From Betaproteobacteria bacterium (GTDB taxonomy: Bacteria > Pseudomonadota > Gammaproteobacteria > Burkholderiales > Thiobacillaceae), in NCBI GenBank assembly GCA_020049415.1, contig JAIFKV010000129.1:8708-72707 (forward strand): a stretch of DNA of 64,000 bases, read 5' to 3'. Position 1 is the first letter of the stretch. Every line of letters starts with the position of its first letter. The notes beneath the pieces were generated by a model. The model searched no databases. It was not told the DNA's origin and worked only from the letters and a program-made list of their open reading frames with translations. A program made the position numbers and the translations under genes. Positions 1 through 64,000 of this stretch are shown piece after piece.

Positions 1-456
1 GATGGACTGACCCTCCCGCTTATCGCGCTGGCGGCTGCCGTGCTTGGGTGGGGCGCGGTGGCGGAGTATCACGCGCAACTTGAAGTTCAACAAAGAGATG
101 CCAAGCACGTCAGTCAACTCGTTGCGCGCGAGATTGATCTGGTTTTGAGCGAACAGCATCGCACTCTGGCGGTATTTGCCGAAGGCAATCACGCATTGCT
201 GGCGGCGCTGGCTGAAAACCCCAACAACAGCACTCTGCTGAACGAGGTAAACAGGAGCCTCGCTCGGCATTTTGAGCCGTATATCGCCTTCACCATGGCC
301 GATGCACACGGTAACGAGATCATCGATGACTTCGACGGCAATGTCGGAGACCCCAAAGCGTTCGACCTAACGATGGACTTAGCCACCTTGCTCGAATCCC
401 TGATGACCGCCTTGCAGCAGGGGCCAGAGCAGGACAATCCGCCCGCGACCGGCTAG
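1..456 (+). CDS. Partial hypothetical membrane-anchored protein (5' end off-window), possibly the N-terminal sensor part of a signalling protein
   Basis: Frame 1 is open from nt 1 and begins with a hydrophobic helix (DGLTLPLIALAAAVLGWGAV). It runs to the stop at 454-456. The listed ORF 40..456 starts at an internal GTG. No catalytic motif recognised. Confidence 0.3.
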   Translation, partial: DGLTLPLIALAAAVLGWGAVAEYHAQLEVQQRDAKHVSQLVAREIDLVLSEQHRTLAVFAEGNHALLAALAENPNNSTLLNEVNRSLARHFEPYIAFTMADAHGNEIIDDFDGNVGDPKAFDLTMDLATLLESLMTALQQGPEQDNPPATG

Positions 457-1384
457 TCTCTTCCGACACGCGATAAGCGTAGCGAATCGCATCATTACCC
501 GAACAGGCGTCAGAACTGTATAGCCATTCCCTGCAAGGGTTCGTCTACGCTGCAGCGCGCCTGTCAGTGCAACCAGAAATATCCAGGTTATTTCTTACTC
601 GTTCCTTAGGCAGCGCTGATTCCACTCTACCGCTGCCAAGGCATCTCGGAGCGACTTCCCACCCTGCAAATTTGATAAGTGAATCACTTGCGCGGACTGC
701 GTCGTCGTCGCCAATGTCTTGGCACTCCCCGGCGAGAACTCAGTGATGCACGCTCTACTCGCCCCCAGTCCGGCATAGATTTTGCTCGATAAAAGCATCA
801 TTAATCGATGTTCGGCCCAGACTCATACGCTGCGGCTATCAATACGATGGAGGTTGACATGCACGCATTGGAACTTGCACTTTCCCATATCTCGCATGGC
901 ACCAGCTACTCATGGGATTTATCCATCTTGATCAGCTTCGGCGTGCCTGTATCGCACCAACTCCGGCAAAAAGTGCTCTCTGGATCAACCACCATCAATG
1001 ACGCCAACTGGATACGCGACATGTTGAATGCGCATAAGGTTGAGCGCCGGTTAACCCCGAGAAACTGAGTCGAATCTAGAGGTGTCAGCGATACACCGTA
1101 GATGCAGTGAGCCCAGCGAACAGCATCGGATACCCGCACCCTGAAATGATGTGGCTCGTTCCGCATGTTCAACGCAGTCAAAAGTCAGTCTGTTTTTTGA
1201 AGTCGTCCGTCAGTTGCCAATCGCCATCAACGCTTAAAACTCGACTACATCCCAAGTTCGTCATTCCCTTTAAATGATGAAAAAATGAACGACCTGACGG
1301 ACCTTGAACAACCCGCTCAAAAAATCGCGGTCAATCAGGTCAGGGATCTATCCTTTCATCCATTCGAACACTTGAGCTTTCATC

Positions 1385-1639
1385 ATGAAAGATATGCAAC
1401 CCAACAACCCGCTCCACGGCATCACGTTGGAAAATCTATTGAAGCAACTGGTTTCATTCTACGGTTGGGAAGCGTTGGGACAACAGATTGACATTCGCTG
1501 CTTCACCCACGACCCCAGCATATCCTCAAGCCTGAAATTCCTGCGCCGAACGCCTTGGGCGCGTGAGCGGGTAGAAGCACTGTATATCGCCCGCATCGGC
1601 GTGATGCAGGCGAAATCAAAGCTGGCGGAGAAGGTTTAG
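1385..1639 (+). CDS. VF530 / DUF2132 family small protein
   Basis: 84 aa, ATG start. The segment [60 protein letters not shown] matches my recollection of the conserved DUF2132 (VF530) core. Confidence 0.55.
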
Positions 1640-1678
1640 TCTCCTACACCTCAAGTGTTCACATTTTCCGAACAGAAT

Positions 1679-1761
1679 CGTAGGGTGGATAAGCACAGCG
1701 CATCCACCTTTGTTGCGCATGGAATGGTGGATACGCGGTGCTTTTCCACCATTCCACGCGC
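1679..1761. repeat. Two adjacent REP-like hairpins between convergent genes
   Basis: Hairpin 1: ggtggat (1684-1690) pairs with atccacc (1702-1708). Hairpin 2: ggaatggtgga (1721-1731) pairs with tccaccattcc (1745-1755) and extends to about 17 bp (1715-1761) with one mismatch. Both share a GGTGGAT/ATCCACC core. They lie between the 3' ends of the VF530 gene and the lipase gene. Confidence 0.5.
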
Positions 1762-1849
1762 AATGCCGAAGTATCCGACTTGCGCGGTTATATCGCGCAG
1801 TGACCATTGGAACATGGGGATGGGAGGCTCTATGCCATTTCATGTCGCG

Positions 1850-2692
1850 TTAATTGCGAGACACGGCAATAGTGCTTTGGTATTTGCTCATAATCTCCCC
1901 GATGAGGGATGAATTGCACAATTCTGGTTCACATGATTGCTGTTTTTGGCAATTCTCCGGGGTTTCGCTGGAATGATTTTTAACCTCGTGCCAGCCTGTG
2001 CCACCATTAATTACCGTCAAATAGCTGGAATCGGCGCCATCCCATTTTTGCGATTTGACGGCAACAACGCCGTCATTGCCTTCTTGGCACTCAAAGTAAT
2101 AAAGATTTAATGGAATTCCGGCTGCGGCAAATTCGCTTGCGGGGTGGCGCTTATTAAAATCCATCATCGGCGACGCCTTGCCCGGATCGTCAAGATGACC
2201 ACAAAGATCGTAGACACCTTCCATATCGCTGGCATTGCACGCACCCGCGTGCCCTAGATGCGGGGTTGCGATTGTAAAAACAGCTTTCAACAGATTTTTC
2301 GTCTTGTAACTACCGACAATTGTACGAAGATCCAGGCCACCCTTGCTGTAGCCGATGGCAACAACACTTCGCTCAGGCGTGTCACATATAGCCTGCGCTT
2401 TTCCCATGAAATCATTCAGTTCTCCGGCCCGCTTTTCGATCGTGCCAATTTTTGCCACCTGCGTGCGCCATACTCCATGATCCTGATTATTCTTGATTAT
2501 CTCGCGGGCAATAAAATGAAACTCATAGGGCGAGCCGCTCAACCCATGCGCCAGCAGATATGTTGGAGCACCATTTTTTGCACAACGAATTTCTTCAAAA
2601 TTATCATTGGCAACAGCAGGAACAGTAATCCCGATTTCTACAAGAGCGATCAAAATCGACAACAGTGCGATGTTTTTGGTTCGTTCAGTCAT
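1850..2692 (-). CDS. Secreted alpha/beta-hydrolase, lipase/esterase family
   Basis: N-terminal signal-like peptide (NIALLSILIALVEIGITVPAVA). HG oxyanion motif (LLAHGLSG), nucleophile elbow GYSKGG and TIATPHLG are typical of bacterial lipase / PGAP1-like hydrolases. The listed ORF starts at TTG 2698; ATG at 2692 is preferred. Visibly more AT-rich than the PKS genes. Confidence 0.65.
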   Translation of the reverse strand: MTERTKNIALLSILIALVEIGITVPAVANDNFEEIRCAKNGAPTYLLAHGLSGSPYEFHFIAREIIKNNQDHGVWRTQVAKIGTIEKRAGELNDFMGKAQAICDTPERSVVAIGYSKGGLDLRTIVGSYKTKNLLKAVFTIATPHLGHAGACNASDMEGVYDLCGHLDDPGKASPMMDFNKRHPASEFAAAGIPLNLYYFECQEGNDGVVAVKSQKWDGADSSYLTVINGGTGWHEVKNHSSETPENCQKQQSCEPELCNSSLIGEIMSKYQSTIAVSRN

Positions 2693-2830
2693 TTTCAATT
2701 TCTTTGAATAAAATAAATTTCATGGGTAGTGGTAAACATCATCCAAACGAATCAACCCCTGGAATATTCAACATCAGCGGGCAATATAAGCGGGCAATAA
2801 CCAGGAGAACAATGCATCTTCCGATTCAGA

Positions 2831-3598
2831 TTATGCCTCCCAGGGAAACTTCCCTTCCCCGAGATAACGCCGAATGTTGTGCTGTACCTCCGGGTCGGCG
2901 AATACGGTGCGATTAGCGGTGAGGGCTGCTGGTTTCACGGCGGCCAATTGCTCGGCAGCCATGCTCGACAGATAAGCCTTGTAGCGACGGATAGCGGGTT
3001 GTGACAACCGCTGCAGGCGCAAAAGATGCCGCCGCAGGACAACTTCAGCATCGTCATCCAGGGCATCAACCAGACCGCTGGCCAGCGCTTCGTCGGCCAA
3101 GAACGGGCGGGTCATCAGGGTCATGTAATGGGCTTTTTGCAGACCGATCCGCCGTATCAGGAATGGCAGGACACAGGCGGGGAAAATTCCGAAGAGCAAT
3201 TCCGAAAGACTGAAGCTTGCGCTGCGATCCGCCAGGACGATATCGGCTGCGGCGACAAAGCCGACGCCCCCGGCATTGACGCGACCCCTGACCAAACTGA
3301 TGCTGATGAAAGGCCCCGTCGCCATGCGTTGCCACAACCGATACAGTGGCTCGGGGTCGGCCACTTCTTGCAACTCCGCCAAGGCCTCAAAATCCCCGCC
3401 TGAACAAAACACCGTAGGCGATCCTTCAAGGATCAGGATGCTGACGGGCGGCTCGTTGCCACCACCTTCGCAGCGAGTCATGACCTCATCGAGTTCCGCG
3501 ATCATCTGCCCGTTGATCGCGTTTTGGGCTGCCGGCCTGTCGAGCAGCACCCGACAAATGCCCTTGTTGAAGCTTGCCGCCAAGGTTTGATAGCTCAT
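2831..3598 (-). CDS. Enoyl-CoA hydratase family, beta-branching dehydratase ECH1 (PksH/CurE-like)
   Basis: 255 aa. Crotonase motifs are FCSGGDFE and VNAGGVGF. The stretch SFSLSELLFGIFPACVLPFLIRRIGLQKAHYMTLMTRPF is near-identical to what I recall of B. subtilis PksH. ATGA overlap with the upstream KS gene. Confidence 0.85.
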   Translation of the reverse strand: MSYQTLAASFNKGICRVLLDRPAAQNAINGQMIAELDEVMTRCEGGGNEPPVSILILEGSPTVFCSGGDFEALAELQEVADPEPLYRLWQRMATGPFISISLVRGRVNAGGVGFVAAADIVLADRSASFSLSELLFGIFPACVLPFLIRRIGLQKAHYMTLMTRPFLADEALASGLVDALDDDAEVVLRRHLLRLQRLSQPAIRRYKAYLSSMAAEQLAAVKPAALTANRTVFADPEVQHNIRRYLGEGKFPWEA

Positions 3599-4839
3599 TT
3601 CGCGTCCCCGCAGGACGGTGCACTGATGACCATGGCGCTATCGATGCCACCAAAACCGAAGGACAGTTTCAGTGCGTGACGAAAAGCATAGGTACGTGCG
3701 CCCCCTCTTACCCAATCCAGACCGGGGTCGATGGGGTCATCCAACTGCAGACACGGATGCAGGAATCCAGCTTGCATTTGCAACAGGACAGCTGCAATTT
3801 CAACTGCCCCGGCAGCGCTCAACCCATGTCCTATCAGAGACTTGGTGGCATTGATGCTGGCTCGGTGGAGACCCGCCTCACGCAAGGCGGTCAGTTCGGT
3901 TACATCCCCCCTTGGGGTGCCGGTACCGTGGGTATTCACATAATCGATATCGTCAGGTGACAACCCGGCTTGGGCCAACGCCTCGCGGATCACCCGTACT
4001 TCGCCGGCCAACGAAGGATCCGGTCCCCGATTGCCATTGGCGGCATGCGCGCCTCCGGCAATGTGCGCGTAAAAAGGGAATCCGGCATCATGCCGAGAGA
4101 TGACCAGCGCGCCACAGGATTCACCAAACATGAATCCGTCGTGACCTCGATCAAAGGGGCGGCAAGCTGCTCCCGGACTGAGCACGCCCAAGGCATCGAG
4201 CGCTTGCAGTTCAAAGCAGGATAAATCCTGTAGCGCCCCAACTGCGATGCAGGCATCGACCCGACCGCTGCGAACGGCTTCAGCCGCGTGAAGCACCGCC
4301 AGTGCGCCACTGGCCGATGCACCCCCCAGGGTGTAGGCGAAACCACGAATCTGAAAATGGGCGCTACAGAGTCCGCACAGGTCTGTATCAAAACTGGTAT
4401 AGCCGTAACTGGGCAGCAAATACGGCATCCGATGCGCGTAGGTCTGACGGGTAAGCATCTGCTCCCGTGAATCGAGATTGCTCCCCCCGATCACCAGGCC
4501 GATACGCTCCGGGGCGATGCGATCCAACCCGGCCTCGGCCCAGGCTTCGTCCAACACCGCCACTGCCACCCTCCCCCCCAGGCTGGTGACACGGGCGACG
4601 CGCGGCGACAGGAGAATCGGCGGTTCCGGGAGTTCTGCGCCACGAAAAGGCGATTCTCGTTCTGCCACCTGGCGTCCAGGGCGACGCAATACGTCAAAAA
4701 TAGGCTTGGGCGTCTGCATGGCTTCGAGTAACGCGGCTTTGCCATAGCCATAAGCCGTCGCCACCCCAATGCCGGTTACCACTGGCGACAATACTTTATC
4801 CGGACAACTTGACATGGAGCAGGTCAGCCAATTCACCAA
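3595..4839 (-). CDS. Free-standing ketosynthase with active-site Cys replaced by Ser (PksF-like malonyl-ACP decarboxylase of the HMGS cassette)
   Basis: 414 aa with a KS fold. The usual TACSSS is replaced by GGASASG (Ser at the Cys position). NTHGTGTPRGD and LIGHGLSAAG are retained. The start is uncertain: TTG 4839, GTG 4836 or ATG 4815. All three overlap the ACP gene end. Confidence 0.8.
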   Translation of the reverse strand: MVNWLTCSMSSCPDKVLSPVVTGIGVATAYGYGKAALLEAMQTPKPIFDVLRRPGRQVAERESPFRGAELPEPPILLSPRVARVTSLGGRVAVAVLDEAWAEAGLDRIAPERIGLVIGGSNLDSREQMLTRQTYAHRMPYLLPSYGYTSFDTDLCGLCSAHFQIRGFAYTLGGASASGALAVLHAAEAVRSGRVDACIAVGALQDLSCFELQALDALGVLSPGAACRPFDRGHDGFMFGESCGALVISRHDAGFPFYAHIAGGAHAANGNRGPDPSLAGEVRVIREALAQAGLSPDDIDYVNTHGTGTPRGDVTELTALREAGLHRASINATKSLIGHGLSAAGAVEIAAVLLQMQAGFLHPCLQLDDPIDPGLDWVRGGARTYAFRHALKLSFGFGGIDSAMVISAPSCGDAK

Positions 4840-5041
4840 GGTTACGAGGGCCGAACAATTGCACCATCGGCAGATTCAGCCCAAGGGCTTCCATGCTCAA
4901 AATCAGGACTTCCTGGCGCGACATCGAGTCGACGCCGATTTCGGCCATCGAATCCTCGGCGCCGATGGCCTGCCCTTCCAGGGCGGGTTCGACGATGCGG
5001 ATTTTCTCCACAATAATGGCTAAAACATCATTTCGGTCCAA
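4796..5041 (-). CDS. Free-standing acyl carrier protein (AcpK-like donor ACP of the HMGS cassette)
   Basis: 81 aa, ATG start. The phosphopantetheine site is EIGVDSMSRQEV. It sits between the HMGS and KS(Ser) genes. Confidence 0.8.
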   Translation of the reverse strand: MDRNDVLAIIVEKIRIVEPALEGQAIGAEDSMAEIGVDSMSRQEVLILSMEALGLNLPMVQLFGPRNLGELADLLHVKLSG

Positions 5042-5102
5042 TCTGCTCTCCTTCTGTTCGAGTGAGTTGCTTGTAAGTTGATATTAAGTTGCTATTAAGT
5101 TG

Positions 5103-6359
5103 CTATTCCGCCCAGCGGTATTCGCGGTGGTAGGCATCTACACGATCCAACACCAATCTTTTTCCGGTCACCAATGCGGGCCATGCGCCAGGGACGATCT
5201 GATGATCGAAACGCGCATCTCGCGTGCCAAAACGGATGACTTCATTCCCCCGCAACAAGATTTCATATTCTTCCATCGACAGGCGATAACGCTGATCCAA
5301 CGCCATACCCAGTGCCATCTGGTGCAGACGCTGCTGTCCACCGGCATCCGCCACGCCGCTGAAAAATTCCGAACAACAGCCCGATCCGTAGGAAAACATG
5401 CCGATACGCCGGGGCTGGCTGAAATCAGCGGTTTCCATCGTCCCGGCCAACGCCAGTAGCACGGATGCGCCGGCGGTATTCCCGACCCGCTGGCCGAAAC
5501 TCAAACCGGGGGAGACCCGCCGGTTGAAATCCTCTTCTGTTTCAGAGGGAGTTGCCCGAACAACCTTACGCATCAACTGCCGGTGCGCCCCCTTGACCAT
5601 GCCGCCGAAAGGCGTGTGAAAACACAGGTAGTCGAAACTGCTGCGCAGATCCACCGCTTCCACCCGCCGTGCGTAATCGCGATAGGCATGCTCACAACAA
5701 TCCAGATAAGCCATCAATGATAGATCGGCGTTTCCCGCTTCATTGTCCGGGCCGGGGCGGCAGGTATCCATCACTTCAAAGGCATGGTTGCCATAAGCGC
5801 CCGGATCAATGCGCCACAACCAGGGCGTATCGCTGACCAGCACGGCCACCGCTCCCGCGCCGGATGTCGGCTCCGAATAGGCCCACTCCTCGATGGCATT
5901 GGCATCCGCCAGGGCAAAGCGAGAAATATCTGTCGCGATGACCAGCGCCTTGGCCCCGGGCGATGTGCCGGAGAGGATGAAATTAATGGCCATCTGCAGA
6001 CCGGCTGTGCCCGAATAACAGGCTTGCTTGATTTCAAACAAACGACAATTTGGCTTCAGGCCGAGCAGACCATGCACATAGGTACTGAGGGATTTACCGA
6101 AGTCAATACCCGATTCCGTACAGGTGATGACCATTTCGATGCGGCTGCGCTCGGCCTCCGACAACTGAGTCACCAACGGCAACGCGGCATTGACGGCAAA
6201 GCTGACCGGATCCTCGTAGGGCAGCGCCACCGTCTTTTCCTTCATCAGCAAATTCTCGAAGCGCGGCATGTCCAAACCCCGATACATGCATAGTTCGTGG
6301 ACATCGATGAATGCACTGCCCCCATAAAAATTGAGGGACTCGATACCGGCAGCGATCAC
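5103..6359 (-). CDS. HMG-CoA synthase homologue for polyketide beta-branching (PksG-like)
   Basis: 418 aa. The N-terminus IAAGIESLNFYGGSAFIDVHELCMYRGLDMPRFENLLMKEKTVALPYEDPVSFAVNAA closely matches remembered PksG. Catalytic Cys context is KQACYSGTAG. GTG start overlapping the P450 stop (GTGA). Confidence 0.9.
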   Translation of the reverse strand: MIAAGIESLNFYGGSAFIDVHELCMYRGLDMPRFENLLMKEKTVALPYEDPVSFAVNAALPLVTQLSEAERSRIEMVITCTESGIDFGKSLSTYVHGLLGLKPNCRLFEIKQACYSGTAGLQMAINFILSGTSPGAKALVIATDISRFALADANAIEEWAYSEPTSGAGAVAVLVSDTPWLWRIDPGAYGNHAFEVMDTCRPGPDNEAGNADLSLMAYLDCCEHAYRDYARRVEAVDLRSSFDYLCFHTPFGGMVKGAHRQLMRKVVRATPSETEEDFNRRVSPGLSFGQRVGNTAGASVLLALAGTMETADFSQPRRIGMFSYGSGCCSEFFSGVADAGGQQRLHQMALGMALDQRYRLSMEEYEILLRGNEVIRFGTRDARFDHQIVPGAWPALVTGKRLVLDRVDAYHREYRWAE

Positions 6360-7597
6360 ACTGATCTCCCAAGCCGCACCGGCAGATACTCCAGGCTGCG
6401 CGCATTCATCCGATCAAGACGCCAGCGCGACTCGCCGGCCAGTTCGATACGGTCGAAACGATCCAGCAAGGCATTGAAGGCCACCGTCCCTTCGAGACGG
6501 GCAAGACCGGCGCCGATACAGGTATGCGCACCCGCACCAAAGGTCATTTGCGGGTTGTTGGCACGTGCGATGTCGAAGCGTTCCGGGTCGTCGAAGCTGG
6601 CCGGATCCCGATTCACCGCACCGATGAAGCCAAGCACCATGGAACCAGCCGGAATGACAATGTCCCCCATGGGGAAGTCCTCTATAGCCACCCGCATGAT
6701 CATATTGCCGCCGGGCTCGTAACGCAGGCACTCCTCCACCGCCGAGGGCACCAGGCTTCGATCAGCGCGCATCCGCGCCAGTTGTTCCGGATTGCGCAGC
6801 AGACAGAGCATGCCGTTGCCGATCAGGGTGACCGTGGTCTCGTGACCAGCGATCTGCATGGAGACCAGGTTCATAAGCGCCTCATCCTCGCTCAGGGTAC
6901 CGTCATCGAAGGCGGCGACCAGCGTGTCCAGCATGCAATTACCCGGATGCTTGCGGCGTTCGACAATCAGTCCGCTGACGTAAGCCTTGAACTCGTGCAA
7001 CGCCTCCAGCGCCTCTTGGCGCTGCTCATGCGTGGTCATGATATCGAGCACCCGGATCAGCGAATCGCTCCAGCGACGGATACTGTCGTCCATTTCCGCA
7101 GGGATTTCGAAAAGATTGCAGACCACCCGCAACGGCAAGGGCGCGGCGTATCGCTCGATGAATTCCACCTCGCCCCCGTCACCGAGCGCGTCGAGCAGAC
7201 GCGTTGCTTCCGCCTCGATCATCGTCGCCATGGCCGCTACCGCAGCAGGCTTGAAAGCATCCTCGAACACACCCCGCATCCGGCGATGGTCGGGTGGATT
7301 CACGTTGATCATCTGAGGCTGTATTTCCGAATACAGTTGATAGGCCAGCGGATTCTTCGTCTGGTTGGCGGGCGACGCCCAGCCGTCGCGCCACAACCGG
7401 GTATCACGTCCCATCTTCGGCGAGCGCGCGATCTTGGTAAATTCCCGGTGGCCGAGAACGAAATAGATGTCGGAAGCACGATCATGGTGTATCGCGCCCT
7501 GCTCCCGCCACGCCTTGAGTTGCGGATAGGGATTGACCAGAAAGGACGTGTCTTTGATCGTATCCCACCAGCTGGTTTCGTTGACTGTGGTACTCAT
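6356..7597 (-). CDS. Cytochrome P450 monooxygenase
   Basis: 413 aa. Heme-binding loop FGAGAHTCIGAGLAR, I-helix-like AGHETT and ExxR (ECLRYE). Good RBS (AAGAGGGA) upstream of ATG 7597. Confidence 0.9.
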   Translation of the reverse strand: MSTTVNETSWWDTIKDTSFLVNPYPQLKAWREQGAIHHDRASDIYFVLGHREFTKIARSPKMGRDTRLWRDGWASPANQTKNPLAYQLYSEIQPQMINVNPPDHRRMRGVFEDAFKPAAVAAMATMIEAEATRLLDALGDGGEVEFIERYAAPLPLRVVCNLFEIPAEMDDSIRRWSDSLIRVLDIMTTHEQRQEALEALHEFKAYVSGLIVERRKHPGNCMLDTLVAAFDDGTLSEDEALMNLVSMQIAGHETTVTLIGNGMLCLLRNPEQLARMRADRSLVPSAVEECLRYEPGGNMIMRVAIEDFPMGDIVIPAGSMVLGFIGAVNRDPASFDDPERFDIARANNPQMTFGAGAHTCIGAGLARLEGTVAFNALLDRFDRIELAGESRWRLDRMNARSLEYLPVRLGRSV

Positions 7598-7609
7598 CGG
7601 ATCCCTCTT

Positions 7610-8428
7610 TCAGATAATACGTTTTGCATAGATGTGAAAAACCGGAACACCGCTGTTCGATAGCGGGTGATGACCGATCTGCGTTTGGAAGCCTCGCGCC
7701 TGAAGCTGTCGCTCCATCAGGTCCGTTTCGGCCCGGCCCAGATGGACTTCGACCACCATTTGCCGAATCAAGGCCCAGTCGGCCTCTCCCAGGCCGGCCA
7801 GAACCTCCTTTTCCGCGCCCTCGGTGTCGATTTTTACGAGGTCGATATGGAGCAACCCATGCTGACTGATCTGATTCCCCAAGGTGTCGATAGGCGCCTG
7901 CACTTTGCGGGTGATAAAAAGTTGATCGATGAACGCCGGTTCGCTCGCCGTGCGCTCGGTTGCGCCGGTTTTCTCAAGAATCTCGGCGACATCCTGGTCG
8001 GCGGGCGCGCCGGACAACATTCGCCGCAACCCCTTCGCCATCTCGGCGCTTACCGCTCCGTGGCAGGACGACAAAGCGGTGATGCCGGGAAAATACTCGA
8101 ACTCGGCCATCCCCGGCACAGCCCCCAGACCCAGCGAAAAACACGCTGCCCGGCCAGCCAGATTCTTTTCCAGCGCGGCAAATGCTTCTGGCATCGGTTC
8201 ATAGGCGAAAACTTTGGCTTCAGGACATTGATCAAGCAGATGCAGGGCAAACAGGCCAATGTTTGCCCCCACATCCAGATACACCCCATCCCGAGGCAAA
8301 TCGATCCCGTGGTTCACCAGATCATCATTGAATATTTCATGCACAGAAAAATCCACTTCATACGCATTCACGCAATGGATTTCACGACCATCCGGCAAAG
8401 TAGCAAGACGTGTAGACATTCGCATCAT
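7610..8428 (-). CDS. FkbM-family SAM-dependent methyltransferase
   Basis: 272 aa. SAM-binding motif LDVGANIGLFAL plus VKIDTEGAEKEVL, characteristic of the FkbM family. Confidence 0.8.
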   Translation of the reverse strand: MMRMSTRLATLPDGREIHCVNAYEVDFSVHEIFNDDLVNHGIDLPRDGVYLDVGANIGLFALHLLDQCPEAKVFAYEPMPEAFAALEKNLAGRAACFSLGLGAVPGMAEFEYFPGITALSSCHGAVSAEMAKGLRRMLSGAPADQDVAEILEKTGATERTASEPAFIDQLFITRKVQAPIDTLGNQISQHGLLHIDLVKIDTEGAEKEVLAGLGEADWALIRQMVVEVHLGRAETDLMERQLQARGFQTQIGHHPLSNSGVPVFHIYAKRII

Positions 8429-8443
8429 TTCCTTAACAAGTAC

Positions 8444-8499
8444 CTAGGAGCCTGTCGGACTTTGGAATCGTCGGCTGCAAAGTCCGACAGGACTCCTGG
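8444..8499. repeat. Short palindromic intergenic repeat (family 2, short form)
   Basis: The sequence is ctaggagcctgtcggactttggaatcgtcggctgcaaagtccgacaggactcctgg. The arms aggagcctgtcggacttt and aaagtccgacaggactcct are inverted repeats with one extra base. It shares both ends and the core ggaatcgtcggctgcaaa with the element at 56725-56819 in opposite orientation. It lies between the PKS-NRPS stop and the methyltransferase start. Confidence 0.6.
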
Positions 8500-8555
8500 C
8501 TTTGGCCAAAACCGAACATGGATAACGGGCAGAGGCGGAAAACCATTTTGTAAAA

Positions 8556-11500
8556 CTACTTCGCAAAAGTACTGCCATCGCCAAGACATTTCTCCAACCT
8601 TTCCGCAACCTGGACTACGTTGGGCATGCGCAAAATACTGTAATGATCTCCGGGCAGATCGATGACCGATAAACCGCTGCGGGCGAGACTTCCCCAACCG
8701 CGATACCGCTCACCCCGTGTCTCATCAGCAACCCCATTTTCGACCACATCCGGCAAGGCGCAAACCAGCAAGTGCATGGGGCCGTGGTACGGGGCCGGCA
8801 CGTAGGATTGAAGGGCATGCAGGTTGACCTGGAAGATCTCGAACAGCAGCGCCGCCTGTTGCGGGGCAACGGTAATGCCGGCAGCGGCCAACTCACCCAT
8901 ATCGTAATCAAAGGCGCGCTGTTCGCGAGCGAGCGCATCTTCGTATATCGACGACTGCGCCGCTTCCAATTTGGCCAGCAGCGCCGGGGTATAGCTATCA
9001 AGCAGGGCAAGCAACGCCACACGCTCGCCAGCATGGGTTAATTGTTGAGCCATTTCGTAGGCCAGAACGCCCCCCATCGACCACCCGGCCAGATGATAGG
9101 GTCCGTGCGGCTGGATGGTACGCAACGCGGCCAGCAATGCCGCCGCCATGTCCGACACGCTTTCGGGCGACGCACCGCCTTGTTCCAGAGCGAACGATTG
9201 CAACCCATAGACGGGTCGTTTGCCTTCAAAAAAAGTGGCCAACGCACGATAACAGTCAACACCCCCGCCGACCGGATGCGGACAGAACAGGGGGGAAGCC
9301 TTGCCGCCCCCTCCATTTAGCAAGACCAAAGGCGAAGGCTGCGCGGCAGAGTCCTGCCCCCGCAGCAGGCCCGCCTGCTGTCCAAGCGTGGGGGCGGACT
9401 GCAATGCAGACATCGACAGCTTACGGCCGAAAACCTGGCGTATTGATCCCAGCAACCGAAGCACCAGCAGAGAATGGCCGCCACACATGAAGAAATCATC
9501 CGCCGCCGACACAGCGCTGATGCCGAGCAGTTCGCACCAGATAGCGGCCAACTTGGCTTCAACTTCGTCCGCAGCCGGAGAACATTCGGCGCTGGCGGGC
9601 CGGTAAGAGCCGATTGAATCTTTCCCCGGAAGGCGTGGCAGACCAAGTGCTCCGCCCACCGACTGGGACAGTGCCTGGCGATCCAGCTTGCCGCCGGGCG
9701 TGCTGGGCAGGCGGTCGAGAAATACATAGACAGCCGGGCGCATGGCAGCAGGCAGGCGTTCGGCGACAAAACGGCGCAGTCCCGCTTCGTCACCAAAGGA
9801 CTGCCCTTCAGTGGCGACATAAGCGACCAGGCCAGGGTCGCCGCCCGGACGTGGCAGTGCAATGACCAGCACATTTTCCGCACCGGCGCTGCGCAGAACC
9901 GCTTCGATTTCTTCCAGTTCAATCCGGAAGCCGCGAATCTTGATCTGATGATCGCGTCGTCCATGGAAAGCGATCAGCCCGTTGCTGCCGGGGATAAAAC
10001 TCGCCAGGTCGCCGCTGTGGTAGATGCGCCCGCCAGCCGCATCGGTGTTGAAGTCCGGCCTGAAGCACTCAGCGGCAAGATCGGGATGTCCCCAGTAACC
10101 CAGTGCAACCCGAGGCCCGCCTATCACCAGTTCGCCGACGACACCCTCCGGCACCGGATTGCCATCGCGGTCAAGGATATAAACCCATCCCCCGGCCAGG
10201 GGACGGCCGATGGCGAGGGAGGGACGCATCAGGTCGTCGCCATGAATCTCATGCACCGTCGCCGTGATGGTGGCTTCGGTCGGCCCATAGGCATTGAGGA
10301 AGCGCGCCCCGGCGAGGGGGCTGGCCTGCCACAGACGCACCAACTCGGGCGTCAGCACCTCGCCACCGACGATCAGCAGGCGGGGGCAGGAGAGGATAAC
10401 CGGCTCGCGCGCCCAGGCTTGCAGCACTTCGCGTAAATAGGCCGGCGGCAGGTCAGCAACGCTGACCCCTTCGCGGGTCAGCAATTCGGCCAACGCGGCG
10501 GGCAACCAGACCTCGTTTTCCCGCATCACCAGGCATGCGCCGCTGGCCAGGGTGGGCAATATCTGCTCCAAAGCGGCATCCACATGATGCGACGCAAACT
10601 GCAACACCCGATCATCATCCGACAAGCGGTAATGCGCCATGACGGCGGCGCAATGCACCGCCAGCGCACGCCGGGATACGGCTACGCCCTTGGGTCGACC
10701 GGTCGAGCCCGAGGTGTAGATCAGATAGGCGGGAGTGTCGGGTTCAATGACCGGCGATGGATTGCCAATCAAGCATTCGCTGGCGCCACGCGGCCGATCG
10801 ATCAGCAGCACGGGGACGTCTCCCACCGGCAAACGCCCGCGAGTCGAGGCCTCGGCCACCACCAGGGCGGGTGCGGCATCCGCAAGAATGTAGGCGAGGC
10901 GCTGATCCGGATAATCGGCATCCAATGGAACCCAGATCGCCCCGGTTTTGAGCGTCGCCAGCAGCGCGACGATGCTGCCTGCTCCACGCTTGAGCAAGAC
11001 GGCTACCGGCTGGCCGGGACACACCCCCCATTGGCGCAGACAGGCCGCCAGCTGATCGACCCGCTCCTGTAGCTGGCGGTAACTCAAGCGCTGGTCGCCG
11101 ACGACCAGGGCGGCAGCATCGGGCGTGAGCATCGCCTGCCGGGCGATCCGGACTTCTACGCTTGCCTCGTCCAGCGACGGCGAGGCCCGCACTCCGCTCC
11201 AGTCGAGCAACAAGTGCTGACGTTCCGTGGCAGAAAGCATATCGAGGCTGCCGATGGCGGCGTCGGTATCGGCGCAGATCGACGCCACCAAACAAAGGTA
11301 ATGATCCACCAGGCGTTCAATGGTCTCGGGGTCGAATCGCCCTTGATCGAACGCCGCGACGAGGCGCAGTTCTTCACCCTCGGCGTAGAACTCCAATGCG
11401 AGCGGAACGTCTCCCTCCTGCCTCACCCCCGCCAGATGATTGACCGGGATGCCGGCAATGCCGGATAGATCCTGCGGCGTCAGGAAATTCTGCCAGGAAT

Positions 11501-12520
11501 AGATGATCTGAACGGGAATCCGGGTATCCGCGCGTGCAGCGAGCAAGGCAAAGGGCCAGGCAGCGTGATCCAGCCCGGCCGTCAGCCGCTTCTGGATGGC
11601 GCGCAGGAATTCTCCTGCCGCCAACTCTCCCCGCACGGCATTGCGCATTGGCAACAAATTGACGAAGTAGCCGACAGCCTGCTCGAATCGACGCTCAGGT
11701 CGACCAAGCACAGGCATCCCGATCAAAATATCTTGCTGCCCGCTGTAGCGGTAAAGCAGGACATGCAGCGCCCCCAGGAAGAAAGCCGAAAGGTCGATAC
11801 CCAGTTTCTGGGCGCACGCTCGGCTGGCAGTGACGAGATCAGGCGGCAGGCTTCTTTCCAGACTGTTACCCACCAGCGGCTGACCGGCAACAGGTCGGCG
11901 ATCCTGAGGCAAGGCCAGGCTGGTCGGCTCATCGGCCAACTGTTCCTGCCAATAGGCCAGATCGGCCTGACCGGCCGCACTTTTCAGGTAATCCCGTTCC
12001 CAGCCGACAAATTCAGCAAAACTCGCTGCTGGCGGCGGTGGCGGCAGGGGCTTGCCGGCGACCAGATGGGCGTAGACCTGCCAGAAATAATGGCTGAAAT
12101 GAGCAGCGGAAAGACCATCGAAAACAATGTGATGCAGCAGAATCAGCAAAACATCCTGGCCTTCCCGAGCTTCCCGCAGCAGTTCGAACCGAATCGGCGC
12201 TGTAGCGAGCAAATCGAAAGGAATCCGCGCACGCTCACGCAGCATTACCTCGATCGGCGCCCCTGCCGCCACCGACAGCAGTGTCACTTGATCGGTCACC
12301 GCCTGAGACTGCCATTCGAATTCCGTCTCATTTCTCGCCACGATGCGACAGCCAAGCAGCGGCCAGGCGCTCAGCACGGCGTCACAGGTCTGCGCCAGCG
12401 CGGGCAAGTCGATGCCTGCAACACGGAAAGCCAGGGGAAGGTTATATGCGGAGGAATCTGGATAAAGCTGCTGCCAGCGCCATAAACCCTGCTGGCCTTC
12501 GGACAACGGAAAGACGGTCA
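8556..12520 (-). other. Terminal NRPS module C-A-PCP-TE within the PKS-NRPS (approximate domain bounds)
   Basis: C domain starts near LSEGQQGLW (about 12510), with HHIVFDG at about 12129. A domain spans about 11100-9670. PCP Ser codon at 9471-9473. TE Ser (GWSMGG) at 9078-9080. The stop is at 8556. Confidence 0.85.
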
Positions 12521-15500
12521 GAAGCGGGTCCGCTGGCGCAGAGGTTTGTTCGCTGTTCTGCCAGCGCCGACTTTCTGTTTGTGGTGTCTCGGCAATCCGC
12601 TCAGCCACATAAGCAGCCAATACAGCAGGCGTCGGATAGTGTTCCAGATCGCCATGCCCCAACTCGACACCGGTAGCCTCGGCGATACGGAAGATCAGCC
12701 GCAAGCCAACCATCGAATCTGCCCCCAGCGCGCGGAAGGAAGTCGCTTCCGCCAGCCCCGCCCGATCCAACACCAGTTCAGTCGCGAGCAGTTCGAGAAT
12801 CAGGGAGAGGATTTCCGTTTCGGCAAGGACAGCTTGCCGGACCTCGGCTTCCACCTTGGTTTCTGCGGCTGGCGCAAAAGGAGGCGCGGGATTGGGCAAC
12901 CAGTAATGCTCGCGAGCAAAGGGATAGCCGGGCAGCAGCAAGGGCGGCAGGGTTGGGTCTGCCGCCGCGACATCTGCGGTCGTCTCGTCGTCGGCCGGTA
13001 TTCCATCGGCCAGGCGGGCGATCAGATCCTCCTGATCCATCGCCACGATCGTGCAGGCGCAGGCCATCGGCTCGCGCCGGTATTGCAGGGTGGCGGCCAA
13101 CCGGGCCATAGAAAGGCCTGGGTAACGAAGCAGATAATCGCGCATCAAGCCGAGCAGATCGGTCAGGCGCTGGGCATCGCGGGCGGAGAAGAAAAAGCGC
13201 CGGGCCTGGCGTCGTTCGTCGCCGGCAATCACAGGCAGCATCGGAGCTTCTTCCAGAATCAGATGCACATTCGATCCGCCTGCGCCAAAGGAACTGACGG
13301 TCGCCCGCCGGGGCGTGTCTTCGCCGGTACGGTCCCAATCCGCCAGCGTCCGCTGCAGGCGGAAGGGCGTCCCGGCAAACTGCAAGTGCGGGCTGAGCGG
13401 ACCTGCCGACACCCCGGGGACCAGTTGCTTATGTTCCAGTTGCAACAGCACCTTGGTCAATTGGGCCAGACCGGAGGCCGACTCCGCGTGTCCCATGTTG
13501 GATTTCACCGAACCAATGGCGCAAAAACCCTCTTCTGCGGTGAATTGCTGGAACGCGCGGGTCAACGCCCTGAACTCTATGGCATCGCCAAGCGCGGAAC
13601 CATTTGCCGCCGCCTCAACATAGCCGACGCTGTGCGGATCGATACCGGCCTGGCGGAAATTGTCCGCGATCAAGCGCGTCTGCACCTCGCCATTGGGGAC
13701 GCCGTAACCGGCCGAGTGTCCGCCATGATTGGCGGCGCTGGCCTTGATGAGGGCGATGATCGGGTCGCCATCGCGCAGCGCATCGGCCAGCGGCTTCAGC
13801 AGCACCGCGCCGACGCCTTCCGCCGGCAGATAACCGTCACCCGCCATGAAACTGCGGCTGTCCGCATGACTCCCCAGCATGCCTGCGCGCGACAGTCCGA
13901 CATATTTGCCCGCACTCAGGGTCAGGTTGACGCCGCCGGCAATGGCCAGATCGCACTCACCCCGCCGCAGGCTCTGAACAGCCAGATGCACGGCCTGCAA
14001 ACCTGAAGAACACAGGGTGTCCACCGCCACGCTGGGGCCTTGCAAATCGAAGAAGAAGGAAACCCGATTGGCCATGCTGGCATTCGAGGAAAGCGCCACC
14101 AGGGTGCGGCTGTCCTCGTCGGTATCGACACCATGGTAAGGCTGATACATTGCCCCGACATACACCCCGACCCGCGATGCGTAGCGTTGCCGCAGCAGTT
14201 CGCGGGTATGTCCGCCCCGCTCCAGCAGATGCCAGATCGTTTGCAGGAAAAGGCGCTCCTGCGGATCCATCAGGATGGCGTCGCGCGGGGAAAGGCCGAA
14301 GAAGCCGGGATCGAAACAATCGACATCTTCGAGGAATCCGCCCCACTTGCAATAACTGCTGTGCGGCTGACCCTTGCGCGGAGAATAAAACTGATCGCTG
14401 TCCCAGCGGGCCGCCGGAATTTCCGTCACACAATCTCGTCCGGCCTGCAACAGCGCCCAGAACTCCTCGATGGTTTCTGCGCCCGGATAACGCCCGGCAA
14501 CGGCGATGACGGCAATATCGTCAACAACAGCCGGTGAAGGCGAAGCAACCACGACCGCTTTATCCATCCTGCTCGCTGCAAGAACAACCGGCGCCGGATC
14601 CTTGTCCGCCAGCAAAGTCGTCAAGACCGGCCCATGCGATGCCAGCAGGGCAGTCGCCAGAGCGGCCATGCTTGGGTACTCAAACAGCAGCGTTTGGGGC
14701 AAGCTGCCGAGATCACGTTCCAGCATCTCGATCATCTGCATGGCCAACACCGAATCGACGCCATAACGATCCACCACCTGCTCGGGGCCGATGTCGCTCG
14801 GCGGCATCCCCAGCACATCTGCCAGCCGGTCGGTCAGCCAGGCGATCGTCTTCTGCCGCAAATTGTCCGGCGTTTTCCGGTCATCGGGAGCGCCAGGTTG
14901 AGGATCAGGCGGCCCTTCCTGAGCCAGCAGCCCAAGCAAGCGGCGGATGCGCTCGGGCTCGCCGTCGAGCACCAGCACCTGGCCCGCTTCCCGGGTGCGC
15001 CAGGCCAGATTGAGGGCCCGCAGCCCCTGCTCGGTAGTGAGGGGCTGCACCCCGGTCGCCGCCACCATCGACTGAATCAGGCCGGCATCCATACGCATGC
15101 CACCCTCCTGCCAATAGGGCCAGTCGATGGCCAGGGTTGCGCCGTGGCGCTGGCCCTGCGCCAGCAACTGGTTGCGATATTCGGCAAAGCTGTCCAGCCA
15201 GGCATTGGCGCAGGCATAGTCGGCCTGTCCCGGATTGCCCAGTGCGCCGGATGCCGAGGCGAACAGCAGGACGAAATCGAGATTGCAGGCCGCACTGGCC
15301 CGATCCAGGTAATAAAGCCCGGCAACCTTCGGCGCGAGCACCTCGCCCAGTTCCTCCCGCGGTTTGCGCACAATGAGCTTGTCGCGGGTAATGCCTGCGG
15401 CATGCACGATGCCGTCGATTCGTCCCCGGTGTTGCAGCAGTTCTTCGACCAAACGCTCTGCCGCCCCTTCCTGACCAATATCCGCCTGCCGATAAATTGT

Positions 15501-18500
15501 CTGCGCGGAGATGCGCGCCAGTCTGTCCTGCAATACCTGGCCAGGAGCTGAGCGGCCGACCAGGCACAGCAGTGAATTTCGGGTGCGCAGGGCAATTTCT
15601 TCGGCCAGCAACAGACCAATACCACCGCCGCCGCCACTAATGAGATAAACGCCATCGTCCCGCCAGAGGGATTCCTGCTGTGAGTCGCGCGGCAACAGCA
15701 GTTCCCGCCACGCCCGCACTTGCCGCTGGCCGCCTTGGTAGCGCACCTGTGCATCAGCACTGGCCTGCTCCAGCCGCAACAGATCGGCCAGATTCGTGAC
15801 CTCGTCCGCCAACGCGATCAATTGAAAACGCAGCGTCGGATGCTCCAATTGCGCTGTACGCAGCAAGCCGGAAAATCCCTCGAACAGACGCGCTTCCCCA
15901 GCCAACGGGACAACCACCTGAATCAGCGCGCTGGTCGGACGATCCCGCAACAAGGCCTGGATCATGCCGAGAAGTTCCTCTGCGTAGGCCGTGTAGCGCT
16001 GGTGTATGGGTGATTCCTCAGCCGCGCCGCGATGATCCAGTATCCGCAACTCAACCGGGGCGAGCGCACTCGCCACAATTTCGCCAATCAGCTCGCCCTC
16101 ACTTCCGGCACCGCCGTCTTGCCTGCGCCGAGTTCTGGCAGCGTAATGATCCGGCTCGCACAAAACCACCCATATCCGCGCCACCGCCGACATCGTCGGC
16201 AGGGCCGGGCTCAGCCGCCAGTCGGGTGCAAACAGCAGGGGCGGCGGTTTACTCGGGCTGGATAGGTGGGCGACGCGCGCAAGTTGAGTTGTCGATGCGC
16301 CCGTCGCAGCCGTTTGACTTGGCACCCAATAATGCTGTCGGGCAAATGGATAGGTGGGAAGGCTGATTTTGACCGGCAAGCGTCTCTCTACCCACAAGCG
16401 ATGCCAATCCACCGTCTTGCCTTCGGCCCATTGTGCCGCCAGTTGATTGACCCATGGCGACGCCTGGTTCTTGCCACGACCCTGCACCCCCTCGGGCCCT
16501 GCCGATGCAGACAGCAGGGCGTCCAGACCATCAAGCAGGCCTTGGCGATCAACCGCCACCACGACTACCCGGACTTCAAAGGCCTCACGCCCCAGTTGCA
16601 GGCCGGCAGCAACCGCCGGCAGCGCCGTCTCATCGAGCGTGTCCAGCGCCTGCCGCATCCGCGCCAGGGCTTCCCGCAACTGCAGCGGATCGCGTGCCGA
16701 AAAGGGAAACACGCCCGGCAGGGCAACAGTGAAGACAGTCTCGGGGCGAACCGGCGCGGGGAAATACTCCTCGATCACCAGATGGGCGTTGGCCCCTCCC
16801 GCGCCGAAGGAGGACAGGCCGGCGATACGGGGCCTGACTTTCCCGCCGGCATTCTCGCGGGACGGCGGCCAGGGCTGAAGACTGCGCTGCACGACAAAGG
16901 GGGTGGCGGCAAAATCGATGTGCGGATTGAGCCGCTCGCTGTGCAGAGAAGGTACGAGTTGACCATGCTGTAGTTGCAGCAGAAGTTTGGTCAGGCCGGC
17001 GATGCCGGCGGCGCTCTCCGCATGGCCAATATTCGATTTCACCGAACCGATGGCGCACGCCATGCCACCGGTTTCACCGCCAAAGGCACGGCTCAGGGCG
17101 GCAATCTCGATGGGGTCGCCCAAGCGGGTGCCGGTGCCATGCGCTTCGATATAACTGACCTGTGCCGGGTTGACGTTTGCCCGGGCCATGGCGCGGACGA
17201 TCACGGCTTCCTGAGCGTGAGGATTCGGCACGGCGTAGCCATTGGTCTTGCCACCATGATTGAGGGCGGAACCGCGAATTACCGCGTAGATCCTGTCACC
17301 GTCGGCCTCAGCCTGCGCCAGCGGCTTCAGCAGCACCGCACCGACGCCTTCGCCCGGCACATAGCCGTCGCCACCTTCGCCGAAGCTCTCGCAACGCCCC
17401 TTGCTTGAGGTAAAGCGGCCTTGCGCCAGCGCCAGGTATTTGTTCGGATGCAGCGTGAGATTAACGCCCCCCGCCAGAGCCGCTTCGCAACTGCCGGCAC
17501 GCAGGCTCTCGCAAGCCAGGTGAATGGCCGTCAGTGAGGAGGAGCACATGCTGTCCACCGCCAGGCTGGGGCCATGGAAATTGCAGAAATAGGAAACCCG
17601 GTTGGCGATGGACGCGGCGCTGCCAGCGAGCGCCAGAGGCTCGCCACGCTGGGTGCTCTCGGCGCCGTACAACTGATATTCCTCATACATCACCCCGACG
17701 AAAACCCCGACGTTCGCCCCTGTCAGCGGGGCTTGCGCGGGTGACAGAGCGGCGCGGGTATAGCCCGCGTCTTCGAGGGTTTCCCAGGCGCATTGCAGAA
17801 ACAGGCGCTCCTGAGGGTCAAGATAGGCGGCCTCACGTGGCGCAATGTTGAAAAACTGCGGGTCGAAACAATCGTAGTCGTCAATGAATCCGCCCCACTT
17901 GCTGTTGGTCTTGCCAGGCGCGCCGCGTATCGGGTCGTAATAGGCGGAATGATCCCAGCGGCTAGCCGGTACTTCACTGATGCTGTCACGCCCCGCCGCC
18001 AGATTGGCCCAGAACGTCTGTAGATTGCTGGCGCCAGGGTAGCGCCCGGCAAGACCGATGATGGCAATGTCGCCTGTAGTCTTTTCAGGCTGGCTGTTCT
18101 GCGGTGGCGGCGCAACCTGCGCCACCGCGCCGGAAGCCGCTGTGCCGCCCCCCGTGATCCGCGCCACGGCTTGCGGGTGATTCTGTAAAAAGTAAGCCGC
18201 CAGGGCATGCAGCGTCTGATGATCGAAGAACAGTGTTCTCGGCAACGTGCCGAAATCCAGTTCCAACTGATCAGTCAGGCGGGTAATCATGATGGAATCA
18301 ATGCCATAGGCTTCGAGCGCCGCCGTCGGGTCGATGTCGGACACCGCAAGGCTGGCCTCTGCCGCAACCAAACCTGACAAATAACGCTGCATCCCGGCTG
18401 CCACAGTTTCCGTTGTCGCCGCCACGGATTGAGCCGCGGGATCGACGCGGTGCGCTTGCAGGCGCACCGAAAAGCCACGCACCTGAATGCAGATCTGCCC

Positions 18501-21500
18501 GGCATCGTCGCCGATATCAAGGTCGATCCGGCGCACTGCACCGCCCCCCGGAACCAGCCGCCCATGCACCCACAGGGTGGCAGGCATCGATCGGTGGAAA
18601 TGGAGGGTTTCCAGCACGAAAGGCAGCGCCGCCTGCCCAGCCCCGGCCGCCTCGGCAAACAGACCCAGGCAGGCCTGGAACGCACCATCCAGGAGCACCG
18701 GATGGATGCCAAAGACCATGTTCGCTGATGTGGCCACGGCGGCTGGGGGCAATTCCAGGCGCGCCAGGAATTCGTCCTGCCCAACTTGCAAGTCGGTGAC
18801 CACCCGAAAAGACGGCCCGTAATCGAGACCCAAAGCGCCATAACGCTGGTATAGCCAGTCTGCCGAGAACGCCCTGGTACAGCGAAGGCGCAGCACCTTC
18901 AGATCCAGAGACGGCAGGGGCTGCGGTCCGACAACCAAAGGACCGATCAGCCCCTTGACATGAACTGCGCCGCCCGGCGCGCTGCCGGCGCGCAGTTGAA
19001 ATTGCTGTCGTCCCTCGTTGCCCGGTGATTCAGGCGCCAGTTCGATGCGGCAGAGCAGTGGCGCCGCGCCCGCCGTCAACGGCTGCAGCCAGACGACTTG
19101 CACCAGGGTAACCGCCTCCCCGCTGGCGCCACGGCTCAAGGCATGGGCCAGACGTGCCAGTTCCACACTCATGGCACCCGGCAGCAGGCGCGCTCCCCGC
19201 ACCCGATGATCCCGCAAATAGAAAGCCTCAGCGTCCAAAGTACAGAGTGCAACGCCATCGGCGATCAGGTGCATTGCGCAAGGCAGCCCTGACTCGGCCG
19301 GCAAGCTCGCCGAACTGGAGACCGCCGGCCCGACCCGGTAAGACTCGCGAGCAAACGGATAGGTGGGCAGATTGAGTCGGCGGCGCGCCCCCTGCCGCAG
19401 GGTCGCCCAGTTCACTTCGGCGCCGCGCACCCATTGGTCTGCCATATCCATCAGCGATCCGACCGCCGGGGGTTGGCCGGCTACGACGCAGCCATTGCGA
19501 ACGCTATTGTCCTGACCGACGCGCCAGGCACGTAACTCGGCGGCCAGTTGCGACAACTGGGTGACGACCACTGCCAGCCGATATTTCATGGCTTCCCGGC
19601 CGACTTGCAAAGTCCAGGCCAGATCGGGCAAGTCCTCTTGCTGATAGCGTTGGCCGTCCAGAACGTTCAGCAACTGATCGACCTGGTCCCGCAGCCTCGC
19701 CTCATCCCGCGCCGACAACGGCACTATCACCGGCTGGCCAGAAGCAGTCGGGTCGGGCAATGACTGGGGATATGCCTCCAACACCACATGCGCATTCACT
19801 CCGCCAAAGCCAAAACTGCTGATCCCGGCCCGGCGCGGCAGTAGAGCGCCGGTGGCGTCCCGGGTTGCCACCCAGGGCTGATTTTTATCGACAATGAAGA
19901 AGGGACTGCCACTCAGGTCGATGTAGGGATTCACCTCCTCGCCATGCAGGTTGCGTACCAAGGTAGCGTGCCGCATCTGCAGCAACACCTTGATGATGCC
20001 GGCCATCCCCGCAGCCAGTTCCAAATGGCCGATATGGGTTTTTACGCTGCCGATGCCGCAACTGACCGCTGGCCCGGCAACTACGCCCAAATCCCGGTAG
20101 GCCGACTTCAGTGCATTGATTTCCACCGGATCGCCCAGCGGCGTCCCGGTTCCGTGGGCCTCGATATAACTGATGCTGCCCGCCTCGACCCCGGCACGGC
20201 GACAGGCTGCTTTCAACACTTCCGACTGAGCGGCGGTGTTGGGCGCCGTCAGAGAATTGGCTCGTCCGCCATGGTTGACCGCGCTACCGCGCACCAGGGC
20301 GTAAATGGGGTCGCCATCTCGCCGGGCATCCGACAGGCGGCGCAGGACAATCATGCCGATGCCCTCTCCCCGGGCGTAACCATTGGCCTGGGCCGAGAAG
20401 GTCCGGCAGCGACCGTCCGGTGAAAGCATTCCGGCTTTGGCAAAATTGATATGGGCTTCCGGCGTCATGATGGTGTTGACGCCCCCCACCACCGCCATCT
20501 CGCAGTCACCACTCCGCATCGCCTGCAACGCCCGATGCAGGGCCACCAAGGAACTGGAACAGGCCGTTTCGACGGGTTCGCTGGGGCCGTGCCAGTCAAG
20601 GAAATAGCTGACCCGATTCGGGCCCACCGACGGCACTGCTCCGGTAGCAACATAACCTTCACCGCCGCTGTCTGTACCGATCACTTCCCGATATCCGCTG
20701 GAGGAGGTGGCGACGAACAGCCCCACCGCTCGTCCGGCAAGAGATCGTGGCGCGTGACCGGCATCTTCAAGGGCCTTCCAGACGTGCATCATCAGCAAGC
20801 GCTGCTGAGGGTCCATGAGCTTGGCTTCGCGAGGCGAAATGCCGAAGAACAGGGGGTCGAACTCGAACACCCCGTCGATGAATCCAGCCCAGCGGATATT
20901 CGTCTTGGTCGGTTCCCGTTTCGGATCCCCATACACTTCACGCCAGTCCCAGCGGTCGGCGGGAATCTCGCTGATGCAGTCCCGCCCGTCGATCAGATTC
21001 TGCCAAAAGTCACCCAGGTCGGCGGCCATGGGAAAACGGCAACTGACGCCGACGATGGCGATCGGATCGTCCTGGTCCGCCTCAGCGACCGCTGCCGGCG
21101 CGGCGTAAGGGCGGGAGGCCGGGGCGGCAGGCTCGATTACAGCCTCGGCCGACGCGGCGCGGGCAGAGAAAACCGGCGCATCGGCAATATGCGCGGCCAG
21201 GCGGCCCAGCGTGGCAAACTCGAAGAAATCGGCCGGTGTCAGCGACAAGCCCAATGCCTCATTGGTCTTTGTTGCAAAACCGGTCATGGTGATGGAGTCG
21301 AAGCCATACTCACCCAGCTCGGTATCGGGTTCGAGCACCCCCGGATCCACTTCCAGCACCCGCGCGGCAATCTGCACCAAGGCAGCAAGAGCGCGTGACT
21401 TGCCTTCCACAGGCGATGCTTGAACTGACTCATCCGGTACGGGTTGGGATACCGGCAACTCGGCGCTGGCGGGATGGATCTCGCTCTGCGTCACCATGGG

Positions 21501-24500
21501 GGAAGCCGCAACTGACGCAGCAACCGACGCAGAAACTGACGCCAACACCGGAGCCATCATCGGCGCCATATCCACCCAGTAACGCTGCTGCGCAAAAGGG
21601 TAGCCCGGCAGTGGCAGCCGTCGCAATGCGCGCTGTTGCGGATAAAGGGTGCGCCAATCCACGGCCAGCCCCCGCACCCATAGTTGCAGCAGACTGTCAT
21701 GCTTGCCACGAGCCGGCAGGCTGGCAACGGCGCGGCGCATTTCTTCGTCGCCATCGACAATGGCCAAGGTGTCCCGATGTGGTTTCACCTGACCGACATG
21801 AATACCGCCGATCGCGGCGTCTCGGCCCGCGGCATAGGCCAGCAGGCGTTGTTTCAACTGCGCATGATCGGCCGCCAGGAAGGCGATGCGGTGCTCCATC
21901 GCATCGCGCCCGACTTGCAATGTCCAGGCAATCTCGGACAGCGGCATCGCATCAGTGATGGCGTCGGCCAATTGACCGGCGGATGCAGCCAGTTGCTCAG
22001 GTGTCCTGGCCGACAGCAGGATCATCGACGGCCCGGCAGGCGGGGCTGACACATTCACTGCTGCTGGCAGGTACTCCTCGATCACCAGATGGGCATTGCT
22101 GCCACCAAAACCGAAACTGCTCACCCCGGCACGACGCGGCAATTCCCGCCCGGCCGCATCCCGGGGACGCGGCCAGGGGCGATTTTCCTGAACCACCTGG
22201 AAGCGACTACCGGCCAGTTTCAGATAGGGATTCAGCGTATCGCAATGCAGGGTGCGCACCAGACTGCCATGCGCCATCTGTAACAGCACCTTGGTCAGGC
22301 CGGCAGCCCCCGCCGCCATTTCCAGATGTCCGATATTGCCTTTTACCGAACCGATACCGCAGGGGATAGAGGGAATCGGTCCATAGCGGGCGGCGGCCTC
22401 TTCTTCCAGATCGGCAAAGGCCGCCACAAGCGCCTCCACCTCGATGGGATCGCCGATCGGCGTGCCGGTGCCATGCGCTTCGATATATCCGACGGTGCGC
22501 GGATCGATCCCCGCCCGACGCCAGGCGCGCCGGATCAGATCGGCCTGCGCCCGGGGATTGGGGGCGGTGAGAGAACTGGCATGACCGCCGTGATTTTCCA
22601 TGCTGGCGCGGATCACGCCGAGGATGTTGTCGCCGTCCTGTTCCGCCGCCGACAACCGCTTCAGCAACACCAGTCCCAGCCCCTCGCCGCGCGCATAGCC
22701 GTTGGCGGTGGCGGCAAAAGGCTTGCAGCGTCCATCCGGCGCCAACATCCCGGCCTTGCTGAAACCGACGAAGGCTTCCGGCAGCAGCAGAGCGTTGACG
22801 CCGCCGGCGATGGCGGCATCACAACTGCCGCTGTGTATTGCCTCAACGGCCCGATGAATCGCCACCAAGGCGCTGGAGCAGGCCGTCTCGATGGCCATGC
22901 TCGGCCCGTTCAAATTCAAGAAGAAGCTGATGCGGTTCGGGCCCAGCGAAGGGGCCAGACCGGTCATCGAATACCCCTCCACCCCACGCCCCGCAGCGGC
23001 GGCCAGACGACCGTAACCCGTATCGGCAATGCCGATAAAAACCCCCGTTCGCGATCCGGACAGGCTGCGCGGCGCGTGGCCGGCCCGTTCCAGCAAATGC
23101 CAGGCTTGCGTCAGCAACAGGCGCTGCTGGGGATCCATCGCCCGCGCTTCCGGGCCGGAAAGACCGAAGAAAGCCGGATCGAACTCCGCGAGTCCGTCGA
23201 TGAAACCGCCCCACTTCACCTGGGTTCGATTCGCTTGCGTCGCCGCATCGCCCCACCATTCACGCCAATCCCAGCGATCGGCCGGAATCTCGCTGATGCA
23301 GTCCCGACCAGCCTGCAGGTTCTCCCATAACTGTTCCGGGTCGCGAGCCATGGGAAAACGACCGCTGACGCTGACGATGACAATCGGATCGGTTTCCCCG
23401 TTCGAGGGTGTCTGTAGTGTCGAAACGAACTGTGGCAAAGCAGGTTCGTTCGCTGTCCGCAGCGGCGGAACCACCGGCAGCGCTGCCGCTGGTGGTGCAG
23501 TTGGAGTGACCGAAATGCCCAGGCTGGCAGCAATCGCCGCAGCGTGTTGCGCGGCGAGATGCTCCGCCAGCAACGCCAGGGTCGGGTATTCGAAAAACAA
23601 GGTGGGGGTGATTTCAAGGCCGAAACGCGCGTTGATCGCATTCGCAAACTGGGTGAAACCGATGGAATCGAAGCCATATTCGGCCAGTTCCACTTCGTTA
23701 TCCAGATCGCCCCGCTCCACCTTCAGGAGCGTGCTCACACTGTCCATCAGCACGCTCAGCAAAGGCCCGCGCAACAGATCAGCCTGCGCTGCAAAAACGG
23801 GCAAGGAAGCGATAACGGGGGTGCTGAGGGCAGCCACCTTACGGCGTAACCGCGGGCCATCGCCTGCCATCACCATCAGGCGGGACGAATCGCTGGCCAG
23901 CGCATACGCCAGCACATCCAGCCCGGCGTCGGTCGCCAGCGTCCCCATCCCGGTGGTCTGCCGCATCAGGCGTATGGTTTCTTCGGACATGCCCATGCCC
24001 CCCGCCTGCCACAGGGGCCAGGCAATGGACAGCGTGCGTCCATGGCACAACCCACGCCTGCGACGCGCTTCGCGGTCTAGCGCAAAGTTGTCGAGAAAAG
24101 CATTGGCGGCGGCGTAATCGACTTGTCCCGGATTGCCGAAAACACCGGAAATCGAGCTGAACAACACCAGGAAATCCAGCGTGCCATCGGCCAAGGCACG
24201 ATCCAGATTGCGTGTGCCATCCACCTTCGCCGCCAGCACCTGCGCCAACGCGGCGGCATCCTTCTGCACCAATGACTGGTCGCGGGCAACTCCGGCGCAT
24301 TGCAAGACCCCGTTCAGCCGTCCATGCAACTCGCGGACAGCGCGTATCAGGCTGGCTACTGCCGCAGCATCCGCCATATCGACCTGCCGATAGGACAGAC
24401 GATTGCCGGCGGCCTGAAGGTCAGCCAGCCAGTCGGCCCGAGCGCCATCCAGCGCCGAACGACCCGCGAGGACCAGCGTTGCCCCGGGAGCATGAGCAAA

Positions 24501-27500
24501 GATATCGTGTGTCAGCAGACGACCGATGCCGCCGGCGCCGCCGGTAATCAGATAGACCCCATCGGCGCGCCAGGGCCGGGGTGGAGGCGCGGTGTTCCTG
24601 GTTAGCTCACGCCAAATCGGTTGGCGCAGATGGCCGGCTTGTTGGCGTAATTCCGCCACATGGAACAAGGCAGCGGCCGATGACAGGGTAGCCGCTGCAT
24701 CGGCAGCGGCATCAACTTGAATCACCTGCCCCCACAGCCAGGGATGTTCGAGATGGGCGGTCTTCAACATACCCGACAACCCAGCCCATGCCGACGTGGA
24801 TGCTTCCTCCAGCAGGAGTTGCAGCTGCACGGCAACCGCCGGTCGAGGCGCTTCGGCCACCAGGGTTTGCAGCAGGGACAGCAATTGTTCTGCGGCCTCG
24901 TCAAAGCCGACGGTCTGCTCATCGACCGAAGGTGCAAGCCGCCTGACCTCGCATCCCGGCAAGGCGCGCGCCAGTGCATCGCTGCGCCGAGTATCCGCGC
25001 TGCCCAGCAGGACGATCCGACGGGCGAAGAATGGGGGAGTCGCCACCGCCGCGGATGCATCCTCCCAATCGGCGGCAAAGACCAGGGTGTCCTGCCCGGC
25101 AGCCTGCTCTGGCGCCGCTGCCAGCAGGCGGGTACTGAAACCACGCAGGCCGACGCGTAGCGTTCCATGCTCGTCGAGCAGATCGATATCCAGCGAACGC
25201 ACGGAACCGTCTGCCGAGGTGCTGGCATGACGCACATGCACCCACATCCGGGCTGTACACGGCCCGAAAACATCGACCCGATCGAGGGCGAAGGGCAACG
25301 CCGTGCGCTGGGCGGCGGCAGAGGTCATCGTCATGCCAAGGGTGGCCTGGAATGCCCCGTCAAGCAGGCTGGGATGGAGCGCAAAAGCGGACAGGCCGGC
25401 AGTGAAACCGGCCGCCGCCAGAGCCTCTGGAAGGCTCAGCTCGGCAAGCACCTGCGGCTGCCCCTGGGCATCCTGTCCCAGATACAACGCAGACAAGGCG
25501 CGGTGGCCCGGGCCATATTCAATACCGATTGAATCGAAAGACCGATAGACCTCCGCTGCCGATACCTGCCTGGAATGGGCGGCAAGCAGATCAGACAGCA
25601 CCACTGACGAGGGCGCACTCAGGGGTTCGCGTGGCGCAAGACGGGCCTGGGCATGCACCTGCCGCCCAGCGTCCGCGCCGAGACTGGCGATTTCCACCCT
25701 GGGCCAGCCGCTGGCATCATCTTGCAGCGTGATTTCCAGTGTCAGCGGGGCCTCTACCTGGAGAGGTTTTTGCCAGATCATCTGGCGAATACAGAAATTC
25801 TGCAGGCCCTTGGCCGCAGCGACCTGCCAGACCAGTTCCAGGTAGGCTACCCCAGGCAATACCGGAACGCCCCGCACCCGATGGTCGGCCAGGAAAAATT
25901 CTTGCCCGGAAAGCGCCAGGGTAAATCTGCTGCCGTCGGCGTTGGCGACCGGCTGCAGCCCCAGCCGCGTTGGTGGGCTAGCCATGGTAGCAACCGAACT
26001 GGCGGCAGGGCCGGACGGCAACCAGTAGCGTTTGTGCTGAAAGACGTATCCGGGCAACACCATTCGCCGCGGCTGCCGCCCATGCCAGAACGTCATCCAG
26101 TCGACATCGGCGCCTTCGACCCAACGGGCCGCCAGCACGCTCGCCGATTGTGTGGCGGGGTCAAGGATTGCCGACGGCGAGGCATTGCCGCGCGGAACCT
26201 GGGCGTAGAAGACGCTACCCGGATCACCGCGCAGCCAGCCGGCCAGAGCATCGACCAACTGGCGAGCATCTGCCGCCGGGCAGGCCAGTCGACAACGCAT
26301 GGCATCCCGTCCGGTTTGCAGGGTGAACACCAGGCGGGAAAATTCCTCGGCGCCAACTGGCTCATGCCGCACCAGCCAGGACATCAGCGACTCGACCGCA
26401 GCCCGAAGCGTGGTTTCATTTCGCGCTGATAGCGGCACCACCACAGGCCCCGCCAACACCGGCCCCTGGACTGCGTGCGCCCGGTATTCCTCGACCACCA
26501 GGTGCGCATTGGCGCCGCCGGCGCCAAACGAACTGATGCCGGCCCGGCGGGGAAACTCTTTACCATCGATCACCGGGCGCAGCCAGGGACGCGCCGCCGT
26601 CAACAACGAAAACGGCGTCCGCTCCAGCTCGATCAGCGGATTGGATTGGGCGCAGTGCAGGCTCTGGTAGCAAATACCGTCCTCCAAGGCCAGTACCAGC
26701 TTGATCAGACCCGCCACCCCCGCTGCGGTCTCGGCATGACCGATATTCGATTTAACCGAACCCAGCCCGCAGTGTGGAACAGCAGGCGCTATCAGTCCGC
26801 GCGCCCGGTACAGTTCGTCGAAGGCCCGCTTCAGCCCTTCGACTTCGATGGGGTCACCGAGAGCGGTACCGGTACCATGGCACTCGACCAGCGTCACGCT
26901 GCGCGGATCGATGTCCGCCTGGCGATGCGCTTCGACGATCAGGCGCGCCTGGGCGCGTGAATTGGGCGCCGTCAGGGAACTGGCGGTACCGCCGTGGTTT
27001 TCAGCCGAGCCACGAATCACCGCCAGAATGTTGTCGCCATCCCGCTCGGCCAGATCGAGTCGCTTCAGCAACACCGCGCCCACCCCTTCGGCTCGCACAT
27101 AGCCGTTGGCGTTGGCAGCAAACGTCTTGCAGCGGCCATCATGGCTCAACATGCCGACTTTGGAGAACATGATGTGCTGGGTCGGCGTCAGCAACAGGTT
27201 GGAACCGCCAGCGATAGCCATCTCGCAGCCTTCGTGGCGGATGCTCATGATGGCGCGATGAACCGCCACCAGCGAGCTGGAACAGGCCGTGTCGATGACC
27301 TCGCTCGGGCCATGCACATCCAGCATGAAGGACAGCCGGTTGGGGCAGAACGCATGTCCCAGACCGGTCAACTGCATCGCTTCCATGCCGCCTTGCCGGT
27401 TGGCCAGATCCACATAGTCCAACAAGTTGATGCCGAGAAAGATGCTCACCTTGCGGCCGGACAAGGCGCTCGGGGCATATCCGGCGTTTTCGATCAACTG

Positions 27501-28424
27501 CCAGGCGCATTCGATGAACAACCGATGCTGGGGGTCCATCAGCTCGGCTTCCTTCGGCGAAATATTGAAGAACGCCGCATCGAACTGGTCGTGGCCGGTG
27601 ATGAAGCCGCCGTACTTCACATCGCAGAACGCACCCTGTTTCGGATCTCCCCAAACAGACCGCCAATCCCAGCGGTCAGCAGGAATTTCCTGGATACAGT
27701 CGTCACCCTGCCGCAGATGGGCACGGAAAGCCTCCAGGTCGGGGCTGCCCGGAAATTTCCCGGCCATTGCGATGATGGCGATGGGGGCTGCCGGCACTGC
27801 GTGAGGCAACCCGGATTGCCCCCCGTCATCGGCCGCCACAGGCGTCAGCGCGGGTGCGGCGGAACGATGTACGCCGTGACGAGACAGCCAGGCGTCAATC
27901 GCGGCTAATGCAGCGGGCGGCGGAGAAGCCGCTGGCGGCGTCACCGTTGCAACCGGCTTCGGCGCTGCGGCTGGCGGCAGGCTCGCGGGCGCGGCAGCGT
28001 AATGACGGTCAACCGCCGGACCAAAGCGGGCCCGCAGGATGGCGCAGAGTTCGTGCAGGTTCCTGGCTTCAAAGAAAGTCGTCGGCGCGATGGAAACTCC
28101 AAGAAATCGGGAGATCTGCGCCATCAGTTCGGTGATGGCGATGGAATCGACACCGTAGTTGGCCAGATTCTCCCGCGCATCGAATCGCTCCGCCGGTACG
28201 CCGAGAGCGGCCAGTGCCAGGCGCATCACATCGGCCTGCAGACGCTGGTCGGCGGGTGCCGGTTCGGTGGCTGCCGCGGGCCCGGATATGCCGGGGCCTG
28301 CCGCCGCAGTCTTTGTCGCCTTGGCGGTCGCCCGTTGCACTGCGGACAGGGTCAACAACTCCTGCTCGATCAGGCTGCGCATACCCTCGCGCAACCCCTG
28401 TTTCTCCTTGCCATTGGTGCCCAT
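8556..28424 (-). CDS. Trans-AT PKS / NRPS hybrid megasynthase (6622 aa from the preferred start)
   Basis: Domain order read from motifs: ACP (YGVDSIA) / KS-DH(LADHRVRGVPVLPG)-KR(YLITGGAGGIG)-ACP / KS-ACP / KS-DH(LRDHRVRGARLLPG)-ACP / KS-KR(YLISGGGGGIG)-ACP / KS0-ACP / C(HHIVFDG)-A(YTSGSTGRPKG, NAYGPTE, GGKLDR)-PCP(GGHSLL)-TE(GWSMGG). KS Cys codons lie near 27283, 22879, 20560, 17545 and 14011. There is no in-line AT. Preferred start is ATG 28424 (MGTNGKEK) with a GGGAG RBS, 20 nt after the monooxygenase stop. The listed ORF start at 28628 would overlap that gene by about 185 nt. Confidence 0.95.
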   Translation of the reverse strand: MGTNGKEKQGLREGMRSLIEQELLTLSAVQRATAKATKTAAAGPGISGPAAATEPAPADQRLQADVMRLALAALGVPAERFDARENLANYGVDSIAITELMAQISRFLGVSIAPTTFFEARNLHELCAILRARFGPAVDRHYAAAPASLPPAAAPKPVATVTPPAASPPPAALAAIDAWLSRHGVHRSAAPALTPVAADDGGQSGLPHAVPAAPIAIIAMAGKFPGSPDLEAFRAHLRQGDDCIQEIPADRWDWRSVWGDPKQGAFCDVKYGGFITGHDQFDAAFFNISPKEAELMDPQHRLFIECAWQLIENAGYAPSALSGRKVSIFLGINLLDYVDLANRQGGMEAMQLTGLGHAFCPNRLSFMLDVHGPSEVIDTACSSSLVAVHRAIMSIRHEGCEMAIAGGSNLLLTPTQHIMFSKVGMLSHDGRCKTFAANANGYVRAEGVGAVLLKRLDLAERDGDNILAVIRGSAENHGGTASSLTAPNSRAQARLIVEAHRQADIDPRSVTLVECHGTGTALGDPIEVEGLKRAFDELYRARGLIAPAVPHCGLGSVKSNIGHAETAAGVAGLIKLVLALEDGICYQSLHCAQSNPLIELERTPFSLLTAARPWLRPVIDGKEFPRRAGISSFGAGGANAHLVVEEYRAHAVQGPVLAGPVVVPLSARNETTLRAAVESLMSWLVRHEPVGAEEFSRLVFTLQTGRDAMRCRLACPAADARQLVDALAGWLRGDPGSVFYAQVPRGNASPSAILDPATQSASVLAARWVEGADVDWMTFWHGRQPRRMVLPGYVFQHKRYWLPSGPAASSVATMASPPTRLGLQPVANADGSRFTLALSGQEFFLADHRVRGVPVLPGVAYLELVWQVAAAKGLQNFCIRQMIWQKPLQVEAPLTLEITLQDDASGWPRVEIASLGADAGRQVHAQARLAPREPLSAPSSVVLSDLLAAHSRQVSAAEVYRSFDSIGIEYGPGHRALSALYLGQDAQGQPQVLAELSLPEALAAAGFTAGLSAFALHPSLLDGAFQATLGMTMTSAAAQRTALPFALDRVDVFGPCTARMWVHVRHASTSADGSVRSLDIDLLDEHGTLRVGLRGFSTRLLAAAPEQAAGQDTLVFAADWEDASAAVATPPFFARRIVLLGSADTRRSDALARALPGCEVRRLAPSVDEQTVGFDEAAEQLLSLLQTLVAEAPRPAVAVQLQLLLEEASTSAWAGLSGMLKTAHLEHPWLWGQVIQVDAAADAAATLSSAAALFHVAELRQQAGHLRQPIWRELTRNTAPPPRPWRADGVYLITGGAGGIGRLLTHDIFAHAPGATLVLAGRSALDGARADWLADLQAAGNRLSYRQVDMADAAAVASLIRAVRELHGRLNGVLQCAGVARDQSLVQKDAAALAQVLAAKVDGTRNLDRALADGTLDFLVLFSSISGVFGNPGQVDYAAANAFLDNFALDREARRRRGLCHGRTLSIAWPLWQAGGMGMSEETIRLMRQTTGMGTLATDAGLDVLAYALASDSSRLMVMAGDGPRLRRKVAALSTPVIASLPVFAAQADLLRGPLLSVLMDSVSTLLKVERGDLDNEVELAEYGFDSIGFTQFANAINARFGLEITPTLFFEYPTLALLAEHLAAQHAAAIAASLGISVTPTAPPAAALPVVPPLRTANEPALPQFVSTLQTPSNGETDPIVIVSVSGRFPMARDPEQLWENLQAGRDCISEIPADRWDWREWWGDAATQANRTQVKWGGFIDGLAEFDPAFFGLSGPEARAMDPQQRLLLTQAWHLLERAGHAPRSLSGSRTGVFIGIADTGYGRLAAAAGRGVEGYSMTGLAPSLGPNRISFFLNLNGPSMAIETACSSALVAIHRAVEAIHSGSCDAAIAGGVNALLLPEAFVGFSKAGMLAPDGRCKPFAATANGYARGEGLGLVLLKRLSAAEQDGDNILGVIRASMENHGGHASSLTAPNPRAQADLIRRAWRRAGIDPRTVGYIEAHGTGTPIGDPIEVEALVAAFADLEEEAAARYGPIPSIPCGIGSVKGNIGHLEMAAGAAGLTKVLLQMAHGSLVRTLHCDTLNPYLKLAGSRFQVVQENRPWPRPRDAAGRELPRRAGVSSFGFGGSNAHLVIEEYLPAAVNVSAPPAGPSMILLSARTPEQLAASAGQLADAITDAMPLSEIAWTLQVGRDAMEHRIAFLAADHAQLKQRLLAYAAGRDAAIGGIHVGQVKPHRDTLAIVDGDEEMRRAVASLPARGKHDSLLQLWVRGLAVDWRTLYPQQRALRRLPLPGYPFAQQRYWVDMAPMMAPVLASVSASVAASVAASPMVTQSEIHPASAELPVSQPVPDESVQASPVEGKSRALAALVQIAARVLEVDPGVLEPDTELGEYGFDSITMTGFATKTNEALGLSLTPADFFEFATLGRLAAHIADAPVFSARAASAEAVIEPAAPASRPYAAPAAVAEADQDDPIAIVGVSCRFPMAADLGDFWQNLIDGRDCISEIPADRWDWREVYGDPKREPTKTNIRWAGFIDGVFEFDPLFFGISPREAKLMDPQQRLLMMHVWKALEDAGHAPRSLAGRAVGLFVATSSSGYREVIGTDSGGEGYVATGAVPSVGPNRVSYFLDWHGPSEPVETACSSSLVALHRALQAMRSGDCEMAVVGGVNTIMTPEAHINFAKAGMLSPDGRCRTFSAQANGYARGEGIGMIVLRRLSDARRDGDPIYALVRGSAVNHGGRANSLTAPNTAAQSEVLKAACRRAGVEAGSISYIEAHGTGTPLGDPVEINALKSAYRDLGVVAGPAVSCGIGSVKTHIGHLELAAGMAGIIKVLLQMRHATLVRNLHGEEVNPYIDLSGSPFFIVDKNQPWVATRDATGALLPRRAGISSFGFGGVNAHVVLEAYPQSLPDPTASGQPVIVPLSARDEARLRDQVDQLLNVLDGQRYQQEDLPDLAWTLQVGREAMKYRLAVVVTQLSQLAAELRAWRVGQDNSVRNGCVVAGQPPAVGSLMDMADQWVRGAEVNWATLRQGARRRLNLPTYPFARESYRVGPAVSSSASLPAESGLPCAMHLIADGVALCTLDAEAFYLRDHRVRGARLLPGAMSVELARLAHALSRGASGEAVTLVQVVWLQPLTAGAAPLLCRIELAPESPGNEGRQQFQLRAGSAPGGAVHVKGLIGPLVVGPQPLPSLDLKVLRLRCTRAFSADWLYQRYGALGLDYGPSFRVVTDLQVGQDEFLARLELPPAAVATSANMVFGIHPVLLDGAFQACLGLFAEAAGAGQAALPFVLETLHFHRSMPATLWVHGRLVPGGGAVRRIDLDIGDDAGQICIQVRGFSVRLQAHRVDPAAQSVAATTETVAAGMQRYLSGLVAAEASLAVSDIDPTAALEAYGIDSIMITRLTDQLELDFGTLPRTLFFDHQTLHALAAYFLQNHPQAVARITGGGTAASGAVAQVAPPPQNSQPEKTTGDIAIIGLAGRYPGASNLQTFWANLAAGRDSISEVPASRWDHSAYYDPIRGAPGKTNSKWGGFIDDYDCFDPQFFNIAPREAAYLDPQERLFLQCAWETLEDAGYTRAALSPAQAPLTGANVGVFVGVMYEEYQLYGAESTQRGEPLALAGSAASIANRVSYFCNFHGPSLAVDSMCSSSLTAIHLACESLRAGSCEAALAGGVNLTLHPNKYLALAQGRFTSSKGRCESFGEGGDGYVPGEGVGAVLLKPLAQAEADGDRIYAVIRGSALNHGGKTNGYAVPNPHAQEAVIVRAMARANVNPAQVSYIEAHGTGTRLGDPIEIAALSRAFGGETGGMACAIGSVKSNIGHAESAAGIAGLTKLLLQLQHGQLVPSLHSERLNPHIDFAATPFVVQRSLQPWPPSRENAGGKVRPRIAGLSSFGAGGANAHLVIEEYFPAPVRPETVFTVALPGVFPFSARDPLQLREALARMRQALDTLDETALPAVAAGLQLGREAFEVRVVVVAVDRQGLLDGLDALLSASAGPEGVQGRGKNQASPWVNQLAAQWAEGKTVDWHRLWVERRLPVKISLPTYPFARQHYWVPSQTAATGASTTQLARVAHLSSPSKPPPLLFAPDWRLSPALPTMSAVARIWVVLCEPDHYAARTRRRQDGGAGSEGELIGEIVASALAPVELRILDHRGAAEESPIHQRYTAYAEELLGMIQALLRDRPTSALIQVVVPLAGEARLFEGFSGLLRTAQLEHPTLRFQLIALADEVTNLADLLRLEQASADAQVRYQGGQRQVRAWRELLLPRDSQQESLWRDDGVYLISGGGGGIGLLLAEEIALRTRNSLLCLVGRSAPGQVLQDRLARISAQTIYRQADIGQEGAAERLVEELLQHRGRIDGIVHAAGITRDKLIVRKPREELGEVLAPKVAGLYYLDRASAACNLDFVLLFASASGALGNPGQADYACANAWLDSFAEYRNQLLAQGQRHGATLAIDWPYWQEGGMRMDAGLIQSMVAATGVQPLTTEQGLRALNLAWRTREAGQVLVLDGEPERIRRLLGLLAQEGPPDPQPGAPDDRKTPDNLRQKTIAWLTDRLADVLGMPPSDIGPEQVVDRYGVDSVLAMQMIEMLERDLGSLPQTLLFEYPSMAALATALLASHGPVLTTLLADKDPAPVVLAASRMDKAVVVASPSPAVVDDIAVIAVAGRYPGAETIEEFWALLQAGRDCVTEIPAARWDSDQFYSPRKGQPHSSYCKWGGFLEDVDCFDPGFFGLSPRDAILMDPQERLFLQTIWHLLERGGHTRELLRQRYASRVGVYVGAMYQPYHGVDTDEDSRTLVALSSNASMANRVSFFFDLQGPSVAVDTLCSSGLQAVHLAVQSLRRGECDLAIAGGVNLTLSAGKYVGLSRAGMLGSHADSRSFMAGDGYLPAEGVGAVLLKPLADALRDGDPIIALIKASAANHGGHSAGYGVPNGEVQTRLIADNFRQAGIDPHSVGYVEAAANGSALGDAIEFRALTRAFQQFTAEEGFCAIGSVKSNMGHAESASGLAQLTKVLLQLEHKQLVPGVSAGPLSPHLQFAGTPFRLQRTLADWDRTGEDTPRRATVSSFGAGGSNVHLILEEAPMLPVIAGDERRQARRFFFSARDAQRLTDLLGLMRDYLLRYPGLSMARLAATLQYRREPMACACTIVAMDQEDLIARLADGIPADDETTADVAAADPTLPPLLLPGYPFAREHYWLPNPAPPFAPAAETKVEAEVRQAVLAETEILSLILELLATELVLDRAGLAEATSFRALGADSMVGLRLIFRIAEATGVELGHGDLEHYPTPAVLAAYVAERIAETPQTESRRWQNSEQTSAPADPLLTVFPLSEGQQGLWRWQQLYPDSSAYNLPLAFRVAGIDLPALAQTCDAVLSAWPLLGCRIVARNETEFEWQSQAVTDQVTLLSVAAGAPIEVMLRERARIPFDLLATAPIRFELLREAREGQDVLLILLHHIVFDGLSAAHFSHYFWQVYAHLVAGKPLPPPPPAASFAEFVGWERDYLKSAAGQADLAYWQEQLADEPTSLALPQDRRPVAGQPLVGNSLERSLPPDLVTASRACAQKLGIDLSAFFLGALHVLLYRYSGQQDILIGMPVLGRPERRFEQAVGYFVNLLPMRNAVRGELAAGEFLRAIQKRLTAGLDHAAWPFALLAARADTRIPVQIIYSWQNFLTPQDLSGIAGIPVNHLAGVRQEGDVPLALEFYAEGEELRLVAAFDQGRFDPETIERLVDHYLCLVASICADTDAAIGSLDMLSATERQHLLLDWSGVRASPSLDEASVEVRIARQAMLTPDAAALVVGDQRLSYRQLQERVDQLAACLRQWGVCPGQPVAVLLKRGAGSIVALLATLKTGAIWVPLDADYPDQRLAYILADAAPALVVAEASTRGRLPVGDVPVLLIDRPRGASECLIGNPSPVIEPDTPAYLIYTSGSTGRPKGVAVSRRALAVHCAAVMAHYRLSDDDRVLQFASHHVDAALEQILPTLASGACLVMRENEVWLPAALAELLTREGVSVADLPPAYLREVLQAWAREPVILSCPRLLIVGGEVLTPELVRLWQASPLAGARFLNAYGPTEATITATVHEIHGDDLMRPSLAIGRPLAGGWVYILDRDGNPVPEGVVGELVIGGPRVALGYWGHPDLAAECFRPDFNTDAAGGRIYHSGDLASFIPGSNGLIAFHGRRDHQIKIRGFRIELEEIEAVLRSAGAENVLVIALPRPGGDPGLVAYVATEGQSFGDEAGLRRFVAERLPAAMRPAVYVFLDRLPSTPGGKLDRQALSQSVGGALGLPRLPGKDSIGSYRPASAECSPAADEVEAKLAAIWCELLGISAVSAADDFFMCGGHSLLVLRLLGSIRQVFGRKLSMSALQSAPTLGQQAGLLRGQDSAAQPSPLVLLNGGGGKASPLFCPHPVGGGVDCYRALATFFEGKRPVYGLQSFALEQGGASPESVSDMAAALLAALRTIQPHGPYHLAGWSMGGVLAYEMAQQLTHAGERVALLALLDSYTPALLAKLEAAQSSIYEDALAREQRAFDYDMGELAAAGITVAPQQAALLFEIFQVNLHALQSYVPAPYHGPMHLLVCALPDVVENGVADETRGERYRGWGSLARSGLSVIDLPGDHYSILRMPNVVQVAERLEKCLGDGSTFAK
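13243..14516 (-). other. Non-elongating ketosynthase (KS0) immediately upstream of the NRPS module (approximate bounds)
   Basis: The active-site Cys is present (DTLCSSG, about 14011). The HGTGT motif is replaced by VEAAANGSALGD (13575-13620). The second His motif is retained (SNMGHAESASG). Confidence 0.75.
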
Positions 28425-28443
28425 GCGCCTGCTCCCTTGCCGC

Positions 28444-38700: not shown

Positions 38701-41700
38701 CGCAACCGTTCCGGGTCGCGTGCCGAAAGCAAAATGGCCTGTACCTCAGGCGCAGATTCTGCGTTGTCATCCGCCGGCACAGGCCACGCTTCGACCACCA
38801 CATGGGCATTGGCGCCGCCTGCCCCGAACGATGAAACACCGGCCAACAGTCGGTTCTGGCCGGTCGGCGCCCGCCAGGGAGCAGTGCGGGTTTGCAGATG
38901 GAAGGGGGTTCCCGCCAAATCAAGATTCGGATTCACCGCCTCGACATGCAAAGTCGGCGCCAGTTGCCGGTAACGCATCTGCAACAGCACCTTGGTCAAG
39001 CCGGCGATGCCTGCTGCGGCTTCCAGATGCCCGATACCCGACTTCACCGAACCGAGCGCACAAGCACCTGCCGGCACGCCCTCGCCAAAAGCCTGGCAGA
39101 GGCCGCTGAACTCGATGGGATCGCCCAACTCGGTGCCGGTGCCATGCGCCTCGACATAGCTGATATCGGCGCCGGCAACCCCCGCACGCGCCAACGCGGC
39201 CTGGATAACCGCGCCCTGGGCGAGCGGGTTGGGCACCGTATAGCCAGCGGTATTGCCGCCGTGATTGACCGCGCTGCCAAGGATCAGCCCATGCACCTGG
39301 TCGCCATCCGCCAGCGCACGCGACAGGGGTTTCAAGACCACACACCCCACGCCTTCGCCGGGCACGAAGCCTTTGCCGCCAGCGCCAAAGCTGCGGCAAT
39401 GACCGTCGGGGCTGAGCATGCGGGCGGCGCTCAGTTCAATGTAGTTGTCGGGATGCAGGTAGAGATTCACGCCGCCAACCAGCGCCAAGGCACACTCGCC
39501 CCGCCGCAGCTGCTCGCAGGCCTCGTGGATGGCGGTCAGGGACGATGAACACATGGTGTCGATCGGCAGGCTCGGGCCGCGCAGGCCCAGGCAGAAAGAC
39601 ACCCGGTTGGCGACGCTGGCAAACGATGTAACGGGACGCACCAGTGCGCCGTTGTCGCCCTGCCAGACGCCATAATGTTCGAAGCCGGTCTTGGTGACGC
39701 CAACGAACACGCCCACCTGCGCGTCGTGCTGTGCAGCCAGACGCGCCCGGGTGTAGCCGGCATCCTCGCAGGCCGCCCAGGCCTGCATCAGAAACAGCCG
39801 CTCCTGCGGGTCCATGGCGGCAGCTTCACGCGGGGAAATGCGGAAGAACAGCGGGTCGAAATCGGCAAAACCCTCAACAAAACCACCCCAGCGCGAATAG
39901 CTCATTCCCGATGCCACGGCACGATCCGGGTCGGCCTCGTAGAAGCCATCCAGGGACCAGCGTTCTGCGGGTATTTCCCCGATCATCTCCCGTCCGGCAG
40001 ACAGGTTGGCCCAGAACTGCGCCAAATCGGCCGCACCGGGATAACGACCGCTGATGCCGATGACGGCGATCGGCTCTTCGCCTGTACCGGCTTGGCCAGC
40101 AGACAGGGAAACATCTTCGCGCCGGATAACCGGCGATGCCAGCGCAGCGCTGCCCGTTTGACCAACCCAGGTGCAACAGGCGTCGGCGTGCTTGGCCAGC
40201 AGATGGTCGGCCACCTGGGCCAATGTTCGGCATTCGAAGAAGAGGGTCTTCGACAGTCGCCCGAAACGCTCCCCCAGGGCCTGGTTGAGCCGATTGATCA
40301 TCAAGGAGTCGATGCCATACTGTTCCAGAGCTTCATCCGCCAGAATCTGCGCTGCCGCCAGCCCGGAGATTTCCGCCAGCAGCGCGCCCAGATGCTGCAC
40401 CACCCCGCGGCGCAGTGCAGCGTCGGTAACTTCGGTCTCTTCCTGTTTCGTTGTGGCGCTCGCCGTTCCCGGCAGAAAGGCCGCCTGATGGAAGAATGCC
40501 TGGATGCGGTCTGCATCGCCGGCAACCACCGCTAGCTGGTTTTGTCCCGCGTCGAGACATCGCTGCAGTGCGTTTAACCCCTGCGCGCTACCCAGCGGTC
40601 GCTGCCCCATGCGCTCGAAGAAGGCGTGTTCGCCGGCAGGACTGACCCGCATGCCGCCCGCCCGCCAGAGGGGCCAGTCGATGGCGAGCATCGGCCCCTT
40701 GTGCCATTCGGCCAAGGCATCGAGAAAGCCGTTTGCCGCCGCGTAATCGGCCTGCCCCGCATTGCCGACAGCACCGGCCAGCGAAGAGAACATGACGAAA
40801 CAATCCAGCGCCAGCCCGCGACAGGCCTCCCGCAGGGCCCAGGCCCCTCCTACCTTGGGCGCGCATACCGCCCGTAGCTGCTCGGAGGTCTTGCGGATGA
40901 GGGCGCTGTCCCGATGAATGCCGGCGCAGTGGATCACGCCATGCAGTGCGCCATGCTGCGCCACACACTGACGCACCAGTGCAGTCACGGCTGGCCCGTC
41001 GCTGATATCCATCTGCTGGTAGCGCAGCGTTGCCCCGGATTGAGCCAAATCTGCCAGCGCCTGCTGCCGATCCGGATCAAGCGGGGAAGCACCGACCAGC
41101 AGCAGAGTCACACCCGCCGCCTGGCGGGTGATTTCCCCGACCAGCAGACGCCCCAGCGCCCCCAGGCCGCCACTGATCAAATAGACCCCGCCGGGCCGCC
41201 AGGAAAAAGATCGCTTCACCGCGGATGTGGCTGGCAAAGTCTGCCAGACACGTACCAGGCGGCGACCATCCTGATAGCGAATACGCCGGTGCTTGCCTGA
41301 CTGGGCTTCCCGGTCAAGGCAGGCCAGGGCCTCGGCCGCAGAGATGGTGGGCGGAACCTCGATCACTTGTCCCAGCAGGTGTGGAATCTCTTCGCCAACG
41401 CTGTCCAGCAGCGCTCCCAGTCCGGCATGCATACCACGCTCGGCATCGCGCGGCACCAGCAACTGCACCAGCAATTCACCGTCCAAACCGGTTTTCACCG
41501 CCTGTTGCAAGGCCCGCATGAGAATGTCGGCGAGGTTCTGGTAGCGTTCGTCCGCAGCAGCGGACTGCGGCGGCACGACAATAAGCTCCGGCACCCGCGT
41601 CGCCAGCGCCCCCAGGTCAAATTCACACGGCAGAATGAGTCGACGCCGGGAAACCGCCCCGCCGGCCAGCGGCAGCGTTTGCACCTGCCAGTGAGGCGTC

Positions 41701-44700
41701 AGCAGAACGGTCTCGGCTTCGGTCACCATGGCGGCCGAAAACTCGATTTCCCGCCCCGCCGGAAGCCAGTAACGCGTTTCGGCAAAAACCCTCGGCGGCA
41801 GTGGGGAGCGTCGAGACGAAGCGACATTCCCTTCATACGCTTCCAGCACCACGTGGGCATTGCTGCCGCCAAACCCAAAGCTGCTCACGCCGGCGCGGCG
41901 CGGCAACCGGCGTCCCTGTGCATCAACCTGAAGCGGCCAGGGCTGCCGGCTGCGGGTCAGATAAAACGGACTGTCCTGCAATTCAATATAAGGATTGACC
42001 GAGCTGCAATGCAGGGTTGGCGGCAACTCGCGCGCCCGCATCGCCATCAGCACCTTGACCACACCGGCAAGCCCGGCGGCCGCTTCCAGATGACCGATAT
42101 TTGCTTTGACCGACCCTAAGCCGATGCGCAGCGAGGTCGAGTTCTCCGCCAGACGGGCGTAAGCCAGACGCAGCCCGTTGACTTCCACCGGATCCCCCAG
42201 CGGGGTGCCGGTACCGTGAGTTTCGATATAGGCGATGCTTTGCGGCGCAATGCCCGCCATTGCCCGGGTGACCAGTTCAGCTTGCGCCTTGGCATTGGGT
42301 GCGGTCAGCGAACCGGCATGTCCGCCATGATTGATCGCCCCGCCGGCCACCAGGCCGAGAATGCTATCGCCATCCCGTTCGGCGGCCGCCAGCCCCTTGA
42401 GTACCAGCACCACCACGCCCTCGCCCCGCACATAGCCATCGGCGTCTGCCGCAAAGGTGCGGCAACGCCCGGAAGGGCTCAGCATGCCCGCCTGCCACGG
42501 CCCGGCAAAGCCTTCGATGGACAGGGCCAGATTGACGCCCCCCGCCAGCGCCATCGCACATTGACCGGTGCGGATCGACTCGACAGCGCGCAACAGCGCC
42601 ACCAGCGAACTGGAGCAGGCGGTATCCACCGCCTCGCTCGGCCCATGCAGGTTGAACTGCCAGGACACCCGGTTCGCCACCATCGCCAACGAATTGCCGG
42701 TGGCTACATAAGCGTCACTGTCGACGCCGTATGCCTGCAACAGACTCGCGTAGTCGCGGCCGCTGACACCGACAAAAACACCGGTTGCGCCGGGCAATTC
42801 ATCGGCACGATAACCGGCCGACTCGACCGCTTGCTGGGCAGTTTCCAGCACTAGCCGCTGCTGGGGATCCATGCGGCTGGCTTCATGCGGCGTTGTTTTG
42901 AAAAAGGCCGCATCGAAGCGATCGATATCCGCCAGGAATCCGCCTTGCAGCGGGAAGCCGCCCGCTTCCATGCGCGCCCGGTAAGCCGGGGAGTAACGCT
43001 CAAGTGGCAATGCCCCCACCAGGTCATCGCCCTGCAGCAAATGAGCGAAGAATGCCTCTGCAGTCGAACTGCCGGGCAACCTGACCGACATGCCGACGAT
43101 CGCCACGGCATCGGCCGGTGAAGCTGCGGGAGCAGGTGACTGGAGCAGTCGAGAAGACACCTCAAACGCCACCGGCTTCTCCGCTACGATCTGCGGCACG
43201 ACCGCCGCCGGCAAACGTGCCGCCAGCCAGCCAGCCAGGGCGTCGATATGTTCGCACTCGTAAAAGAGGGCGGGAGTCAGCGTGCTGCCGTAGCGAATGT
43301 TGATTTCATTTGCCAGCCGAGTCAGGGAAATAGAATCAAAACCCAGTTCGTAGAAAGGCGAGCGCGGGTTGATATCGGCCAGAGGAAACTTGAGCAACTG
43401 CGCTACCAGTTCCCGCAAACCCTGCGCATAGGCGGCATGTACGCCATCGTCGCCAGCCGCGCCCTCCCCCGCTACGTTGACGTTGGCGCCATCATTGGGC
43501 GCGGTGAATTCGACCGCCGAAACCTGCATCAGACGAACCGGCGGCATGGATGTGGCGGCTGACATGGTGGCTGACAAGGCGGCTGACACCGCGGCTGGCA
43601 TCGCCGCACCCGGTTTGGACCAGGCCAGTTGTTCCGGCGGAGACAGTTGCAACCCGAGCAGCGCAGCGGATGTCTGCCCGGTTGCGGTCAGGAAAAACAC
43701 GTCCCAGTCTTCCGGCTTGCCTGCCACAGGTCGCAGTAACACCTGGCGGGCCTCGCCAATGCCCAGGTAGATGCGGGCAATCCGCCCCAAGCTGAAGCGG
43801 GCGCACGCCGGCCGAGCCAGCACCAGCATCTGCCAGGCCGCAGCCAGCGCCTGCGCCGACAACACCACGTTGCGTTTGAAATGATCCTGCTGCTGCGGAG
43901 CATGGCGCAGATCAGCCAGCGACCCGCCACCGCCCAACAGCCATAGCGCATCGATTACCTCAAGGTAGGGCAAAAAACTCAACTGCATGTGCGCCAGCTG
44001 CGGGTAAAGCTGGCTGGCCGAAAGCGCCGGCCCGGCGCCAGTCCGCAGGTCGTCCAGATCAAATCCGGCCATGGCCTGCGGCTTGCCACCCAGACGGACA
44101 CGAGCAAAGGGCAGGCGCAACGCCTCATCCGTGCTGTCGGCCAGTTCGATCACTGGCTGATCAGCTTCGGTCAGCACCGCCGCGGACAGCTCTTTCATCT
44201 GCGGCCAATTGGGGGACCGCCCGACCTCCAGATCGCGCAGCTCGAAGTCGGGACCAAATCCGGCCAGACGCGCCAGCGCGGCAAAGATCTCCGGCAACAC
44301 GGTCGGCAACACTTGTTGCTGGCGGTTCAAGGTAAAAACGTAATCGAGCAATTCGCCCAGGTAGATCGATGTCTGGTAGCGCAAACCGTAACGATCCGAC
44401 TGGTTGCGGCCGACGAAGGGATGCAGCTTCAGACTGGCGCCCAAGGGAGCGACGACCGACGGCGCATCCGGAGAGGATTGATACCAGCAGCGCACCTGCT
44501 CGAACGGATAGGACGGCAGAGATAGCCGTCGCCGAATTCCGCTGCGGGAAAGATTTTCCCAGGCGATGGACACGCCATCGGCCCACCAGGCGCCCAGGCG
44601 CCCGAGTTCATTCTGCGCCAGCGCGGCAGCCACCTGGGCAGGCTCTATGCGCGGATCCCGGTCGAGAATGCTGGCCGTGAAAAACAGGCCATTGTCACCT

Positions 44701-47700
44701 TTGCCATGGGCGAGAAATTGCGCAAGCGCTTGCCGCAACTGTGCTTGATCCCGAACAACCACCGCCAGACGACAGGGCAGTTCGTTGCGTCCTGCCTGCA
44801 GGGTCCAGGCAACGTCGGCCATGGATGCATTGGGGCGGGCATCCAGCCAGATACAGAAACGTTCCAGCAATGCCCGCAGACGCTCGGTGTTCATGGCGGA
44901 AAAGACGCACAGCACATCTCCCGCTTGATCCGGGGTAACCGGCGCAGTCGGATATTCCTCGATGAGGATATGGACGTTGACGCCACCCGCGCCGATCGAG
45001 GTCACCCCGGCGCGGCGCGGCCATTGCCGTCCGGCCTGATCCCGACCGGGCGACCATTCGGCCAGCTCGCGCTGAACATGGAACGGAGTTTCGGCAAACG
45101 GGATATGGGGATTGAGAGTCTCGGCATGCAGCGATGGGGCGAGCTTGCCATGCTGCATCTGCAACAGCACCTTGACGATACCCGGCAAGGCAGCGGCGCC
45201 AAGCAGATGGGCGACGTTCGATTTGACGGTACCGATAGGACAAACCTGGCGTGCGCGGATGTACTTGCCGTAAACCTCGGTCAATGCCTTGATCTCGATC
45301 GGATCGCCCAAAGCAGTACCGGAACCATGGCCCTCGATATAACCAATGCTCTCCGGGGGAATGCCACTGTCCTTCAGGGCTTGCTCGATGGCGGCTGACT
45401 GCTGGCGGGGATTGGGTACCGTGAAACCGTTGCGCACACCGGCATTGCTGATGCCCGTGCCTTTGATGACGCCGTAGATATGATCACCATCACGCTCGGC
45501 ATCGACCAGCCGTTTCATCACCAATGCGCCAACGCCTTCGCCAAGAATGGTGCCATCGGCGCCTTGGCCGTAACCTCGTATCACCTCGGCCGTCTTGCTG
45601 GTGAAATGTTCCTGGGAGGTGGCAATCAGCTTTTGGGGATGGAGCAAAAGGCTGATGCCCCCGGCCAGGGCCATCCGCGTACGGCCACTGCGCAGCATAT
45701 GCACCGCTTCGTGTACGCAGGTCGCCGCGGCCGAGCACATGGTGTCGAGAAAGTAGGATGGCCCGGTGAATCCGTAGTAGTACGACACCATGTTCGGCAC
45801 CGTGCCGGTGTAGCTGCCGCTGGCCAGCGAGCCACGTTGCAGCATGTTCTGGAAGCCGTACAGGTTGTAGTCGTTGGTCATCGATCCGACGATCACCGCC
45901 ACCTCGCCGTCGTACTGGCGCTGCAGAGTTTCGCGGGAATACCCGGCGTCCTCGAAAGCTTCCACGCAGGTTTGCAGGAAAAGCCGGACCTCCGGCGACA
46001 TCAGCTCGGCCTCTGCCGGTGATATGCGGAAATAGCGCGGATCGAACAAATCGATGCCGTCCAGGAAGGCCCCGGTCTGGACGACGGTCTTGCCCAGCAC
46101 GTCACGTTCGGGATAGACGAGCGTCTCGTGGTTCCAGCGTTCGGGCGGAATACGCCGGAAGCCATGATGCCCCTGTTCCAGCATCTGCCAGAAGCTTTCC
46201 TGATCATCGGCCCCGGCCACATGCAGGGAAAGCCCGACAATCGCGATATCGTGCCGCCCCGGATTTTCCGCGTCAGCGACGTTTGTCCGGGTGACTTCAT
46301 CGGCGACGGGAGGCTCTGCCGCAGCTCCGGCGGCAACAGCATCGCCATCCCCGGCGCCATCAGCCGCATGTTCCTTCGCAAAGAAGGCCGCGAGGGCCGC
46401 CCCCTGCTCTTCCACCAGATGCCCGGCTACGCCCGCCAGATCGACATACTCGAAGAACAGGGTTTTCGAAAGCGGTCCGAGGGATTCCTCCATGCGGTTC
46501 GTCATCTCCACGATGACAATGGAATCCAGGCCATATTCTTCCAGCCGACGGTTGGCGCGTATCTTCGCTGGATCCATCTGGATCAACTCGCCGAGCAGAT
46601 CCTTGAGCCAGTCGACAGTGCGATTCAGGGTGTCCGCCAGAGAAGCGCTTGGCGACTCCGGCGCCGTCGAGATCAGGCTGGCGGCCCCGGCGATTTGCGC
46701 GCTGACGGCATGGGGGACAACAGCAAGGCTTGATTCCGCGCCAAACTCAGACAGCAATTGAAGAATCCGTTCTCGCTTGCCGTAATGCAAGGTAACCCGC
46801 GGATATCGCCCGGCCGCCAGCACCGCATCCAGGGCGGCAAGCGCCACCGCTGTCGGCAGCGGCTGCGAGCCAAAACGCCGTTGCAGGGCTTTGAGCGATG
46901 CGTCATCCACCGTCATGCCCCCCTCCGCCCATAGCGGCCAGGCGAGCGCTAGCGTCAGCCCTTGCCGCTCGCCGCCAGCAACCTGCCGGCTCCGCGCCTC
47001 GGCGAAGGCATCCATGAAAGCATTGGCGGCGGCATAGTCGCTTTGTCCCGGATTGCCCAGCGTCGCGGCAATAGAAGAACACAGCACGAAGAAATCCAGC
47101 GGAAGGTCACGCGTCGCCTGATCAAGGTTGAGCACCCCCCGCACCTTGGGTGCAAAAACCGCCGCCACATCTTCGGGCTGCTTGTTGATCAGGTAGCCGT
47201 CACGCAGCACACCCGCTGCATGGATGATGCCTTTGAGGGGACCAAGCTCGGCTTCGATCCAGCCGACCAGGGCCTGCACTTCGTCAGCTTTGGTGACATC
47301 GCAGGACCGATAGATGACCTGGGCGCGGTTTTTACCGCCATCCGCTTCCGCCGCATCGGGAGCACGACCGGAAACGACAATCTGGCGCACCCCGCGTGCC
47401 GTCAGCCAATCGACAAAATGACGCCCGAGCCCCCCCCGTCCGCCGGTGATTAAAACGACCCCGGCAAGACCTTCAGCGTCCGGCAAGCGCACCGGCGCGT
47501 CGGGCAGTTCAATCAGCGCATGGCGTGACACGCTGCGCTGGCCGGCAGCGTCATAGCGAATCTCGGTAAAACCGTCTTCCCGCGCCGCTTCAGCTTGCAG
47601 GATCGATACCAGTTGGGTCGGCGTCAGCTCGGGTGCAACCCGTAGCACCGCACCGGCGAACGTTGGCTGCTCGGCAACCATGCAGCGTAACAACGCCGCC

Positions 47701-50700
47701 AGCGCACTACCTGACAAATCATGTTGCCCCTCTGGCAGCATCACCAGCCACTGTTGCCGCTTGCGCCCGCCACGGCTAGAGAGCAGACGCTGGCGCAGCA
47801 AATCGAACCAGGCAAGAATGCAATCGCCCGCGTCTGCCGGCTCGGGCAGCACGTCAACATCCAGAGTGCAAGCGTCGCACAATTGAGCCACCAGAGACGG
47901 CGCAAACCCCGCCAGCAGCACCTGAGTCTGGCGCGCGGGAGCTTGCCCGCTCTCGCCAGAAAGAGGACGCAATTCCCAATGAGGCATAGAAAACAGTGGC
48001 GCCGGTAGGACAACCGGCGGCGCCATCACCCGCAACGCAAGCTCATGGAAGCGCAGCTTGACCCGTCCTTCGCGGTCGGCAAGCGTGATGTCGAAACGGC
48101 GCAGCCCGGCATCCCGCCCACCAATCGGCTTCAGCAAGGCCCACATGGATTCACTGCACCCTCCGCGCACGTCCACCTGACGACAGGAGAATGGCACCGC
48201 CGCCCCGGGCAACCCGTCACCCACATTCTCCAGCCCGATCCAGGCTTGAATGGCGGCATCCAGCATCACCGGATGCAGAGCAAAGCTGTCCAGCGTAGCG
48301 CGCAACAGTCGCGGTAGCTTGAGGCTGACAAGAAAAAAGTCAGGACCACGATGGCAGCCCGTGATCGCCCGGAAACTCGGGCCATGGTGCATACCCGTCG
48401 CCGCCAATCGCTGGTAAAGCAATTCCGGCGTCATCGCCGTCACCGCTGCAGTACTTGCCGCGGCCCGCAATGCCGCCAGGTCGAGCACCTCCCCGATATC
48501 AACCTCACCTTGGACAATACTGCCCTGGGCATTCTGGTTGCCCGAAGTGGCGTCAGCCTCGAGCCGCTCGATTTCAAAATCCAGCTCGGCATGGCGCGGC
48601 AACAAGGGGGTGTCGGACTTACCCGGAGAGTCGGCGCTGGCGGGGTGGCGCGCCGGCTGCAGACGGATTTCGACCCGTGCCGGCGACTCTCCGGCCACCA
48701 CCGGTCGCGTCCACACCACCTGATTGATGCGGCAGGAGACGGCGGCATCCTCGGTCAGCCCGGCCGCTTGTGCCCATGCTGCCCGGGCCATCTCCAGGCA
48801 GACGACCCCCGGCAAGACCTGAACAGTGCCGACGTGATGTTCCGCCCAGAAAAATTCGCTGCCGGCCAGAGGCGTCTGGTAACACTGCCGCCCGATGCGG
48901 GAGAGGTTCCGGTGCAACAAGGGATGAATAACCGCTTCTGGATCCTTGGCCCCCAACGCAGCATCCATCCAGTAGCGTTCACGGGCAAACGGATAAGTCG
49001 GTAAATGGATACGCCGGCGCGTCGCATCGGGGGCCAGTCGCGACCAATCTACCGCCTCACCAGCCAGCCATTGCGTCGCCAATTCGAGCATGGGATCGGA
49101 CGATTCCTGCCCAGATTCCAGCCCGAATATGAAAGAAGACGCGGTCCCGACCTTGATGAAATCGGCGAGTGCCAACTTTAGGGTGGCCAGATCAGCCACC
49201 CGCCACACCACCCGGACAGCCATTGCTTCCCGCCCTTGTTGCAGGGTCCAGGCGAGATCAGCCAAGGCGACCTGATGCCCGGGGCCAGCGAGGTAATCCA
49301 GTAGTTTGCCGGCGATGGCGACTAAACGCCCTTCGTCTCGCGCCGACAAGGGAATCAGCTCAGGCACGATGTCGATGACAGCCGCTGACTCAGGCCGCAA
49401 CGGCGCCTCCTCAAGCAACACGTGGGCATTGCTGCCGCCAAAGCCGAAGGCGCTTACCCCCGCTCGCCGTGGTTGGCCCGGCGTACGCGGCCAGGCGGTC
49501 AACTGATGCTGGATGCGGAACGGCGTGCTGTCGAGATTTATCAGTGCATTGATCTGACCAAAATCGACATTGGCCGGCAACGCCTCGTGCCCCAGTGCCG
49601 CCAGCACCTTGACGATACCGGCGACCCCCGCCGCCCCTTCGAGATGACCAATATTTGTCTTTACCGAACCGATACCGCAACTCCCGGCCACCGGCGTCTC
49701 GCCCGCCGCTTCATACAAACTGGCGAAGGCTTGCTTCAGGCCGGCGATTTCAATCGGATCGCCAAGGGGAGTCCCCGTCCCATGAGCCTCGATGTAGGTA
49801 ATGCTTTCAGGCGCAACCTCCGCCACGCGGATCACCCGGCTGATTAGTTCGGCCTGGGCCTGGGGATTGGTCACGGTCAGAGAATTGGTGCGCCCGCCAT
49901 GGTTGACACCGCTACCGCGAATAACGCCGTGGATCGCATCGCCATCCGCCAACGCACGGTTCAGGGGTTTAAGCAGGAGCATCGCCCCGCCTTCGCCACG
50001 CACGTAACCGTCGGCTCGCTCGTCGAAGGCCATGCTGGCGCCCTCACGGGACAGCATGCCATTCTTTGAAAACGCGATGAAATGATTGGGCGACCAGATC
50101 AGGTTGACGCCACCCGCCAGGGCCAGTTCGCAATTGCCCGACTGAAGCGCCCGCACCGCCTCATGCACCGAAGTAAGCGATGCGGCACAGGCGGTGTCGT
50201 TGGCGATGCTGGGGCCTCGCAAGTCAAAAAAGTGCGACACCCGGTTGGCGATGATGGAAAAGGCAATGCCGGTTGGCAGATAGGCATCGATCTGGGCCAG
50301 GTGTTTTTCCAACAGTTCCGCATAGTCCCAGTGACACACGCCCATGAAAACGCCGGTATTGGAACCAGCCAGCGCGCTGGCGCGATAGCCCGCATCCTCG
50401 ATGGCCTGCCAGGCCAGTTCCAGGGCGAAGCGCTGCTGAGGATCCATCCATGCCGCTTCGCGCGGCGAGATATTGAAAAAGCGGGCATCGAAACAATCCG
50501 CCTGATCGATAAACCCACCCCGGATACTGCTGGTCTTGTTGCCTTTTGCGGGATTGCCCCGCAACGCCGTTTTATCCCACCGCCGCGCGGGAACCTCGCT
50601 AATCAGCGAGCGGGCCGCCGCCAGATGGCGCCAAAACTCATCCAGGGAATCGGCCCCCGGCAGTCGCACCCCGACACCGATAATGGCGATGTCAGTCCAC

Positions 50701-54752: not shown

Positions 54753-56383
54753 TCCTGCACCCCGCTCTCCGAGCCAACCATCTGCCCCAGATCAAGAGTC
54801 ACGGTGCGATCACTGAGATGCCAAAAACGGTCATCGTGAGTTACAACCACGACCGTTTTGCCGCGCTGCTTCAGTTCTGGCAGGATTTCTGTATAGAAGG
54901 CGGTGCGGAAATGGGCATCCTGGTCGGCGGCCCATTCATCAAAAAAGTAAATCTCCCGGTCTTCGAGCAAAGCGACAATCATCGCCAAGCGCTTGCGTTG
55001 CCCCGTTGACAACTCCTGCGTCGAAAAGCGCCCCGCCTCAAAGCCCACCTTGTCAGACAGCTCCATGCGGGCAATCAGCCGACGAACCTGTTCGGGATCG
55101 ACATGATCGAGTCCATGAAGACGGTCAAACAAATGAAAATCGGGAAATATGCAGGAAAAAAGCTCCCGGTATTCCTGCAACACCTCCGGCGCGAGAGCGA
55201 TCCCATCCACCCTGATACATCCGCTATCCAGTGGGTAAAGACCACTCATAAGCTTGAGCGCAGTAGATTTTCCACTGCCGTTGCCACCCAGCAAAAACAG
55301 CAATTCGCCTCGATGCAACTGCAAACTCCAGGGCCCGGTGGTGAAAGAACTTTCCCGGGCGGGATCCCGATATGAAAATCCAATGCCATCAAACGAGATA
55401 CTGCCAAACCCGCTGAAACACGACGGTGCCGTCAATGTATTCACCCAACCCATTGGGCGACCCTGATCAAGCATGTCCTCCAACTGGTAAACGTGACCCA
55501 ACCCAATACTGGCCCGGGAAAACAACGGTGCTGCCGAGGTAATTGCCGATACCGGACCAACGCAGAAAATTGCGGCCGCAGCGATCTTGTAGATGATGTC
55601 CGTATAACCGCTGAAGAATCCAGGCAGGACAAATATCACTACACCGAGCAAGCCATACAGGAAAGCATTGCTGAACAGCAGCAACACAACCCATTTGCCG
55701 CCGATACCGACGATCAGGGACTGCAAGTCATCGACGATTCGTGTGTAGCGGGCGAACAGCGCATCATTTTTATCCGCATTCAGCCGAATTTCCTGGAACC
55801 CTTCGGTGAAATGCATCAATGAATCCAGCATTTCACCTTCTTGGGCATGCACGGAAACCATGGCGTCATTGAGCGCTTTGCGCCGACTGTAGAAATACAT
55901 CAACGCCAATGCCGTCACACAACAGATCACGACGAAAGAAATCAGCGACAGCGACGCGATATAAAGCAGACAGAAAACCAGCAGGAACAAGCTCTGCGAC
56001 GCAGCAACCAGCAAAGGAAAATTCTGCGAGAGTTGATTGGTCTCTTGAGCAACCACAGCATACAGACGTCCACGTCCCAAACGCTCCAGGGTACGCAACT
56101 CGGCGCGCCGTATCTTGTCAGCCAGCCGCAAACGAAGTTCCCCCAAGCGACTCTGAAGAAAATCGTTCGCGCGTCGCAAAGAAGCCTGATTAGTCAATAC
56201 ATAGATAGCAAAAGCAAGCAAGTAGAGTATGAACAACTGCGCCCCCACCCGCTCACCCGAGGCGGCCGCTTCCGCTGCCAGGTTGATCAAACCAATCAAT
56301 ACCGCATTGGCCAGTCCCGCAAGACAAGTCACATACAAGGCCCGCGTAACTCCCGCCGGCCTGCTTGACTTAAGCAAACGCAA
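54749..56383 (-). CDS. ABC transporter, fused permease/ATPase (paralogue of the downstream gene; probable heterodimer partner)
   Basis: 544 aa. Walker A is GGNGSGKST, the signature is LSTGQRKRLAM, and Walker B is YFFDEW. The only available start is TTG at 56383, so the start is uncertain. Confidence 0.85.
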   Translation of the reverse strand: MRLLKSSRPAGVTRALYVTCLAGLANAVLIGLINLAAEAAASGERVGAQLFILYLLAFAIYVLTNQASLRRANDFLQSRLGELRLRLADKIRRAELRTLERLGRGRLYAVVAQETNQLSQNFPLLVAASQSLFLLVFCLLYIASLSLISFVVICCVTALALMYFYSRRKALNDAMVSVHAQEGEMLDSLMHFTEGFQEIRLNADKNDALFARYTRIVDDLQSLIVGIGGKWVVLLLFSNAFLYGLLGVVIFVLPGFFSGYTDIIYKIAAAAIFCVGPVSAITSAAPLFSRASIGLGHVYQLEDMLDQGRPMGWVNTLTAPSCFSGFGSISFDGIGFSYRDPARESSFTTGPWSLQLHRGELLFLLGGNGSGKSTALKLMSGLYPLDSGCIRVDGIALAPEVLQEYRELFSCIFPDFHLFDRLHGLDHVDPEQVRRLIARMELSDKVGFEAGRFSTQELSTGQRKRLAMIVALLEDREIYFFDEWAADQDAHFRTAFYTEILPELKQRGKTVVVVTHDDRFWHLSDRTVTLDLGQMVGSESGVQE

Positions 56384-56442
56384 AATATTCAGTTGATTAT
56401 CCTGGACATGAAAAAACTGTAGAGATCCGCAAAGACCTCTAA

Positions 56443-56658
56443 CCCGGATATTTCATGAATTCACACAATGATCCCGCAGGACATTGTTTGCACAAGGAAT
56501 TCCGAAAAGAAGCGGCGTAGTTATTCATACGCACGACTGAGCGGAGTTGTTGGCGCCTTAGCGCTTACTAATTTGGCCTGTCCCTTGCGGGTAGAGCAGG
56601 ATTTCCTGTGCAAACAAGGGACAAGCGATGGCGCGTGAGGATTCATGAAATATCCGGG
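56443..56658. repeat. 216-bp imperfect-palindrome intergenic element (family 1, complete copy), MITE/ERIC-like
   Basis: Perfect 18-bp terminal inverted repeats: cccggatatttcatgaat (56443-56460) and attcatgaaatatccggg (56641-56658). Internal inverted motifs are ttgtttgcacaagga and tcctgtgcaaacaa. A diverged second copy starts at 63817. No transposase ORF. Confidence 0.7.
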
Positions 56659-56724
56659 CTGACAAAACTGGCTTGATACTGACGCACCAATGCACAGCTA
56701 GCATAAACTCGATGAAAATCTGGG

Positions 56725-56819
56725 CTGGGAGCCTGTCGGACTTTGGTCGTCAATAGCGAAAACCGACCCCGGCGCGGTCGATTTGCAGCCGACGATTCCA
56801 AATTCCGACAGACTCCTAG
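56725..56819. repeat. Palindromic intergenic repeat (family 2, long form)
   Basis: The ends ggagcctgtcggactttgg and ccaaattccgacagactcc are imperfect inverted repeats. The element contains tttgcagccgacgattcc, which is the reverse complement of the core of the 8444-8499 element, plus about 40 nt of extra internal sequence. Confidence 0.55.
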
Positions 56820-56882
56820 ACATCCGATGTGAACATAAATGTTCAAAAAACATTTCGTGCCTAAACTTAAAACCGATGACTC

Positions 56883-57671
56883 ATGGCCAATTCTATCTCC
56901 GCACTCGCCATGAATCGAGAAGAAGTTCAGCATCAACTACCCAAAATACAGCCAGGGGATTGTCACCTTTGGCGCCTTTCGCTGGAAGAGTCGGAGAAAG
57001 GCTTGGCCCGACTGACACAATACTTGTCTAGCGAGGAAAGGAAGCGGGCCGAACATTTCCTGGTTCCCGCGCCTCGCCTGCAATACATTGTGACACGCAG
57101 CGCATTACGCCTCTTGCTCGGCAGTTACTTGGGTATCCCTTGTGAAACCATCCAGTTCTGCCTCAACCAATATGGCAAGCCGTCCCTTCCTCCGCCTCTT
57201 GCGCAATTACGTTTCAATGTAAGTCACTCTGGAAAGCTGGCGCTGATCGCGATTTCCAAGGAAGTTGATGTCGGCGTTGATATCGAACACCATCGCTTAC
57301 TGAACGACGGACCAGGCTTGGCGAAGATGATCTTGTGCCAGGAAGACTTGGACCAGTGGTTGGAACTCTCTCCGAATGACCAGTTCCGAGCCTTTTATCA
57401 AGCCTGGACCCGCAAGGAAGCCGTTGCCAAAGCATTAGGTTATGGTCTGACACTCGACTTCAAACACCTGCGAGTCAGTTTTACCCCCACAGCACAAACG
57501 CAGTTGATCAATATTGAGCCCAACTTGGGTGTTGCGCGCGAGTGGACTCTGATTGATATCAATGCCGGGGATGGCTATTCCGCAGCCTTGGCAGCAAGAA
57601 CATCCAAGATCAAACTTATGCAATATATGTTGCCACCAGAATTCCTGTATCGAACACATGTGATTGCATGA
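56883..57671 (+). CDS. Sfp-type 4'-phosphopantetheinyl transferase
   Basis: 262 aa. Motifs are FNVSHSG, VGVDIEH and WTRKEAVAKALG. Divergently oriented from the ABC/PKS operon. Confidence 0.85.
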   Translation: MANSISALAMNREEVQHQLPKIQPGDCHLWRLSLEESEKGLARLTQYLSSEERKRAEHFLVPAPRLQYIVTRSALRLLLGSYLGIPCETIQFCLNQYGKPSLPPPLAQLRFNVSHSGKLALIAISKEVDVGVDIEHHRLLNDGPGLAKMILCQEDLDQWLELSPNDQFRAFYQAWTRKEAVAKALGYGLTLDFKHLRVSFTPTAQTQLINIEPNLGVAREWTLIDINAGDGYSAALAARTSKIKLMQYMLPPEFLYRTHVIA

Positions 57672-57723
57672 ACAGTTCTAAACTGACTTGTTCCATCCCA
57701 CCGATGAGTATGAAGAGATCAAC

Positions 57724-58479
57724 ATGAAGCCATCCTTTCTCAGCCTATTTCTGTTGAGTTTTGCCATCTCATCGCACGCTGCGCTTGCACGCGATTTGAA
57801 GATTGTATTTCTTGAGTACACGCCGCCCTATGTTATTGACCAAAGCAGCGGTATCTCTATAGAGCTTATGCGCGAAGCGTTGAAACCCAGTGGAAACAAC
57901 ATCGTACCAATCAGACTGCCGATAGGACGGGGGTATGAATTATTCGCAAAAGGGCGTGCAGACGGTACGGCAAACATTCTGGAAAGCTCACGTCTGCCTG
58001 TCTACTACTCCGATGATTTCATCCGTTATCACAACAAAGCCTTTGCCCTAAAGACAGGTCGCCAAGTGATCAAGGGTATCTCCGACCTCAAGAAGAAAAA
58101 AATCGTCGCGTTCCAGTATGCCCGCAAGAATCTGGGCGAGGAATTTAGCCGCGTCACTCTCGGTAACTATAACTACCGGGAAATGTCGAATCAAAAAAAA
58201 CAGACTCTCATGTTGCTTGAGGGAAAGGTTGATATTGCGATTATGGACGAGAGCTTGTTCAAATTTTATCGCGGAAAATTGGTTTCCGAGGGCAAGATAC
58301 CCTCTTCCGTTGAAGTCGACTCTTTTACCCTGTTCCCCCCCACCGCATTCAAAGCAGCCTTCCTCGATGAGGATGTACGCAACGAATTTAATCGTGGGTT
58401 AGCCACTCTGCGTCGTAATGGCCGTTATGAAGCGATATATCGTAAATATGTAGAGGAGTATTTCACCATCAAGCAGTAG
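57724..58479 (+). CDS. Periplasmic substrate-binding protein (family 3 solute-binding-like)
   Basis: Signal peptide MKPSFLSLFLLSFAISSHAALA from ATG 57724; the listed ORF starts 36 nt earlier. Overall resemblance to polar amino-acid SBPs (IAIMDESLFKFY...). AT-rich relative to the PKS genes. Confidence 0.55.
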   Translation: MKPSFLSLFLLSFAISSHAALARDLKIVFLEYTPPYVIDQSSGISIELMREALKPSGNNIVPIRLPIGRGYELFAKGRADGTANILESSRLPVYYSDDFIRYHNKAFALKTGRQVIKGISDLKKKKIVAFQYARKNLGEEFSRVTLGNYNYREMSNQKKQTLMLLEGKVDIAIMDESLFKFYRGKLVSEGKIPSSVEVDSFTLFPPTAFKAAFLDEDVRNEFNRGLATLRRNGRYEAIYRKYVEEYFTIKQ

Positions 58480-58489
58480 CAGTAATAAT

Positions 58490-59455
58490 TCACTTACCTT
58501 TTGTCAGGGATACCGCATTTGCGGGATTTACCCGGTTTCCTGCCTGCGCATCTGAATTAGGACTATCTGCATTCAACAGCAATGGCATGTTGTTTTGTCC
58601 GGTTCCCATGATAATAATCTTGGCATTGGGAGACTTCGCCAACTCCAATGTCGCGTCTATACCCCGCCATTTCAACATTGGAATTTTGCTGGTTTCCTCA
58701 AAAGCTTTGATCCCCTCCGCTTCGATGATCTTCCGCTTCTTTTCTTCCTCTTCCGCCTGTAGACGAAAACCGTAGGACAGTAGACGCTGTTCAAACAAAA
58801 GCTTCTCGACTATCCCTTTTTGCATCTCTGGCGGCAAGTCGAGACTGAGCAACATTACAGTCTCAAAGATAATCGGATGAAACATCTCTACCCGAGTCCT
58901 TACCCGATCATCAATCTCTTCTAGCAGATCTTCTTCGTCCTTGGCATAGATTTCATCTGCAGAATAATTCCCGAGCACCTGACGCAAGGATGAAATCACC
59001 TCCGGCACCACCACCTTTTCCGCAAAATCAGGGCCCAAGTTGCGATGGAGCTCAGGCAAATGAGCAGGATCGATTCGAAAACGAACCGACCACTCAACGA
59101 CGATTTGCATCCCATCCTTCGTCAATAATGTAATTTTGTCGCCAATTTTGTACAGACGGGTGCTGTAAATATAAATTTTATCCCACGGAAACTTCAGATG
59201 AGTTCCATCGCCAAGCACCAAGTCGGACGTGCCACCAAAAAAACGTGACCAGTAAACGCCCTGCTCGCCGGGATATTTTGATACCACGATGTCGCGCCAC
59301 ATTACGACCAGGATAAAAGCCATAATCAGGAGCGTCAGGGTAAAACCGAACCGGTACTTCGACAACCGGCGAGAAAAACCAAGGACAGACTTTTCTTCAA
59401 TAGGAGATGACATTATTGAGTCTTCGGCCGTAGAGACCTTCTCGGCCTTGTTCAT
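58490..59455 (-). CDS. SPFH / band-7 (prohibitin-like) domain membrane protein
   Basis: 321 aa. N-terminal TM helix (FGFTLTLLIMAFILVVMW). SPFH core is VEWSVRFRIDPAHLPELHRNLGPDFAEKVVVPEVISSLRQVLGNYSADEIYA, followed by a coiled-coil-like EEEKKRKIIEAEG. Confidence 0.7.
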   Translation of the reverse strand: MNKAEKVSTAEDSIMSSPIEEKSVLGFSRRLSKYRFGFTLTLLIMAFILVVMWRDIVVSKYPGEQGVYWSRFFGGTSDLVLGDGTHLKFPWDKIYIYSTRLYKIGDKITLLTKDGMQIVVEWSVRFRIDPAHLPELHRNLGPDFAEKVVVPEVISSLRQVLGNYSADEIYAKDEEDLLEEIDDRVRTRVEMFHPIIFETVMLLSLDLPPEMQKGIVEKLLFEQRLLSYGFRLQAEEEEKKRKIIEAEGIKAFEETSKIPMLKWRGIDATLELAKSPNAKIIIMGTGQNNMPLLLNADSPNSDAQAGNRVNPANAVSLTKGK

Positions 59456-59530
59456 GGCATCATCTGATGAAGGAGAAACTCGAGTAACAAAGGTGACAAA
59501 GCGTGATGCTTGGCAGAGTCTCTGCCAAGT

Positions 59531-59698
59531 TCACTTGACGGTTGCCGAAGATGAACGACCAAACAGGACAACCATAACCAAGGAGGCAAGAGGGGTCAGA
59601 AACACGCCGACCATAAGAATGCCCCAAAAGCCAAGGCGGGTATCCTTTCCAAGATAGGCGGCAATCACGCAAAGCAGAATATAGGCAATCCAAAACAT
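59531..59698 (-). CDS. Small hydrophobic protein (two predicted TM helices)
   Basis: Preferred ATG at 59698 (MFWIAYILLCVIAAYLG...GILMVGVFLTPLASLVMVVLF). The listed longer ORF would overlap the upstream gene. No homology recognised. Confidence 0.3.
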   Translation of the reverse strand: MFWIAYILLCVIAAYLGKDTRLGFWGILMVGVFLTPLASLVMVVLFGRSSSATVK

Positions 59699-59747
59699 TA
59701 CCTGACTTCTCCTGAAACAGCAGGAATCTCCGCCCTCCAGCCCAGCA

Positions 59748-60332
59748 TCAGGTAGCCACCCCACTTGTTGCAGACTTAGGCATATTGGTCGCCGTGGCGA
59801 CTTTCATTCCATTGGCAAACTCAGTGCGGAAATAGTCACGCACACGCGTGGCATCAAAATCAAGCAGGGTTCCGCCAGTTTCGAAGTGGGCCGCGAAAAT
59901 CCTGCCAATGGCATAGGTGATCGCTGCCGCGAGAGCGGGTATGGAAGCCACCGAGACTGCATGACCCAACACAGGAATGGCCTTGAGACTACTAAGGGCC
60001 AACATCTTGCCAAGGGTAACGCTACCTAAACTACCTAGCAGTGAAAGCACCGCAGCCTTAGCTAAATCCTTGCGATAACCCGCACCGTATATATCCGCCA
60101 ATTCCTTCACCAACTTAAGCTCAACGGTGGTTATCGCCACCAGTTCAAGCATCGGCACAGGTAAAACCCCAGCACCGGCAGACCATAGCATGTTGCGCTT
60201 GATGGCTTCAGCCACAGCGCATCGCCGAGCCTCATGGGAAAGATCTTCCATACCGACTTGAGCTTCACCACTTTCACCCTCGCCAGCAATCACCTCTTCT
60301 ACCACGACAGCATCCTGATCCGCGTTTTTCAT
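59748..60332 (-). CDS. Hypothetical protein, DUF697/YcjF-like
   Basis: Preferred ATG at 60332; the listed TTG at 60350 is less likely. The hydrophobic/amphipathic region AGAGVLPVPMLELVAITTVELKLVKELADIYG...AIPVLGHAVSVASIPALAAAITYAIGRIF resembles DUF697 as I recall it. Confidence 0.35.
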   Translation of the reverse strand: MKNADQDAVVVEEVIAGEGESGEAQVGMEDLSHEARRCAVAEAIKRNMLWSAGAGVLPVPMLELVAITTVELKLVKELADIYGAGYRKDLAKAAVLSLLGSLGSVTLGKMLALSSLKAIPVLGHAVSVASIPALAAAITYAIGRIFAAHFETGGTLLDFDATRVRDYFRTEFANGMKVATATNMPKSATSGVAT

Positions 60333-60395
60333 TAAATTCGCCCGTGACAAAAATATAATCGGTTTTGACTATATCAACTAACATCTTGATGGGCA

Positions 60396-61493
60396 ATGCA
60401 GAGCATTGTCCAATCAGGGTGCCGCCATCTATTCGCCTCACTACCGGTCCACACCTGCCTGATACCTGCAGAGACCAAGAGTCAAAGTAAAAAGCGCACG
60501 GATTCTCGGAAAAAAGCGTCTCGGCGGGCTTCGGGCGGAGTTGCTCAGACAAGTGAGTACCTGAAGTCCGTGATTCAACTTCACAACCGCACGCATCGTA
60601 AAGTGACTTCCCTGCAGCACATCATACCTATCCGACCAGGATCAGCGCGCACGCCAATTTTCCTGATTCACAGTATCGCGGGGGAATTGACTTGGGCTAA
60701 ACATCTTGCCCGTTACATGCCGCCAGAACAGCCTCTTTATTGCTTCGCAGCGCCCGGCATCAATTCGGATGCACCGTTCTTTTTTAGCCTCGAAGCCATG
60801 GCCGAAGCCTATCTGCGCGACATTCGCAAACAGCAACCACATGGCCCTTACCTAGTCGGCGGTTATTCCATGGGCGGAGTAATAGCCTTCGAAATTGCGC
60901 GACAGTTGCAAGCCTGCGGGGAAGAAATTGGGCTGATGGTCATGATCGACGCTTTTGCACCGCACCCCAAGCACGGAGAAAGCATAACGTCCTGGAGCCG
61001 CAACGGACTTCTGATGCAAGTCATCTGCAATCAACTGGCATTGCAATGGAATTCTGACCAACTCCTGCCGCCCGACGCACTTCCGCCTTTGCCCTTTACT
61101 GAACATAGCTCATACGCAGCGCAATATTTGTTAAATCACTGCAAGGTTCCTCATACGCAACAGGCATTGCAAAACTACTTACGTCGCTGCCAATGCATGA
61201 TGCGTGTTCATGCCCAATTACTTGCCGACTACAGACCTACCCAGCTTGATCGGGAAGTCGATGTATTGTTGTTTCGAAATACGCTAGGACTGATCGGCCA
61301 TAACAGCGCACTAAATCTTCCCGTTTTGCCGGATAGCCAGCGTAATCCCCCCCATTGCTGGGAAAATTTCCTGAAATCGCCCCCGGTCTTGATTGATGTA
61401 CAGGAAGAACACTTTATGTTGAGCAGCGAACCTGCGATGGAATTCATCAGCCAAGCACTGGAAATACATTTACAGCTAAAAACCCGCCATTGA
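60396..61493 (+). CDS. Stand-alone thioesterase-domain alpha/beta-hydrolase
   Basis: TE-type motifs are PIFLIHSIAGE and the nucleophile elbow GYSMGGVIAFEIARQL, followed by MIDAFAP. The N-terminal 60 aa or so are basic and low-complexity, so the true start may be internal (for example GTG 60570). Confidence 0.65.
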   Translation: MQSIVQSGCRHLFASLPVHTCLIPAETKSQSKKRTDSRKKASRRASGGVAQTSEYLKSVIQLHNRTHRKVTSLQHIIPIRPGSARTPIFLIHSIAGELTWAKHLARYMPPEQPLYCFAAPGINSDAPFFFSLEAMAEAYLRDIRKQQPHGPYLVGGYSMGGVIAFEIARQLQACGEEIGLMVMIDAFAPHPKHGESITSWSRNGLLMQVICNQLALQWNSDQLLPPDALPPLPFTEHSSYAAQYLLNHCKVPHTQQALQNYLRRCQCMMRVHAQLLADYRPTQLDREVDVLLFRNTLGLIGHNSALNLPVLPDSQRNPPHCWENFLKSPPVLIDVQEEHFMLSSEPAMEFISQALEIHLQLKTRH

Positions 61494-61506
61494 CTGCCAA
61501 TACCCC

Positions 61507-61523
61507 CACTCAAACATTGAGTG
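61507..61523. terminator. Small hairpin between convergent genes (weak bidirectional terminator candidate)
   Basis: cactcaa-aca-ttgagtg forms a 7-bp stem with a 3-nt loop. It lies in the 44-nt gap between the thioesterase and amidotransferase 3' ends. No clear U-tract. Confidence 0.2.
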
Positions 61524-61537
61524 CCCTATTCATGCAT

Positions 61538-63502
61538 TCAAGTCAGATGACGCAAATCGACAGCTCTTACCAAGGGTGAATCGGCCCAAGTCTGAGTTGG
61601 AGAGGTTTCCCGTTGGACGAAGAAGCGATGCTGAAGGGCGATGGTAAGCAGAAAAATGAAAGCCTGATTTTCTTTGGTGCTGATCTCGGCTGACGGGCTG
61701 TTCAAAATCTTGTTGCTGAGAGCACGTACAAATTTCCCGTCCAAGAAAGGCATCTTGGCGATCTCATCGGAACTAAGCAGCAGTTCCAGGTAGTCTGGCC
61801 GACAGTCCACGAAGGCAGCGCTGTCTGGTGCTCGGTAAGGAAACTTTCGTTTGTTCACGATAGAGCTTGGCAATCGTGCACGGAAGGCCTGCCGCAGAAG
61901 TCGCTTCTCATCGAAACCGTCGTCAAAACGCAAGTTGATCGAGGCAGCCAGTCTCACAACAGCGGGGTCAAGGAAGGGGCAGCGGTTTTCCACACCATTT
62001 GCCAGTCCCATGCGTTCCCCCTGGGTCGACAACAGATAGCCCGCCAGAAGGGTGCGGAACTCAAGCCATTGGGCCTTGTGTATCGACGTCATTTCGGCAT
62101 AACCGGGCGTCGCCGCGACCAAAGCCGAGATAGCCTCGAATGGATTGCCGGCGTTCTTGATGAGCCGCGCTGAGAATCGTCCGTTCTGAAAGCGCAACTC
62201 ATGGGAAAACAACCCTGGCAGGCGTTCCTGTGAAAATTGTTGATACAACCCGGTGAGGGCGGCAACATCCTGAGGACCGTAATGTTCTAAATGCGGATAA
62301 AGGCGCGCTAACTGAATGCGGCGCTTTTCTTCATCGTGATTCAACCAGTCCTGTCTGAGCAGTGTTTCCTTGAACAAGTCATAACCCAGGAAAGCCTCGT
62401 CCGCACCTTCCCCAGACAGCACTACCTTGATTCCCGCCTGCCTGGTACGGGCGGATAGCAGATACATAGGAACAAAGGCGCTCCGAAAGGCGGGGATTTC
62501 GGCGTGCCAGGCGGCGGCTGGAAGGCTATCGACAATATCGCGATGCGTAATTGTCAGTGCGTGATGTCGACTCCCGAGAAGGGTCGCCATTTCGTGCTGC
62601 TGGTCTGATTCGTCATATTCCCGGTCGGCAAACTCAACCGAAAAGGTGGACAGAGGATGGGAACTCAGCTCTCCGGCAAGTAAGGCAACAACAGCAGAAT
62701 CAATGCCACCGCTCAGGTAAACGCCAACTTCGACGTCGCTTCGCAGGCGCAACGCCACGCTTTCTCGCAGCCGCTGTTGAATCAGATCCAAAGCTTCTGC
62801 TTCACTACCAACAGTGATATTGCCTCCGAAATCGAGCGTTTCATAAGGCATAACCTCGGTTTTCCCGGCGCGGCAGCGCAGCCAGTGACTCATGGATAGG
62901 CTATGTATGCCATGGAACCCGGTCTGTTCCGGTAACGGCGTCCAAACGGCAACGATTGAGGCCAGTTGCCTAGGATCATGCTCAAAAACAAAACCGGGGA
63001 ATCTCAGGAAAGCCTTCATCTCTGAGGCAAACAACATCCCCTCGCCACAGAAAGCGTAGAACAGGGGACGCTTGCCATAACGATCCCGTGCCAGAATGAG
63101 TTCATCACGATCCCGGTCGTACAGGGCAAAGGCAAAGCCTCCATTGAGGCGGGGAAGGCAGGCAGCCCCCCAGTGAAGCCAAGCCTGTAAAAGTACTTCT
63201 GTATCGGAATGAGTGGAAAAATTACAGCCTAGCGCTTCGAGTTCAACGCGCAATTCCAAATAGTTGTAAATCTCGCCGTTGTAACAAAGCCAGTAGCGTT
63301 GTGTCGGGTCGGAGATGGGTTGAATACCCGCTTCGATGTCGATAATCGACAAACGGGTGGATCCCAAGCCACAGCGACTGTCTACGACATATCCCGTGGC
63401 ATCGGGCCCCCGATGGGCAATGGCTCGCAACATGCTCAACAGGGTGTCGGGAAACGCCTCTACCGCCAAGGACGGGTGGAAGAAGCCGGCAATGCCGCAC
63501 AT
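61538..63502 (-). CDS. Asparagine synthetase (glutamine-hydrolysing)-like amidotransferase
   Basis: Preferred start gives MCGIAGFF, the Ntn-amidotransferase Cys2 nucleophile. The PP-loop is YLSGGIDSAVVALLA. The start lies 8 nt after the stop of the upstream ACP gene. The listed ORF start at 63547 adds 15 aa and overlaps the ACP gene. Confidence 0.85.
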   Translation of the reverse strand: MCGIAGFFHPSLAVEAFPDTLLSMLRAIAHRGPDATGYVVDSRCGLGSTRLSIIDIEAGIQPISDPTQRYWLCYNGEIYNYLELRVELEALGCNFSTHSDTEVLLQAWLHWGAACLPRLNGGFAFALYDRDRDELILARDRYGKRPLFYAFCGEGMLFASEMKAFLRFPGFVFEHDPRQLASIVAVWTPLPEQTGFHGIHSLSMSHWLRCRAGKTEVMPYETLDFGGNITVGSEAEALDLIQQRLRESVALRLRSDVEVGVYLSGGIDSAVVALLAGELSSHPLSTFSVEFADREYDESDQQHEMATLLGSRHHALTITHRDIVDSLPAAAWHAEIPAFRSAFVPMYLLSARTRQAGIKVVLSGEGADEAFLGYDLFKETLLRQDWLNHDEEKRRIQLARLYPHLEHYGPQDVAALTGLYQQFSQERLPGLFSHELRFQNGRFSARLIKNAGNPFEAISALVAATPGYAEMTSIHKAQWLEFRTLLAGYLLSTQGERMGLANGVENRCPFLDPAVVRLAASINLRFDDGFDEKRLLRQAFRARLPSSIVNKRKFPYRAPDSAAFVDCRPDYLELLLSSDEIAKMPFLDGKFVRALSNKILNSPSAEISTKENQAFIFLLTIALQHRFFVQRETSPTQTWADSPLVRAVDLRHLT

Positions 63503-63509
63503 GGCGCGA

Positions 63510-64000: not shown

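Follow-up and report, generated by a model that had tools for sequence, protein, structure and literature searches.

A probable MITE family in intergenic spacers of a betaproteobacterial trans-AT polyketide synthase cluster

The trans-AT PKS locus and two copies of a palindromic element

The window analysed here, a single stretch of 64,000 nucleotides, carries a trans-AT PKS cluster whose large genes all lie on the minus strand. Two megasynthase genes (8556-28628 and 29745-50717, minus strand) have an FMO-like gene between them and are followed, on the same strand, by an AT/enoyl-reductase gene (50722-53100) and two ABC exporter genes (53097-56383), the first of which spans 54749-56383 with a start that is probably at 56338. 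A PPTase gene (56883-57671, plus strand) comes next, then solute-binding-like, Band 7 and DUF697 genes, a thioesterase gene (60396-61493, plus strand) and an asparagine-synthase-like gene (61538-63547, minus strand). Upstream of the latter is a free-standing ORF of 92 amino acids (63510-63788, minus strand) that was originally read as an ACP and has no Pfam match. The part of the window below 8.5 kb carries a beta-branching cassette (HMG-CoA-synthase-like, KS and ECH genes), a P450 gene and a gene for an FkbM-type methyltransferase. The original prediction had remarked that no regulator gene is visible in the window, and a Pfam search of the window likewise found none. The second PKS gene contains a tandem 251-nt duplication (32479-32729 and 32785-33035, 88% identical and 306 nt apart), which is probably a doubled carrier-protein domain. 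GC content is 60-65% in the PKS genes and 48-53% in the accessory block and flanks; the shift falls within the ABC genes (~52-56 kb) and not at the element copy described next.

The host can be placed through MnmA, which is encoded near the cluster in the related contig L001 and whose best named relatives, at ~78% identity, are from Gallionellaceae, Hydrogenophilaceae and Parasulfuritortus. These relatives indicate that the host is an uncultured betaproteobacterium of that neighbourhood, and its population is found in lake-water and microbial-mat metagenomes.

A complete copy of the element, referred to here as copy A, occupies 56443-56658 (216 bp, no strand assigned) and is recognised by its terminal inverted repeats, by a family profile and by its predicted RNA fold. 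The perfect 18-bp terminal inverted repeats that had been predicted are the outer part of longer repeats of 24 nt that are 92% complementary (CCCGGATATTTCATGAATTCACAC / GTGAGGATTCATGAAATATCCGGG, at 56443-56466 on the plus strand and 56635-56658 on the minus strand; pair I1). Inverted motifs inside the element, also predicted, were located as two pairs, one of 17 nt at 88% (56484-56500 / 56601-56617) and a second at 56576-56587 / 56615-56626. The subterminal and internal inverted motifs (56484-56617; I3 and I5) extend the terminal pairing into a single long foldback. On its left the copy is bordered by the tetranucleotide CTAA (56439-56442), a putative target-site duplication, and on its right by CTGA (56659-56662), which is one transition from CTAA and is read as the decayed counterpart. 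The two ends of copy A are the only places in the 64-kb window that have the 20-nt end motif, which was found in none of 100 shuffles. The family profile scores copy A at 222.7 bits (E = 1e-66), and orthologous copies are 95% identical to it in L001 and 100% identical in L002/L003. No ORF of 80 or more amino acids lies inside 56443-56658, and a spurious ORF of 97 amino acids (56643-56936, minus strand) overlaps only the last 16 nt.

The spacer that holds copy A is divergent, with the first ABC exporter gene (minus strand) on one side and the PPTase gene (plus strand) on the other. The copy is indeed directly upstream of the exporter operon, as had been proposed, with the context amended in that the spacer is shared divergently with the PPTase gene and also holds a second repeat. 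The predicted distance of 60 nt from the exporter gene is close to the 59 nt that separate copy A from the furthest possible TTG start (56383), but it does not hold for the ABC start called on related contigs (529 amino acids, equivalent to 56338), from which the copy is ~104 nt away. The second repeat is an unrelated, high-copy palindrome of ~100 bp at 56723-56822, with arms CTGGGAGCCTGTCGGACTTTGG / CCAAATTCCGACAGACTCCTAG (pair I2). This second repeat, whose arms read CTAGGAGYCTGTCGGAMTTTGG, also has a 56-bp hairpin version at 8444-8499, shortly after the end of the last PKS gene. In the DNA metagenome run X1 the summed depth over this second repeat is 490-1245, against ~5-6 for its flanks, and the repeat is also strong in metatranscriptome contigs, with a summed bin depth of up to 269.

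A diverged second copy in the same orientation had been predicted to begin at 63817, 29 nt before the starter ACP gene, and to leave the window. This copy B is real, but it begins at 63816 and is 27 nt from the ACP ATG (63788). It is interrupted by the window end (63816-64000) and is 80% identical to copy A over the 185 nt inside the window. Contigs that reach beyond the window (L001-L006), found by way of the 92-amino-acid ORF, contain copy B complete, with both terminal repeats and a length of 215 bp (2012-2226 in L002). Copy B has ATAG (63812-63815) as its left flank; on the right, L002 reads TTAG and L001 reads TTAA. On the side away from the ACP gene, copy B closely follows an M48/TPR peptidase gene located beyond the end of the window. 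The joining of the window-type copy B to its own flank was confirmed in four further metagenome runs (X2, X7, X11 and X13).

Two versions of copy B occupy the one site. The window type is present in L002, L004, L005 and L006, and a divergent version is present in L001; between L001 (9759-9973) and L002 (2012-2226) the element is 79% identical and the flanks are ~99% identical. The differences in L001 begin and end within the element, apart from a 3-bp indel where the right-hand target duplication lies; the two versions have in common that their left end lacks 1 nt. In contrast, copy A is 95% identical between the same two contigs. The version in L001 may possibly have arisen by re-insertion at a hot spot or by gene conversion from another copy, or it may be an assembly chimera.

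A dispersed family with shared ends and YTAR flanks

A scan of metagenome contigs for both end motifs at the right spacing returned 38 stretches, and BLAST and end-motif searches identified 13 of these as true relatives. Full-length copies of type I (L045/L020, L029, L042 and L039) are 70-85% identical to copy A. A type II subfamily of ~200 bp, found on five contigs of one assembly (L040, L024, L015, L016 and L027), has a mutual identity of 86-92% and matches type I in ~110 nt of its left part and ~60 nt of its right part, while the type III elements of L012, L028 and L048 have only the 20-nt ends in common with the family. All full-length copies measure 200-218 bp. Common to the family are its ends (CCCGGATATTTCATGAATTC...), conserved terminal inverted repeats of 20-24 nt whose core (ATTTCATGAATT) is invariant across 17 members; the interiors differ between subfamilies, and some are unrelated to one another.

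All copies of the family are intergenic, and no fewer than 13 additional loci, next to housekeeping genes, are occupied. Relatives lie at hisC/hisB, trpC, two GH57 genes, DUF2201/SoxY, an ECF sigma factor gene, atpI, MqsA/HerA-like genes and an ABC-F gene, and their orientation relative to neighbouring genes is mixed (about 6 vs 3). The carrier of type II is Nitrosomonas-like, its ABC-F protein being 88% identical to proteins of Nitrosomonas sp. Between copies A and B the identity is 80-81%, and between A and the copy in L045 it is 85%; because A and B are no nearer to each other than to copies elsewhere, they represent independent insertions. An origin of B by local duplication of A was also considered and is rejected on the star-like identity matrix.

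A larger, AT-rich element of 842 bp with the family's terminal repeats was observed at 6022-6863 of L016 (the same as 1998-2839 of L056/L057), between the flanks GTAA and TTAG. A Pfam search of its ORFs for transposase remnants gave no match, and the 842-bp element may represent either a decayed parent or a non-autonomous relative of larger size. No autonomous IS with the element's ends was found in species-representative genomes, in plasmids, in viral contigs or in this 842-bp relative. An interior-motif scan of the species-representative genomes yielded five chance matches and no family copy, and neither BLAST of the element against plasmids nor an end-motif scan of viral contigs gave a match. 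Literature searches returned no published MITE with these properties and no family name, and nothing on the cluster in Gallionellaceae or Nitrosomonas.

The sequences that border the copies are highly regular. Twenty-six of 30 flanks are exactly YTAR (Py-T-A-Pu), and the four exceptions are each one base off. In seven of the 14 complete copies the left and right 4-mers match exactly (CTAG/CTAG, TTAG/TTAG, TTAA/TTAA, CTAA/CTAA), and the flank pairs of the remaining half differ by 1-2 bases. The insertion targets recorded for IS5 are CTAG, CTAA and TTAG (PMC5493358), and from these together with the YTAR flanks and the half with identical 4-mers we tentatively infer an IS5-like target duplication of 4 bp. 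The alternative of a TA-only duplication, of the IS630/Tc1 type, would readily accommodate the half of the copies in which the flanking 4-mers are not identical. With the outer Y and R independent, however, such a duplication predicts matching pairs in ~1/4 of the copies (~3.5 of 14), against the seven observed. If 4 bp were duplicated and the duplicates decayed as fast as the copies do internally, about half of the pairs would still match, as is the case.

A base-exact empty site was recovered at none of the places where one was sought. The element-free orthologues of the cluster are too diverged to be aligned across the insertion point; at the Nitrosomonas-like ABC-F locus, contigs encoding an identical protein carry the same insertions, and a 92% relative without them has different flanks. 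Around mnmA in the host relatives L050-L053 (MnmA 85-87% identical) no copies were found, and these relatives are no longer syntenic with the cluster side.

Transposition of the element would take place in trans, with a DDE transposase from a full-length IS that has the same ends moving it from place to place. Such an enzyme would cut at Py-T-A-Pu and duplicate 4 bp, as IS5 does. The foldback would be retained since both ends and the subterminal regions need to be recognised, and/or since the hairpin is tolerated or favoured in transcripts.

A different mode of spread was also weighed, namely that the element is an extragenic palindrome of the REP/REPIN type, dispersed by a RAYT (IS200/IS605-like) enzyme and not as a cut-and-paste MITE. 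High copy number in intergenic regions, strong hairpin potential and the failure to find a DDE transposase partner would all be compatible with that mode. It is nevertheless highly improbable given the long terminal inverted repeats of 20-24 nt, interiors that differ between subfamilies, constant YTAR flanks on both sides that are identical in half of the copies, and the existence of the 842-bp relative with the same ends. The element, at 200-216 bp, is also well above the size of typical REP doublets.

Copy number was assessed by placing Logan contigs of two DNA metagenomes (X1 and X2) on the locus, with depth summed over the community. In X1 the unique flanks have a depth of 4.9-6.3, and the element has a depth of 200-260 at 90% likeness and up to 1070 at 80%; the community-summed depth over the element is 40-170 times that of the unique flanks. 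Distinct contigs that match the element at 80% or more number 39 in X1 and 35 in X2. Most of the longest matching contigs have a host-like depth of 3-9, which, judged from contig depth, fits the presence of many copies in one population genome. Depths of 89-214 were reached by a few matching contigs, most of them variants lacking the central 55-72 nt. Short variants in which the central 55-72 nt (56541-56614 and 63910-63975 in the window) are replaced by 4-18 nt are common in several metagenomes and in metatranscriptome contigs, some of them at depths of 60-214, well above the host-like copies. The original prediction had named dozens of copies scattered at unrelated loci as the observation that would speak against specific regulation, and 35-39 contigs per metagenome, together with the unrelated loci described above, are what was found.

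The foldback, clusters without the element, and expression

When folded as RNA, copy A forms a single long hairpin of -89.8 kcal/mol, compared with -54.1 +/- 4.4 in shuffles (z = -8.1); folded as DNA, the element has z = -7.2. A consensus structure over 12 copies of types I and II comprises 53 pairs with 92% of cells paired; shuffling the columns lowers this share to 84.4%, and sliding the partners lowers it to 29-47%. Covariation analysis, which had been suggested from the outset, was run on the same 12 copies and showed that the foldback pairs are compensated beyond shuffles: changes on both sides occur in 22 of the 53 pairs, against 11.9 +/- 1.8 in shuffles, with 0 of 500 shuffles reaching 22, and since many of the paired changes separate two subfamilies they represent few events. 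The long foldback is clearly maintained by compensatory changes. MITE families usually keep their foldback (PMC10969869), and a maintained foldback alone is no sign of a regulatory RNA. A search of the whole window with Rfam 15 at gathering thresholds gave no match, in agreement with the earlier impression that the element is not a known riboswitch; relaxed settings over the spacer returned only PYLIS_3 at E = 4, a chance match.

Orthologous trans-AT PKS clusters were reached through homologues of the PPTase, on L054/L055 (63% identical) and on an NCBI contig (78% identical). Their gene order is that of the window: PKS, AT-ER, ABC, ABC, PPTase, Band 7, DUF697, TE, AsnB-like and ACP. At both corresponding sites of L054/L055 there is no BLAST or profile-HMM match to the element and no end motif within five mismatches; the ABC/PPTase spacer is 247 bp long and the ACP upstream region 426 bp. 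The NCBI contig has only 54 bp between its ABC and PPTase genes. When copy A and the second repeat are subtracted from the ABC/PPTase spacer of the window, 228 bp are left, compared with the 247 bp in L054. The same gene order without the element indicates that both copies were added after the cluster had reached its present order. The copies therefore do not mark junctions between cluster sub-blocks, as had been suggested as a corollary of their being selfish repeats; L054/L055 and the NCBI contig have the same order and are element-free, and a reading of the copies as scars of sub-block joining is rejected on that ground. Both copies are kept in L001 and L002, which are 97.1% identical overall (~3% diverged). 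Taken together, these comparisons show A and B to be two separate insertions, both of them old, in spacers of the trans-AT PKS cluster. Because both copies are common to strains ~3% apart, the cluster has been in the host lineage long enough to gather selfish DNA of the host type.

The surroundings of the cluster also vary. In L054 the ACP end of the cluster adjoins tRNA-Val (16972-17048), acyl-CoA synthetase and alcohol dehydrogenase genes, and in the window lineage it adjoins the M48/TPR peptidase gene and mnmA; host relatives with 85-87% identical MnmA have no cluster at that place. With these differing neighbourhoods and cluster-free relatives the cluster looks horizontally mobile, and it occupies different genomic neighbourhoods in different hosts.

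The second of the two explanations originally offered was a shared structured leader or operator region that co-regulates both operons. In its strict form, in which the cluster had from the start an operator or a structured, riboswitch-like RNA leader specific to it, this explanation would account for the position of the element upstream of two operons of one cluster, for the strong predicted structure (z = -8.1) and for a window in which no regulator gene is seen. The family is, however, present at unrelated housekeeping loci in other organisms, and orthologous clusters do without it; Rfam has no match for it at gathering thresholds, the relaxed one at E = 4 being due to chance, and its structure is a simple foldback of two halves between target-site-like flanks. 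The chance that such a leader is what the element represents is close to negligible. Missing from sister clusters and dispersed at unrelated places, the element is thus no dedicated regulator, and co-regulation is unsupported as its origin or purpose. The first explanation, a selfish repeat of the MITE or ERIC kind, is instead borne out by the dispersed copies, the YTAR flanks, the dozens of contigs per metagenome and the element-free orthologues. The element is very probably a non-autonomous DNA transposon, a MITE of ~200-216 bp that belongs to a family of Nitrosomonadales-type betaproteobacteria.

A consensus scan identified one sigma-70-like promoter match (TCTACA-16-GATAAT, 56396-56423, minus strand) between copy A and the ABC gene, outside the element. 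A 25-nt block (CAAACGCAAAATATTCAGTTGATTA, 56375-56399), situated just upstream of the first ABC gene, overlaps the -10 of this match, which is the only promoter-like one near the exporter operon; 23/25 positions of the block are conserved in the distant orthologue L054/L055. The match and the block are a candidate for the native promoter or operator of the exporter operon. Because the match lies downstream of copy A, in sequence that is kept by the MITE-free orthologue, copy A is probably outside the leader and upstream of the native promoter. No sigma-70-like sites are predicted inside copy A or copy B, and a terminator scan inside the copies detected only weak terminator-like hairpins, in A.

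For copy B the situation is of another kind, in that only 27 nt separate it from the ACP ATG, so that the transcript must begin within copy B or traverse it from the peptidase gene. Its hairpin (-90 kcal/mol, predicted) could change the mRNA stability or the processing of the ACP transcript, and copy B may in this way have an incidental effect on expression. Any effect of the copies on the cluster would be a by-product. Metatranscriptome contigs at the locus have a depth of 2-10, are unstranded and leave copy B uncovered, and transcription of the region is weak. Between 55.8 and 64 kb, freshwater metatranscriptomes cover the Band 7 and DUF697 genes (58490-60350) best, at a depth of up to ~10, and the exporter, PPTase and AsnB-like genes are barely detected.

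It is against this background that an exapted MITE should be considered, i.e., an element of transposon origin whose cluster copies now act as a shared promoter/operator or as a 5' hairpin coupling the starter-supply operon with the exporter/assembly-line operon. Both copies are oriented alike relative to the downstream minus-strand gene, the ACP transcript starts in copy B or crosses it, the foldback is conserved with compensatory changes, and both copies are retained in strains that are ~3% diverged (L001 vs L002). MITEs with promoters, IHF sites and effects on RNA processing are known as well, Correia being an example (PMC10969869). These points are to be set against the orthologous clusters that have the same gene order and no element, the lack of any predicted sigma-70-like promoter within either copy, and the location of the sole promoter-like match of the exporter operon downstream of copy A, in a stretch conserved in the MITE-free orthologue. 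In addition, at only 80% identity A and B resemble each other no more than they resemble copies at housekeeping loci, and elsewhere the orientation relative to genes is mixed. Exaptation of the cluster copies is on balance unlikely. It is similarly unlikely that the family is active and structurally selected, that the cluster copies are more than passengers and that copy B is an exchangeable 5' hairpin/promoter cassette that tunes the starter operon. The 79%-identical versions of copy B between ~99% identical flanks would then mean repeated hot-spot re-insertion or overwriting by gene conversion, and the compensated foldback and the 27 nt to the ACP start would fit such a role.

With the MITE reading preferred, there are practical consequences for work on this cluster. 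In the annotation of this polyketide cluster the two repeats should not be taken as operators, riboswitches or cluster boundaries. For heterologous expression it is relevant that the starter operon has copy B immediately in front of its first gene, where a strong hairpin may affect transcription or mRNA stability.

Relation to known mobile elements

The element has much in common with bacterial MITEs in general, which are small and non-coding, have terminal inverted repeats and short flanking direct repeats that decay, occur in multiple intergenic copies and are predicted to give stable stem-loop transcripts (PMC10969869). Unlike them it is not AT-rich, having a GC content of ~50%. No sequence relation was found to any named family, with Correia and ERIC compared by description. 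To our knowledge, the ends of the element (CCCGGATATTTC...) bear no likeness to those of IS5 itself. The likeness to IS5 and to IS5-derived MITEs resides in the Py-T-A-Pu target (CTAG, CTAA, TTAG, TTAA) and the apparent 4-bp duplication (PMC5493358), whereas no IS5-family transposase is linked to the element.

The comparison with ERIC, which was drawn when the element was first noticed, rests on a shared form, that of an imperfect palindrome in transcribed intergenic regions. ERIC is ~127 bp long and confined to Enterobacteriaceae and Vibrio, whereas the element is 216 bp long and resides in Nitrosomonadales-type betaproteobacteria; as far as we know from its description, the sequence of ERIC is unrelated. 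The Correia element (NEMIS) of Neisseria is likewise a betaproteobacterial MITE, of 100-160 bp with terminal repeats of roughly 26 nt. It duplicates TA only, and on comparison by description we know of no sequence similarity between its ends and those of the element. The two are alike in their TA-containing insertion sites, in being found often just upstream of genes and in co-transcription as a hairpin. They differ in host group, and also in that Correia has documented promoters and an IHF site (PMC10969869) and none is predicted in the element. The family to which copies A and B belong is an undescribed MITE family of Nitrosomonadales-type betaproteobacteria that comprises three or more subfamilies as well as short deletion variants; it is of a kind already known, and as such it is an ordinary finding.
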